Origin: Pristiophorus japonicus
Lineage: Eukaryota
Reading direction: 5' to 3'
DNA length: 64,000 nt
Assembly: GCF_044704955.1 (NCBI RefSeq)
Contig: NC_091985.1
Location: 42,036,001-42,100,000 of the forward strand
The translations under genes were made by a program, and so were the position numbers. Below, one piece after another: positions 1-64,000 of this stretch. A model generated the notes under the pieces. That model was not told the DNA's origin and did not search any database. It was given only the letters and a program-made list of their open reading frames with translations. How positions within the stretch are numbered: position 1 is the stretch's first letter; each line of letters begins with the position of its first letter.

Positions 1-126
1 AAGGGGTATGGAGAGAAAGCAGGAAAGGGGTACTGAGATGAATGATTAGCCATGATCTTATTGAATGGTGGTGCAGGCTCGAAGGGCCGAATGGCCTACT
101 CCTGCACCTATTTTCTATGTTTTTAT
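1..126 (+). mobile_element. CR1 LINE 3' end
   Basis: Contains AAGGGGTATGGAGAGAAAGCAGG...GGCCGAATGGCCTACTCCTGCACCTATTTTCTATGT, the same 3' UTR and (TTTCTATG)n tail as the CR1 copies ending at 15480, 38569 and 44049. Confidence 0.9.
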
Positions 127-346
127 TTGCTTCACGGGTTCTTTGCTTAAGAATTCATAGCAACACATTGCTATTAAGAACTAGTTGGTTTATTAATAAC
201 GGTTTAACAATCACACTACTCATTAGCAGTTCATCCACTAGGCATACCTCATCGTGGATGACCTAGGCCCAACTGACTGGGGTTTTATTGAGTTTTGTGA
301 ACACCATGTGCCTGGCTAAGCCACTCACAATGCAATAGCTCTACAA

Positions 347-1214
347 CTATTTTGTTGTAATCTGTAAAACATAAATCGTTAACTCAAATGCCCCCTGATT
401 AAAGTGGGGGGGGGGGGGTACTAAAACAGAAACTTTCAAACAAGTGCCCCCTTGTTTTTTGTTTATTTTTGTTTTGTTTTGAGGACACCAACACACAATT
501 TATACAAGTGCCCCCTGGCTAAAGGGGGGGGGGGGAGGGGAGCACTAAAACTGACACAATAAACAAATTAAATTTTGGACATTAATTCAAATCAAAATTT
601 GGTTGCCGGGGTTGATGATGCACTCCAGTCCCTCCGGCACCCACCTCTCGCGGAAGGCCGCGAGCGTACCGGTGGACACCGCGTGCTCCATCTCCAGGGA
701 CACCCTGGCTCGGATGTAACCGTGGAAGAGAGGCAGTCAGTCGAGCTGAACGACCCCCTCGACCGCCCGCTGCCTGGACCGGCTGATGGCCCCCTTGGCT
801 GTGCCCAGGAGCAGTCCTACGAGGAGGCTTTCCGACCTGCCCGCTCCCCTCCGCACAGGGTGCCCAAAGATCAGGAGGGTGGGAGTGATGTGCAACCAGA
901 ATTTGTGGAGCAGCTCCTTCAAATATTGGAATATGGGCTGCAACCTCACACATTCAATAAAAATGTGGAACACGGACTCTTCCAGACCGCAGAAATTGCA
1001 GGCGGCCTGGGAGTCTGTGAACAGACTTAAAAACTTATTGGACGGGACTGCTCCGTGCAACAGCCTCCAGGCCAAGTTCCCAATAAATAAAGGAGGACTT
1101 CCGTGTAGAGTGCACTCCGTTGGGGACCCCCGCCTCCTCCGGACGGCAAGATGGTGCGCCATGGCGCGTCCAGATGGCAGACGAGGAAGGCAACATGGAG
1201 AGTGTGCAAGAGCA
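347..1214 (-). mobile_element. Tx1-clade (L1 group) LINE, 5'-truncated: ORF2 C-terminus plus 3' UTR
   Basis: Translation gives LAWRLLHGAV...CNFCGLEESVFHIFIEC (CX2CX8HX4C knuckle typical of L1/Tx1 ORF2). Frameshift and stop are present. Flanked by target copies at 332-346 and 1215-1229. Confidence 0.85.
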
Positions 1215-1229
1215 GCAACAGCTCTACAA

Positions 1230-1507
1230 CTACTTTCATTGGAAAACAATAAATCAAGTGCCCCCTGATTAAAGGGGGGGACACACCAAACATTTTCAAA
1301 CAAGTGCCCCCTTGTTTTTTTTGTTTTTTTGGGAGGGTTTTTTTGAGGACACTGAAACACAAATTATACAAGTGCACCCTGGCTAAAAGCAGGAGGGGGG
1401 GGGGACTAATACCGGCAAATTAAACAAATTTAAATCCGCGATTGAACCAGGGAGCTTTAGCTCTTCAGTCTAAAGCTCTTCCAACTGAGCTAGTCCGGCC
1501 CGACAGC
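1230..1507 (-). mobile_element. SINE: tRNA-Phe-derived head plus Tx1 3'-UTR-derived tail (copy 1)
   Basis: Head is 1432-1499, preceded by an 8-nt leader GCTGTCGG. The tail has the same AAGTGCCCCC...GGGG stem-loop series as the Tx1 3' UTRs at 347-590 and 1522-1745. Flanked by target copies at 1215-1229 and 1508-1521. Confidence 0.8.
1432..1499 (-). pseudogene. tRNA-Phe(GAA)-derived sequence (SINE head)
   Basis: GCCGGACTAGCTCAGTTGGAAGAGCTTTAGACTGAAGAGCTAAAGCTCCCTGGTTCAATCGCGGATTT matches vertebrate tRNA-Phe at 59/68 by manual alignment. A and B boxes are intact; the 3' acceptor strand is incomplete. Confidence 0.85.
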
Positions 1508-1521
1508 GCAACAGCTCTACA

Positions 1522-2370
1522 GCTCTTTTGGGGAAAACATAATAAATTAAATCAAGTGCCCCCCGATCTGGGGGACACTCCAAACACTTTTCATGTGCCC
1601 TTTTTTTGTTTTTTTTTTTGGTGATTTTTGTGGGGTTTTTTGGGGCATTAAAATCATAATTTTTCAAGTGCCCCCTATAAAAGGGGAGGAGGACACTAAA
1701 AATCCGGCAATTAAACAAATTAAACTTTAAAACATGTAAAATCAAATTAAAATTTGGTTGCCGGGGGTGATGATGCACTCCAGTCCCTCCGGTGCCCACC
1801 TCTCGCGGAAGGCCGCGAGCGTACCGGTGGACACCGCGTGCTCCATCTCCAAGGACACCCTGGACCGGATGTAAGAGCAGAAGAGAGGCAGGCAGTCGAG
1901 CTGAACGACCCCCTCGACCACCCGCTGCCTGGACCGGCTGATGGCACCCTTGGCCGTGCCCAGGAGCAGTCCTACGAGGAGGCCCTCGGACCTACCCGCT
2001 CCCCTCCGCACAGGGTGCCCAAAGATCAGGAGTGTGGGACTGAAGTGTAACCAGAAATTGAGGAGCAGCCCCTTTAAATAATGAAACAGGGGCTGCAACC
2101 TCGCATACTCCATAAAAACGTGGAACACGGACTCCTCCAGACCGCAGAAATTGCAGGTGGCCTGGGAGCCCGTGAACCGACTTAAAAATTTATTGCACGG
2201 GACTGCTCCGTGCACCACCCTCCAGGCCAAGTCCCTGATAAATAGTGGGAGGACTCCTGCGTAGAGTGCACTCCATCGGGGACCCCCGCCTCCTCCGGAC
2301 GGCAAGATGGTGCGCCATGGCGCGTCCAGATGGCAGACGAGGAAGGCAACGTGGAGAGTGTGCAGGAGCA
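1522..2370 (-). mobile_element. Tx1-clade LINE, 5'-truncated (second copy, different 3' UTR)
   Basis: Open frame ...DLAWRVVHGAVPCNKFL...CNFCGLEESVFHVFMEY...NQILI* with stop at 1742. Flanked by target copies at 1508-1521 and 2371-2385. Confidence 0.85.
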
Positions 2371-2385
2371 GCAACAGCTCTACAA

Positions 2386-2661
2386 CTACTTTCATTGGAA
2401 AACAATAAATCAAGTGCCCCCTGATTAAAGCGGGGGACACACCAAACATTTTCAAACAAGTGCCCCCTTGTTTTTTTGTTTTTCTGGGAGGGTTTTTTTG
2501 AGGGCACTGAAACACAAATTATACAAGTGCACCCTGGCTAAAAGCAGGGGAGGGGGGCACTAAAACCGGCAAATTAAACAAATTTAAATCCGCGATTGAA
2601 CCAGGGAGTTTTAGCTCTTCAGTCTAAAGCTCTCCCAACTGAGCTAGTACGGCCCGACAGC
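2386..2661 (-). mobile_element. SINE: tRNA-Phe head plus Tx1 tail (copy 2)
   Basis: Near-identical to 1230-1507. Flanked by target copies at 2371-2385 and 2662-2676. Confidence 0.8.
2586..2653 (-). pseudogene. tRNA-Phe(GAA)-derived sequence (SINE head, copy 2)
   Basis: GCCGTACTAGCTCAGTTGGGAGAGCTTTAGACTGAAGAGCTAAAACTCCCTGGTTCAATCGCGGATTT; anticodon loop CTGAAGA. Confidence 0.85.
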
Positions 2662-2799
2662 GCAACAGCTCTACAAACCTGTGAGTATACCCAGAGGTGC
2701 ATACATTACACTATTGGTGCTGCAGAGCAAGCAGTAATCCAGAGTCAGAGGAATAGAGCATGTGATCTGGCATGTATGGTTGGAAAATGTTCCCCAGAT

Positions 2800-3500
2800 T
2801 GGAGGAACAGCGGAGTGAGGCCATGGAGGGATTTGAAGATGAAAGCAACAATCGTGAAATCAATTCACCAGAACACAGGGACTCTGTGGACTCTGGATAG
2901 AACAAGGGCGACAAGTGAGCAGGATTTGGTGTTGAAAAAAGATTTAGGTGGAAGAGTTGTGGATTAGCTGAAGTTTGTGATGGTGGAGTTTGGAAGACTG
3001 GAAGAGTACTGTTTGAGAAACCACAAGGAGACAGATGGAAGGAGATACAGGTAGAAATTGGAAATTATTTTTAATAAGGAACAGTAAATCTGTGGAATAG
3101 ATTCTAATAGAAAGTAATGAAAGCAATGATGATTAACTCATTTTAAAAAGATCCATATGAATAACCAGTTAAGAAAACAATTCTAGGCATAAGCGATCAA
3201 ATCCTATGGCTACCACAATGGCTCAACTGAGCCAGACAGACCAGGACAGTCGCAGGATTGAATCCCAATCTGTACTGTTAGGATCTTAGCTGAGGTGTTG
3301 GATGGCAGTTAGAGAGCTATAATTAGCCTCAGCAGCCCAGCTAATCCACAACTCTTTGGCAAGTCCTTTTCAACACCAAAGTCCTGCTCACTCATCACCC
3401 TTGATCTATCCAAAGTCCACAGACTCTTTGTGTTCCAGTGAATTGATTTCAAGATTGTTGCTTTCACCTTCAGGGCTTGGAAAATCACTCCGTGTTCCTG
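2800..3500. repeat. Imperfect inverted repeat pair (~2800-2970 and 3338-~3500), possibly L2-derived
   Basis: GAAGAGTTGTGGATTAGCTG pairs with CAGCTAATCCACAACTCTT. The opposite-strand translations are similar (KATIVKSIHQNTGTLWTLDR vs KATILKSIHWNTKSLWTLDR). Confidence 0.7.
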
Positions 3501-4934
3501 AACCTGGTCACTATCCAGCAACTCATGTCAGAAAGATTGTGTACGCAGACATCACAGCAGGATAGACGGGGCTTTGCCCGAATGAATGTCACAGTCGAAT
3601 AGCTTTCTATGGAAAGGAAATTCAGGCAGGATGTACAGTAGGTGGCACATCAGCTACCACTCATATTGCACCCCCGCCCCACCCTGTGTATATGTATCCT
3701 TGATCTTTCCGTTCCTCCTTCCAGTTAAGAATGCCCACATTGAGAATATACTGCTTTCATTGTTCTTTTTCACTAACAATGGTTTTTCACATCTGTCTAC
3801 AATGAACTGTATCTTCTATTTATCTGCGCACTTTGCTAACTATATGTCCTCTTACATTCTTCTGCATTCATTAAAATCTTTGCGGAGCACATGCCAACTC
3901 ATCACTCATGCACAAGCAATATTCAAAAGGCAATCTATCTTGATGGTCCGATGAATTTTTTGATAATATTCATGATTCAGCTCTGGCAGTAGAAATAAAC
4001 CAATTATTTGATCTTATGCATTCATAACCTTTCATCTTGTCTGCAGCATCATTTTAACTCCTGGACTGGAATGCGACAAAGCACGTGCAAAGAACGACCA
4101 TCAGGGAGGCTTGGCTGATTTTAAAGTTTGGGCCTCCTTAGCACCCTGCTTGCTAACTTCCTGACCAAAACAGCAGGGAAGTTGGTGGGAAGCAGCTGCC
4201 CTTCTGTTAAATGGCAGGAGGCCACTGCCAGGAAGGGTCTCTGGAACAGGTAAATGCTTCAGGAGGGGAATCCCAGTTAGGGGAGGGGGGTGGGGGGGAA
4301 GCCCGGGGCAGGGGAAGTCCATTTTCTTGTGGGGCCAGAGGAGTACGTTTGGCCTCAGGGGAGGTGGAGGCGAAAAGCCATAACTCTTTCCCCCCCTCCC
4401 TCAGCTTAAAATAGCCAATGATATAATTGCCGCCTGATCTGCTTATTTAAAAAGGTCCCCTTCCAGTTTGGAGCGATTGTCCTTGCCGTCTACAATTTAA
4501 AATTGCAGTTGGCCAGATCAAGGTGGGAAAGGAGTGGATAAATCTCTTGCTCCATTTTGTGGTTTTCGCGAGTTAAAATCGACCCCTATGTGTTTTCATT
4601 TATCTCAGATGTACTTAATCTGATTTTTTAAACATGTATTTTCCTCCTCTTAAATCGGCTTCTTTTCTAACTCAGTTTTGTCTCATTAGTGAACACTTTT
4701 CTCAGTTCACCAGCTATGTAAGAATAAAAGTGTTTAGTAATGATAACATTGATTCTGTATATATAAATGTTAAAAGTGTAGATTATACGAAAAGACAAGT
4801 TTGAAGAAACAAAATGGAAAACTTCCCCAAGCCTATGTGTTCTCTGGCTGGGCAGACCCAAGGAACAAAGGAAACATGGCTTTAAAACTCATCAAACTAG
4901 AAAAGGTGTTAATTGGAAAGCCATTAACATAGTC

Positions 4935-5798
4935 AGGAAAACTTGCTTCCACTCTTAGCATGAGTTCTTAGGTGGCTGTACAGTCCAATACGAGAACCAC
5001 AGTCTCTGTCACAGGTGGAACAGACAATGGTTGAAGGAAAGGGTGGGTGGGACTGGTTTGCCGCACGCTCTTTCTGCTGCCTGCGCTTGATTTCTGCATT
5101 TTCTCGACGACGAGACTCGAGGTGCTCAGCGCCCTCTTGGATGCACTTCCTCCATTTAGGGTGATCTTTGGCCAGGGACTCCCAGGTGTCAGTGGGGATG
5201 TTGCACTTTATCAGGGAGGCTTTGAGAGTGTCCTTGTAACGTTTCCGCTGCCCTCCTTTGGCTCGTTTGCTGTGAAGGAGTTCTGAGTAGAGAGTTTGCT
5301 TTGGGAGTTTCGTGTCTGGCCTGCCCAGCAGAGCTGGTCAAGTGTGGTCAGTGCTTCAATGCTGGGGATGTTGACCTGAACGAGGACGTTAACGTTGGTG
5401 CATTTGTCTTCCCAGGGGATTTGTAGGATCTTGCGGAGACATCATTGGTGGTATTTCTCCAGCGATGTGAGGTGTCTACTGTACATGGTCCATGTTTCTG
5501 AGCCATACAGGAGGGCGGGTATTACGACAGCCCTGTAGACCATGAGCTTGATGGCAGTTTTGAGGGCCTGATCTTCAAACACTCTTTTCCTCAGGCGGCC
5601 GAAGGTTGCACTGGGGCACTGGAGGCGGTGTTGGATCTTGTCGTCGATGCCTGCTCTTGTTGATAGGAGGCTCCCGAGATAAGGGAAGTGGTCACGTTGT
5701 CCAGGACCGCACCATGGATCTTGATGACTGGGGGGCAGTGCTGTGGAGGACCTTTGTCTTACTGATGTTTAGCGTAAGGTCCATGCTTTCGTACGCCT
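4935..5798 (-). mobile_element. RTE-clade LINE fragment (RT C-terminal region and 3' end)
   Basis: Same sequence as the RTE copies at 45623 and 50845 (GACTTGCTTCCACTC...GGCCAGGGACTCCCAGGTGTCAGTGG). The minus-strand translation fits an RTE RT C-terminus. Confidence 0.85.
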
Positions 5799-6109
5799 AT
5801 TATTCAAGATGGCTGCCGGGGTGGCAGTTCCCTCGGGAGCTCCCCTGCCGAATCAACTTTACCTTGCCATTCGACAACTATCCATCCTCAACCTCCCCCC
5901 TCCCGCTGTCTGAACTCCCCCTAGACCTAACAGACCCTAATAGAGGGTGCATAAATCCCTGCCTTAAACCCCTAATCCTGCGAATCCCAAAATCCGGGCC
6001 TATCTCAGGCCTCGCTCCAAGCAACCCATCGGCGATGACTCGGACGTCCGGAAAGTCATTAACCTAATCAAGAAACGGCACCGGCCCTCCAGACAGACAC
6101 ATGTATGAG

Positions 6110-6195
6110 GAAAAGCCAATTAGGAACGGCCCTGGAACCAAGACCCAATCCTGGGGCTTTCTGAGAAACAATGGACTTAAGGGATATAAAAACTC
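6110..6195 (+). promoter_or_regulatory. LTR U3 promoter elements (CCAAT and TATA)
   Basis: GCCAAT at 6115-6120 and GATATAAAAA at 6183-6192 inside the solo LTR. Activity is not shown. Confidence 0.45.
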
Positions 6196-7394
6196 AAGCG
6201 AAAAGATTGCTGCGTCTCTCTTTTCTTTAGCACACGGCAAAAGCAGGACCTTTCTCTACAGACCAAGAAACAGGCCGTATGCTTTACCAGAGGGAAGTGA
6301 AATATACCTTTTTGTACCTTTTTGTAAAGTATTATTGTAACATCATTGTATCTGTTGTAACTAAGTAGATCCGTAGGTTAGCTGACGACTGCTGTTTTTC
6401 TGATAGATGTGCATGTGTGTGTGTTTAATAAACTATTCCAAAATGTTGTTAAAAGAACCGGTCTTACTGTCGATTTAATGCCAGAGATTTAGAAATCTTA
6501 CAGCTACTGGTATGCATCTATGATCACAGCATAGAAATCAGCCAGGGCTTTTAATCATGATAACCACAGAGTGGAGATAACAGTGAGGCAGATGGGCCAT
6601 TAAAGTAACTGACATAAAAGAAGAGTAAAGGAGCATCAGGTTAGAACACTGTACTCTTAGCTCTGGAATTTTGTTGCATATCCAGCCTAGACAGATGGTA
6701 ACAGAATCTCTTCTCTCCACTTGCTGTATAACTCCTAAGTAAAATGAGTTTTGGGCAATCTCACAGGGTTCCTATTGGGAGTGAGTTCACACTTTAGAAT
6801 TCACCACTAATTAACACTAAGTTGGGAGTGTCATGCAGGGAAACTGCTGAGATAGCTGCTATGGAAAATGGGAACTGTCGAGCCATTAGGGGGCATTCTT
6901 CTGAGACTGGAATTGGGATGCATTGTGGAGCAGTGCAGAGGAAGCTTGCTCCCCATGTCTTATCAAACCAGTTGGTATGAACAAGGATCATTCAAGAAGA
7001 TCACCTCATTTCGCCCTCTCAGGTTGCATGACAAGTAGGCATCCCAGCTTTCCTTGAAACTCAGATCACGATTACACAAGTAAAAGCATGGTTTTGGGGC
7101 ATCATGTGTTGTAAGTATAACTACGCAGCATCCATGGACAGGTCAGTGGTACTCCAAATTTCAGAGGAAGCCAGAGGACCCAGACTGTTCAGGTCATATA
7201 GCCTGGACATCTACCTACCAACACCTGACTTAGCAATTCAGCAATAGATTATACTGATAGCTAGAGATAGGGTGGCACCAATGCATAAAGTTATCGCGTG
7301 CATTTGTATTTTCCCATATTGAGTCAGCTTCCATTTAGTTTGTTTCTTGCAATATTGGCAAAGTTGACACAGTAAGAGCCACTTTGGATTCAGT

Positions 7395-7850
7395 AAAAGA
7401 AAGACTTGCATTTATATAGCGCCTTTCATGACCACCGGACATCTCAAAGCATTTTACAGCCGATGAAGTACTTTTGGAGTGTAGTTCTAATGTGGGAAAC
7501 GTGGCAGCCAATTTGCACATAGCATGCTCCCACAAACAGCAATGTGATAATGACCAGATAATCTGTTTTTGCTTTGTTGATTGGGGGATAAATATTGGCC
7601 AGGACACCAGGGATAACTCTCCTGCTCTTCTTTGAAACAATGCCATGGGATCTTTTACATCCACCTGAGAGAGCAATTGGGGCCTCGGTTTAACATCTGA
7701 TCCAAAAGATGGCACCTCCAAAGTGCAGTCCCTCAGTACTGCACTGGAGTGACAGCCTAGATTTATGTGCTCAAGTCTCTGGAGTGGGACTTGAACCCAC
7801 AACCTTCTGACTCAGAGACAAGTGTGTTACCCACTGAACCACAGCTGACA
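7395..7850 (-). mobile_element. DeuSINE-type (SacSINE1-like) tRNA SINE, full length
   Basis: tRNA-like head (GTGGTTCAGTGG...GGTTCAAGTCCC), Deu-domain-like core (GCAGCCAATTTGCAC...CCCACAAACAGCAATG on the plus strand) and tail GGCGCTATATAAATGCAAGTCTTTC. Confidence 0.8.
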
Positions 7851-8249
7851 GTAGCTCTATACATAGCATATTTGTGCTGCTACGTGTGCAAATGCATGAT
7901 GAAGATTTAGTGTAACAAGCACATAAGTCAGTAGCCAACTCTACACTCGTGCCTGACTTGGAAGCACATTTCTCAGACACTTGGTACAAAAGCTAGAAAC
8001 ATGTTCCATTCTCTAGAGTGACACCTCTCACCACAAAATACAACGCCTTCCCCAAACTCAAACTCCCCTTTATTCTCATAATAAAACTGCGTAAGAAAGA
8101 AAGCACCCAGTAGCACAGTGATAATGGCATTATCAGTGCACTTCAAGATTACCAGTTCAAGCTTCAGTGCTAACTAACTCTAGAATCTGCCAAGTACGAA
8201 ATATAGTGAGGTTTACAGGATTTTAGCAGACTAGTTGCAACAGACACAC

Positions 8250-9174
8250 GGGGGCTAAATTGACTAACACCAATCGTGGTACGTGATTAACACGCGTCCA
8301 TTCATTGCATTTCAGGCAGCACGTTAAATTCATATGCTTTGTCTCACCCTCACACACTTAGCACTGTTGTAAGCCTCGCACCCACAACTCACAGCTTGCA
8401 CCGACTGGCAGTTATATCCAATGCTGTCCTTGTCCTGCTTTGAGGTTGCAGTTGAACCTGCAGCAGTTGGCAGATTTCAGTCACGACCTCTTTTGTGAAG
8501 CGAAGATGTCTCAGGCATTGGTCCTCCTGAAGTTGAGGTAAGAGAATTGCTCCTTAAAGACCTATGGCGGATATGACATCCTGCTGAGAACCCTTCTCAC
8601 CCTCCTCCTCTTCAACAGCTTATCCTGCTCTGCATGGCCTCTCCCAGTCATGCTCAATTCCCAGAGGAAGCCCTACTAGGCTACCCATGTCTGCAAGCAA
8701 CTTGTTTCCATACAAGCTTTTAAATGAGCAAAAGGTTACTTCAGCACCAGCTAAGCCATTCCCTGTAGACTATTCAAACTTTAGCCAAGGATAGGAAAGC
8801 TCAAAAAACATATACAATTGCACCAGCAGCCAGAAGAAATAATCCAGCAACTAATTTGTAAGTAGTTCATGATCTCTTTAAATTGCACATTTAATGTCAA
8901 CTTCAGCTGTGTGAGGTTAGTGTAGGCTGGAGCATGGAATTGGAAAATGGCAGCACTGGCGTCAAATCAGTGTTGCACATTGATTCACATTGTGATCTGC
9001 CTGCTCTGCATGCTGCCGCCAGTCATTAGATGCACGCGCAAAACCCTTTTATCAAGATGGTGCCCTGCGCACTCTTCGTCGGAAGTGCGCGCGAACATCT
9101 CGGATCCCATTTTCAAGCATTAGGTGCCACATAGCCCCTAACAAATGGGTGCTACACAGGCCACTTTAGCCTCC
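8250..9174. mobile_element. Degenerate non-autonomous DNA transposon (Harbinger-like)
   Basis: Imperfect inverted ends GGGGCTAAATTG / CACTTTAGCCTCC; no ORF. Confidence 0.4.
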
Positions 9175-9320
9175 ACAATGTTTTAAAACATCTAAATCTG
9201 GAGATTGGAATCAAGAGCACTCGCATTTCATTGAGCACAATCCCCTTTACAAAATATGTAATTTCAAGTATCTACACTCAAACTGAGAACATGCGCTTTT
9301 ATTCAATATACGGAGAAGAG

Positions 9321-9790
9321 AAAGAAAGACTTGAATTTCGCGACCACAAGACGTCTCAAAGCACTTTACAGCCAATGAAGTACTTTTGGAGTGTAGTCAC
9401 TGTTGTAATGTGGGAAACGTGGCAGTAATTTGTACACAGCAACTCCCACAAACAGCAATGTGATAATGACCAGATAAACTGTTTTTTGTTATGTTGGTTG
9501 AGGGATAAATATTGGCCAGGACACCGGGGATAATTCCCCTGCTCTTCTTCGAAATAGTGACATGGAGGGCACCTGAGAGGGCAGACGGGGCCTCGGTTTA
9601 ATGTCTCATCCAAAAGACGGCACCTCCGACAGCACAGCACTCCTTTCAGGAGTGGAAGCAAGTCTTCCTTGATTCCGAGGGACTGCCTATGATGATAATG
9701 ATGATGATGATGACGGCGACTCCTTCAGCAATGCACTGGGCTGTCAGCCTAGATTTATGTGCTTAAGTCCTGAAGAGGGCATTGCAGGTG
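9321..9790 (-). mobile_element. DeuSINE-type SINE with an inserted RTE tail
   Basis: Homologous to 7395-7850. Interrupted at ~9649-9715. Confidence 0.75.
9649..9712 (+). mobile_element. Extremely 5'-truncated RTE 3' end with (GAT)n tail
   Basis: GGAGTGGAAGCAAGTCTTCCTTGATTCCGAGGGACTGCCTATGATGAT..., with an approximate duplication of ACTCCTT on both sides. Confidence 0.75.
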
Positions 9791-10754
9791 CTTTGCTGCA
9801 TTACCGGCACAGACATATTCAATCAACAAGGTTTGTGTGCATCCTGTCAGGCAAGCATCACCATCAACAGGGTGCCAAACTAAGGCTGCAACATTAGCAC
9901 CAGAAGAACCTGTCAACCCATCACACCTACAACTGAAAGTTAACAATAGCCTCTGGTGATAGTACTGTGTCCACAGAGGTGTGAAGTGAGCAGTCCATTA
10001 ATGTGCCACATAACCAGCACGCCTCTGACACTTGAAATCAATCTTTCAAGCCATTTTATGAAGAATGTTGTTTTCCAATTACAAAGAGGAAGACATGTAT
10101 ATCTCTGAGGGGAAAAAATGGTGCAAAATCTTGTGAAAGAGGAAGCTCATGTGACAAGGTGATAACACATTTTGCTAATGCATGTTCCACCAGAGGTATG
10201 TGTGAGAAATATGGGAATCTCTTGTCTTTATTTGATATGTTTTTTTTAATATCAAGTTCAAAGTGGAGCCAGTTTTGTTATCACTAGGTTTCAAAATGAA
10301 GGATGGAAGACAGGCTGTCTGTGAGAAGCAGGCGAGATTAATTGATCTGGAAATTAGTCAAGATGAAGGGGCTCTGTTGTAAGCATAAATTAAATTGTTA
10401 GGGTAATAGTAACCCAGAAGATCTGCAATTAAATGCTTGTTAGCATTCCATGCAGCACTGCTCAGGGTAAATTTTTATCTTTATTTGTGGACTCATGATT
10501 TTCCATTCAATAAATTTAATATGGGCCTATGAATTAGGTGCAGATCCCTTTAAATATGCTCCATGCCAGGAGCATTAAAGATGAAAATTTACCCCCTGTG
10601 TATAGTGGATTTGATCTTGATAGCACTGCCTTCGGAAGCCTTTATAAAACTGTGGGATTCTCTTGTAGTCTTTAGTTCTGGCGTAGGAATAATGATATAT
10701 TAACCTTTAATGGATTTATTCTAGTTGTGTTGATTTTGAAACATTGTACTCTTT

Positions 10755-12608
10755 ATAAGAACATAAGAAATAGGAGCAGGAGTAGGCCATTTGGCTCCTC
10801 AAGCCTGCTCCACCATTCAACAAGATCATGGCTGATCTGATCATGGACACAGCTCCACTTCCCTGCCCACTCCCCATAACCCTTTACTCCCTTATTGCTC
10901 AAAAATCTGTCTACCTCTGCCTTAAATATATTCAATGATCCAACCTCCACAGCTCTCTAGGCCAGAGAATTCCATCGATGTACAACCCTCAGAGAAGAAA
11001 TTCCTCCTCATCTCAGTTTTAAATGGGCGGCCCCTTATTCTAAGACTATGTCCCCTAGTTTAAGTTTCCCCTATGAGTGGAAATATCCTCTCTGCATCCA
11101 CCTTGTCGAGCCCCATTATCTTATTAGTTTCAATAAGATCAGCTCTCATTCTTCTGACCTCCAAAGTGTTCCCAACCTACTCAACCTATCCTCATAAGTC
11201 AACCCCCTTATCTCCGGAATCAACCTACTGAACCTTCTCTGAACAGCCTCCAATTCAAGTATATCCTTCCTTAAATACAGAGACCAAAACTGTACGCAGT
11301 ACTCCAGGTGTGGCCTCACCAATACCCTGTACAGTTGTAGCAGGACTTCTCTGCTTTTATACTCTCTTCCCCTTGCAATAAAGGCCAACATTTCATTTGC
11401 CTTCCTGATTACTTACTGTACCTGCATACTAACTTTTTGTGTTTCATACACAAGGACCCCAGGTCTCTCTGTACTGCAGCACTTTACAATTTTTCTCCAT
11501 TTAAATTATAATTTGCTTTTCTATTATTTCTGCCAAAGTAGTTAACCTCACATTTCCCACATTATAAGCCATCTGCCAAATTGTGCCCACTCACTTAACC
11601 TGTCTGTATCCCTTTGCAGATTTTTTATGTCTTCCTCACAGTTTGCTTTCCCACCCATCTTTGTATCAGCAAACGTGGCTACATTACACTCGGTCCCTTC
11701 ATCCAAGTCATTAATATAGATTGTAAATAGTTGCGGACCCAGCACCGATCCCTGCAGAACCCCACTAGTCACTGTTTACCAACCGTAAAATGACCCATTT
11801 ATCCCGACTCTCTGTTTTCTGTTAGTTAACCACTCCTCTATCCATGCTAATATATTACCCCAAACCCCGTGAGCTTTTATATTGTGCAGTAACCTCTTAT
11901 GTGGCATTTTATCAAATGCCTTCTGGAAATCCAAATACACCACAACCAGTGGTTCCACCTTATCCACCCTGCTCATTACATCCTCAAAGAACTCCAGCAA
12001 ATTTGTCAAACATGATTTCCCTTTCATAAAACCATGCTGACTCTGCTTGACTGAATCATGCTTTTCCAAAAGTCCCGCTACTGCTTCCTTAATAATGGAC
12101 TCCAGCATTTTTCCAACAACAGATGTTAGGCTAACTGGCCTATAGTTTCCTGCTTTTTGTCTGCCTCCTTTTTTAAATAGGGGCGTTACATTTGCGATTT
12201 TCCAATCTGCTGGGACCGCCCCAGAATCCAAGAAATTTTGATAGATTACAACCAATGCATCCACTATCTCTGTAGCTACTGCTCTTAAGACTCTCGGATG
12301 TAAGCCATCAGGTCCAGGGGACTTGTCTGCCTTTAGTCCCATTATTTTACCTAGTACTGCTTCATTAGTGATAGTGATTGTATTAAGTTCCTCCTTACCT
12401 ATAGCCCTTTGATTATCCACTATTAGGATGTTCTTAGTGTCTTCTACCATGAAGACCAATACAAAATATTTGTTCAATGTCTCTGCCATTTCCCTGTTCT
12501 CCATTATTAATTCTTCAGTCTCATTCTCCAGGGGACCAACATTTACTTTAGCCAATCTTTTCCTTTTTATGTACCTGTAGAAACTCTTACTATCTGTTTT
12601 TATATTTC
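10755..12608 (-). mobile_element. CR1 LINE, 5'-truncated, disrupted RT
   Basis: ORF pieces [33 protein letters not shown] and RPHLEYCVQFW; (TTCTTATG)n tail at ~10755. Confidence 0.92.
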
Positions 12609-13680
12609 CAAGGGCTAGAACCTCCACTTATTTTGCACGCTTAACGCCCACTTAACGCCCATTTTACCGTTGAAATGACGTATATTGCCCATATAACGCC
12701 AATTTTGGCACAAAATGGAAACTTTCGGGCACTTTTAGGAAACTTATCGCCAAACGTTACTTTTCCCATGTGCTTAACGCCGGGAAAAAATATTACCGCC
12801 CGCCTATAATATCGGCCACCGTTACTTTCCGCACGGAAATAACGCCGAGATTCAATTTTAACGCCCGCCCACTGTTTTTTGTCGTAAAGAGCATATTTAC
12901 CCAAACTAGCGGCCATGAGGTCACTCAGTATCAATTTCATCACCTCGCACACATATCGCCCACAATATCGCTCACCCAAAAAAAATCGCCCACAAAAAGT
13001 GGAACTAACCGGAACGAATGCCAGCGGTGTGGCTGGCACTCTTACATGAGGAGCTGATATCTGAAAGATTTGCCTGAAAGAGTACTGATGTGAGTGACAA
13101 CGCTGACACACTGCTGTGTGTGTGCAGCTCAGACATCAATGGTGCCCATCATCGTGGTGCCAGTTAAAGTTTATGTTGATTGATGTTAAGTTTTATTTAA
13201 CCCTTTCATGGTAAGGAATCACCAGTGTGTAACGGTCCAGCTATCTAAGACAATGCGCAACAAGGTTATGTTCAATAACAAAAATTTATTACCAACATTG
13301 AAATCATAAGTATCACAGCCAATAACACCCAACCACCGCCCACACCCCACTTTTTCCAGCATTGACATAAATCACAGGTTCATCATGTCCACCAACACAG
13401 AATACAAAGGCAAAGCAGGAGTGTGGTCCCCAGCCCCAATACATTGCAACAAATTGCATACACCCAGATGGAGATATAACATAGCCATCACCTGCGCACA
13501 TGCACCTCAATTTCCTTCCCCCCCTCCCCTTATTCTTCCCACCACTATCCCTTACCCTCCTCGCTCCATGGCACCTGGTCGAGGAGCTCCTCAGGCGGTG
13601 CCTCATTGGGGTGGATGAAGGCAGATGCTGTGGTTGCACAGGTACGGGAGCGAGGCGGTGGGGGGGGGGGCGGGTGCCGA

Positions 13681-15480
13681 GGGTCCCCTGCAGTCAGAAT
13701 CAGGGGAAGTCATAAAGGGGAACAAAGAAATAGCAGACCAATTGAACAAGTACTTTGGTTCGGTATTCACTAAGGAGGACACAAACAACCTTTCGGGTTT
13801 AAAAGAGGTCAGAGGGTCTAGTAAGAAGGAGGAACTGAGGGAAATCCTTATTAGTCGGGAAATTGTGTTGGGGAAATTGATGGGATTGAAGGCCGCTAAA
13901 TCCCCAGGGCCTGACAGACTGCATCCCAGAGTACTTAAGCAGATGGCCTTGGAAATAGCAGATGCATTGACAGTCAATTTCCAACATTCCATAGACTCTG
14001 GATCAGTTCCTATGGAGTGGAGGGTAGCCAATGTAACCCCACTTTTTAAAAAAGGAGGGAGAGAGAAAACAGGGAATTATCGACCGGTCAGCTTGACATC
14101 GGTAGTGGGTAAAATGATGGAATCAATTATTAAGGATGTCATAGCAGCGCATTTAGAAAGAGGTGACATGATAGGTCCAAGTCAGCATGGATTTGTGAAA
14201 GGGAAATCATGCTTGACAAATCTTCTGGAATTTTTTGAGGATGTTTCCAGTAGAGTGGACAAGGGCGAACCAGTTGATGTATTTGGACTTTCAGAAGGCT
14301 TTCGACAAGGTCCCACACAAGAGATTAATGTTCAAAGTTAAAGCACATGGGATTGGGGGTAGTGTGCTGATGTGGATTGAGAACTGGTTGGCAGACAGGA
14401 AGCAAAGAATAGGAGTAAATGGGTACTTTTCAGAATGGCAAGCAGTGACTAGTGGGGTACCGCAAGGTTCTGTGCTGGAGCCCCAGCTGTTTACATTGTA
14501 CATTAATGATTTAGACGAGGGGATTAAATGTAGTATCTCCAAATTTGCGGATGACACTAAGTTGGGTGGCAGTGTGAGCTGCGAGGAGGATGCTATGAGG
14601 CTGCAGGGTGACTTGGATAGGTTAGGTGAGTGGGCAAATGCTTGGCAGATGAAGTATAATGTGGATAAATGTGAGGTTATCCACTTTGGTGGTAAAAACA
14701 GAGAGACAGACTATTATCCGAATGGTGACAGATTAGGAAAAGGGGAGGTGCAATGAGACCTGGATGTCATGGTACATCAGTCATTGAAGGTTGGCATGCA
14801 GGTACAGTAGGCGGTTAAGAAAGCAAATGGCATGTTGGCCTTCATAGCGAGGGGATTTGAGTACAGGGGCATGGAGGTGTTACTACAGTTGTACAGGACC
14901 TTGGTGAGGCCACACCTGGAGTATTGTGTACAGTTTTGGTCTCCTAACTTGAGGAAGGATATTCTTGCTATTGAGGGAGTGCAGCGAAGGTTCACCAGAC
15001 TGATTCCCGGGATGGCGGGACTGACATATCAAGAAAGACTGGATCAACTGTGCTTGTATTCACTGGAGTTCAGAAGAATGAGAGGGGATCTCATAGAAAC
15101 GTTTAAAATTCTGACCGGTTTAGACAGGTTAGATGCAGGAAGAATGTTCCCAATGCTGGGGAATTCCAGAACCAGGGGTCACAGTCTAAGGATAAGGGGT
15201 AAGCCATTTAAGACCGAGATGAGGAGAAACTTCTTCACCCAGAGAGTGGTGAACCTGTGGAATTCTCTACCACAGAAAGTTGTTGAGGCCAATTCACTAA
15301 ATATATTCAAAAAGGAGTTAGATGTAGTCCTTACTACTAAGGGGATCAAGGGGTATGGCGAGAAAGCAGGAATGGGGTACTGAAGTTACATGTTCAGCCA
15401 TGAACTCATTGAATGGCGGTGCAGGCGCGAAGGGCCGAATGGCCTACTCCTGCACCTATTTTCTATGTTTCTATGTTTCT
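13681..15480 (+). mobile_element. CR1 LINE, 5'-truncated, nested in the Harbinger element
   Basis: RT motifs [19 protein letters not shown] and KFADDTK; a frameshift and stops; (TTTCTATG)n tail. Confidence 0.92.
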
Positions 15481-15630
15481 ATTCTCTGGTGCAGAAGCAG
15501 AATCTTGGTCTTTGCTCTCATCTGTCGTTCGCAGTGGTGATGCGGAACCTAGGGGTGGAGTGCCCCGCTCGAGGACCACTGGGAGGCCTGTGGCAGCAGT
15601 GTTCCTGGCTATCGCATCCAGGGCCTCCGT

Positions 15631-18600
15631 TGTTGTGTATGTATAACATAAGTATATACCCTGTACACTCAATGTACAGTTACATAAGACTACGGGATGT
15701 ATCTTCACACTGTCGACACTATGCCTGTACCACCAGAGGGTGCAAGTGGTGGAGACCTAGGAGTCACCTGTACACTACAGGTAACCAAATATAAAAGGGA
15801 GCTCACCATGCTGTACCCTCACTCAGGAGCTGCAATAAATGGACTAAGGGCACAACAGTTCAAGTACAATACCCTACCTCGTGGAGTCATTACTAGAGTG
15901 TCCACAGACACAATAACTGGCGACAAGATTACGAATTTCCATGCGAAAAATGGCTAACCTTGGCAACTTTCAACAATTCGCCGAAGAGAAAGATTGGGAT
16001 GCCTTTGTGGAAAGGCTCGAACACTTTTTCATTGCGAACGACATGGCGGGAGATACACCAACCTCACTGGCTAATAAGCGCAGAGCTATCCTGCTCAGCA
16101 GTGGTAGACCCACCCTTGTCTATGGCCTTGTCAAGGACCCAGAGAAGACTACAACCAAAACGTAAGCGGAGCTCATAACGATGATACAGGAACAGCTCAA
16201 ACCTAAAGAGAGCATCCTCACAGCCAGACACCGGTTCTACACACGAAGGCCAAGAAATTGCAAAATATGCTGCAGACTTCAGACGATTGGCTGCACCGTG
16301 TGATTTTGGCAACCACCTCACCAAAGCGCTGCAGGACATCTTCGTTATTGGAATCGGCCACGAGGGCCTTCTCCACAGGCTGCTTTCTGCGGACAACACG
16401 GTCACCCTGCAGAAGGCAATTAACGCGATCCAGGCGTTCATGATCTCGGCCTGTGATTCCAAGCGGATGATGACTCATCCCCAGGACTCTAACGCGGCAA
16501 GTACTGTGAACCGACTGGTGCCTTTTAGAGGCAAGGCTGCTGCAAGCGGTCTCTCTCAGGGTAGAGAGAACAGAACCCCGAGTCCCGCAACCCTGAGTCC
16601 ACCACATGGGGCCAACCGGCCAGCCCCATGCTGGCGCTGTGGAGGGCATCACAGGGCCCACCAGTGCCATTATAAAGACTATACTTACAAAGGCTGTAAC
16701 ACAAAGAGCCACCTCCAGCGAATGTGCAAGAGAAATTTTACTCACCGAGTTGCTGAAGAGTTGGCCGATCATCCGGATTCCAGCGCTGATGAAGAGGAAG
16801 AGAGTCCATGAGGCAGCTCAGCCCCACGAAGAGGTGTACGGAGTGTTTACCTGCTCCACCAAAAGTTCCCCGTTGAAAATGGAAGTTGAGATTAACGGTG
16901 TTCTAGTCTCGATGGAGGTGGACACAGGGCGAGCCAATCGCTGATGAATCAGGCGGCCTTTGAGAAACTCTGGGACAGTCCAATCGAACGACCTAAAATC
17001 ATCTCGATCCAAATGAAGCTGCTCACCTACACACCATCCCAGTCATCGGCAGCGTGGATATCCAGGTGTCCCATGGCAGCGCAATGCACAAGTTACCTTT
17101 GTGGATCGTTGCTGGTGATGGTCTAACGCTGCTCGGAAGAAGATGGATGAAACAAATCCAAATCTGTTGGAGCCGGGAAAACCTTCAGGCCCCGGCGATC
17201 GATGTCCTATGCGGCCCCAAATTTGGATCCAGCACAACACCTGAAGATCCTACCATCCAACTCGACTGCACGGAGATGACACAGACCGCTCAACCCAACT
17301 GCGAGCTGATCCAGCCCAAACGACCCAATCTCACCTTCTAGGCTCTAATAGCAGTACTCCGGAGGACGAAAATCGGCGCAGAAGGTAACTTCCCTGTTTC
17401 CGTGGCAGAACCTGGGGAGAAATGGATTACCGCAGCCTACCTCATGGAGAGAAAGAAGATGGCGCCCACACCACGAGGTGAAGCGCCTGAAGTAAAGATG
17501 GTGGCGGCCAGACCACGAGGGGCAGCATTGAGGGAGCAACACATGATGCCGAGCAGCGAACCGGATTGGGGTAAAGACTGCAAGGCCCTCTTAAAGGAGA
17601 CCGGCAACCCATCACTATTAAAGGGACAGTTCCACTCTTTGTACAGCGATGCCGGTAATACACATGGAAAAGATGTAATTGACAAATGCGAGTATGTAAA
17701 GGCAACTAACAATGTCGAGTCGGGCGATTGCGGTCGGAGCCAATGTATAATGACAGTAAATGAAGAAATGATGTGCGTTGCCGGGTTCTACATGTACGTC
17801 GACAAAACCAAAGGCAACTTCCCATCGGAAGCAACCAAGTCCAGCAGGCTACCCGATCATGTATCCTGCACCTCCAGGACCAATGTGATGCCCCAGGGAT
17901 TGTTGATTGGGAGCATACCAGCTGCAGGGCCAGCGATCAGCGGACGGCAAAGGCACCACTACTGGTATCCTGCCCCAGATCGGCTCTACCACTCTAGCCA
18001 CCAGGGCCAGTACCGGGAGCAAGAGGCTGGCACCCTCCAGCCCTCCCAACGGGACCTGGGATGACCAGGTTCTCACTACCGCTGAAGGGCAGCAGGGAGA
18101 CAATGCAGCCCTCAAAGAAGGACAGGGAGGCCACACATTCCTGTGGCTCTGCCCACCACTAGGCAACGGCAAAGGCCCTGAGACTCAGCCAGGTGAGCGA
18201 TCCGAGCCCACCCAGCTGGCACAACGATGCCATCAGACAACCTGGACACAGTCCGGTTACTCTGGAACTAGCGTCCTCACCCACCTGCATCTGCACCCCA
18301 AGAACAAGATTGTGATACACGAATGTACCTTATCTGTAAAAAGTACTTGTTTCACTACTGCAAAACCCAAACAGTGATGCAATTAATCCTATGTTCCTTT
18401 TTTTTGTTTCTTTCCTTCTGTACACGTATGCACATGCAGGTGTTGAGCCACACACAGTCTATGTATGGGGGGGGGTGGGGGAGGAAATGGATGTATGTAG
18501 CCATGGACACACATAGATCACACCCAGAACCCACACAAGCCCCACTACAAACTCCAACCGTCCACTGCTGACTATTTCCCAATGTTGTGGCAATAAGGAC

Positions 18601-19010
18601 TTGGGGGTCTACAGGGAGAGAGCCAAACCAAAGCATAGACAAGGTACAAGGGCTTTGGACACTCAAGTCTTGGGCCAGAGCACACAGTGCAAAGGCCAGT
18701 GGCACAAGACTTAGGGGGGAGTGATGTTGTGTATGTATAACATAAGTATATACCCTGTACACTCAATGTACAGTTACATAAAACCACTGGATGTATCTTC
18801 ACCCTGTATACACTATGCCTGTACCATCAGAGGATGCAACTGGTGGAGACCTAGGGGGTCACCTGTACACTACAGGTAACCAAGTATAAAAAGGAGCTCA
18901 CCATGCTGTACCCTCACTCAGGAGCTGCAATAAATGGACTAAGGGCACAACAGTTCAAGTACAATACCCTACCTCGTGGAGTCATTATTAGAATGCTTAC
19001 AGACACAATA
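15631..19010 (+). mobile_element. Non-autonomous Gypsy (Mag-like) LTR retrotransposon: gag and protease only
   Basis: LTRs at 15631-15915 and 18725-19010; TSD TCCGT/TCCGC; PBS TGGCGACAAG at 15918; PPT before the 3' LTR. Gag reads DWDAFVERLEHFF with knuckle CWRCGGHH; protease reads EVDTGA. No RT or integrase motifs seen. Confidence 0.85.
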
Positions 19011-20204
19011 TCCGCCATGCGCGGAATGTGCTCAGTCATGGTGGGCAGCTGTCGGGATATGCCCCCCAATGCTTCGATGAGCTGGTCACCAATTTCTACA
19101 GTCCTCCTAGACAACTGTACTATCTCTCCGCTCTCATGTCACGCTCGTGGAACAAACCTGCCATGTCCATGAGGCCTCCGCGGGGTCGGCGCCGTCCTGG
19201 GGACAAATGGGGTGCCCTGTGGCGAGGTGCTTGGGGCTGGTACCTCCAGAGTGGAGGCGGGAATGACCGGAGGACCACGAGATGGCCTTGGGGTGGAATG
19301 GCTTCTGGAGTGTGGCGATGCAGGTTCTTCGAAGTCCCTGCTCTCATCCATCGAGAACAGACCCAGCGGATTGACGGCTGAGATTCGGAGCTCCTCAGCA
19401 CCAGATGTAGTAGGATTGTCCGCCGGCTCCTGCCCCGTGCCCCCACCTTCTGGCCTCTGTGGTCTTTCCTGGGGCCGCGCTGCTGGCTGAGCTGCAAAAC
19501 ATAAATAAGGTTATTAGAGGAGAAGGGGGTGCTAGGGTGACAAGGTGAGTCCAGCGCTACAGACAGCATATGCATGACAAAAGCACCACCGCTATCAAAA
19601 TCATCACAGGCATCATATTTCATGACCATCAACACATTGTGCATTGCAATGATTTTCATTAGGCCAGCATTATTTCTATGACAATTTTAGAAATTATCAT
19701 ATATGATTGTTCGGATATGAATGGGTGTGACATCTATAGACTTTACATCACACAATGGTGTAAGCTTTACTCACGTGGCATTACTTCAGGGTCTGCAGAT
19801 GTGTCCGGAGGTGTTTCCCCACAAGTGCGAGCACACACTCCTTCATGTCAGTGATGTCGCTGGGGGGGGACTGGTGGCCCCCCCGCCTGTTCGCCTCTGC
19901 ACAGACCTCATCGTCGATAGCTTCTTCTGTAAAAGGTGACAGGACGACATGGCATGAGATCATTGCGTGATATCATTGCTAGGTACTGTCACAGACACTG
20001 TTCCAACACATAACTGACAGATGTAATCATGATTATTATTATAATTATCATTCTTTACCTAAAGATGTACACCGTGACCGCAGGCTTTGAGTAAAACATT
20101 CCCGGTAAAAGTGCAAGACCTCAAATCTGATGATAGTCATGAGTGACTGTTACAAATAAAATTATATAAATACATAGGTACATGTAAATCAATGTAATAC
20201 TTAC

Positions 20205-20505
20205 TCTTGCAGGTCCCACAAGGTTGTTTCATCGTTTGCAGCATTGGTTGCCCTCACGCACCTCGTTGGTCGCCGACGAGACCACCTCTGCTATCTCGGT
20301 CCGTATCTTCTGGTATGCATTTGGGGTGCCCTCACTGTGTCAAATCACCCCAGCATAACTCGATCTCCTACAGGAGGGAGGTATTTGCCTCGTCCAAGAA
20401 CCACCTGGTCCTTTGTGTCCTCCAATGTGCTCCCCTCCCAGCTTGCTGCTCTCTCCAGCGTCAGTCTCCACAGTGTGCTGTGATGCCTCCTCCTCTCCCT
20501 CCATT
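20205..20505 (-). pseudogene. Harbinger Myb/SANT-like protein, first exon (decayed)
   Basis: Minus strand reads AYQKIRTEIAEVVSSATNEVREGNQCCKR*NNL (the W..IA..V....R...QC.KRW.DL trihelix pattern), followed by a GTAAGT donor. Confidence 0.65.
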
Positions 20506-20955
20506 ATAGGCCAAATTCGGTCACATATGTGACTGGTAACACCTACTTTTTGTTTGCCTACTTGCTGTGAAGCTCTAAAGTCTCCCTCCTTCCTCCGAAA
20601 GCAGCACATCACACCAAGCCATGCCTTCAGTCCCTCTGAGCTCCCTCTCTCTCTATCTCCTCTTCTGCGCATGTCATGGTGGCCCTTGACCTCCAGAATC
20701 GCAGGAATCGAGCATTGCCATACCGTTGCTAAGGACGGCCACACTTTATGACAGAAGGTCAAAAAAATTTAACGCTACCGCCCATTTTATATCACTCACG
20801 CTAACGCCCATTTTCAAAAGTGGAGACTAGGTGGTTTGAGAATGGGCGAGAAGCCAGCGATCTGAAAACCCTTTATCGCCAGCGCCGGAAATAACGCCCA
20901 TTTCTGGGCGATAACCATAAAAGTGGAGGTTCTAGCCCCATGTCTTTTTCCTTCC

Positions 20956-21100
20956 ACAGCCAATGAAGTACTTTTGAAGTGTAGTCACTGTTCCCACATT
21001 ACAACAATGACTGCACTTCAAAAGTATTTAATTGGCTGTAAAGCGCTTTGAGACATCCGGTGGTCATGAAAGGCGCTATATAAATGACAACATTCTTTCT
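20956..21100 (+). mobile_element. DeuSINE 3' tail with an inverted copy of itself (hairpin)
   Basis: Arms at 20956-20992 and 21003-21039, followed by the normal SINE tail. Confidence 0.7.
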
Positions 21101-22611
21101 TTCCATGTATTATTCCACTTGCAAATAAGTCAGACATGGTAGCCATCCCACATATTCCTAACACAACTAGATTAAATCCATAATCGGTTTAACATTTACA
21201 ACAGTACCTTTTATAATTCCTGACAAACCACAGATTGGTATAATTAGGTCTGTCTCTTTCACAGGCCTTCAAGATGTGGCTTACAGCAGTTTAGATTGTT
21301 AAACCTGGACATGCTATCCCATATGTGGCAGCAAATGAAGACACAACCTTCAGTTCAGCAGTAACTCAGTCTGCTTAAGCTTATTGAAATTGCTGTCAAG
21401 CTCAAACGTGAAAGATAAAAGCCCAAACCTTAACAATTGGTGCCAGCTACAGTGGGATAAATACCAGACACGGACCAAACAAGTATTTGTGGCTTAAACG
21501 AAAGTAAATTATCAGGAACAAACGGCAAATACTATGCACACGAGATCTCAAGAAGAGGTGGGTAGAGAGTTAGCAGTTGTGCACGGGGTTGCAGGGGCGA
21601 GTTAGTCCTGAGACAAACCTGAAATGCAAGACAGGCAGTAGGAGAGGTGAAAGATCAGTGCAGGCACAAGGTTGGACAAAAGGAGTGACAGCGCCAGCAT
21701 GAGGAGGAGCAGTGCAAGAAACAACCTGAAGGAAAGGATCAACAGCGCAAGGCTAAGTTAAGGAGCTGACAGCACCATCATGAGGGAAGCAGTGTAAGGA
21801 TTAGGAGGAGCCAAAAGAGAAACAATCCCCATGTACTCTCAAATTGGCAGAAAGGGTTCCAACAGCTATTAACCAGATCAGTAAGGGTAATGTTTTTGCA
21901 GCCTGCGATGGGTATGCAATAGCAGTTTCAGCTTTGCACCAATGCTGAACTTGCGCCTCATTTAAATTAAAGGGCAGGATGTGGAGGCCTGTTGCATGTC
22001 CTCTGGCCGCTCGCTGATGAAACTGGTATCAGTTTCGGGCTGCAACTACGCCACCAGCGCCACTCAGGTATGTCATGGGAGGAGCAGATCGGGAGAGACG
22101 GGAAACAAGCGGGAAGAGACCAAGTTGGGGCCTGCAATGGGGACTGCTTGCTCATCCTGGCTCCCCTAGAAGGTTTTCAAAAAATACATGTTTCAATAAC
22201 TTACCTCTCGTTGGTGACCACAGGGGCTGCTGAGAATCTAGTCCGACGTCAGCGCCACTTATTGCCGCCGAATTTTCGAAAGGGATCCTTAACAGGTGTC
22301 GGGCGCTAATTTACACATGCAAGACTAAGATGCCTAAAAAATAGACCCCACAAATTTAGCAGTGGAACCAATGCCAGCGCAGATTGGGAAGTGGCCGTCT
22401 CACTACTAAATTGGTCCGTTTTGCACCCAATTTCTACTCCTACAAGACAACAGTTGCGATACTTCAAAAGTGCTTCACTGGCTGTAGCGTGAAAGGCACG
22501 ACATAAATGCAAATCTTTCTTTCTTTCGCACTGCCAGTGGTACTTTATAATAACCAGAGAGTTAGCCAACTATAATACAAACCTTGTTCTCTCAAAAATT
22601 GTCTTTGATAG

Positions 22612-25600
22612 TGTTGTGTATGCAATAATTCAAGACTGAATACTGTAAACTCCGAACAGGTACAGACCTGGCTCTACTTTATTAGGGCCCAAAGTGATCA
22701 CATTACACGTGCGTACAGCCCAATGACCTCCGACTGTGGCGCCACCTGGTGGCTTGTAAACCCAAACATACACACATGACACTATCCCCTTTTAAGATAT
22801 TAGTAATGATCTTCTGACAAATTGAGATGGTCCGGGGCATTCCGCTCCTGAGTCGAACGTCTCAGTTCAACTCCAGCCTTGGGCGAGCGTTCTGAGTCTG
22901 TTATGACTGAGGGCTGGGCAGCCGATCTGATGGGAGTGACAATGACCACGTCAGGGATTGAAAGTTTGGATTATTGACCATATCAGTGATTGAAAGTCCA
23001 GATTCATTGATGACAGCAGAGTCCTCTGATGACTGAGGGTAGGTTGGTTCGTCACTGATTGCGTCTTCCTCAGACTGTTCTGGTCCATCCGTGTGTTGCA
23101 GCTTTATCTGATCGACGTTTCCTGCATGTCTGTCAATTCTTGAGCTAAACGATAAACACTCTGCTACCCTCCTTGGCCATAACAGTATCGGCGATCCATT
23201 TGAGATCTTGACCATAATTCAGTACATGCACAGGATCATTGATAGAAATGCCATGTGCCACAGTAGTACGATTATGACCAGAAGCAAAAGACAGAAAGGA
23301 GATGAGTAAAAGTGGAGAGCAGAGAAACCCAAGGCAAAAAACAAAAAGGGCCACTGTGCAGCAAAATTCTAAAGGGTCAAAGTGTAATAAAAAGGCAAGC
23401 CTGAAAGCTCGGTGCCTCAATGTGAGGAGTATTCGGAACCCAGGAGAGGGCTCTGAGCTAATCAGAGTGGGTGAGAGCTCAGATGAATAGGACCCCAAGA
23501 AAGAATGCAAAAGGCAGGAGGCAACAGAGCAGAGTAGCACTGGGGTAAGTGTAAACCACAAGGTGATAGGAAGGGACAATATGTATGAATATAAAGGGAC
23601 TGCAGGAGGGGTCAAAACTAAAAATCATGGTTTAAAAACTAGAATTAAAACACTCTACCTAAACGCACGCAGCATTCGAAATAAAGTAAATGAGTTGACG
23701 ACACAAATCATTACAAATGGGTATGATTTGGTGGCCATTACAGAAACGTGGTTGCAGGGTGGCCAAGACTGGGAATTAAACATACAGGGGTATCTGACAA
23801 TTCGGAAAGATAGACAAGAAGGGAAAGGAGGTGGGCTAGCTCTGTTAATAAAGGATGATATCAGGGCAGTTGTGAGAGACGATATTGGCTCTAATGAACA
23901 AAATGTTGAATCATTGTGGGTGGAGATTAGAGATAGTAAGGGGAAAAAGTCACTGGTGGGCGTAGTTTATAGGCCCCCAAATAATAACTTCACGGTGGGG
24001 CGGACAATAATCAAGGGAATAATGGAGGTATGTGAAAAAGGAACGGCAGTAATCATGGGGGATTTTAACCTACATATCGATTGGTCAAACCAAATCGCAC
24101 GGGGTAGCCTTGAGGAGGAATTCATAGAATGCATACGGGATTGTTTCTTAGAACAGTATGTTACAGAACCTACAAGGGAGCAAGCTATCTTAGATCTGGT
24201 CCTGTGTAATCAGACAGGAATAATAAACGATCTCCTAATAAAAGATCCTCTCGGAATGAGTGATCACAGTATGGGTGATCACAGTATGGCTGAATTTGTA
24301 ATACAGATTGAGGGTGAGGAAGTAGTGTCTCAAACGAGCGTACTATGCTTAAACAAAGGGGACGACAGTGGGATGAGGGCAGAGTTGGCTAAAGTAGACT
24401 GGGAACACAGACTAAACGGTGGCACAATTGAGGAACAGTGGAGGACTTTTAAGGAGCTCTTTCATGGTGCTCAACTAAAATATATTCCAGTGAAAATGAA
24501 GGGCAGTAAAAGAAGGGATAACCAGCCGTAGATAACCAAGGAAATAAAGGAGAGTATCAAATTAAAAACCAATGCGTATAAGGTGGCCAAGGTTAATGGG
24601 AAACTAGAAGATTGGGAAAATTTTAAACGACAGCAAAGAATGACTAAGAAAGCAATAAAGAAAGGAAAGATAGATTACGAAAGTAAACTTGCGCAAAACA
24701 TAAAAACAGATAGTAAAAGCTTTTACCGATATATAAAACGGAAAAGAGTGACTAAAGTAAATGTTGGTCCCTTAGAAGATGAGAAGGGGGATTTAATAAT
24801 GGGAAATGTGGAAATGGCTGAGACCTTAAACAATTATTTTGTTTCGGTCTTCACAGTGGAAGACACAAAAACCATGCCAAAAATTGCTGGTCATGGGAAT
24901 GTGGGAAGGGAGGACCTTGAGATAATCACTATCACTAGGGAGATAGTGCTGGACAGGCTAATGGGACTCCAGGTAGACAAGTCCCCTGGTCCTGATGAAA
25001 TGTATCCCAGGGTATTAAAAGAGATGGCGGAAGTTATAGCAAATGCATTCGTTATAATCTACCAAAATTCTCTGGACTCTGGGGAGGTACCAGCGGATTG
25101 GAAAGCAGCTAATGTAACGCCTCTGTTTAAAAAAGGGGGCAGACAAAAGGCAGGTAACTATAGGCCGGTTAGGTTAACATCTGTAGTGGGGAAAATGCTT
25201 GAAGCTATCATTAAGGAAGAAATAGCAGGACATCTAGATAGGAATAGTGCAATCAAGTAGGCGCAACATGGATTCATGAAGGGGAAATCATGTTTAACTA
25301 ATTTACTGGAATTCTTTGAGGATATAACGAGCATGGTGGATAGAGGTGTACCGATGGATGTGGTGTATTTAGATTTCCAAAAGGCATTCGATAAAGTGCC
25401 ACACAAAAGGTTACTGCAGAAGATAAAGGTACGCGGAGTCAGAGGAAATGTATTAGCATGGATCGAGAATTGGCTGGCGAACAGAAAGCAGAGAGTCGGG
25501 ATAAATGGGTCCTTTTCGGGTTGGAAATCGGTGGTTAGTGGTGTGCCACAGGGATTGGTGCTGGGACCACAACTGTTTACAATATACATAGATGACCTGG

Positions 25601-28600
25601 AAGAGGGGACAGAGTGTAGTGTAACAAAATTTGCAGATGACACAAAGATTAGTGGGAAAGCGGGTTGTGTAGAGGACACAGAGAGGCTGCAAAGAGATTT
25701 AGATAGGTTAAGCGAATGGGCTACGGTTTGGCAGATGGAATACAATGTCGGAAAATGTAAGGTCATCCACCTTGGAAAAAAAAAACAGTAAAAGGGAATA
25801 TTATTTGAATGGGGAGAAATTACAACATGCTGCGGTGCAGAGGGACCTGGGGGTCCTTGTGCATGAATCCCAAAAAGTTAGTTTGCAGGTGCAGCAGGTA
25901 ATCAGGAAGGCGAATGGAATGTTGGCCTTCATTGTGAGAGGGATTGAGTACAAAAGCAGGGAGATCCTGCTGCAACTGTACAGGGTATTGGTGAGGCCGC
26001 ACCTGGAGTACTGCGTGCAGTTTTGGTCACCTTACTTAAGGAAGGATATACTAGCTTTGGAGGGGGTACAGAGACGCTTTACTAGGCTGATTCCGGAGAT
26101 GAGGGGGTTACCTTATGATGATAGATTGAGTAGACTGGGTCTTTACTCGTTGGAGTTCAGAAGGATGAGGGGTGATCTTATAGAAACATTTAAAATAATG
26201 AAAGGGATAGACAAGATCGAGGCAGAGAGATTGTTTCCACTGGTCGGGGAGACTAGAACTAGGGGGCACAGCCTCAAAATATGGGGGAGCCAATTTAAAA
26301 CCGAGCTGAGAAGGAATTTCTTCTCCCAGAGGGTTGTGAATCTGTGGAATTCTCTGCCCAAGGAAGCAGTTGAGGCTTGCTCATTGAATGTATTCAAATC
26401 ACAGATAGATAGATTTTTAACCAATAAGGGAATTAAGGGTTATGGGAAGCGGGCGGGTAAGTGGAGCCGAGTCCACGGCCAGATCAGCCATGATCTTGTT
26501 GAATGGCGGAGCAGGCCCGAGGGGCTAGGTGGCCTACTCCTGTTCCTAATTCTTATGTTCTTATATTCTTGCTGACTTTGACGTCTGTATTCGACACGAT
26601 TATTCAAATCAGGTTGGACAAGAGAGAGCCTGGTCTTGAGACCTCTCCATCAATAGTTCAGCAGGGGAGACCCCGGTAAGCGTATGGGGTCTTGTCCTGT
26701 AACTGAGCAATATGCATGACAAGCGAGTTTGCAGTGAACCTTGAGTTACACGTTTCATACTCTGCTTCATGGTTTGGACTGCACGCTCTGCTTATCCATT
26801 GGATGCGGGTTTGAATGGTGCTGACCTCACATGTTTGATACCATTGAGTTTCATGAACTCTTGAAACTCCATACTGGTGAAGCAAGATCCGTTGTCAATT
26901 ACAACGATGTCAGGCAGACCATGCGTAGCAAACATGACACGAAGGCTCTCAATGGTAGCTGTGGATGTGCTGGATGACAGGATTGTACACTCTATCCACT
27001 TGGAATAAGCATCCACCACAACTAAGAATATCTTTCCCAGGAAGGGACCTGCAAAGTCGATGTGGATCCTGCACCATGGTTTGGATGGCCACGACTGCAG
27101 ACTCAGCGGCGATTCCGCTGGTGCTTTACTAAGCTGCATGCAAGTGTTGCGCTGATGCACACGTGATTCCAGATCAGAGTCAATTCCAGGCCACCATGCA
27201 TGAGACCTGGCAATGGCTTTCATCATGACAATACCAGGATGCGTGCTATGTAGATCATGCATAAAATTCTCTCTGCCTTTCTTGGGCATAACAACACGAT
27301 TACCCCACAATATACAATCTGATTGAATGGATAGTTCATCTTTGCGACGGATGTAAGGTTTGGTCTCCTCACACATTTGCTTGGGTATGGCAGACCAATC
27401 ACCACTAAGGATACAACGTTTCACAACCGATAATATCGGGTCCTGGCTGATCCAGGTCTTAACTTGTTGGGCCGTGACAGGGGTTCCTTCTCTTTCAAAA
27501 GCATCCATGACTAACAGTAGGTTCGCCGGTTGTGGCGTTTCCACCTCCGGTGTGGACAACGGCAGATGGCTCAATGCATTGGCACAATTCTCAGTGCCAG
27601 GTCTATGGCGAATGACATAATCTCAGGCAGATAATGTCAGCATCCACCTCTGGATGCGGGATGATGCATTGGTATTGATGCCTTTGTTTTCCGAAAACAA
27701 TGAAATGAGTGGCTTGTGATCTGTTTCCAGTTCAAACCGAAGACCAAACAGGTACTGATGCATCTTTTTAACCCCATACACATAGGCTAGTGCTTCTTTC
27801 TCTACCATGCTGTAGGCTCTTTCCACCTTTGACAAACTTTTTGAAGCATATGCAACAGATTGTAATTTGCCCGACATTAGCTTGTTGGAGCACGCAACCA
27901 ACTCCATATGATGAAGCATTACAGGTCAATACTAGACGCTTACATGGATCATAATGTACCAGCAGCTTGTTGGAGCAAAGCAAATTAGTAGTTTTCTCAA
28001 AAGCTCTACCTTGAGATGCACCCCAAACCCAGTTGTCGCCTTTTATTAGCAGCATGTGTAGTGGATCTAATAAGGTGCTCAATCTAGGTAAGAAATTACC
28101 GAAGTAGTTGAGTAGACCAAGGAACGAACGCAGCTCCGTCACATTCTGAGGTGCCATGAAGATGCACTTCTAGTGTTTCAGTCTGAGTCCCACTTTGTCC
28201 AGACAATGCAGAACCTTTTCCAGGTTGTTCAGATGTTCGGCGGAGTCACAACCTGTGACCAGTATGTCATCTTGTAACATGACGGTTCTGGGGACAGACT
28301 TCAGTAGTGTTCCTCTGAAATATGGCTGCAGCCGAGCGAATTCCCAAAGAGCACCTGTTGTAGATAAACAGTCCTTTAATGAGTGTTGATGCACGTAAGT
28401 TTCTTCGACATGTCGACCAGCTCCTGTGTCATGAAGGCCGACGTCAGATCCAGTTTTGTGAATGACTTACCCCCCGGCTAGCATTGCACACAGGTCATCA
28501 GCTTTCGGTAACGGGTATTGATCCTGTTTCGAAACTCGGTTGATCGTAACCTTGTCGTCTCCACAAATCCTGACAGTGCCATCACTTTTCAACATGGGAA

Positions 28601-30256
28601 CAATGGGGCTGGCCCATTCGTTAAATTCGACCGGTGATATGATCCCTTTATGCTGGAGTCTGTCCAGTTCGATTTCGACCTTCTCCCTCATTATGTACGG
28701 AACTGCCCGAGCTTTATGATGGACGGGTCTTGCATCCGAGTCCACATGGATCTGCATCTTGGCTCCCGTGAAATTGCCGATGCCTAGCTCAAACAGCGAG
28801 AGGAACTTGCTCATCACTTGAGCACATGGAGTATCCTCCTCCGACGACAACACTTTGATCTTGTTCCCATTCCATTTGATTTTGTCTAACCATTTCCTGC
28901 TGAACAGCGTTGGACCACTGCCTGGATCAATCCATAACGACAAATCGTGAACCACACCATCATACGACACTGCCAATCACCGTTATGAGTTCTTTAGTGT
29001 ATGTACGTAACTTGGCATTGACTGGACTCAGCTTAGGCTTCATAGCCTTAGTATCCCACAGACTGTCGAATGTCCTCTGGCTCATTATTGATTGACTCGC
29101 ACCCGTGTCCAATGCCATCGATACCAGCACACCATTAAGTTTAACATTAATCTTTGTTAGGAATGAATACAGTCCATACACTTCCTCCTCTGATAGATCG
29201 GATTACATATCGGATCCGCGCTGGATTGGTCATCATCCTCCACGTGGTGTGTTGCAGCACACTTGCTCAGTTGCGGACACGTGCGATGGAACTGCCCCAC
29301 TCTCGAACAGCCTTTACAAATATACTGTTTAAATCGACACCGATGATTTCCCCCATAACGCCAACATGGTGATATCAGATTAATTCCCGTTGGCGGACTT
29401 TGAGCAGCCACAGGTTTCGCGTGCGCAGTTGGGTAGGCTCTGCCATATGTAGCTCTGCCAAATGATGATACTATCTTGTTTACAGTACTTGCCGAGTTCC
29501 GATTTTTCAATACCTGCTTTAAGCTTTTGTCCATCATCATGCATGATTGGCCAATCAGGATGGCCTTGCTCAAATCCGGCGTCTCCGCCGCCAGTAGCTT
29601 ACGCAGGATCACCTTGTGGTTGATGTCGATTACAAAGAAGTCCCGCAGCATGTCTGCCAACGCAGATTCGAACTTACACAGTCCAGCTAGACATCTTAGG
29701 TCGGCATTGAATTCTGATACATCGTGGCCCTCAGATTGAATGTGCGTACAGAATCGATATCTTGAGCTGATGATGCTTTCATCTGGTTTGAGATGGCCAC
29801 GTACCAGAGCACACAATGTTTCATAGTCCTTGTCCATTGGACTTAAGGGCGAGAGGAGATTCTTTATGGGTCCATAGATTTTCGGACTGCAAACTGTGAA
29901 GAGGACCGCCCGGCGCCGAACTGCGTCTGCCTCTTTCTTCATTTTGTTGGCCACGAAGTACTGGTTCAAGCGGGCTACAAAGTCTTCCCAATCTTCTCCC
30001 TCCACAAATCGCTCCAGAATTCCAATTGTGCTCATTTTTGCATGCGAAGGTTCTTGTTACCTTGTCGCCAAATGTTGTATATGCTGTATACTCCGAACAG
30101 GTACAAACCTGGCTCTACTTTATTAGGGCCCAAAGTGATTACATTACAAGATGGCTGGCCTTTTATACCTGGGCCGCACACACGTGCACACAGCCCAATG
30201 ACATCCAACAGTGGCGCCACCTGGTGTCTAGTAAATCCAAGCATACATAGATGACA
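22612..30256 (-). mobile_element. Gypsy (Mag-like) LTR retrotransposon, full structure but decayed, interrupted by CR1
   Basis: LTRs at 22612-22781 and 30073-30256; perfect 5-bp TSD GATAG; PBS TGGCGACAAG at 30061-30070; PPT at ~22782-22796. Gag 29157-30035, protease LDTGAS, RT (WASPIV, LQDDIL), RNase H (ETDHKPL) and integrase (HSTHPG, HIDFAGP, IDNG). Confidence 0.92.
23280..26570 (+). mobile_element. CR1 LINE with complete ORF2 (endonuclease and RT), lightly disrupted
   Basis: APE motifs LYLNARSIRNK, ITETWL, GDFN and SDH, plus RT motifs. Only two TAG stops (~24529, ~25258) and one frameshift in an A-run (~25785). (TTCTTATG)n tail. Confidence 0.95.
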
Positions 30257-31399
30257 GATAGCCTTTGACTGTTATTAACCGCAGAGCCCCATTGTCACTG
30301 TACCACTGTAATTTGCAATCTGCCATATAAACAGAATAATCTGAGGGATAGAAATTCGACTTTGCTAAGCCGTAAAATGGCCGAAATGAGGACCAATTTC
30401 GGGACCACCATCCTGTACCTCAAAGATGCCTGAAATCTGTCCGACCCAAAATGGATTCAGGACACTTTTTAAGGCTCGGTGGTTTTGAATATACAAAAGC
30501 AGTGAAGTGGCGCTGATTGCTAGTTTGTCCATTTGCAGTGCCACACAATACTAGTTCGATCTCCCACTGCGCTGAACTCCTGGAATCAGTTGGAGCAGGT
30601 GAGGAGAGCCAAGCCAAGCAGAAGCCATGCCTACAGACGGAAGGGAAAATCAGAGGCTTCGTTTCAAGCACCTCCTGGCAACGTTGGCAGAAGACTGGAA
30701 GCAGACTGACCTGCCCAACCTCTCAGTTACAGTTGATGTGTGATCTGTGACAGAAGAATAAAATAAATTGTCATTACTCATTACTCAAGACAGGGAAGGA
30801 CATGGGTCGATTCGCGTTAAGGTGACCGAGATGGAATTATGTCAATTTGCAATTTGTTTTATTGCCCAACAACCAAACAGAGCTCGCAGACTGATATTCT
30901 CTTACAATAATGTATTAAAACTGTGGCAAGTTCTCAATTCGAAAACTGCCACAGTACTTCTGTTGAAAAAAATGATCATTTTGTAACCTTATTCAAATGT
31001 GCCACATAACTGTTACCGTGCCTTTGCTATCTATTGCCCACAATCGACTTGTCAGCCAGCATGTAATTCTTTCCTTTTGCTTTTGTACTATTCTTTGATA
31101 GCGCATTACAGAGCAACCCAAAGGCCCAATAATGTCCCTGGGGGTTCTAACAAGACTCCCACCATAACCTCAGCAGGAGTCCAAAGGAACCAACCAGAAA
31201 ATGCCAGGGACCCTGTTTCCTGGGATTTTCAGGTAGACCTTGTAAGGGATGGAAGTTCCTCTCACTCCTCACAAGACCAGTGACTTCAGGGGGAAACCCT
31301 GCAGCCGGCGAAGGAATAGATCGCATTGCCTCCCCAAGCTGGGGGTTCCAGCTTCCCTGGCTCATTTGGGACCTGGCATAGGACTGGAGGCCTAGTGAG

Positions 31400-31850
31400 T
31401 TTTTATAGAATACAGCACCATGTATGCCATTCAGCCCATTGTGCCCATGCCGGCACTTTGAGAGTGCTTTCCTATTAGTCCCACTCCCCGGCTCTTTCCC
31501 CATTGCCATACAGATTTCTCCCCTTCAAGTATTTATCCAATTCCCTTTTGAAAGTTACTATTGAATGTGCTTCCATCACACTTTCAGGTAGTGCATTCCA
31601 GATCATACAATCATAGAAATTTATGGCACAGAAGGAGGCCATTCAGCCCATCATAACAACGTGCTGGGTAAATAAAAATTCCTCATCACACCTCTGGCTC
31701 TTTTGCCAATTACCTCTGGTTACTGACCCCTTCTGTCAGTGGAAAGTTTCTCCTTAATTACTCTCCCAAAACCTTTCATGATTTTGAACATCTCGATTAA
31801 GTCTCCCCTTAACCTTTTCTGCTCTGAGGAAAACAATCCCAGCTACACTA
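31400..31850 (-). mobile_element. Old CR1 3' remnants
   Basis: Degenerate CR1 3' motifs (GGCCATTCAGCCC, CCTTTCATGATTTTGAACATCTC). Confidence 0.6.
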
Positions 31851-32190
31851 CTGCTACACTTGAAAAAATTGCACTTAACCTAGGAGAGCAGGTTTATATG
31901 ACTTGCCTCCAGATGGGCATAGGTGGTGAGGAGAGTGTCTGGCCTCTCAAAGTAAATGTGTTATTTTTAAAAGAGCACTGAATCAGCCCTATTAAACAGA
32001 GTGAGGGCACTTTGGAGTCTTGGGGAGCAGGCTTGGGCATCCACACCCCCACCCACCAAATGGAGGGCAGCTACCAGGTTTCTCAGTTGCACAGGGCAAG
32101 CAGGCACCAGAGATGCGTCCGCTGGACAAATGCAAATAGTATGGCCTCCTGCTGACCCAGCACAAGCCAAAATACTTTCAGTGACTGCAC

Positions 32191-32622
32191 TATCATCATC
32201 ATCATCATAGGCAGTCCCTCAAGTCGAGGATGACTTGCGTCCACGCCAAAAAGTTCACAGGTGTTTCAATGAAAGACCGAATATTCCAGGCCCCAAACTA
32301 AATCTTGAAGGGTGGAAGATGCCTGTGTGTGTATTTTTTTTTAAACGTGTGGTGGCCATTGCACACCAGCCACCACACGGGCTTGACAGAGCTAGGTCTT
32401 GGTCCAGTGGCAAGGGTTAACCAAGACGACTGGAGACCAGCTCTGCTGCACGGACCTAGTGCGCACACATACCACAGTGTGGGCCGGTCCGTGCTGCCCC
32501 TGAGCCCTCGCCTCTTCTCAGCCCCAAACTCACGCCTCTCCTTGGCCCGATCATGTCCATCTACAATCTCTCGCCGCTCCTTCGCCCCGACCCTGCCGCT
32601 CCTGCAGTACCTGCCCACGCTG
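32191..32622 (-). mobile_element. Non-autonomous RTE-dependent element (RTE 5'-UTR-like part joined to an RTE 3' tail)
   Basis: The (CAT)n tail with AGGCAGTCCCTC..CGAGGATGACTTGC closely matches the RTE ends in this window, but upstream there is non-coding GACGACTGGAGACCAGCTCTGCTGCA sequence instead of RT. Confidence 0.6.
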
Positions 32623-32813
32623 CTTTGAATCTCATTTTGAATGTATGTACTTTCTGATTTAAATTAATATTCTGATCTTGCTCACCTTTAGTTTTCAGTG
32701 ACATCAAGTTTGAAAGCTGGAGACTATTTAGATAAGGTCATTTCAACCGTCTATGTAATGTGGGAGTCAGCAAAATGAATAACACAATCAATGATATATA
32801 TATGATATATATC

Positions 32814-33367
32814 GGGGCCGAAATTGCCCCCCTTTTAAGGTCCATTACCGCTGGGGGCAGGCAGAAACAGGTTCCTGCCCCGTCGGGGACGCGTCGATCC
32901 CTTACCCCCGGCAGCGACCCCTTTCCACCTCCGCAAGGGAAATTGCCCCAGAGAGCGGAGCCGCCACCGCTCGGTGCCCCCAACAGCTTTTCCTGGCAGG
33001 AAGTTGCCAGGACCTGGGTGGCGCATCCGCCCTTAAAGGGGAGGGCGCACCGCCGTGACCGCCATTTTATTTTAATTGTCGGCTGACTCCTGAGTCGGCC
33101 CGACAATGGCGGCCACAGGTTAGGCCGAAGCCCTCCCTGGTGGCCCAGTGGGCGCCACTAAAGTGGCTGCAGACCTTGCAGTGGCCCTCCCCTTTATCAG
33201 CGCAGCCCCGCTCCCAACGCACTTCCGCCCCTCAGCCACCCAAAACACCACCACAACGATTTTTAAATGTTAAAGAGGCCAATTTCCCTCTATTCATGGA
33301 TTGGACGGAGAATATTAATTTAATTTCAATTATCCGCCCCCTTTGGGGCGGAGGGCAATTTCTAGCC
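32814..33367. mobile_element. MITE (Harbinger-type ends)
   Basis: Imperfect TIRs GGGGCCGAAATTGCCC / GGGCAATTTCTAGCC; GC-rich and non-coding. Confidence 0.55.
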
Positions 33368-34677
33368 ATATCTTTTTTTAAATCAAGTTGTACCTTTTTT
33401 AAATCAAGTTGTAGAAACCCTCTCTCCTGTGCAGTTTTTCAAGCTTGGCAATAAAATCTAAAATTAGAATATTGACATTTCAGAATATCTGACAGGTCAA
33501 AATTAACATCTTCTTGCTATTGGATACTGTAATGCTGGTAGATGCCACATTAAAGAAAAAGCTTATAGGAATTTGCTTGTATATGCTTCTGTTAATATTG
33601 CATAGTGCCTGAAGTTTCTTGTAAAACTGTCCTTACCTGCAATGATCAACTGTGCCTCAAATCACAGCAAGGTCAAGTCACTGAGAAATGCTAGATTGAT
33701 TTTTTGATTGTCTTTATCCGGGCACATAACTTTCTGTGCTAGATCAAGCGCTTAGATGAATACTCCATGAATGAAACTGACTGTCAGTTTGATTCTGAAA
33801 AGGGATTTCTAAATTGAAATCTGCGCCAGCTGCCAAATGGACAACACTATTACTTGTGATTTATATTAAATAAGATTTGGTGATTTTATATGATGTAAAC
33901 CAAGGTCATCCCATGAGTGCCACCAGCAACTTGATGTGACTTCTGCCTTCTGAGCTCTTGGTACAGTAAGGAGTTATGAGGATTTGTATTATTATTCAAC
34001 ATAGAATTCCAGAGCCAAACAGTGTAATCACAACATATTCTTATATAGCAGAGGTTCTTGCTGATTCAAACAAACGGACTTCAAAAGCTTTCAACATTAA
34101 AACCCAATTATTTACAACCTGAGTATTCAACTTCTGCCTTAATCATGTACATCAAGATTCATGTTTTGATTGAAGGAATACGTTTCTTCCAGAAATTGTC
34201 TGATTTTCAATAGAATCAAAGTCCCTTGCAAATATGGCCCTCAAAACCTGAAACTGAACTTTTCTTAAAGGTACACTGCTCGGTGGTTATTAGATTTGAT
34301 GACAAGAATCATTCCTGTGTTGGAGGCAAAGCATGCCTCAAACAATAAAATTTCTGCAGTACATCATTTCTGATATTACTTTAGATATGAAAGCCCTGAA
34401 AATCCACAGCCATTCTGATGAAATCCCACCATAACTTCAACAGGACTCCACCACAACGGCTGGTAACTAGACCAGAATCCCTACGTTAGGAGATCCCATG
34501 TACCGGGACTTCAGCGGACCCCAGTGTATGGTCGGCAGAGGTACCAGCATGCTTCCCAGACCACCGGAGATTGTGCGGAACAACTCGAGGTTCAGGCTGG
34601 GATCATGGTCTAGGTCCCCAAAGAAAAGAACAAATTAAAAGTGACTCCCCGCTGCATCCCCCCAAATCCCCGCCCGG

Positions 34678-34805
34678 CAATGTTCCTTGTAAGCTGCGTG
34701 GCCGCACAGCCCTCCAGGGGTCCCGCGCAGCCAACATTTAAATATAAAAAACAGATGCGCGGTATTTTGAATGTGGCCCCCCAAAAAAAATTACAGGGAA
34801 CATTC
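34678..34805. mobile_element. Short MITE
   Basis: TIRs AATGTTCCTTGTAA / TTACAGGGAACATT around ~100 bp. Confidence 0.5.
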
Positions 34806-35169
34806 CCCCCGCCCCCCCGCAAACAAGAGAGATCAAAGGGCAACAAATTATTCTTTTCAGAAAGGGCTAACACCAGTCCGGTAGTTATCAGTTCGGCTTT
34901 CTGGCTTCGTTGGCAAATGCACGCCCCTAGTGGTGTGAGAGCTCTAGGGAACAAGATTAGGGAGCTCTTCCCTGACCCTGAATGGCGAGATTCCCAGTGG
35001 TTGCATCTTGCCCTTTTTGCCGAAATGTGTGTCCCATTACAGATTTTCAGAGCTAGAAAATCATGTGAATTTCAAACTTACATCAGTTAGCTGTGGCTGA
35101 GGCACTGGCGAAGATTTTTGGCAGCAGCCTCCACTCGGGTGGTGCATTATCACATGACTGCCCATTAAT

Positions 35170-36703
35170 GGGCCCAAGTTTCGGGCCACACCTAGAACGG
35201 CGCAGCCCCGACCTGGACGCCCGATTTTCGCGCCACAAAGTGCGCCTAAAAAAACTTCCAGATTCTCCGGCGACCTGCAGGCCGTTTGCAGCGCGGCGCG
35301 GCGCAGCACGAGCTGTAGGGGTCGGAGCTAGGTCCCTGCGCTGAAAACAGTGCCGGGACCTCTGCATATGCGCGCTACAGTGGGCGCGCATGTGCAGTAG
35401 CTCGAGGCGCCCAAAACTGTGTGGGAGGGGCCGAAGCACGCAGCCACTAGCCCTGGCCGAATGGCCTCACTGGGGCTGCGTGCATAAGGCTGCCTCCCAC
35501 GCCCAGCTCCTGCTTCCTCCGGACCGGACCCGACCCGACTTGACTCCTGCTTCCCCCCCGACCCGACCTCCGCTTCCCCCGCTCCCGACCTTCCCCCCCC
35601 TCCCCGACCGATCTCCCCCCCGCCCCTGACCAATCTCCGCTCCCCTCCGCCCCGATCCGCGCTCCCGACCCGCCCCGGACCCCGGACCTGACGCCACCTA
35701 CCTGTCAATCTGGTAAGTCCAAGCTCAAAGTCTTGGGCCCGGCCGGGCCCGGCCCGTTCAGCCTCCCTCTCCTTTCTTTCTCTCTCTCTCTCTCGTCCTC
35801 CCTTCTCTCCCCCCTTCCCCTCCCTCCCTTCTCTTCCCCCTCTCCCCCTCCCTCCCTCCCTCCCTCCCCTCCCTCCTCCTACCTCTCCTCCCCCCTCCCC
35901 TCCCTCCTCCTACCTCTCCTCCCCCCTCCCCTCCCTCCTTTCTCACCCCCCCTCCCTTCTCACTCCCCTCCCCTCCCACCCTTGTCACCCCCCTCCCCCC
36001 CCACCCCCTCTCCCCCACTACACCCCCTCTCCCCCACTCCACCACCCCTCCTCCCCCTCCCCTCCACCCCTCGCTGTCAGAAACACAGACACTGAAAGAC
36101 AGAGAGTGAGAGAGACAAACACAGACAGACAGAGAGATAGAGACATTAACAGAGACACACTGGGGGGGGGGCATCCCAGCACGCTGTTGGAGGACTCCCG
36201 GTGCTGCAGTCAGTAAGTAGAAAATGTTTTATTTATTGATTTGTTTTTAAATTTATTTTTTATTAATTTTTTTTGATTGATTTATTGGTTGATTTATTGA
36301 TGTATTTATCATTTATTATTGATGATGACTCTTTTTGTAAAATTGAAGTGTTTAATGTTTGCAAACTTCCCTTTAAACCCCCCACCCCCATTCCCTACGC
36401 CTGATTTGTAACCAATGCCTGATTTTCTAAAGTGTAGACAAGGTTTTTTCGAGCGTACAAAAATCTTCACTTACTCCAATCTAAGTTAGTTTGGAGTAAG
36501 TTTTCACTGCCGAAACTTTGAAAACAGGCGTAAGTGGCCGAACATGCCCCCTTTTGAAAAAAAAATTCTGTTCCAAAGTGAAATTGTTCTAACTGACTAG
36601 AACTGGAGCAAACTAAATGCCGAGAATTTGAATTTCTAAGATACTCCGTTCTACACCAGTTGCTCAAAAAAAACAGGAGCAACTGAGGCCGAAACTTGGC
36701 CCC
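35170..36703. mobile_element. Non-autonomous Harbinger-type element with a C-rich low-complexity core
   Basis: TIRs GGGCCCAAGTTTCGG / CCGAAACTTGGCCCC; 3-bp TSD AAT (35167-35169, 36704-36706). Confidence 0.8.
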
Positions 36704-36889
36704 AATGTTGCCGACCCCGTCTCCTAGTTTAATTGGGAAGTCACCCATTATCTCCTTCAACAGTGTAAAGGGGCTTAGCTGTTTGATAGAAAAGAATGTA
36801 TACTGACTTACAGGAATGACATCAAGTTGATACAGCCATAAAACACCCCAATTTTCAGATAAGGCAATAGAGATCAGGTATGTCGGAGG

Positions 36890-38569
36890 AAAGTGAGAAG
36901 GGGGAACTCGAGTCAGAAGGGGGAACTGAAGGATATCCTTATTAGGCGGAAAATTGTGTTAGGGAAATTGATGGGATTGAAGGCCGATAAATCCCCAGGG
37001 CCTGTTAGTCTGCATCCCAGAGTACTTAAGGAAGTGGCCCTCGAAATAGTGAACGCATTGGTGATCATTTTCCAACAGAATATCGACTCGGGATTAGTTC
37101 CTATGGACTGGAGAGTAGCTAATCGAACACCACTTTTTAAAACAGGGAGGGAGAGAGAAAGCAGGTAATTATAGACCGGTTAGCCTGACATCAGTGGTGG
37201 GGAAAATGTTGGAATCAATTATTAAGGATGAAATAGCAGTGCATTTGGAAAGCAGTGACAGGATCGGTACAAGTCAGCATGGATTTATGAAGGGGAAATC
37301 ATGCTTGACAAATCTTCTGGAATTTTTTGAGGATGTAACCAGTAGAGTGGACAAGGGAGAACCAGTGGATGTGGTGTATTTGGACTTTCAAAAGGCTTTT
37401 GACAAGGTCCCACACAAGAGATTGGTGTGCAAAATCAAAGCACATGGTATTGGGGGTAATATACTGATATGGATAGACAACTGGTTGGCAGACAAGAAGC
37501 AGAGAATCGGGATAAACGGGTCCTTTTCAGAATGGCAGGCAGTGACTAGTGGAGTGCCGCAGGGCTCAGTGCTGGGGCCCCAGATATTTGCAATATACAT
37601 CGATGATTTGGATGAAGGAATTGAGTGTAATATCTCCAAGTTTACAGATGACAGTAAACTGGGTGGCGGTGTGAGCTGTGAGGGGGACGCTAGGAGGCTG
37701 CAGGGTGACTTGGACAGGTTAGATGAGTGGGCAAATGCATGGCAGATGCAGTATAATGTGGATAAATGTGAGGTTATCCACTTTGGGGGCAAAAACGCGA
37801 AGACAGAATATTGTCTGAATGTTGGCAGATTAGGAAAAGGGGAAGTGCAACAAGACCTGGGTGTCATGGTTCATCAGTCATTGAAAGTTGGCATATAGGT
37901 GCAGCAGGCGGTAAAGAAGGCAAATGGTATGTTGACCTTCATAGCTAGGGGATTTGAGTATAGGAGCAGGGAGGTCTTACTGCAGTTGTACAGGGCCGTG
38001 GTGAGGCCTCACCTGGAATACTATGTTCAATTTTGGTCTCCTAATCTGAGGAAGGCCGTTCTTGCTATTGAGGGAGTGCAGTGAAGGTTCACCAGATTGA
38101 TTCCAGGGATGGCAGTACTGACCTATGAGGAGAGACTGGATCAACTAAGCCTTTATACATTGGAGTTTAGAAGGATGAGAGGGGAACTCATAGAAACATA
38201 CAAGATTCTGACGGGACGGGATAGGTTAGATGCGGGTAGATTGGTCCCGATGTTGGGGAAGTCCAGAACCAGGGGACACAGTCTTAGGATAAGGGGTAGG
38301 CCATTTAGGACTGAGATGAGAAGAAACTTTTCACTCAGAGAGTTGTTAACCTGTGGAATTCCCTGCCGCAGAAAGTTGTTGATGCCAGATCATTGGATAT
38401 ATTCAAGAGGGAGTTAGATATGGCCCTTATGGCTAAGGATATCAAGGGGTATGAAGAGAAAGCAGGAAGGGGGTACTGAGGGAATGATCAGCCATGATCT
38501 TATCAAATGGTGGTGCAGTCTCGAAGGGCCGAATGGCCTACTCCTGCACCTATTTTCTATGTTTCTATG
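36890..38569 (+). mobile_element. CR1 LINE, 5'-truncated
   Basis: RT motifs in ORFs 37194-37898 and downstream; (TTTCTATG)n tail. Confidence 0.92.
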
Positions 38570-39129
38570 AAAGAGACCCTGTTTCTGACTAATGGCTACA
38601 GATCTCAAGATGAGTGTCTTACGATGTCTGGGAATTAATGTGAATGCCCCATTTAGCGGAGCTGTCTAATGCTGAAAAATGTTTGATGACCTCACCTGGT
38701 CCACCAAGATCGAAGACTCCAGAATAATCGTCTATAACACTACATACTAATCATACTTGGCCCATAGAGCTGTCTCTGCCTTACGTAGTCTTACAGCATT
38801 TTGATTACTTCCTGTACAAGCCCATTATATGGCAGCAACCCTCCCTTGGAAGTGCTCCTCCTCTCACATCCTTAAATACATTGCTCCCTGACAAATCCTT
38901 GCATGTGTCACAGTTACATGATTCATGTTTATATAATCACATCCACAATGAAGTGCACACTGACACATGGGTATCCCTGTATGTCCTCCTGTCAATTTCA
39001 TTTTACAGCTCTTATACTTTGTTTGTAGAAGAAGACATAACAAGAGGAAGCGAACACCGATGGGAGGAGGAACCTTCAACCTCTACCTCCTTTGAGTAGG
39101 CAGCCCAGTCGATATAATTGAAGAAGCAG

Positions 39130-39286
39130 AGGATGGGGAAGTGGAGGAGGGATGGGGAAGTGGAGGAGGGATGGGGAAGTGGAGGAGGGATGGGGAAGTG
39201 GAGGAGGGATGGAGAATTGGAGGAGGGATGGAAAATTGGAGGAGGGATGGGGAAGTAGGAGGGATGGGGAAGTAGGAGGGATGGGA
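39130..39286 (+). repeat. Purine-rich 19-bp minisatellite (GGGATGGGGAAGTGGAGGA) x ~8
   Basis: Read directly from the sequence; the last units are shortened. Confidence 0.85.
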
Positions 39287-40510
39287 CTCAGGATTTGCAG
39301 TAAATTTCTCTTGCTCTTTTTTCTCATTCTATTTACACTCAGTCACCGGCACCCAGGCATACACTGAAACACAATTTCATTGCAGTCATTCTGTTGGAAG
39401 CTGTTTGTGATGGCTTCGTATCAAGACCCCATTTGTAGCACACATTCCTCCTTTTTGCCCCTTCAACTTATTACCTATTAAGCAAAGTCAGGCCCCATGC
39501 AACTAGAAGAAGCCACATCTTACAGTCCCCTTATAACAGGTATTTCCACTATTACAAATGTTGGTCTGCCATACATACCTTCTTGAATTCAGTGGCGTCA
39601 CTTGTTCCCTTAAGTGGTCTATGCATCTTACATTTATGGGTGTTGTCTCACATTGTCATGTGTTTACTTGTGCAATAGCATGCTCTGGGGGTGTAACACC
39701 CCCTGTGACCAGAAACAGATATTTGACACGTGCATTTCTTCAATCTCTCTGAAAGCGGACTGATCGATCACTTGATTAGATGAGGCATGGTACAAATCAT
39801 CAAGCTGCTTTATATCAATGCTTGACATTGAGGATCACAGTTATGATGGGGTTCACTTATTTCGAGGAATACAACGTTATCTTTGCAAAATAATGAACAT
39901 TGTATGCTTCCCCACATCAGTGGGTCATCTTACTTAAACAGAGTACCTCCTCTGCATTCCTGCCCACAGCCCAGGGCACAACTTCCTCTCCCTGCACTCT
40001 TCGGTCTTTTTCAGTGCCTGCCTTTTCTGCGGCCTCTGTACCTCACAGCTTCTCTATTTCTAAAGCATGACTTCCATCCAGCATATTAATAACCCATTAC
40101 CCAGGCGCCTTTTCTTAAAAACTTGTGGGAACACACTTTGCAAAAAAAAACATGTAAAGTAACACTTACTTTCAAATCTTTTCTGTGGAAAAAAAATGGT
40201 CAACAAAATCCTGAAACGTGACATCCACTTTGAATATTCAGTGCACAAGTGAACAGGAGCAGATTACTGTGGCAGAGGAGCAGCAGGAACCTATCATCCT
40301 CAACTGATGAGGTCAGAGGACTAGGCCTCAAGGGGACTGCTTTTAAAATAAGGGTAATGTCGGCAGTCTTTGGCGACTTTGCCAAGCATCATCCTATAAC
40401 AATGATCACAAACAAGCTGGACCCTTATGGAGTAATTGTGTTTGCGCTTCATGAATCCATAGTTATTGTTTGCAGGAGCACAAAGAATCACAAGGGAATA
40501 ATCAATGACT

Positions 40511-40685
40511 AAAAGCAAAATACTGTAGATGCTGGAAATCTGAAAATTAAAATTAAAACAAGCTGGAAACACTCAGCAGGTCAGTCTAGTCCACAGGAAA
40601 GTTTTCAGACCTGAAACATCGATTGCTGCTTTATCTGTAGATTCTGCCTGACATGCTGAGTATTTGCAGCTGTTTCTATTTTTAT
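40511..40685. repeat. Palindromic interspersed repeat (possibly Penelope-derived)
   Basis: Arms GCTGGAAACACTCAGCAGGTCAG / CTGACATGCTGAGTATTTGCAGC; a partial relative lies at ~44390-44450. Confidence 0.45.
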
Positions 40686-41889
40686 CTACAATCCGTTGGA
40701 CTTTTGAGGAACCTGACTTTAAAAAGACGGAAGTGCTTCCTCATATTGTTGTCCTTGGGAAAATGATTGGGTTCCTATCTCTGACAAACAAAGTATTAGT
40801 CACCTGTTTGGTACATCTGGGCATTGCATATTGACTTCTGTTGTTTCTGTCCACTGTAGCAGCCAGGAATGAGCTTGAGGAGCTGCAGTGACATTGACCA
40901 TCAGTAGTATTGCTGGCTCTACCCTTTGTTTGGCTGCAGGTTACACTGCAGCATACGACACAACTCCGTCGCTGCCTCTCTGCTGAACCAAAACGTAGGT
41001 CCCATCAGCAGGGAGACATCAAACTCAGTGCTTCATAGCAAATATTCTCCACACGAATCACCTTGCCTTCCATTAGCTTTACAAAATGCACAATGCCCAT
41101 GCTACCAGCGGCCGAGGAACATCCATTCAAAATCAGAATTTATAGATTGGACATTTTTAGAAAGGCAATAGATTGAAGACATTAACTCACACCCATCTTA
41201 AACTGGAAAACCAAATAGCACATGTCATCTGTACAATGGATTATTTTAATCCCACACGGCACAAAGAAATCTAGGCGTGAAAGAACCTAAAGCCACATTT
41301 GCACTGTGTGATTTTCTTCTTAAACTCTCCACTCTCAATATCATTCAGATTATTTATTCTATTCTAAAATGTGATACCAATCACAAAGGCAATATGATGC
41401 TGAGAAATAAATTGGACTTCTCTATTTTATATTCAGGAGTAAATGATGAAAAGAAAAATTGAAAGTTGTCACCTGTGTTACAGTCATGGTCACTTCTCTT
41501 TTAAAAAAAAAACGCAGTTAAAAGGCCTGAAGCATCTAAGAGAATGGTGGTCAGCCCGGAAATTGTAAATTTTCACAGGCACAAAATAAATTGCTTTAAG
41601 AACCAAACACAATGATTAATTCATCAGCTCATTCTTCCAAATAATGACACAGCAGATGGAAAGGAAAGATGAATGTCACACATCTCAACAAACTAACTGG
41701 TAGTCCCTACCAGTTATACGCCCAAGCTTATGGCGGGATACAGTTTATACTGGGAAATATTCCACATCCATTTTCAATCAATTATAAAGGTGTCGCCTAC
41801 AGTGTATTAAGCACACCAGCTATTTCGGGCAATAAGCTTTATTAACCTCGTTAAATTGCGATTCCCTTAATCACTTGATCAATTCTTAC

Positions 41890-43505
41890 ACAGGATTACA
41901 TAGGATATACGACACAGAAACAGGCCATTCGGCCTAACCAGTCCATGCCGGCGTATATGTTCCACTCAAGCCTCCTCCTGTCTTTCCTTATCTAACTCGA
42001 TCATAACCCTCTATTCCCTTCTTCCTCATATGCTTATCTAGCCTCCCCTTAAACGCATCTATACTGTTCGCTTCAACCCCTCCCTGTGGTAGTGAGTTCC
42101 ATATTCTTGCCATTCTTTGGGTAAAGAATTTCCTTCTGAATTCCCTATTGGATTTCTTGGTGACTATCCAATATTGATGGTCTCCAGTTATGCTCTTCTT
42201 CACAAGTGAAAACATTCTCTCTGTATCCACTCTATCAAAACCTTTCATAATTTTAAAGACCTCTATTCGGTCACCCCTCAGCCTTCTTTTTTCAAGAGAA
42301 AAGAGACCCAGCCTGTACATCCTTTCCTGGTATCATCCTTGTATATCTTCTCTGCACCCTCTCCAGTGCCTCTATATCCTTTTTTATAACATGGTGACCA
42401 GAACTGTACGCAGTACTCCAAGTGTGGTTCGATACAGGTTTAGCATAACTTCCCTACTTTTCAATTCTATACCTCCAGAAATATACCCTAGTGCTTTTTT
42501 ATGGCCTTGCTAACCTGTGTCGCAACTTTTAGTGCTTTGTGCATTTGTACTCCGAGATCTCTTTGTTCCTCTAACCCCCACCCACCCCCACTTGTTCAAT
42601 TGGTCTGCCATTTCTTTGTTCCCCGTTATGACTTCCCCTGATTCTGACTGCAGGGGACCTACGTTTGTCTTCACCAACCTTTTTCTCTTTACATACCTAT
42701 AGAAACTTTTGCAATCCGCCTTAATGTTCCCTGCAAGCTTCTTCTCGTACTCCATTTTCCCTGCCCTAATCAAACCCTTTGTCCTCCTCTGCTGAGTTCT
42801 AAATTTCTCCCAGTCCCCAGGTTCGCTGCTATTTCTGGCCAATTTGTATGCCACTTCCTTGGCTTTAATACTATCCCTGATTTCCCTAGATAGCCACGCC
42901 CAGTCTAAGATGGCCTCCCCCCTAGTTGGTTCCTCGACATATTGGTCTAGAAAACCAACCCTTATGCACGCCAGGAAATCCTCCCCCACCGTATTGTTTC
43001 CAGTTTGGTTAGCCCAATCTATATGCATATTAAAGTCACCCATGATAACGGCTGCATCTTTATTGCATGCACCCCTAATTTCCTGTTTGATGCCCTCCCC
43101 AACATCACTACTACTGTTTGGAGGTCTGTACACAACTCCACTAGTGTTTTCTGCCCTTTGGTATTCAGAGAGAAGTCAAAAAAATAATTAGGAAGACAAA
43201 GAGGAACTATGAAATTAAATTATTAAGGAGCATAAAACAAATATTTTACAGGCACATCAATAAAACAAGAAAGGTTGGGATGGGAATAGGGCCATTAGGG
43301 GATAGACAGGATAATACTACAGGTAACGATAGAGAGATGGCTGAAATATTAAATCATTATTTTGCTTCGGTATTTACCAGGGCGATAGAACATGTGAACA
43401 CGAATTGAATGATGAGATTAGTAATGAGACAAATGCATTTAAAATATTAAATAAATTAATCAAACTCAAAGAGGGTAAAACCCCTGGTCTGGATGGATTG
43501 CAATT
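41890..43505. mobile_element. Composite of CR1 fragments: minus 3' end 41890-42590, minus EN/linker piece 42590-43165, plus piece 43165-43505
   Basis: Translations LGLFSLEKRRLRGD, YRPPNS...MGDFN and plus-strand KTPGLDG. Confidence 0.8.
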
Positions 43506-43867
43506 AAAAGTCAGGCATACGGCACTAATAAGCACTCACTGCTCACAGCTGCTTTCTTACCTCCCACTGGGGAAGCTAATTTGTGCAGTTTGGAGGTACT
43601 GAGACGCAAGATCAGGGTGGGTGGCTCCATGGCTGCCTGAGATTGGACCTCAGATGAGGAGCAAGATGACCATCAGTTGCTTCAACAGCCTGCTGTGGAG
43701 AGACTTGCAGGTGGTCAGCAGGGGGGTTGAGGTCGCAGGAAGCACTACCCGTGTAATAAGCTTTCCTAACAAGGTACTGAGTGAGAGATAATTGTTTATC
43801 ACAAACTACCCCCAGATCTACTCTACCTTACTTCTAATTAGTTCACTACTACTCTCGGAATTAACGT

Positions 43868-44049
43868 TGGATATATTCAAGAGGGAGTTAGATATGGCCC
43901 TTGCGGCTAAAGGGATCAAGGGGTATAGAGAGAAAACAGGAACGGAGTACTGAAGGAATGATCAGCCATGATCTTATTGAATGGTGGTGCAGGCTCGAAG
44001 GACCGGATGGCCTACTCCTGCACCTATTTTCTATGTTTCTATGTTTCTA
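43868..44049 (+). mobile_element. CR1 3' end
   Basis: CR1 3' UTR and (TTTCTATG)n tail. Confidence 0.88.
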
Positions 44050-44681
44050 GAGTCATGTTCAGCTGAAGGTAGTTTTTAAATCAGCCAAAAAAAAGTAGAA
44101 ATTTTGCTTTAAACAACAAGCTTTAGTACTGAACGATAAACCATCTAGCAACAAGAGCATTTGTCAGATAATTATAACAAGTTGATTGGGCAAGCTCCAT
44201 TTATGTCCCTGTCTGATTTTTCTCTGTGTGCTGTGCCCAGGCAATCCTCTGCACCCAAGCATTGTAAGAGGAAACGCTGCCCCACACTATTTTGCAAAAA
44301 TGTATTGGGTTCAAATCAGGAATATTTAATGTAGCACAGTGCTCAAGAATGATACAACATTTGCAGTAATCAAGTTTATAAACATGATGAGATGTTAACT
44401 TATCTGTTCCCTCCTGCTGAATGTTTCCAGCATTTTCTGTTTTTGTTCCATTTTTGAAGCTGTTTTGCCAGAACATGATCAGACTTTTATACTACATTTT
44501 TTACCGTCTAATTTTCTGGTATTTCCTTATGTGTATCAAATAAACTGTTTCATATTTTTCAGAACCTGTTTTCAATTTTCTGCATGTGGATACAGCAATA
44601 GCTTTGACTTAAAAATACATTCTCCTGTACTATATATAGCATTTTGCTTCTCATAACATGTCCGACTCCTGTTTTAGCTGA

Positions 44682-45476
44682 CATAGAAACATAGAAAATA
44701 GGTTCAGAAGTAGGACATTCGGCCCTTCGAGCCTGCACCACCATTCAATAAGATCATGGCTGATCATTCCTTCAGTCCCTTTTCCTGCTTTCTCTCCATA
44801 CCCCTTGATCCCTTTAGCCGTAAGGGTCATATCTAACTCCCTCTTGAATATATCCAATGAACTGGCATCAACAACTCTCTGCGGCAGGGAATTCTACAGG
44901 TTAACAACTCTCTGAGTGAAGAAGTTTCTCCTCATCTCAGTCCAAAACGGCCTGCCCCTTATCCCCTGGTTCTGGACTTCCCCAACATCGGGAACATTCT
45001 TCCCGCATCTAACCTGTCCAGTCCAGTCAGAATCTTATATGTTTCTATGAGATCCCCTCTCATCCTTCTAAACTCCAGTGAATAAAGGCCCAGTTGATCC
45101 AGTCTCTCCTCATATGTCAGTCCTGCCATCCTGGGAATCAGTCTGGTGAACCTTCGCTGCACTCCCTCAATAGCAAGAACGTCCTTCCTCTGATTAGGAG
45201 ACCAAAACTGAACACAATATTCCAGGTGGAGCCTCACCAAGGCTCTGTACAACTGCAGCAAGACTTCCCTGCTCCTATACTCAAATCCCCTAGCTATGAA
45301 GGCCAACATACCATTTGCCTTCTTCACTGCCTGCTGTACCTGCATGCCAACTTTCATTGACTGATGAACCATGATACCCAGGTCTCGCTGCACCTCCCTT
45401 TTTCCTAATCTGCCGCCATTCAGATAATATTCTGCCTTTGTGTTTTTGCCCCCAAAGTGGATAACCTCACATTTAT
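44682..45476 (-). mobile_element. CR1 3' portion
   Basis: ORF 44959-45393 (LHLEYCVQFWSP); CATAGAAA tail. Confidence 0.9.
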
Positions 45477-45622
45477 ATGAGGTTAAATGAAAGATACATC
45501 ACTGCATTAGCCATAAAGCAAACATGCTTCAGTTGAAGCGGACGATCAAGGAACCAAAAGAACCTGAGCCATTTGGCCAAAGGGTTATTTTGGCCAAAGG
45601 GTGAAAACAGGCACTAATTGCG

Positions 45623-46233
45623 TCATCATCATCATAGGCAGTCCCTCGGAATCGAGAAAGACTTGCTTCCATTGCTGAAGTGAGTTCTTTGGTGGCTGAA
45701 CAGTTCAATACGAGAGCCACAGACTCTGTCACAGGTGGGACAGATAGGCCTTGAGGGAAGGGGTGGGTGGGACTGGTTTGCCGCACGTTCTTTCCGCTGC
45801 CTGCGCTTGATTTCTGCATGCTCTCGGCGTGGAGACTCGAGGTGCTCAGCGCCCTCTCGGATGCACTTCCTCCACCTAGGGCGGTCTTAGGCCAGGGACT
45901 CCCAGGTGTCAGTGGGGATGTTGCACTTTATCAAGGTTTTGAGGGTGTCCTTGTAGCGTTTCCACTGCCCACCTTTGGCTCGTTTGCCGTGAAGGAGCTC
46001 TGAGTAGAGCACTTGCTTTGGGAGTCTCATGTCTGGCATGTGGACTATGTGGAGCTGATCGAGTGTGGTCAGTGCTTCAATGCTGGGGATGTTAGCCTGG
46101 ACGAGGACGCTGATGTTGGTGCGTCTGTCCTCCCAGGGGATTTGTAGGATCTTGCGGCGATATCGTTGGTAATATTTCTCCAGCAACTTGACTTGTCTAC
46201 TTTACATGGTCCATGTCTCTGAGCCATACAGAA
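45623..46233 (-). mobile_element. RTE LINE 3' fragment
   Basis: (CAT)n tail; RLPKQVLYSELLHGKRAKGGQWKRYKDTLK. Confidence 0.88.
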
Positions 46234-49200
46234 AGGCATAAATGCGTACAATGCTATTAAGGCACGCCTTTTCGAAAGTCTGGATTTAGCACACAATTTT
46301 GGCCCTAATTGCATAATTTGAGCTTGCCTAGAGCTGTTAAACCAGAAACCTGCAGGTTTAGCACCAAGTACTGATTCGATGCAATTTTCATATGTGGGCT
46401 CCTCATACCCACTCCCACTGAAAGTGTGAAAAGGTCTGGTTGGCACACATTGCAAGATAGATCAGGGACCGAGGGAGAGGATGCACAGGTTCTGGGGTGT
46501 GGCACTGGTGGCCCTGGTGCAGGATGTCCAGAGGAGGAGGGATGTCCTGTACCCACAGGAGGTGAAGAACACCTCCTCACCTTTGTTGCGTTCATATTCT
46601 ATTTATTTATTACAGCTCACTGGACAGGCATTAGGACCCTGCGGGAGCTATTCACAGTTGCTGTACTCATGCTGGTTCATGCCGGTTTGGGGACACAATT
46701 TTGGGTTATATAAAAGCACAGTTAAGCTAAGTTACATTTCTCCTGGCTCAGTTGGTCAGTTATTTACGCGTACACAACATGATTTGGCGACGAGGATTAA
46801 TCAAATTAACCTTCCTACCACACCTCCCCCCACCACCACCGCTCTCTCACTCCACCTTTCCTCTCCACACCTGGGGACCCTCCAATTCCGTGGCCGAGAT
46901 GGATAAAAAGTTTTTCTACTTACATCACAGTGAGTGGATTAGACGGTGCAATACTTATTCACTGCTTCGGCACCAAAGACTAACGCATCTTTGCCAAATC
47001 GAAGACACGGAGTCCTATGACAAAACGCGAAGCGCCCTAGAGAACTATTTTGGGCCAAAGAAAAGTATCATGATGGAGAGATAGCAATTTCGTTAAAGGG
47101 GGCAAGGGAACGGTGAAGCAATCACACAGTACATCATTACATTAACTGAACTGGCCGCTACGTGTAACTTTGGAGCACTTACAGAGGAAATGATCAGGGA
47201 TCAATTTATTGAGAAAACAACGATCACCGCATTCGGGAATGCTTGCTAATGGAGGATGATAAATTGACATTAGACAAAGCAACTAATTTGGCCATCCAAA
47301 TCGAATCAGTGCTTTCCGATTCAAAAGCCATCAGATCCCCTGCTCCCCCTGTGCTACAAACTGCAGCTACAGTCCATGTGCAAGGCGTTCGTCCAAAGTG
47401 GACCCAGGGCTAGTAATAAGCCACCCACTATGGTTCGCAGGCCCAACTTCCACTGCTTTAACTGTGGGGACAAATCACACTCAGCAAAGAGTCCTAACTG
47501 CCCTGCACGTGGGAATAAATGCTCTGCATGTGGTAAAATGAACCATTTTGCTAGTGTCTGTCGCTCATCGCAGCATATTCGATACGTGGACAACCCCGAT
47601 AGTGATAAACCCAGTATGGTTTACATCATTAGTGACATTTCGCACATCGGTTCGGGCAAATTCAAGTACTGTGAGGTAAACATTGATGGCATGCCCTGCT
47701 GCCTCCTCATTGACCTTGGAGCCAAAGTCTCCATATTAAGCGAGGCTGTGTACAAAACCCACTTCACGCACTGTCAACTGCAGCCCACAACTTCCATTCT
47801 ACGTGTGTACTCCGACTCCAAAATTGAGGTACTTGGGGTCATATCTATCTCGATATACTACAAGGACATAACATTGGAGAACTTTTCCTTTTACGTCGCG
47901 AAGGGACGAAGCCTCATGGGTGTTGACCTTTTTGACAAGCTTGGGTTCAAAGTTTACGACCCAACTGGCACACCTGTGTACACGGTGGACTTTGACAAGC
48001 AGTATCCCTCAATTTTCACAGGGTTTGGAGTGACAACAAAATTCTGCCATCGTCCCTGTGTTGATCCTTCCATCAAACCGATTACACAGCGACTTCGCAG
48101 TCTCCCATTCGTGGTTCGTGACCAAGTATCTGCAAAATTAATGCAACTCGTATCTCAGGGAATCATTGAGAGCATCGACTCCTCACCCTGGATCCCAAAC
48201 TTAGTCATTGCTTGGCGTAAAAATGGGGAGATCCGCCTATGCATCGACCTGAAAGAGATCAACAAGGCCAACATCCCCGACAAGTACCCTCTTCCTACTA
48301 TTGGCGAACTGTCTTCAGAATTCCACGGCTCAACAGTTTTTACGAAACTCGACATGCAATTACTTGCAAATAGCCCCAGTGGAGGACAGAAAACCGCTCA
48401 CGACATTCACGACGCATGATGGTCTGTATCAGTATCGACGCATGCCCTACGGACTATCTTCTGCACCAAGTTACTACTTGTGCTAGCAGGCATAGAGGGA
48501 GTCCTCAATCTGCTTGACGATATCATCATCCATGGACGGACAATGGAAGAACATGACCAGCAACTTCACGCAGTTATGGCAAGACTTGCTACACATAACA
48601 GTACACTTAATGCCGATAAATGTATATTTGCTGCTGGAGAAATAAACTTTCTGGACTACAGTCACAGCACAAGGTATTTACGCAATCCAGCGAATGCAGG
48701 AGGCCACCAACGTCAAAGAACTTTCATCATTCCTTGGCACTTGCAACTTCTATCTGTCCCACACTATGTGCACATTGCCGAACCACTTTGCAAGTTGCTG
48801 CGTAAGGACGTCCCTTGGGAATGGACAGATTCCCAGGCTCAGGCATGCACCATGCTTAAGGAGAAAATCACATAACCTCCTATCTTCATGCACTTTGATC
48901 CGAATGCCACTACGTACGTCACCACGGATGAATCTGGCACCGCCATGGGTGCTGTGCTCTCGCAATGGATTGACGGCCTGGAATTCCCAGTAACCTTCGC
49001 CTCTCGCACACTCTCATCTGCAGATCATAAATACTCTACAGAGGAACATGAAGCACTCGCTTGCATCTATGCATGTGAATGCTGGCACATCTACCTCTAT
49101 GGCAGGAAATTTACCCTCCGTACGGATCACCAAGCGCTAACTACGCTACTCACTACAACTGGATCTGGGCAAAGACCACTACGAATCAGCCTATGGTCAG

Positions 49201-49659
49201 ATTGCCTTCATCAGTATAACTTTGATGTACAGTACATCGCTGGCAGTCACAACCATGTAGCTGACATGCTCAGCCGCTCGACACCTGTTTTGGACTCTGG
49301 TGCTGACTTGTTCACAGATGACGACACATATGCCACGTCGATCTTCACTCAGTCCATCAGAAACCTTGTCTCCTGCGACGAACTCAAAACCGAATCACAG
49401 AGTGATGCTACGCTCCAGCACATGCGCCACTTCCTCCAGATGGAGTGGCCTACGTAAATTCCGGGAGACCTGAAAACATTCCACAGACTTCACGATGAAT
49501 TTGCCGTTTGGAACGGTGGCTGCCTAGCTCGTGGTGATAGAGCAGTAATTCCGAAGTCACTTCAACAGCGCATTCTCACATTGGCACACGATGGACACTC
49601 TGGCATTGTCCACATGAAGCAGAGATGCCGTGATTCAGTATATTGGCCTGGGATTGACA

Positions 49660-49900
49660 CTCTTCACGCTCTTTGCGTTGAGACTTGAAGAACTCAACGC
49701 CCTCCCAGATGCACTTTCTCCACCTCGGGCAGTCTTCGGCCAGGGTCTCCAAGGTGTCAGTGGTGATGTCATACTTTACCAGGGAGGCTTTGAGGGTGTC
49801 CTTGTAACGCTTCCGCTGCCCACCTTTGGCTCGTTTACCATGACAGAGCTCCGCATAAAGCATTTGCTTAGGAGGAGTTCGTCGCATACTGTGAAGCATG
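49660..49900 (-). mobile_element. RTE internal fragment inserted in the Gypsy integrase
   Basis: PKQMLYAELCHGKRAKGGQRKRYKDTLKASL; no tail. Confidence 0.8.
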
Positions 49901-50844
49901 CAGTTTGAGCGAAAAGGCCACAAACATCCGACCAGCGCCAATGAAGCCCATTCCATGGCCACAAAAACCATGGCAACAACTTCAGTTGGCTATCTTCAGT
50001 CCAGTTGAAGCAGCTCTACAGCACCAGCTTGTTGTGGTACATGACCTGCATTTGAAATGGGCAGAAATCGCTACATGTTCCGTGACCTCATCAACGATCG
50101 TCACTATTCTGCAGCGTATGTTCACGAAGTGGACCTCCCAGAGGTCATAATCACTGACAATGGACCACAGTTTGTGTCTGACCAGTTTGCGGATTTCTTC
50201 ATTCGTCATGCTATCGAGCATCGCCTTACTGCTCGGTACAATCCTCAAAGTAACAGAGGTGTTGTGCATTTTATCAAAGAGGGTTTGAAAGCCAACCTCG
50301 CAGCAGGCCAAACATTCGCCGAAGTGGTTCAAACCATTCTCCGCACATACCGTTCGACAAAGCACTCGCTAATGGGGGAGGCACCCGCTGAGCTCATGAT
50401 TGGGCGGAATCTTCGCTGGCTACTGGACATTCTCAAATCCCCAGCCAAACCTAGTGTGAAGATAACCACACTCGCATCCCAGATTTCGGAACACCAGCGA
50501 AAAGCGAAGTGTACACTGACACAAAACGACGCGCTCAATAGCCCCAACTGAAGAAAGGAGAGTGGGTCAGAGTTAAGCGCCCAAACCGCAATCATAAGCT
50601 CGCATCTTCACTTTTGCCTCCAAAACAGATCGGGCGAAAGTTCAGCCCTCACACCTACACGCTCAATGATGGAACTCGATGGAATGCTCATAGATTGATC
50701 CCAACTCACAGGCCAACAGACCAGCAGGATGGAACAGAGGCAGCGTTCTGTTTCCCAATTGAAAAGCTCAATCAAACACCACAAGCTCCACACTGGTCTC
50801 AGCGTATCAGAACACGACTTGGCTATCTCAAGGACTTTGTCTAT

Positions 50845-51432
50845 ACATCATCATAGGCAGTCCCTCGGAATTGAGGAATACTTGCTTCCACTCCCAAAGT
50901 GAGTTCTCTGGTGGCTGAACACTCCAATTAGAGAGCCACAGACCCTGTCACACATGGGACAGACATTCGTCGAGGGAAGGGGTGGGTGGGGCTGGTTTGC
51001 CGCACGCTCCTTCCGCTGTCTGCACTTGACCTCTTCATGCTCTTTGCGTTGAGACTTGAAGAATGCCCAGATGCACTTTCTCCACCTCGGGCAGTCTTTG
51101 GCCAGGGTCTCCTAGGTGTCAGTGGTGATGTCGCACTTTACCAGGGAGGCTTTGAGGGTGTCCTTGTAACGCTTCCGCTGCCCACCTTTGGCTCGCTTAC
51201 CATGACGGAGCTCCACATAAAGCATTTGCTTAGGGAGTCTCGTATCTGGCATGCGAACTATGTGGCTTGCCCAGCGAAGCTGATCGAGTGTGGTCAGTGA
51301 TTCAATACTGGGGATGTTAGCCTGGACAAGGACACTGATGTTGGTGCGCCTATCCTCCCAGGAGGTCCGCAGGATCTTGCGGAGACATCGTTGGTGACAT
51401 ATCTCCAGGGACTTGAGATGCCTTCTATACAT
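50845..51432 (-). mobile_element. RTE 3' fragment inserted just upstream of the Gypsy PPT
   Basis: (CAT)n tail; ORF 51112-51432. Confidence 0.88.
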
Positions 51433-53380
51433 AGACTGTGGTTTTAAAAAGGGGGGAAATGTGTTGTGTTCATACTCTATTTATTTGTTGCAGTTCACTG
51501 GACGAGTATTAGGACCCTGCGGGAGCTATTCACAGTTGCTGTACTCGTGCTGGTTCATGCCGGTTTGGGGGACACCATTTTGGGTTGTATCAAAGCACAG
51601 TTAAGTTAAGTTACATTTCTCCTGGCTCATTTTGTCAGTTATTTATGTGTATACAACAGCCTTCTTGTCCCTATCTCCTCCAGCAGCTGATGCTGCTCTA
51701 CTGGGCGTCATGCCCTCCTCCCATTCCTCGTCCACACCAAAGGGGACCCCTGGCAAGATGCCCATGACCAAGCATTCCCTTTCTCCTGGTGACTCCTGTA
51801 AGGTGTCCAATAAGGTGGAGTAGCACAACGCTTACTCTTTTTAGGTGAAAACCTCAGAGAATTTCTGAAATAAATGTTGCTTGAGTGTTGGTGCAATCTT
51901 GACAAAGCATCTCAGAACATCTCCCGTTGAGTTTTAGAGGTCCTCTTCATAGCTCCAGCAGCAATGACCATGGAATGGTGAGTATCCCTTTAAGAAGCGC
52001 TTCAAATCAAAATCAACGCCGTGTTTACTCCCAAACAGCTGGTCGCTGTCAGGAGAGGGCATTACTTTAAGCGCTAGCCACCAAAATGCCATGCTGCCTC
52101 TTTAATGAGCTCTAACTGGCATTTTAAGTGACGATCAGCTGTTTAACAAACGGCTGTTCGTAGTGCTGAATTTAACTCCTTTACCAAGATGGTGTCTTGT
52201 GCTAAACGTAGGCTAAACTGGTGTTTCAGCTTAAGACTCTATCTTGGCCACCTCTTTAGCGCCTAAAGTATTCAGCGAAAATCGCCCCCTCCGCCCCCCC
52301 ATGCATTTTACTGCAGGCAAAGACAAGTAGTGTAACATGGGTGACCGTCTGGCAGGGTAGCATGGAGTAGGACTGCTGCAAATAATGGATAGAAACAAAA
52401 GTTAATTCACTGTTACAGGCAGTTTATTCCCACACAGGGGTAATTTTGTCTTTGGATGATAGTGTAAAACGTGCGATATCGATTCAGCCGCCCGTTATAC
52501 ATCTCTCCCCATTTTCATTTCCATGGACTTCAATTTGTCCCTGTGACAAATGCAATCTTCTGTCCATAGCATTTTTGTTTATTGCTTTGCTTTTTTCATA
52601 TTGGGGCTGGAAGTAGATTCACTGAAAAGCATAATCCAGTCTGTTTGATAGACAACAGCTCAGGAACAGTACAGAACGCTGTCTGCAGCTTCTCTTTGTT
52701 GCCTTCGGATGTGTCAGGAGGGTGGAGTTTGTGTCGCTGTGGTGACCTCAGTGGGATTCAAAGCTTTCTAGACTTGAAAGGACATCATGTACTATTTTTA
52801 TTTGTTTATATAGGGCACGTCCTTGGTTTCGCTCAGGGTCGCCCTACGAATATCTGCAGGAATGTACTTTTTATTTTCAATATCTTTCTGCTGTTCCCAG
52901 TTTACCTTTGGTGTCAGGTTCTCACTCTGATCTGATAAATGCCTGATAAAAACACAGCAAGGGTTCTACTGTCATACTAAGGTTTGAATTTTAATCCTGA
53001 TTGATTCTGACTTCAAAGGCCAAGTTGTTAAATTTGTTTATGCTAACTATCTAGTGGAAGAATTATTTGAAACCATCTTATATACATATACAAACAACGC
53101 TGATCCGTAAAGTTAGAAGATGGGACAAAAATGCCTCTCAACAAGGCATCTGAATGCTTTTGTCACCAGGTGTTTGTGTCACCAGGAAAGACTGCTGTTC
53201 GCAACTTATTCTGATTCCAGATGGCTCAGTGATGAAAGCTGTCCTGGAGACAACTGAAATGTTCCATAGTCTCAGCTGGAGAGCAAGAACTAACATCAGC
53301 TGAATGCTTCTGTCAGGGCAGACAATTTGATAACATATTTTCAGGCAACAGAATGTAAAGATATTTGTAAAACACCAATA

Positions 53381-53822
53381 TCATCCTCATCATCATAGGC
53401 AGTCCCTCGAAATCGAGGAGGACTTGCTTCCACTCCCAAAGTGAGTTCTTTGATGGCTGATACGAGCAGACCCTGTTACAGGTGGGACAGACATTCGTCG
53501 GGGGAAGGGGTCGGTGGGGCTGGTTTGCCACATGGGGCTCCTTCCGCTGCCTGCGCCTGGCCTCTTCATGCTCCTTGCATCGAGCCTCAAAGAGCTCAAC
53601 GCCCTCCCGGATGCACTTTCTCCACCTCGGGCGGTCTGCGGCCAGGGTCTCCCAGGTGTCAGTGGTGATGTCCCACTTTACCAGGGAGGCTTTGAGGGTG
53701 TCCTTATAATGTTTCCACTGTCCTCCTTTGGCTCGTTTACCATGAAGGAGCTCCACATAAAGCATTTGCTGGGAGTCTCATATCTGGCATGCGTACTATG
53801 TGACCTGCCCAGCGAAGCTGAC
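53381..53822 (-). mobile_element. RTE 3' fragment
   Basis: (CAT)n tail; ORF 53313-53765 matches an RTE C-terminus. Confidence 0.88.
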
Positions 53823-53869
53823 CGACCAATAGCCAAGACAGCAAAATTGCATTTATATAAATTTACGTA

Positions 53870-54185
53870 TCAAAAAGTTATGAAGGGGCTTGATAGGGTA
53901 GACATATAGAAATGTTTCCGCTTGTGGGGGAATGCAAAACTAGGGGTCACAAATGTAAGAAAGTCACTAATAAATCCAATAAGGACTTCAGAAGAAACTT
54001 CTTTGCCCAGAGAATGTGGATATTGCTACCACAGGGAGTAGTTGAGGCGAATAGAATAGATGCATTTAAGGGGAAATTAGATAAGTACATGAGGGAGAAA
54101 GAAATACAAGAATATGCTGACGTGAAGCATAAACACCGACATAGACCAATTGGGCCAAATGGCCTGTTTCCGTGCTGTAAATTGT
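53870..54185 (+). mobile_element. Old CR1 3' fragment
   Basis: MFPLVGECKTRGH...FRRNFF...AFKGKLDKYM. Confidence 0.8.
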
Positions 54186-54791
54186 GTAATTCCTCTGTTC
54201 ACTATTTTAACAGAGGTAATAACACATTTAAAATAGATAAATTAACCCCTCTACTAAAATATCATACAGGGGAATTTGATGTGTTTGACTGCTAATATCA
54301 TATAGCATCATTCCCTCATTGCATCAATAATTTATACTGAACCAATGTAAGCTGATCTTTGGAGGAGATATTAAACACAGGTCCGATTTCACTGTTCCAG
54401 TGTTTCTTGTTCATTAAAGATCCCATGGGATTATTTGAAAAACAGCTGGGCATTCTCCTGGTGTCCTGGCAAACACTCCTCCTTAAACCAAGCGTTCGTG
54501 TGTGGTCATTCATTTCATTAATGTTTGATTGTTATATTTTCAACATAACAATAGTCACTGCACTTCAAAGTTATTCATTCTATGTACATTTGATATGTTT
54601 GAGGGTCATGATAAGGTACCATATAAATGCAAGTTTTATTTTGACAAGATTAAATGGAGCACCATGAGTGGCAGAAATGCCATAATTCTAGAATGTATTG
54701 AACACAACCTATGTATAAATTATATTGTCCCTTACAGAAAATGCAGATTAAATTTAAATGAATAGGCTGCATGGGTTCTAAATGTATTATT

Positions 54792-55882
54792 GGCCCAGTT
54801 TGCGGTCAACGGCGAAGTGATGGTGCTCGCCGCTGACCTCAAAGAAAGCTGCCCACAAAGTGATCTCTGTGAGGTGAATTTCAGCTCTCCTGACCTTTGT
54901 TTGAATCTGGCGCCAAATCAAGCGAATTTCCAGCGACAGCGATGTCATCAAGCAGGATGAGAAGCCAATCACATTGAAGAATTCTCACAGACAGCACGCC
55001 AGGATGTAAAATGTACAGATTCTAATATACTTTTTATAAATTTTACAGAGAACAGAATAAAGATTGGGACATACACATATGATTAAGGTTGAAACTGAAA
55101 TAGAAACAAACATTAAAAAAAGTTATATTATAAACCATGTAACTCTCAATAATATTAATGGAAAAATTTGACATTCCAAAAATATAAAATTAGTTTTTCA
55201 GGGGAAAAACATTTGTTCAGCAGTCAATACATTGTTGAAAACCCAGTTACACCTCTTTCTACGAGGCTTAACTTTTTCTCGGGGTTGGGCGGGGGAGTCA
55301 TCAGCGATCTTGGTAGTCTGTCGTATCCAACAAAGACGTTGATGTGCTAATCATCATGATGGTTAGCACAAACCTGTGCATAGATGCTTTTAAAGTGGGA
55401 AGGCCGGTGCACAGGGGCGGTCCCACTCTCTCCTCCGCAGAAGCCAGGTTTCAGTGGCCCAAAATTTGGTACAACTGAAGACTTCGTTGGCTGCAGTGGA
55501 TGGCCATGACGTCTTTCATGCTCTGCCATGCCCTATACACTCCACAGTGCATTGCTGTTCCACCTTCATGGCCGCTGGATCAAACTTGATTTCCTCCGCC
55601 CAATCCACCGCAACAGACTTCACATCCTGGGGTGAGCAGGTCCCGAAAATCACCGAGGGATAATACCCATCGGAGCGATATTCCAACATAATAGGGGAAG
55701 TCTTCGTCCTTCAGTGTGTTTTGAATTGATTGCCGGCTGTGGGAAGTTCCATAGTGCAAAATGTGGCAGAGCAGGGAATGACTGACCGCAACTTCAGGAT
55801 TTCCGTATTTATCTACTAAATCCTGAAGTTGCTGTCAATTTCAGAGGAGTTTTGCCATCATCTCCACCGCAAATTCCGGGCC
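54792..55882. mobile_element. Non-autonomous TIR element
   Basis: Imperfect TIRs GGCCCAGTTTGCGGT / ACCGCAAATTCCGGGCC. Confidence 0.45.
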
Positions 55883-56369
55883 AATATGTTTATCCCTCTA
55901 AATATTGCAAGTGAAAACCGTTCTCCAAGAGGTGTAGCATAGCAATTGCTTGATCTGTTTAATCAAAAGATCCCATTGGAAATAATTTCTGATGCAATTT
56001 TGTCCAAGGTGGGGAAAGGGACAATGTAATTACATGTGGAGGTTCCCTGATCTCTTTATTGTATTGTTTTGGGTGGAATTCACTTCAATCAAAAAGGGCT
56101 GGATTCATTGGGCCTAACAGCTGTATGTATTCTTATTAACAAAAATGTTTTTTTAAATGTTACTGCTTTCCAAGAGACAGTATTGTAACAAAACAACAGT
56201 TATCGGCAAAGCTACATTAAGTACAGTACTTAAACAACCTGTTACTAGGGCAACGCTTGTTAAGAAAAGAACCCTCACCATAATCCACTTTATTAGAAAT
56301 CTGTGGCAGCTAAGATAAGAGGTTTCTAGTAATACTGATATACTTGCATTTATAAAATGCCGTATCAGT

Positions 56370-56910
56370 TTGAAGAGCACTTTAGACTTTGAATTATTTT
56401 CTGAAGTGCAGCAATTGTTATTATGTGGGTGGGTAAATATGGCATGAATTCTGCATCTGGATCATCCTACACACAGCCATGAGATGGTGGCCCAATTAAT
56501 CTTTTTTTATGTACTTGTTGAGGGAGGAATGTTGGCAAGGACACAGAAAGAACTCCTTTGATTAATGCCACCGTATTATTAAGGTCCACCTGAAACCCAC
56601 AAGGGGATTCTGGTTTAATGCTTCAACATCATAATCAACATCACTAAAACAGATTATCTGGTCATTATCACATTGCTGTTTGTGGAGCTTGCTGTGCGCA
56701 AATTGGCTGTTGTGTTTCCTACATTATAACAGTGACTACACTCCAAAAGAACGTCATTGGCTGTAAAGTGCTTTGGGACGCCCTGAGGTCGTGAAAGGCG
56801 CTATAGAAATGCAAGTCTTTCTTTTTCTTTTATGTGTCGGAAGACACTGCTTTCAATGTAATTTGCCCTCAGTCCCTCACTGGAATGTCAACCTAGATAG
56901 CGAGCTTTAA
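56370..56910. mobile_element. Nested DeuSINEs (old minus copy with a plus-strand 3' half inserted at ~56630-56825)
   Basis: Deu core CATTGCTGTTTGTGGAGCTTGCTGTGCGCAAATTGGCTG and its tail on the plus strand, inside a degenerate minus copy. Confidence 0.65.
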
Positions 56911-57215
56911 AGCTGATATACTGCTCACTCATAACATTCTAATCCACAAAGGAGAGTAAGTGAAGCCAACACACAAAGGCCTAAAAATTTGATCACGCCT
57001 GATAACGGAGGAGGTGGGATGCGCGCTGTACGAGCTTGTTCCAATGGGCGCAGGGACCACGCGGAATTTGTGCTAATCAGCCTGGGTCAGGCATGTAGCC
57101 AGCGCTACCCAAGTGCTGCTTATTGGCTGTGTGCCTACTTTTGGGGGTGGGGGGCGGGGGGGGGGGGGAGTTGTGAAATCAGGCTCAACTGATGTCAATT
57201 AAAGGCAGCCAGCAC

Positions 57216-58653
57216 ATGTAACACCCCTATTTAAAAAAGGAGGCAGACAAAAAGCAGGAAACTATACACCAGTTAGCCTAACATCTGTTGTTGGTGAAAT
57301 GCTAGAGTCCATTATTAAGGAAGTAGTAACGGGACATTTGGAAAAGCATAATTCAATCAAACAGAGTCAGCATGGTTTTATGAAAGGGAAATCATGTTTG
57401 ACAAATTTGCTGGAGTTCTTTAAGGATGTAACAAGCAGGTTGGATAAGGGGGAACCAGTGGATGTGGTGTATTTGGATTTCCAGAAGGCATTCGATAAGG
57501 TGCCATATAAAAGGTTACTGCACAAGATAAAAGTTCACAGGGTTGGGGGTAATATATTAGCATGGATAGAGGATTGGCTAACTAACAGAAAACAAAGAAT
57601 TGGGATAAATGGGTCATTTTCCGGTTGGCAAACAGTAACTAGTGGGATGCTGCAGGGATCGGTGCTGGGGCCTCAACTATTTACAATCTATATTAATGAC
57701 TTGGATGAAGGGACCGAATGTAATGTAGCCAAGTTTGCTGGGAAAGCAATTGTGATGAGGACACAAAAAATCTGCAAGTGATATAGTAAGGCTAAGTGAG
57801 TGGAAAAAATTTGGCAGATGGAGTATAATGTGGGAAAATGTGAGGTTATCCACTTTGACAGAAATAATAGAAAAGCAAATTATAATTTAAATGGAGAAAA
57901 ATTGCAAAGTGCTGCAGTACAGAGAGACCTGGGGGTCCTTGTGCATGAAACACAAAAAGTTAGTATGCAGGTACAGCAAGTAATCAGGAAGGCAAATGGA
58001 ATGTTGTCCTTTATTGCAAGGGGGAAGAGTATAAAAGCAGAGAAGTTCTGCTACAACTGTACAGGGTATTGGTGAGGCCACACCTGGAGTACTGTGTACA
58101 GTTTTGGTCTCCGTATTTAAGGAAGGATATACTTGCATTGGAGGCTGTTCAGAGAAAGTTCACTAGGTTGATTCCGGAGATCAGGGGGTTGACTTATGAA
58201 GACAGATTGAGTAGGTTGGGCCTATGCTCACTGGAGTTCAGAAGAATGAGAGGTGATTTTATCGAAACATGTAAGATAATGAGGGGGCTCGACAAGGTGG
58301 ATGCAGAGAGGATATTTCCCCTCATTGGGGAAACTAAAACTGAGGGACATAGTCTGAGAATAAGGGGCCGCCCATTTAAAACGGAGATGAGGAGGAATTT
58401 CTTCTCTCTGAGGGTCTATGAAATCTATGGAATTCTTTGTCCCAGAGAGCTGTGGAGGCTGGGTCATTGAATATATTTAAAGCGGAGATAGACAGATTTT
58501 TGTGCGATAGGAAATAAAGGGTTATGGAGAGCAGGCAGGGAAGTGGAGCTGAGTCCATGATCAGATCAGCCATGATCTTGTTGAATGGCAGAGCAGGCTC
58601 GAGGAGCCGGGTGGCCTACTCCTGCTCCTATTTATTTTATTCTTATGTTCTTA
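57216..58653 (+). mobile_element. CR1 LINE, 5'-truncated
   Basis: RT motifs in ORFs 57299-57781 and 58069-58470; (TTCTTATG)n tail. Confidence 0.92.
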
Positions 58654-59658
58654 CTAAAGGGGAGGTGCACTGTGGCTGCAGTTGTCAGGAAAGATTCAGA
58701 AAGATGGAAAATGGCTATCAGGTGGTCCAGTGAGGGTACCCAGAAACTCTGATGCAGTATTAGAGGCCCTGGTCTCAGCGGTGTGCAAGAGATCCTGTTC
58801 CCCCCACCAAGGCGCAGAAAGCCCTCCAGGCAACACCTCCACTGACAGTAGGAAGATGTCGCTGAAAAGGTCAATGTGAGGAGCTTAGCTCTCAGGACAT
58901 GGCTGCAATGCCAATAGAATATTAATGACCTCACCAGAGTTTTCAAGGAAAGAATACTACTTCTCACCTCAATTACTCACTCCTCCCACCTGCAGCCCCA
59001 CTACTCACAATAAGCCTTCACCTCCCCACTTCTCTTTGCTATCTTACAAGCACTTCACTACATTTCCTTTTACTCCTACTCTAACTACTTTAGCAATTCT
59101 CATTTTCCCACGGCTCACATCTTTCACACAACTTCTGCACTATTCCACCATGATGAGCACATTCTCAAAACAATCGACAAGGCCAACACTCCCTTCTTTC
59201 TTGCAGAAGTTGCACACAACATGAGGCAGAAGACGGCGAAGGGAAAAGCCAGAACCCCCTGCACACCCTGTCCCCACTTGAGGATGACGTGCTGGACATT
59301 ACGGGCAGGAGGCGAGTCATGGACACACGTGACATGACAAACCACAGTTGCTTTCAGAAGCCACTCATCTCTCTCTGCTCTCCTTTCACCCTTGTTGTTC
59401 TCTTTAATTTTAGGTGCTGAAAATGTCAAGGCCACTGTGCCAGTGGAAGAAGAGGAGGGGGGCCTGGTAATCAATGTTGACAGAGGCTTCCAGAGCATCA
59501 CATCACTCCTGCACTCTGTTCTTGGGCAGAGCCATAAAAGTGCCCAGAAGAGTGGCACCAGTTCCATGGGAGGGGCACCTGATGTTCTCCCTCAGAACGA
59601 CAGCATATCTGTAACCCCGCCACCCATTCCACCAGTGTCCTTTTCAGTTCCACTTACT

Positions 59659-61408
59659 GGGCCCAAGTTTCCACATGATTCGCGCCTGATTTTTAGGAGC
59701 AACTGGTGGAGAACGGACTATTTTAGAAATTGCAATTCTCCACATTTTTTTTTCTGCAGTTCTAGTCAGGTAGAACAGTTCTAGTTTAGAACAGAATTTT
59801 TTCTTCAAAAGGGGGCGTGTCCGGCCACTGACGCCTAATTTGAAAGTTTCCACAGTGAAAATGTACTCCAAACTAAAGTAGAATGGAGCCAGTGAAGATT
59901 TTTGTAGAACTGAAAAAACCTGTTCTACACATTAAAAAATCAGGCGCAGGTTACAAATTAGGCGTCCAGAACGAGGTGGGGGGGGAAGGGAACTCATTAA
60001 ATTCGACAATAAATCCTTATTTATACTTCTACAAATATTATACAAATAAATCCAACCTGAATAAACATTTATAAGCCAAGAAAAGATTAAATAAACCATC
60101 TTCCTACCTGTGTGAAAGTGCTTCAGCCAGGGAGAATTCTGCAGCCGTNNNNNNNNNNNNNNNNNNNNNNNNNNNNNNNNNNNNNNNNNNNNNNNNNNNN
60201 NNNNNNNNNNNNNNNNNNNNNNNNNNNNNNNNNNNNNNNNNNNNNNNNNNNNNNNNNNNNNNNNNNNNNNNNNNNNNNNGAGAAAGNNNNNNNNNNNNNN
60301 NNNNNNNNNNNNNNNNNNNNNNNNNNNNNNNNNNNNNNNNNNNNNNNNNNNNNNNNNNNNNNNNNNNNNNNNNNNNNNNNNNNNNNNNNNNNNNNNNNNN
60401 NNNNNNNNNNNNNNNNNNNNNNNNNNNNNNNNNNNNNNNNNNNNNNNNNNNNNNNNNNNNNNNNNNNNNNNNNNNNNNNNNNNNNNNNNNNNNNNNNNNN
60501 NNNNNNNNNNNNNNNNNNNNNNNNNNNNNNNNNGAGAGAACCGGGGGGGGGTCGGGGAACAGGAGCACGGGTCGGGTCAATCGGGGGGGGGGGGGGAGTG
60601 GGTCTCGGGTCGGGTCGGGTCGGGGGTGGGGGAGGGAGCGGGTGTCGGGTCTCGGGTAGGGGAGCGGGTGTCCGGGCGGGGAGCGGGTCTCGGGTCTCGG
60701 GTCGGGTCGGGGCGGGGAGCGGGTCTCGGGTCTCGGGTCGGGGCGGGCGGGGGAACGGGTGTCGGGTCGGGGAGCGGGGGTCGGGGGAGCGGGTGTCGGG
60801 GCGGGGGGAGCGGGTGTCGGGTGTCGGGTCTCGGGTCGGGGGGGGGGGAGCGTGTGTCGAGTGTCGGGTCGGGGGGGGGGAGCGGGTGTCGGGGGTCGAG
60901 GCGGGGGGGGGAGGGAGCGGGTGTCGGGTCTCGGGTCGGGGCGGGGGGGGTGTAGCGGGTGTCGGGGCGGGGGGGGTGGAGCGGGTGTCGGGTCGGAGCG
61001 GGTGTCGGGTCGGGTCTGGTCGGCGGGGGGGTGGGGGAGCGAGTGTCGGGTCTGCTCGGGGGGGAGCAGGAGCTGGCCGTGGGAGGAGCCTCATTCACGC
61101 AGCCCCAGTGAGGCCATTGGGCCAGGGCTAGGGGCTGCGTGCTTCGGGCCCCTCCCACACAGTTCGGCGCCTGGAGCTACTGCACTTGCGTGCCGACTGT
61201 AGCGCGCATGTGCAGAGGTCCCGGCACTGTTTTCAGCGCCGGGACCTGGCTCCGCCCCCCCATAGCTCGTGCTGGCTGTGCCGAGGGCCACAGGACCTGT
61301 AAGTAGGTGGAGAATACCGAGGATTTTTTTAGGCGCCGTTTTAGGCGCGAAAAACGGGCGCCCAGCTCGGAGGGGCGCCCGTTTTTTTTCTTGTGGAAAC
61401 TTGGGCCC
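59659..61408. mobile_element. Non-autonomous Harbinger-type element (relative of 35170-36703, opposite orientation) with a G-rich core and an assembly gap
   Basis: Perfect 17-bp TIRs GGGCCCAAGTTTCCACA / TGTGGAAACTTGGGCCC; 3-bp TSD ACT. Confidence 0.82.
60149..60533. other. N runs (gap or masked sequence)
   Basis: Two N runs separated by the short island GAGAAAG. Confidence 0.98.
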
Positions 61409-61929
61409 ACTAAGTGGGCCAAAGTGGCCCAGCCCATGCTGAAATGCTACAGTCTGTAGCCAGGAGCCAGAGCTCAAGGCCCATAGCTGTCCAAGGTCAC
61501 TCAACAATGGAAACTCAGTAGCCTTTCACCTCCCAAGCTGTTGGCACTGGAGAAACACTCAGATAGAAAAATTGGCACAGAAGACAGGCAACAAGGGTTT
61601 GCACATGGTGATTCTTAATTTAGCAATTAACTGTTACACAAATATGAATTGATTTGCTGGAGTTTTATGTTCTCGATTTGGTCTTGGTGTTAATATTTGT
61701 AGTCAATTGAGGGCAATACCCAAGATGTTGGACTGCAGGAAGGCAATCCGATGGCGGTTGTGAGGACAGCAGTTATAAGGATGGCGGTGCTGTTGGTGTA
61801 TTAAGATAAGGAGGTGGTCCAGGTGCCTGAGAGTTCTGGAAGGGAGGGGCACTGCTGGCCAATGTTGCTCCTGTTTCTCCTCCTCCTTTACTTCTTGCTG
61901 TCCAGGTGGTGGTGTATCACTGGGACAAA

Positions 61930-62620
61930 GTTTGTGTCGCAAAGTTATGGATCATGAAGCAAATAACCACACATCAGGATACTTGCTCAGGGGTGCACTG
62001 CACAGCTCCTTTCGAATGGCCGGAAGAGATGTTGATTTAAGTGTGCCAATGGTCTGCTAAACATTATTTCTATTGGCGGCTGTTTCTCATTTTAGGCATG
62101 CTCCAGGTTCCTGACAGGAGTTACGTACCATGTCCGCAGGGGATATCCCTAATTAGGCAGCCTGTGACCTGATGGCCTGGTTGGACTAAAAGCAGCACAG
62201 ATAGCTGGCACAGGATGAATGAATCATGACTGCTGCCAGGAAACCAGGCATAGATGTGCATGATGGGCTGCCTGTGGTCACAAAGCAACTAGACATTCTT
62301 GGAGTGGTATCCTTCTCTAATGACAAAGATGCCAGGCTCAGGCAATGTGGGAGCACCCTATGTTACCTTGGACCATGGAGATGTGTGCAATGCTGATGAA
62401 GCCTAGTGCCCTCTTGTCCTATTTTGCTCTGTCGATGGGGAAAGTGGTGCATGTGTTCCTCTTGGCGTAGAGAGCCTTGGTCAACTCCCTGATAGAGTGC
62501 TGCACAGCAAACTGTGATATATCATAGATATCACCTGCAAACAGTCTGCAACGACCCGTGCTGCAAGGTTTACGGGCCACGGTGACCTTGACAGCCACAG
62601 GCAATGCTGTCCATGCCCAT
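61930..62620 (-). pseudogene. Harbinger (HARBI1-type DDE) transposase remnant
   Basis: Minus-strand pieces ALPVAVKVTVA, AGDIYDISQFAVQHSIRELTKALY, NV*LLCDHRQPIMHIYAWFPGSSHDSFIL and GAVQCTPEQVS*CVVICFMIHN match DDE_Tnp_4 motifs. Stops and frameshifts are present. Confidence 0.8.
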
Positions 62621-62832
62621 TCCCATGGTTTGGGGCTCCAGTTGTGGCTACAGCAGCTGACACAGCTCAGTGAAATTTTATTTAATTATACCCTGTACTG
62701 CGTTGTTTAGAGGTATGTAAAAAACATCCAACTTCAATTTATTTTAGTTACTTCATCCTTTTGTAAAATAAATGTTTTTTTTACTTATCAGATTGTGCAT
62801 GGATTTACCAATTTGAATCTCAGTAATTGTAC

Positions 62833-62883
62833 CTTGGTCTTCAATGTTCAGATTCTTCAATAGCCACTGGACAATATCTGCAC
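62833..62883 (-). CDS. RGS7: Internal coding exon (51 nt, phase 1-1) of an R7-family regulator of G-protein signalling, DEP domain. RGS7 is the tentative call; RGS6 is not excluded
   Basis: Polypyrimidine tract and TTTGCAG|GT GCA GAT ATT GTC CAG TGG CTA TTG AAG AAT CTG AAC ATT GAA GAC CAA G|GTACA, giving (G)ADIVQWLLKNLNIEDQ. Compare mammalian RGS7 GSDIVQWLIKNLTIEDP and RGS6 GSDIVQWLMKNLSIEDP, recalled from memory. Confidence 0.8.
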
Positions 62884-63125
62884 CTGCAAAAAGACCAGAA
62901 AAAAATGCTTGAATTAATATTAACCAATTTATAAATACTACTGGACCTCGCATGTCATTGATCACATTAAGCCCTAGGATACGCAGCCTTATAGTGCCAG
63001 AAGCGTTATACCATGTAACTTGAGCTGGATTTTCGCCAACTTTGCGACCGGGTTTTCGCCGGGATTTGACTCACTGTGGCGAAAACCTGGTCGGCGGGAT
63101 CCTCAGGCACCTCTTTGAGGTGGCG

Positions 63126-64000
63126 CTTCTATAGATATGTGAAGAGAACGAGATTAGTGAAGGCAAACGTCGGTCCCTTGCAGTCAAAATCAGGTGAATT
63201 TATAATGAGGAACAGAGAAATGGCAGACAAATTGAACAAATACTTTGGTTCTGTCTCCATGAAGGAACACACGAATAACCTTCCAGAAATACTAGGAGAC
63301 AAAGGATCTAGTGAGAAGGGAGAACTGAAGGAAATCCTTATTAGTCAGGAAATTGTGTTAGGGAAATTGATGGGATTGAAGGCCGATAAATTCCCAGGGC
63401 CTCATAGTCTGCATCCCAGAGTACTTAAGGAAGTGGCCCTAGAAATAGTGGATGCATTGGTGATCATTTTCCAACAGTCTATCGACTCTGGATCAGGTCC
63501 TATGGACTGGAGGGTAGCTAATGTAACACCACTTTTTAAAAAATGAGGGAGAGAGAAAACGGGGAATTATAGACCGATTAGCCTGACATCGGTAATGGGG
63601 AAAATGTTGGAATCAATTATTAAAGATGAAATAGCAGCGCATTTGGAAAGCAGTGACAGGATCGGTCGAAGTCAGCGTGGATTTATGAAAGGGAAATCAC
63701 GCTTGACAAATCTTCTAGAATCTTTTGAGGATGTAACTAGTAGAGTGGAAAAGGGAGAACCAGTGGATGTAGTGTATTTGGACTTTCAAAAAGCTTTTGA
63801 TAAGGTCTCACACAAGAGATTGTGGTGCAAAAGTAAAGCACATGGTATTGGGGGTAATGTACTGACATGGATAGAGAACTGGTTGGCAGTCAGGAAGCAG
63901 AGAGTCGGGATAAACGGCTCCTTTTCAGATTGGCAGGCAGTGACTAGTGGGTGCCGCAGGGCTCAGTGCTGGGACCCCAGCTATTTACAATATACATCAA
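63126..64000 (+). mobile_element. CR1 LINE (continues beyond the window)
   Basis: FYRYVKR...NVGPL...PGP..LHPRVLKE...DFQKAFDK. Confidence 0.92.

What the first reader, a model, noticed from the sequence alone, without database searches (positions are those of the whole stretch)
125..2710. Target-specific Tx1 LINE and partner SINE stacked at one 15-bp site inside another retroelement's LTR
Seen: the motif GCAA(C/T)AGCTCTACA(A) occurs five times (332-346, 1215-1229, 1508-1521, 2371-2385, 2662-2676). It bounds four same-orientation inserts in the order Tx1, SINE, Tx1, SINE. Removing them rejoins a ~255-bp LTR-like element starting TGTAATGTAT. Established: Tx1-clade LINEs are often sequence-specific (Xenopus Tx1L/Tx2L insert into DNA transposons; Keno targets U2 snRNA, Mutsu 5S rDNA, Dewa tRNA arrays), and TSDs regenerate the target so tandem arrays can build up. 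Inference: this family targets an LTR retrotransposon's LTR, giving a three-tier parasite chain (SINE on LINE on LTR element). I do not know of a description of this target.
Basis: partly seen in the sequence, partly recalled or inferred. Interest (0 to 1): 0.85.

Follow-up and report, generated by a model that had tools for sequence, protein, structure and literature searches.

The report
Site-specific LINE inherits neighbour's 5' end
A jumping gene of the Tx1 type has landed thousands of times on one short spot inside another jumping gene's terminal repeat, and stacked copies usually begin at exactly the same base although they come from different templates, likely because each newcomer finishes its insertion by pairing with the copy already there; the supposed partner SINE is a one-off tRNA fusion.

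Summary
Observation confirmed; interpretation half right. The five 15-mers are copies of a target site inside the LTR of a decayed Gypsy element. Empty LTRs exist, 39 of 70 sampled sites carry Tx1, and 23 of 30 Tx1 tails picked without the site end on it. Tx1 families that prefer LTR elements are already in print (crocodilians). The 'SINE' is no family: a pre-tRNA-Phe fused to the Tx1 3' UTR, found only in this window and copied once.

Likely the new cDNA pairs with the resident copy, which sets its 5' end; the window's A-B-A'-B' order is a long-tract case. (2) A young sister lineage, 95% identical in ORF2 and with intact ORFs, uses a different site inside a CR1-like LINE (15,664 junctions) and keeps a relic of the LTR site at its 5' end: a likely recent target switch with about 37 candidate residues.

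The parts
2677..2710 (-). 5' 34 bp of the host Gypsy-type LTR (starts TGTAATGTAT; a short inverted repeat lies just before the site)
2662..2676 (-). Upstream-most copy of the target site, native 5' flank kept; likely the entry point of later insertions
2386..2661 (-). Unit A: pre-tRNA-Phe (7-nt leader 2660-2654, tRNA nt 1-68) fused to a Tx1 3' UTR; likely a DNA copy of 1230-1507 (267/276 alike)
2371..2385 (-). Target-site copy
1523..2370 (-). Unit B: 5'-truncated Tx1, open for the last 207 aa of ORF2 (stop 1742-1744), 3' UTR ending AAAAGAG; first 110 nt 106/110 like unit B', next 140 nt 122/139; groups with younger copies
1508..1522 (-). Target-site copy (first base C instead of T)
1230..1507 (-). 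Unit A': the pre-tRNA-Phe/Tx1-UTR chimera, likely the original
1215..1229 (-). Target-site copy
347..1214 (-). Unit B': 5'-truncated Tx1 with the same 5' start as unit B, one frameshift and one stop, a different 3' UTR ending AAAATAG; longer end branch, likely the first insertion
332..346 (-). Downstream-most target-site copy
125..331 (-). 3' part of the host LTR (two AATAAA), last ~7 nt missing
1..124 (+). 3' tail of a CR1-like LINE that cuts off the LTR end (runs on upstream of the window)

Best explanation
A Tx1-clade LINE inserts at one ~14-bp site in the LTR of a decayed Gypsy element, and when the site is already occupied the newcomer likely enters at the upstream copy of the site and would complete its second strand by pairing its cDNA with the resident copy just downstream, so that it takes over the resident's 5' end. 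Shown: site specificity, empty hosts, shared 5' ends between neighbours, different bodies and 3' UTRs, rare variants shared mainly in the first 30 nt. Inferred: entry at the upstream site; cDNA pairing with the resident's top strand, trimming of the unpaired cDNA and priming from a cut inside the resident. The copied tract is usually short (tens of bases). It can be long: it may span a small intervening insert and give A-B-A'-B' as in this window, or supply kilobases of 5' sequence to a prematurely ended cDNA. Inferred history of the window: B' first; then a template-switch chimera of Tx1 tail and pre-tRNA-Phe (A'); then B, whose insertion duplicated site + A' + site + about 110 nt of B'.
For: Site: 3,339 exact LTR-5'+site and 9,018 exact tail+site junctions, reversed-pattern controls 0; 23 of 30 tails sampled without the site are followed by it; 29 of 70 sites empty, 39 occupied, 2 unclear. 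Shared starts: 46 of 55 mapped adjacent pairs against 37 of 3,570 between stacks; site-element microhomology is 0-1 nt in 70 of 85 junctions, so hot spots do not explain it. Not DNA duplicates: neighbours 0.89 identical against 0.87 for random copies; the neighbour is the best 3' UTR match in only 3 of 39 pairs, median rank 41 of about 122. Shared rare variants 24 of 117 in the first 30 nt, 66 of 1,081 beyond 60 nt (p 1e-6), 2.5% in controls. Young sister stacks: same start, differences from nt 12-65 onward, bodies as close or closer to copies elsewhere. Short-UTR, long-branch type lies downstream in 10 of 10 mixed pairs. A-B-A'-B' with a high-identity A and B start also in L007, L013, L272. 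Two full-length units whose 5' part matches the downstream neighbour and whose 3' part has no match in another lineage of the stack. R1 tandems are proposed to grow at the 5' duplication (PMC2718515).
Against: No insertion was watched; all is read from fixed copies in one assembly. A second polarity test (distance to a young intact copy) was flat: 22 upstream closer, 18 downstream closer, p 0.64. 9 of 55 pairs do not share a start, and 38 of 93 adjacent pairs could not be mapped. Sharing of rare variants stays above control along the whole body (about 6% against 2.5%), which gene conversion would also give. Some young stacks hold plain DNA duplicates and one clear unequal-crossover hybrid (I_332Mb). 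Four young truncated stacks (E-H) were picked for even spacing, so their tally (8 of 9 truncated pairs share a start, one of them a near-duplicate) is biased.
Confidence: 0.68

Rival explanations
1. Stacks grow by DNA-level tandem duplication or unequal crossover; later gene conversion from dispersed copies or free cDNA replaces the bodies and 3' UTRs and leaves the 5' junction.
For: Identical units (0-4 differences in 7 kb) and an unequal-crossover hybrid occur in young stacks; rare-variant sharing is somewhat raised along the body.
Against: Conversion would have to replace nearly the whole unit up to the 3' site copy in most pairs (neighbour best UTR match in 3 of 39); it gives no reason for the short-UTR type to lie downstream in 10 of 10 pairs; the window's order would need a further deletion.
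Confidence: 0.2
2. Independent insertions end at the same base because of fixed stop points on the RNA or microhomology with the site.
For: Microhomology at 5' junctions is described for R1/R2; 15 of 85 junctions show 2-3 nt.
Against: Starts are spread over ORF2 and recur between stacks in only about 1% of pairs; all stacks share the same site, so a site-driven hot spot would recur between them.
Confidence: 0.03
3. Local re-insertion: a truncated resident is transcribed and its own RNA, or an RNA switching template between resident and a full-length transcript, is inserted next to it.
For: Template switches to small RNAs are common at this site (tRNA- and U6-headed inserts), so the enzyme does jump templates; a jump onto a local transcript would also give the same 5' end.
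Against: Needs a transcript that starts exactly at each resident's junction at dozens of loci; no RNA data; pure self re-insertion would keep the same UTR.
Confidence: 0.07
4. One reading: four independent insertions, two of them by a partner SINE family.
For: The unit looks like a SINE (tRNA head + LINE tail); SINEU of crocodilians shares its target with Tx1.
Against: A diagnostic 21-mer of the head is found twice, both here; the 4 one-mismatch hits go on as tRNA genes; the head keeps the leader of tandem tRNA-Phe genes; other heads at the site are different tRNAs.
Confidence: 0.02

Closest known systems
Crocodilian Tx1-8_Crp and Tx1-4_AMi, Tx1-Mar group with SINEU (Kojima 2015, PMC4494074; passages and two of five text parts read, supplements not available)
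   Same: Tx1-clade LINEs that prefer other transposons, two of them LTR retrotransposons; tandem insertions around one duplication; small-RNA heads added at 5' ends.
   Different: Other host lineage and, as far as the text goes, no stated site; no true SINE here; in the parts read, nothing on neighbours sharing 5' ends. Whether their LTR site resembles this one lies in supplements I could not see.
Xenopus Tx1L (YTX2; P0023)
   Same: ORF2 54% identical over residues 1-800, 643 of 1,293 aligned residues overall; inserts into another transposon (piggyBac-type Tx1D).
   Different: Target is a Gypsy LTR (and a CR1-like LINE for the sister lineage), not a DNA transposon.
R1 tandem arrays of Drosophila (Stage and Eickbush 2009, PMC2718515; McGurk and Barbash 2018, PMC5932611; passages read)
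   Same: APE-type site-specific LINE, 14-bp duplication, stacks by re-insertion at the 5' duplication, later growth by unequal exchange; cDNA-target annealing gives precise 5' junctions.
   Different: There the annealing partner is co-transcribed rDNA or a few bases of microhomology; distinct truncations in dimers are taken as the sign of independent insertion. Here independent inserts mostly share the truncation.
L1 chimeras: U6/L1 template switches and cDNA recombination with resident L1s
   Same: Small-RNA heads on LINE tails (discussed); homology-driven joining of new cDNA to a resident copy with duplication of the stretch between (recalled, Gilbert and co-workers; paper not held).
   Different: Recalled as rare outcomes for L1; here the usual outcome at an occupied site, because specificity puts a homolog next to the cut.

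Membership tests
Tx1 clade LINE | Two ORFs; ORF2 with APE endonuclease, RT and C-terminal zinc motif | tested here: met
   Natural intact sister copy: Exo_endo_phos, RVT_1, zf-RVT (below cut-off); ORF1 about 700 aa. LTR-site full-length copies align end to end at 86-90% but none of 13 has both ORFs open.
Tx1 clade LINE | ORF2 closer to Tx1L than to L1 | tested here: met
   E 1e-277 and 54% to Tx1L against E 1e-83 to human L1 ORF2p; window fragment 90% to the sister ORF2, 44% to Tx1L. No tree with named Tx1 families was built.
Tx1 clade LINE | Target preference (Kojima's cut-off: over 20% of flanks) with a constant duplication | tested here: met
   23 of 30 tails on the site, one of them doubtful; duplication about 14 bp.
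Tx1 clade LINE | Endonuclease nicks the site in vitro | not testable with these tools
   Needs biochemistry.
SINE | tRNA-derived head with LINE-derived tail | tested here: met
SINE | Dispersed multi-copy family from a master copy | tested here: not met
   Only the two window copies; DNA searches score only the top 40 candidates, the pattern search is whole-genome with 1 mismatch.
Ty3/Gypsy LTR retrotransposon (host) | TG...CA LTRs, short duplication, primer site and purine tract, paired LTRs | tested here: met
   5-bp flanking repeats read by eye in about 10 solo LTRs, not tallied; 45 LTR-end + primer-site junctions; shared internal sequence and purine tract before the second LTR.
Ty3/Gypsy LTR retrotransposon (host) | Order RT - RNase H - integrase | tested here: met
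   L308: RVT_1, RT_RNaseH_2, rve in that order in separate open frames; the gag-like frame had no Pfam match. No RT tree, so Gypsy rests on order and family type.

The most novel reading that the evidence does not exclude
Occupied target sites remember element length: the resident copy dictates the 5' end of every later insertion, so a truncated resident traps newcomers as dead fragments and a full-length resident repairs them into multi-copy full-length stacks. The same lineage has just switched host site, from a dying Gypsy LTR to an abundant CR1-like LINE, with 95% ORF2 identity, an unchanged endonuclease hairpin loop and changes clustered after the RT thumb, so target choice may be set partly outside the endonuclease.
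Probability: 0.45. Interest if true: 0.82.

Novelty: new variant of a known kind. Interest (0 to 1): 0.64.

Why it matters
How LINEs finish their second strand and join the 5' end is stated to be unclear in a 2025 review (PMC12503042). Here thousands of natural events point to one rule, and intact copies exist to test it. It also warns that identical 5' truncations do not prove DNA duplication, nor a tRNA head a SINE. The pair of sister lineages with different sites and a short list of fixed differences is a rare handle on how site specificity changes, which bears on site-specific retrotransposon tools.

Tried and rejected
ARAGORN and Rfam found no tRNA in the window; the head was identified through the genome's own tRNA genes. 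The 15-mer as part of the element: rejected but for its first base, since empty LTRs carry it and private variants run through all copies of one stack (L003). Identity profile alone could not place copied tracts in old copies; rare variants were used instead. Polarity by distance to a young copy: no signal. Polarising the target switch with Tx1L, turtle and fish proteins: uninformative, 15 against 10 sites, 13 unresolved. Selection on ORF2 851-975: 14 of 37 replacement differences cluster there (scan p 0.0002, window chosen afterwards) but so do 7 of 32 silent ones (Fisher p 0.19), so a recombined tract is as likely. The tree is midpoint-drawn, holds three long rows and had not settled; no one-clade test was run. 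No RNA holder listed. Contigs of four runs did not span the stack and neither confirm nor question it. Paper searches for this family, target or rule listed nothing on it; the library lacks most subscription papers and Repbase, so it may be catalogued there. Christensen 2000 and Gilbert 2005 were not held. No earlier scan notes for this genome or sequence.

Full report
Observation. The motif is at the five stated places and beyond chance. Read on the minus strand the order is LTR start, site, A (276 bp), site, B (848), site, A' (278), site, B' (868), site, LTR rest. B and B' are the end of an ORF2 and a 3' UTR. B is open for 207 aa, 90% like an intact ORF2 of the same genome and 44% like Xenopus Tx1L. 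The genome is 5.9 Gb; its repeats look like a cartilaginous fish (recalled, not tested).

The site belongs to the host. LTR start + site occurs 3,339 times exactly, tail + site 9,018 times, reversed controls 0. Of 70 LTR-start sites taken in order along contig C1 (the first 70 of 100 listed), 29 go straight on into the LTR, 39 into Tx1, 2 are unclear. Solo LTRs have TG...CA ends and 5-bp flanking repeats (read by eye). 45 LTR ends run into a primer site; of 18 fetched, most share internal sequence, several end in a purine tract and a second LTR, and L308 has RT, RNase H and integrase in that order: a decayed Gypsy-type parent. Of the first 30 of 2,397 exact UTR-motif hits, found without the site, 23 are followed by it within 3 mismatches (one doubtful); the other 7 all show TG, five TGTA, at the same place. 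63 exact junctions carry an intact 5' end; seven fetched copies are 7.1 kb between two sites, and none of 13 has both ORFs open. The first T of the 15-mer is likely the element's last base, since sites that begin with another base still show T on the 3' side.

The 'SINE'. In a search with unit A', only the two window copies match from the head; the other 43 matches start at the UTR. The head matches tandem tRNA-Phe genes at 89-91%, with their 7-nt leader. A diagnostic 21-mer is found 6 times with up to one mismatch: twice here, four times in tRNA genes with no Tx1 tail. Site + tRNA A-box gives 15 hits: two here, at least three LTR variants, and single inserts headed by different tRNAs; L013 has a U6-like head (identity recalled). 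These are one-off template switches, a known by-product.

Shared 5' ends. All units between sites in the loci held were mapped on one natural full-length copy. After removing duplicate loci and L008/L009 (repeats of L007), 101 stacks or single units remained, with 93 adjacent pairs; 55 had both units mapped (under 3.1 kb), and 46 of these start within 3 nt, against 37 of 3,570 pairs from different stacks; 34 of 37 multi-unit stacks show it. Microhomology with the site is 0, 1, 2, 3 nt in 51, 19, 14, 1 junctions. Neighbours are hardly more alike than random copies (0.89, 0.87), and the neighbour is the best UTR match in 3 of 39 pairs. Rare variants are shared in 24 of 117 cases in the first 30 nt, 66 of 1,081 beyond 60 nt, 2.5% in controls. 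Where a ~100-nt UTR meets a ~220-nt UTR, the short one is downstream in 10 of 10 pairs, and short-UTR copies have long end branches; B groups with younger copies, B' with older. A second polarity test was flat. A-B-A'-B' recurs in L007, L013 and L272, with A and the first ~110 nt of B more alike than what follows.

Mechanism. From established target-primed reverse transcription: the bottom-strand nick primes cDNA, and the top strand must find the cDNA to prime the second strand. At an occupied site entered from the upstream copy, the DNA just past the site is a homolog of the cDNA. Inferred: cDNA pairs with it, unpaired cDNA beyond the resident's 5' end is trimmed, and a top-strand end inside the resident is extended along the cDNA. 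The product has the resident's 5' end, a tract of resident sequence and a new body. If pairing occurs one unit further down, the small unit between is duplicated: this window. Entry at the 5' duplication and cDNA-target annealing are proposed for R1; sharing of truncations is not in the passages read, and distinct truncations are treated as the mark of double insertion.

Sister lineage. An RT search gave copies 94-96% alike in 7.2-kb tandem stacks with intact ORFs (8 of 23 with both open), 54% like Tx1L. They sit at a different 14-15-bp site, antisense in the RT region of a CR1-like LINE (host class from its motifs, recalled), with 15,664 exact junctions. Two empty sites of this kind lie in the window. 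These copies form one supported group (99/94) with short branches, drawn inside the LTR-site copies on a midpoint-rooted tree, and their first 17-19 nt resemble the LTR site (11 of 12 variants reached by at most 20 of 2,000 shuffles): likely LTR first, CR1 later. ORF2 DNA is 93-96% identical between lineages; the 5' UTR and ORF1 differ more. 37 replacement and 32 silent codon differences are near-fixed: 7 replacements in the endonuclease, none in its hairpin loop (loop position recalled), 14 in 851-975, just past the point where alignment to L1 ORF2p ends. Silent changes cluster there too, so selection is not shown. In these young stacks the same rule is sharper: shared start, first differences at nt 12-65, bodies matching copies elsewhere, though four stacks were picked for even spacing. 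Long stacks also hold plain duplicates and a crossover hybrid, and two units whose 5' kilobases match the downstream neighbour while the 3' part does not.

Against what is known. Tx1 families that target other transposons, LTR elements included, and stack at the duplication are published, and earlier scan notes report like cases in other genomes (unchecked). The neighbour-set 5' end and the close target switch were not found in nine searches of an incomplete library. Papers seen: PMC4494074 (passages, text parts 3-4 of 5; supplements not available and they may name the LTR site), PMC2718515, PMC5932611, PMC3747384, PMC12503042 (passages only); others as listings only.

Verdict. Real feature; new variant of a known kind; interest 0.64.

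Noticed in passing
window 25854-25868 and 57936-57950: Two unoccupied native sites of the sister Tx1 lineage inside CR1-like LINEs.
   Followed up: partly
L350-L356 (G000:C1:9.71-9.77 Mb): Stack of nine sister-lineage units, seven full-length, 60 kb; three units nearly identical (DNA duplication or assembly), others distinct.
   Followed up: yes
L063-L090 (G000:C30:16.99-17.11 Mb): Tandem array of tRNA-Phe and tRNA-Glu genes with a 2.29-kb period; likely source of the chimera's head.
   Followed up: partly
window 2586-2653 and 1432-1499: Both head copies share about six changes from the genomic tRNA-Phe, among them positions 26 and 46, which are modified in tRNAs (recalled); possibly reverse-transcriptase misreading.
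   Followed up: no
L013:2012-2290, L159:1514-1728, L208:8500-8620, L048:1400-1500: U6-like, tRNA + 5S-like and tRNA-Tyr-like small-RNA inserts at the two target sites: the sites collect retrocopies of Pol III RNAs.
   Followed up: partly
L161, L162, L004, L148: Inserts with another 5' sequence and a Tx1 tail, 0.8-1.7 kb; perhaps an older subfamily's 5' end or internally deleted non-autonomous copies.
   Followed up: no
stacks in L129, L270, L293, L261: 3' UTR grew from about 100 to 220-260 nt by repeating a GGGGGCACTTG module; stacks preserve the sequence of subfamilies in order.
   Followed up: partly
L209, L212-L214: CR1-site copies whose tails look intermediate between the two lineages.
   Followed up: no
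window 2677-2699: Short inverted repeat in the LTR directly before the site (9-bp arms, 4-nt loop in many copies); role untested.
   Followed up: no
window 2834-2970 and 3338-3472: Inverted repeat pair, 85% complementary over 138 bp, next to the LTR.
   Followed up: no
L211, L215, L218, L224; L212-L214, L217, L223: Identical insert-plus-flank junctions repeated along the first 3 Mb of C1: larger segmental repeats, so junction counts include some DNA duplicates.
   Followed up: no

Follow-up and report, generated by a model that had tools for sequence, protein, structure and literature searches.

A Tx1 3' UTR headed by a pre-tRNA-Phe fragment within a Tx1 target site of Pristiophorus japonicus: likely a single retrocopy, likely duplicated on the spot

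Chimeric retrocopies in which a small RNA is joined to the 3' part of a LINE are known for U6. In U6/LINE retrocopies (U6/L1, U6/L2, U6/RTE), as the accessible text of PMC4476161 and PMC6789731 describes them, a sense Pol III RNA ending in a U-run lies 5' of a variably truncated LINE, a single pair of target duplications encloses the whole, and every copy is an independent event. The element described here is of the same known kind, a LINE/small-RNA chimeric retrocopy, in a variant form made with Tx1 and pre-tRNA: a sense small RNA lies directly 5' of a truncated LINE within one pair of target duplications. It differs from the U6 retrocopies in that its partner is a Tx1 with a fixed target, and most heads found at this target are unprocessed pre-tRNAs; they belong to many kinds, retain leaders, trailers and introns, and in some cases are followed by 5S or U6. 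Human tRNA/LINE-1 chimeras also carry a tRNA inserted along with a LINE 3' end. The 21 loci in the accessible text of bioRxiv 10.1101/2025.02.02.635956, which mentions neither Tx1 nor pre-tRNA, are mostly antisense tRNA halves, whereas near-whole or whole precursors in sense are found here, in a search confined to sense heads. Mammalian tailless and pre-tRNA retropseudogenes (Schmitz 2004, as cited in parts of PMC4476161 and PMC3747384) likewise result from a LINE enzyme copying tRNA precursors and include 3'-truncated tRNAs; unlike the present element they carry no LINE tail.

Two kinds of SINE are also comparable. SINEU/Tx1-Mar of crocodilians, according to the accessible text of PMC4494074, use Tx1 machinery and targets within other transposons (two families favour LTR elements), form tandem copies split by the target duplication, and have repeatedly gained small-RNA sequence at the 5' end. 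All of this resembles the present locus, but SINEU are amplified families whose copy numbers range from ~100 to 7,700, whose heads come from U1/U2 and whose 3' end is common to no LINE. The present element, in contrast, consists of two linked copies with a plain Tx1 tail, and its 3' end is common to its partner LINE Tx1. The tRNA SINEs HE1/HER1, SacSINE1 and SINE2-1_CM also join a tRNA head to a LINE 3' end, but are dispersed multi-copy shark families with CR1-type partners; a Tx1 partner was not found among the tRNA SINE/LINE pairs tabulated in the accessible part of PMC3747384. A search of the main texts of mostly open-access papers returned no report of pre-tRNA/Tx1 chimeras or of whole sense-strand pre-tRNA capture by Tx1; a prior description is possible. 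A search on Tx1, shark and target specificity also returned nothing.

The window, that is, the whole 64,000-nt stretch of DNA analysed, holds two copies of the chimera on the minus strand (Table 1). As the preliminary description recorded, each copy consists of an 8-nt leader (GCTGTCGG in both), tRNA-Phe(GAA) positions 1-68 and ~200 nt of Tx1 3' UTR, and the second copy (2386-2661) is present with leader, head and tail. The copies differ by 9 substitutions in 278 columns. Along the minus strand the order is host repeat 5' part, target, copy 2, target, Tx1 fragment b, target, copy 1, target, Tx1 fragment a, target, host repeat 3' part. The target-site copies that flank the chimeras measure 14-15 nt and lie inside a putative solo LTR. 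Two further target-like motifs (up to 2 mismatches) occur on the minus strand near 28010 and 50020, with no Tx1 adjoining.

Table 1. Features of the chimera array, in positions of the window.
Feature	Position	Strand	Evidence or remark
pre-tRNA-Phe 5' leader, copy 1 (-8 to -1)	1500..1507	-	identical before tRNA-Phe genes L106/L107; independent Phe chimera L080 also begins at -8
tRNA-Phe(GAA) positions 1-68, copy 1	1432..1499	-	8 substitutions including B-box C61G; TTT end
Tx1 3' UTR, copy 1	1230..1431	-	spans ~15-20 nt past ORF2 stop to 3' end
pre-tRNA-Phe 5' leader, copy 2	2654..2661	-	same 8 nt as before tRNA-Phe genes L106/L107
tRNA-Phe positions 1-68, copy 2	2586..2653	-	8 substitutions including C61G
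Tx1 3' UTR, copy 2	2386..2585	-	83-90% identity to Tx1 UTRs elsewhere
target-site copy (TTGTAGAGCTGTTGC), upstream of copy 2	2662..2676	-	sequence
target-site copy, copy 2 / Tx1 fragment b boundary	2371..2385	-	sequence
target-site copy, Tx1 fragment b / copy 1 boundary	1508..1521	-	sequence
target-site copy, copy 1 / Tx1 fragment a boundary	1215..1229	-	sequence
target-site copy, 1 mismatch, array 3' end	332..346	-	sequence
Tx1 fragment b, 5'-truncated, ORF2 C-terminus + 3' UTR	1522..2370	-	hybrid: first ~100 nt common with fragment a, remainder another copy
Tx1 fragment a, 5'-truncated	347..1214	-	5' junction as in b; 3' UTR differs
putative host solo LTR (~270 bp, holds Tx1 target), 5' part	2677..2710	-	boundary 2710 from loose read ends; 5-bp flanking duplication at relatives
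putative host solo LTR, 3' part	124..331	-	boundary at 124

In each copy, 60 of the 68 head positions agree with real tRNA-Phe genes, and the window head ends in TTT. The 8-nt leader occurs unchanged ahead of the two ARAGORN-called tRNA-Phe genes L106 and L107, 7 of its 8 nt match ahead of the tRNA-Phe genes of the tandem arrays L033-L060, and the unrelated Phe chimera L080 begins at the same -8. On sequence comparison the leader is evidently a retained pre-tRNA leader, in agreement with the preliminary description, which had raised this and proposed comparing it with the upstream flanks of tRNA-Phe genes. In contig C30 of the genome (G000; 16.99-17.11 Mb) and in contig C3740, tRNA-Phe and tRNA-Glu genes form long tandem arrays that repeat every ~2.3 kb.

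The A and B boxes had been described as intact. Judged by the letters, the A box is kept in both copies, but the B box is altered in both by C61G; C61 is known as an invariant base of tRNAs. Because of this change the window copies are absent from the results of the B-box pattern search. The Rfam score of the head is 17.6 bits, under the gathering score of 29; ARAGORN called no tRNA in the 64-kb window, and Rfam found none in positions 1-4000. T4 runs occur in the tail, twice in copy 1 and three times in copy 2. The element is probably dead as a SINE because of C61G and the internal T4 runs. In the head of copy 2, six of the eight substitutions against real tRNA-Phe genes are transversions. 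The tail differs from its kin at 2 of 175 informative sites, a biased comparison, which is less than the 8/68 of the head; seven chimera heads average ~11% divergence, against ~6% for Tx1 bodies. The head substitutions were considered as marks of modified bases (G26, U39, G46), an idea that was dropped since the pattern fails across other Phe chimeras.

The tail is Tx1 3' UTR, as first described, but its homology is not chiefly to the neighbouring elements. Identity to the two neighbouring Tx1 UTRs is just 73-76%, against 83-90% to Tx1 UTRs elsewhere, and thus the tail was not derived from the neighbours. Among 20 loci fetched by an ORF2 stretch, the partner was recovered as elements of ~7.2 kb whose ORF1 has a zinc knuckle and whose ORF2 encodes endonuclease and RT. 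Its domains are zf-CCHC (a weak match below the cut-off), Exo_endo_phos and RVT_1, and over the RT region the identity to Xenopus Tx1 ORF2 (YTX2; E 7.5e-176) is 60%. By this similarity the partner LINE evidently belongs to the Tx1 clade; an exact-identity lookup of its ORF2 in a protein collection gave no match. The Tx1 fragments of the window encode the ORF2 C-terminus and show 86-89% alignment identity to the ~7.2-kb element.

The same target motif is found at the 3' ends of most Tx1 copies fetched. The repeat that hosts it is ~270 bp long with TG...CA inverted ends, and we infer that it is a solo LTR because a 5-bp flanking duplication with at most 1 mismatch is present in 24 of the 38 loci having both ends (exact in 12). 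A sister Tx1 subfamily (L172-L177, L179, L180, L182, L183, L185, L186, L188), of which many copies are full length, has another target, mostly at one site on the antisense strand of a LINE-like repeat.

The element had been proposed as an undescribed SINE family. The genome does not bear this out, since the junction of head and tail occurs at only two linked places in 5.9 Gb. A whole-element search of the 5.9-Gb genome gave 41 matches: 2 are full-length, and 39 start no earlier than position 75, in the tail only (best 40 of 3853 candidates scored). At the 28 tail-only loci fetched, the upstream DNA is more Tx1 or the target site, never tRNA. In a search with head plus junction, 2 of 40 matches are the window copies and the other 38 match positions 2-76 only (best 40 of 355 candidates). 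The genome-wide count and the test for a fixed junction that had been suggested gave the same answer: a junction 24-mer with up to 2 mismatches, and a 27-mer with up to 3 mismatches in which tRNA-gene bases were also allowed, each found only the two window copies (control 0 in both), the scope being assembled copies with at most 3 junction mismatches. In DNA run X1, which may be from the source sample, contig depth, a rough guide only, is 14.7 at the junction, 6.67 in the unique flank and ~80,000 in the tail; the junction depth agrees with two copies only. Runs X5-X7 had no coverage of the head, from which nothing follows. What was found is thus what the preliminary description had named as grounds for abandoning a family, a one-off chimera later duplicated, the second copy being a local duplication together with neighbouring Tx1 DNA. 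Its picture of a Tx1-mobilised, site-specific SINE holds for the Tx1 tail and for the Tx1 target with target duplications, but not for the SINE family, there being two linked copies only. The element is a pre-tRNA/Tx1 chimeric retrocopy and not a SINE family.

It is very improbable that the two copies represent a genuine tRNA-Phe/Tx1 SINE, extinct or of very low copy number, with a Pol III master copy retrotransposed twice by Tx1. Such a SINE would share the layout seen here, each of the two copies does lie between target sites, and Tx1-mobilised SINEs are known from SINEU (accessible text of PMC4494074). A third copy, however, was found neither by the genome junction searches nor from the depth of run X1, and C61G and the T4 runs speak against a master copy. 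Both copies are also followed by the same Tx1 truncation point and by shared derived bases, which independent insertions would not give. Kojima's test, as set out in the accessible text of PMC4494074, takes many parent LINEs sharing a 3' end as a sign of independent switches rather than of a SINE, and it tells against a SINE here.

How the chimera came to be present twice can be read from the Tx1 fragments. Fragments a and b begin at the same base and are identical at 96 of 100 positions at the 5' end, with four shared derived bases within the first 51 nt and one in the middle; identity is 476/531 in the middle and 159/257 in the UTR, the behaviour of unrelated copies. Since they are alike for 100 nt and then unrelated, a single block made up of the chimera, the target and ~100 nt of Tx1 has been copied and joined to the 3' part of another Tx1. 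From this structure the second copy is evidently a local duplication that took in ~100 nt of the next Tx1 fragment. Such sharing recurs in other arrays: of 40 pairs of adjacent units, 12 have a common 5' junction, whereas of 2278 cross-locus pairs only 12 do (all parsed loci; duplicate loci, the window's own and tRNA arrays left out); at loci picked solely by UTR likeness the figure for adjacent pairs is 8 of 13. Two other chimeras are doubled like the window one (L086/87, L128/129), and L006 has an A-B-A'-B' layout in which a two-unit block is repeated as in the window. Adjacent Tx1 units with a common 5' truncation point and differing 3' UTRs were seen at L004, L015, L019, L023, L028, L030 and L006.

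The duplication likely arose when another Tx1 was later inserted into the target copy upstream: the new cDNA would have paired with the resident fragment 50-100 nt from the fragment's 5' end and continued along the chromosome, copying the resident 5' end, the target site and the chimera, which would have produced the hybrid structure that is seen. R1 arrays grow at the 5' target copy, according to the accessible text of PMC2718515, where copying of a neighbour's junction is not described. For the duplication step only, an alternative is unequal crossover between an allele with an additional Tx1 upstream and one without it, which is rather unlikely. It would yield exactly the same hybrid fragment b and order of parts, but about one third of adjacent pairs would call for it, one array (L028) as many as three times, and the partners would be short pieces 85-90% identical. 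The shared 5' junctions caution against counting the tandem copies of a site-specific LINE array as independent insertions.

The target holds other fusions of this kind. A pattern of target plus A box gave 39 matches (control 0); target plus both boxes gave 291 against 40 in the control, and a stricter form 73 against 2. The matches comprise resident SINE heads, empty LTRs, chance matches and tRNA-like heads. Tx1-target loci with tRNA-like heads number 41 besides the window, chosen by eye with linked duplicates counted once, two of them from a B-box-then-UTR pattern. That pattern was rejected as an above-chance signal (2 matches against 3 in the reversed control); both matches (L063, L064) are tRNA/Tx1 fusions on inspection. 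Rfam matched tRNA above the gathering score in 22 of 40 tested heads and 5S in 3, with a weak U6 match in L143 (E 0.03). Relaxed ARAGORN found a tRNA in 33 of 42 loci, window included, and introns of 16-19 nt in L116, L143 and L157; its long-intron calls were discarded as artefacts. The heads are of many tRNA kinds and carry leaders, trailers and introns; their isotype names are partly our own reading of the sequences.

BLAST-detectable Tx1 is joined in 29 of these 42 loci (28/41 without the window), and of the other 13, 11 have a short Tx1-type terminus at the end and 2 do not. The 25 clear junctions, with four dropped where the first piece was missed or the head unidentified, fall at 20 different Tx1 positions. 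TTT stands at the join in 16 of the 25 against a background of 5.2%, with the window copy scored as a miss because the BLAST alignment ran into its TTT. Six chimeras with different heads (L142, L157, L158, L159, L162, L164) join Tx1 at ruler position 6803, near the ORF2 end, where none of 25 plain Tx1 truncations starts. The Phe chimeras of the window, L080 and L098 all stop at tRNA position 68 and join Tx1 at three positions (ruler 6908, 6864 and 6859), as is seen for independent events among LINE chimeras, and the leaders and Tx1 junctions of other tRNA-Phe/Tx1 fusions differ from the window's. L099, a fourth Phe chimera, has a whole tRNA with trailer, then 5S.

Chains of Pol III RNAs occur within one target pair at L084, L099, L134, L143, L097 and L164: tRNA+5S (three), tRNA+U6, and tRNA+tRNA (two). 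Some chains end in only a few bases of the Tx1 3' end. Several heads come from divergent tRNA-like transcripts, either Gln-like with an altered acceptor stem (L139-L141, L145, L156, L158-L160) or Gly-like (L115, L142, L144) and Ile-like (L126, L146, L163) with long shared 3' extensions, which suggests source Pol III genes or SINEs. As SINE families these groups were rejected, since no two loci agree in both head end and Tx1 junction; the closest pair, L158/L159, has a common leader and Tx1 position and a differing head end. At L065, L073, L083, L088, L094, L102, L148 and L149, the Tx1 target is immediately followed by a resident tRNA SINE that continues into Tx1 or U6 sequence, so capture extends to SINE RNAs. 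At L167 the Tx1 UTR is fused to a ~120-nt head that shows a T-run and motifs resembling the A and B boxes. Because only 5 of the 13 tRNA loci from the target plus A box pattern recur in the stricter two-box pattern, the true number of such fusions is likely of the order of a hundred.

Taken together, we are confident in reading the element as a fusion of a pre-tRNA-Phe fragment with a Tx1 3' UTR in a Tx1 target, likely made once by a jump of the Tx1 RT and likely later duplicated on the spot by Tx1 insertion. In this mechanism Tx1 ORF2 would nick the target in the solo LTR and reverse-transcribe ~200 nt of Tx1 3' UTR; the enzyme would then jump onto a tRNA-Phe precursor with its 3' end at the U-run U66-U68 and copy it up to the transcription start at -8. 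Against it stand the join, which lacks clean microhomology and has one extra A relative to most Tx1 copies, and the greater divergence of the head than of the tail. R2-type enzymes add untemplated bases and jump on one base of pairing (accessible text of PMC8594491) and capture U6 in cells (that of PMC11371274); U6 chimeras are described with several LINE clades, L1, L2 and RTE (that of PMC4476161).

For the jump step only, it is possible but rather doubtful that the same one-off chimera was joined as RNA before reverse transcription, with an RtcB-type ligase linking a precursor that ends in U to a cleaved Tx1 RNA; for U6/L1 such joining is shown in the accessible text of PMC6789731. The U-run at the join in the 16 of 25 chimeras would suit ligation, intron-bearing precursors encounter tRNA ligase, and one Tx1 position is joined by 6/25 chimeras against 0/25 plain truncations (Fisher p=0.022, post hoc), a preference that RNA cleavage and ligation fit equally well. 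Primary Pol III ends, however, are 3'-OH, whereas RtcB requires a cyclic or 3' phosphate, and the chains of tRNA+5S, tRNA+U6 and tRNA+tRNA fit serial template jumping. Hardly any weight is given to a separate tRNA retrocopy beside an existing truncated Tx1, or to DNA recombination fusing a tRNA gene to Tx1. Arrays here do grow through repeated insertion, but head and tail have no target copy between them, the head begins at -8 like that of the independent chimera L080, without the gene's upstream flank, and dozens of heads have the same orientation and position.

Alone, the element is a dead-end retrocopy and minor; the class of fusions and the junction copying matter more. That tRNA SINEs originate by LINE template switching onto a tRNA is a long-standing proposal (accessible text of PMC4476161), and the dozens of pre-tRNA/Tx1 fusions at one target likely show how SINEs begin. 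A wider reading, held tentatively and with slightly more doubt than belief, is that this Tx1 family serves as a SINE nursery not described before. It would routinely, and often serially, capture whole nascent Pol III transcripts, namely pre-tRNAs (with leader, intron and trailer), 5S, U6 and SINE RNAs, and would have left on the order of a hundred independent proto-SINEs at one target. As part of the same tentative reading, new cDNAs would copy a resident neighbour's 5' junction during insertion, a duplication route of which no description was found in the literature. With dozens of first-step products at one fixed site, jump versus ligation, the choice of RNA and the lack of amplification become directly testable. 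If the nursery reading is true, this genome would record the start and end points of pre-tRNAs and each step of SINE birth short of amplification.
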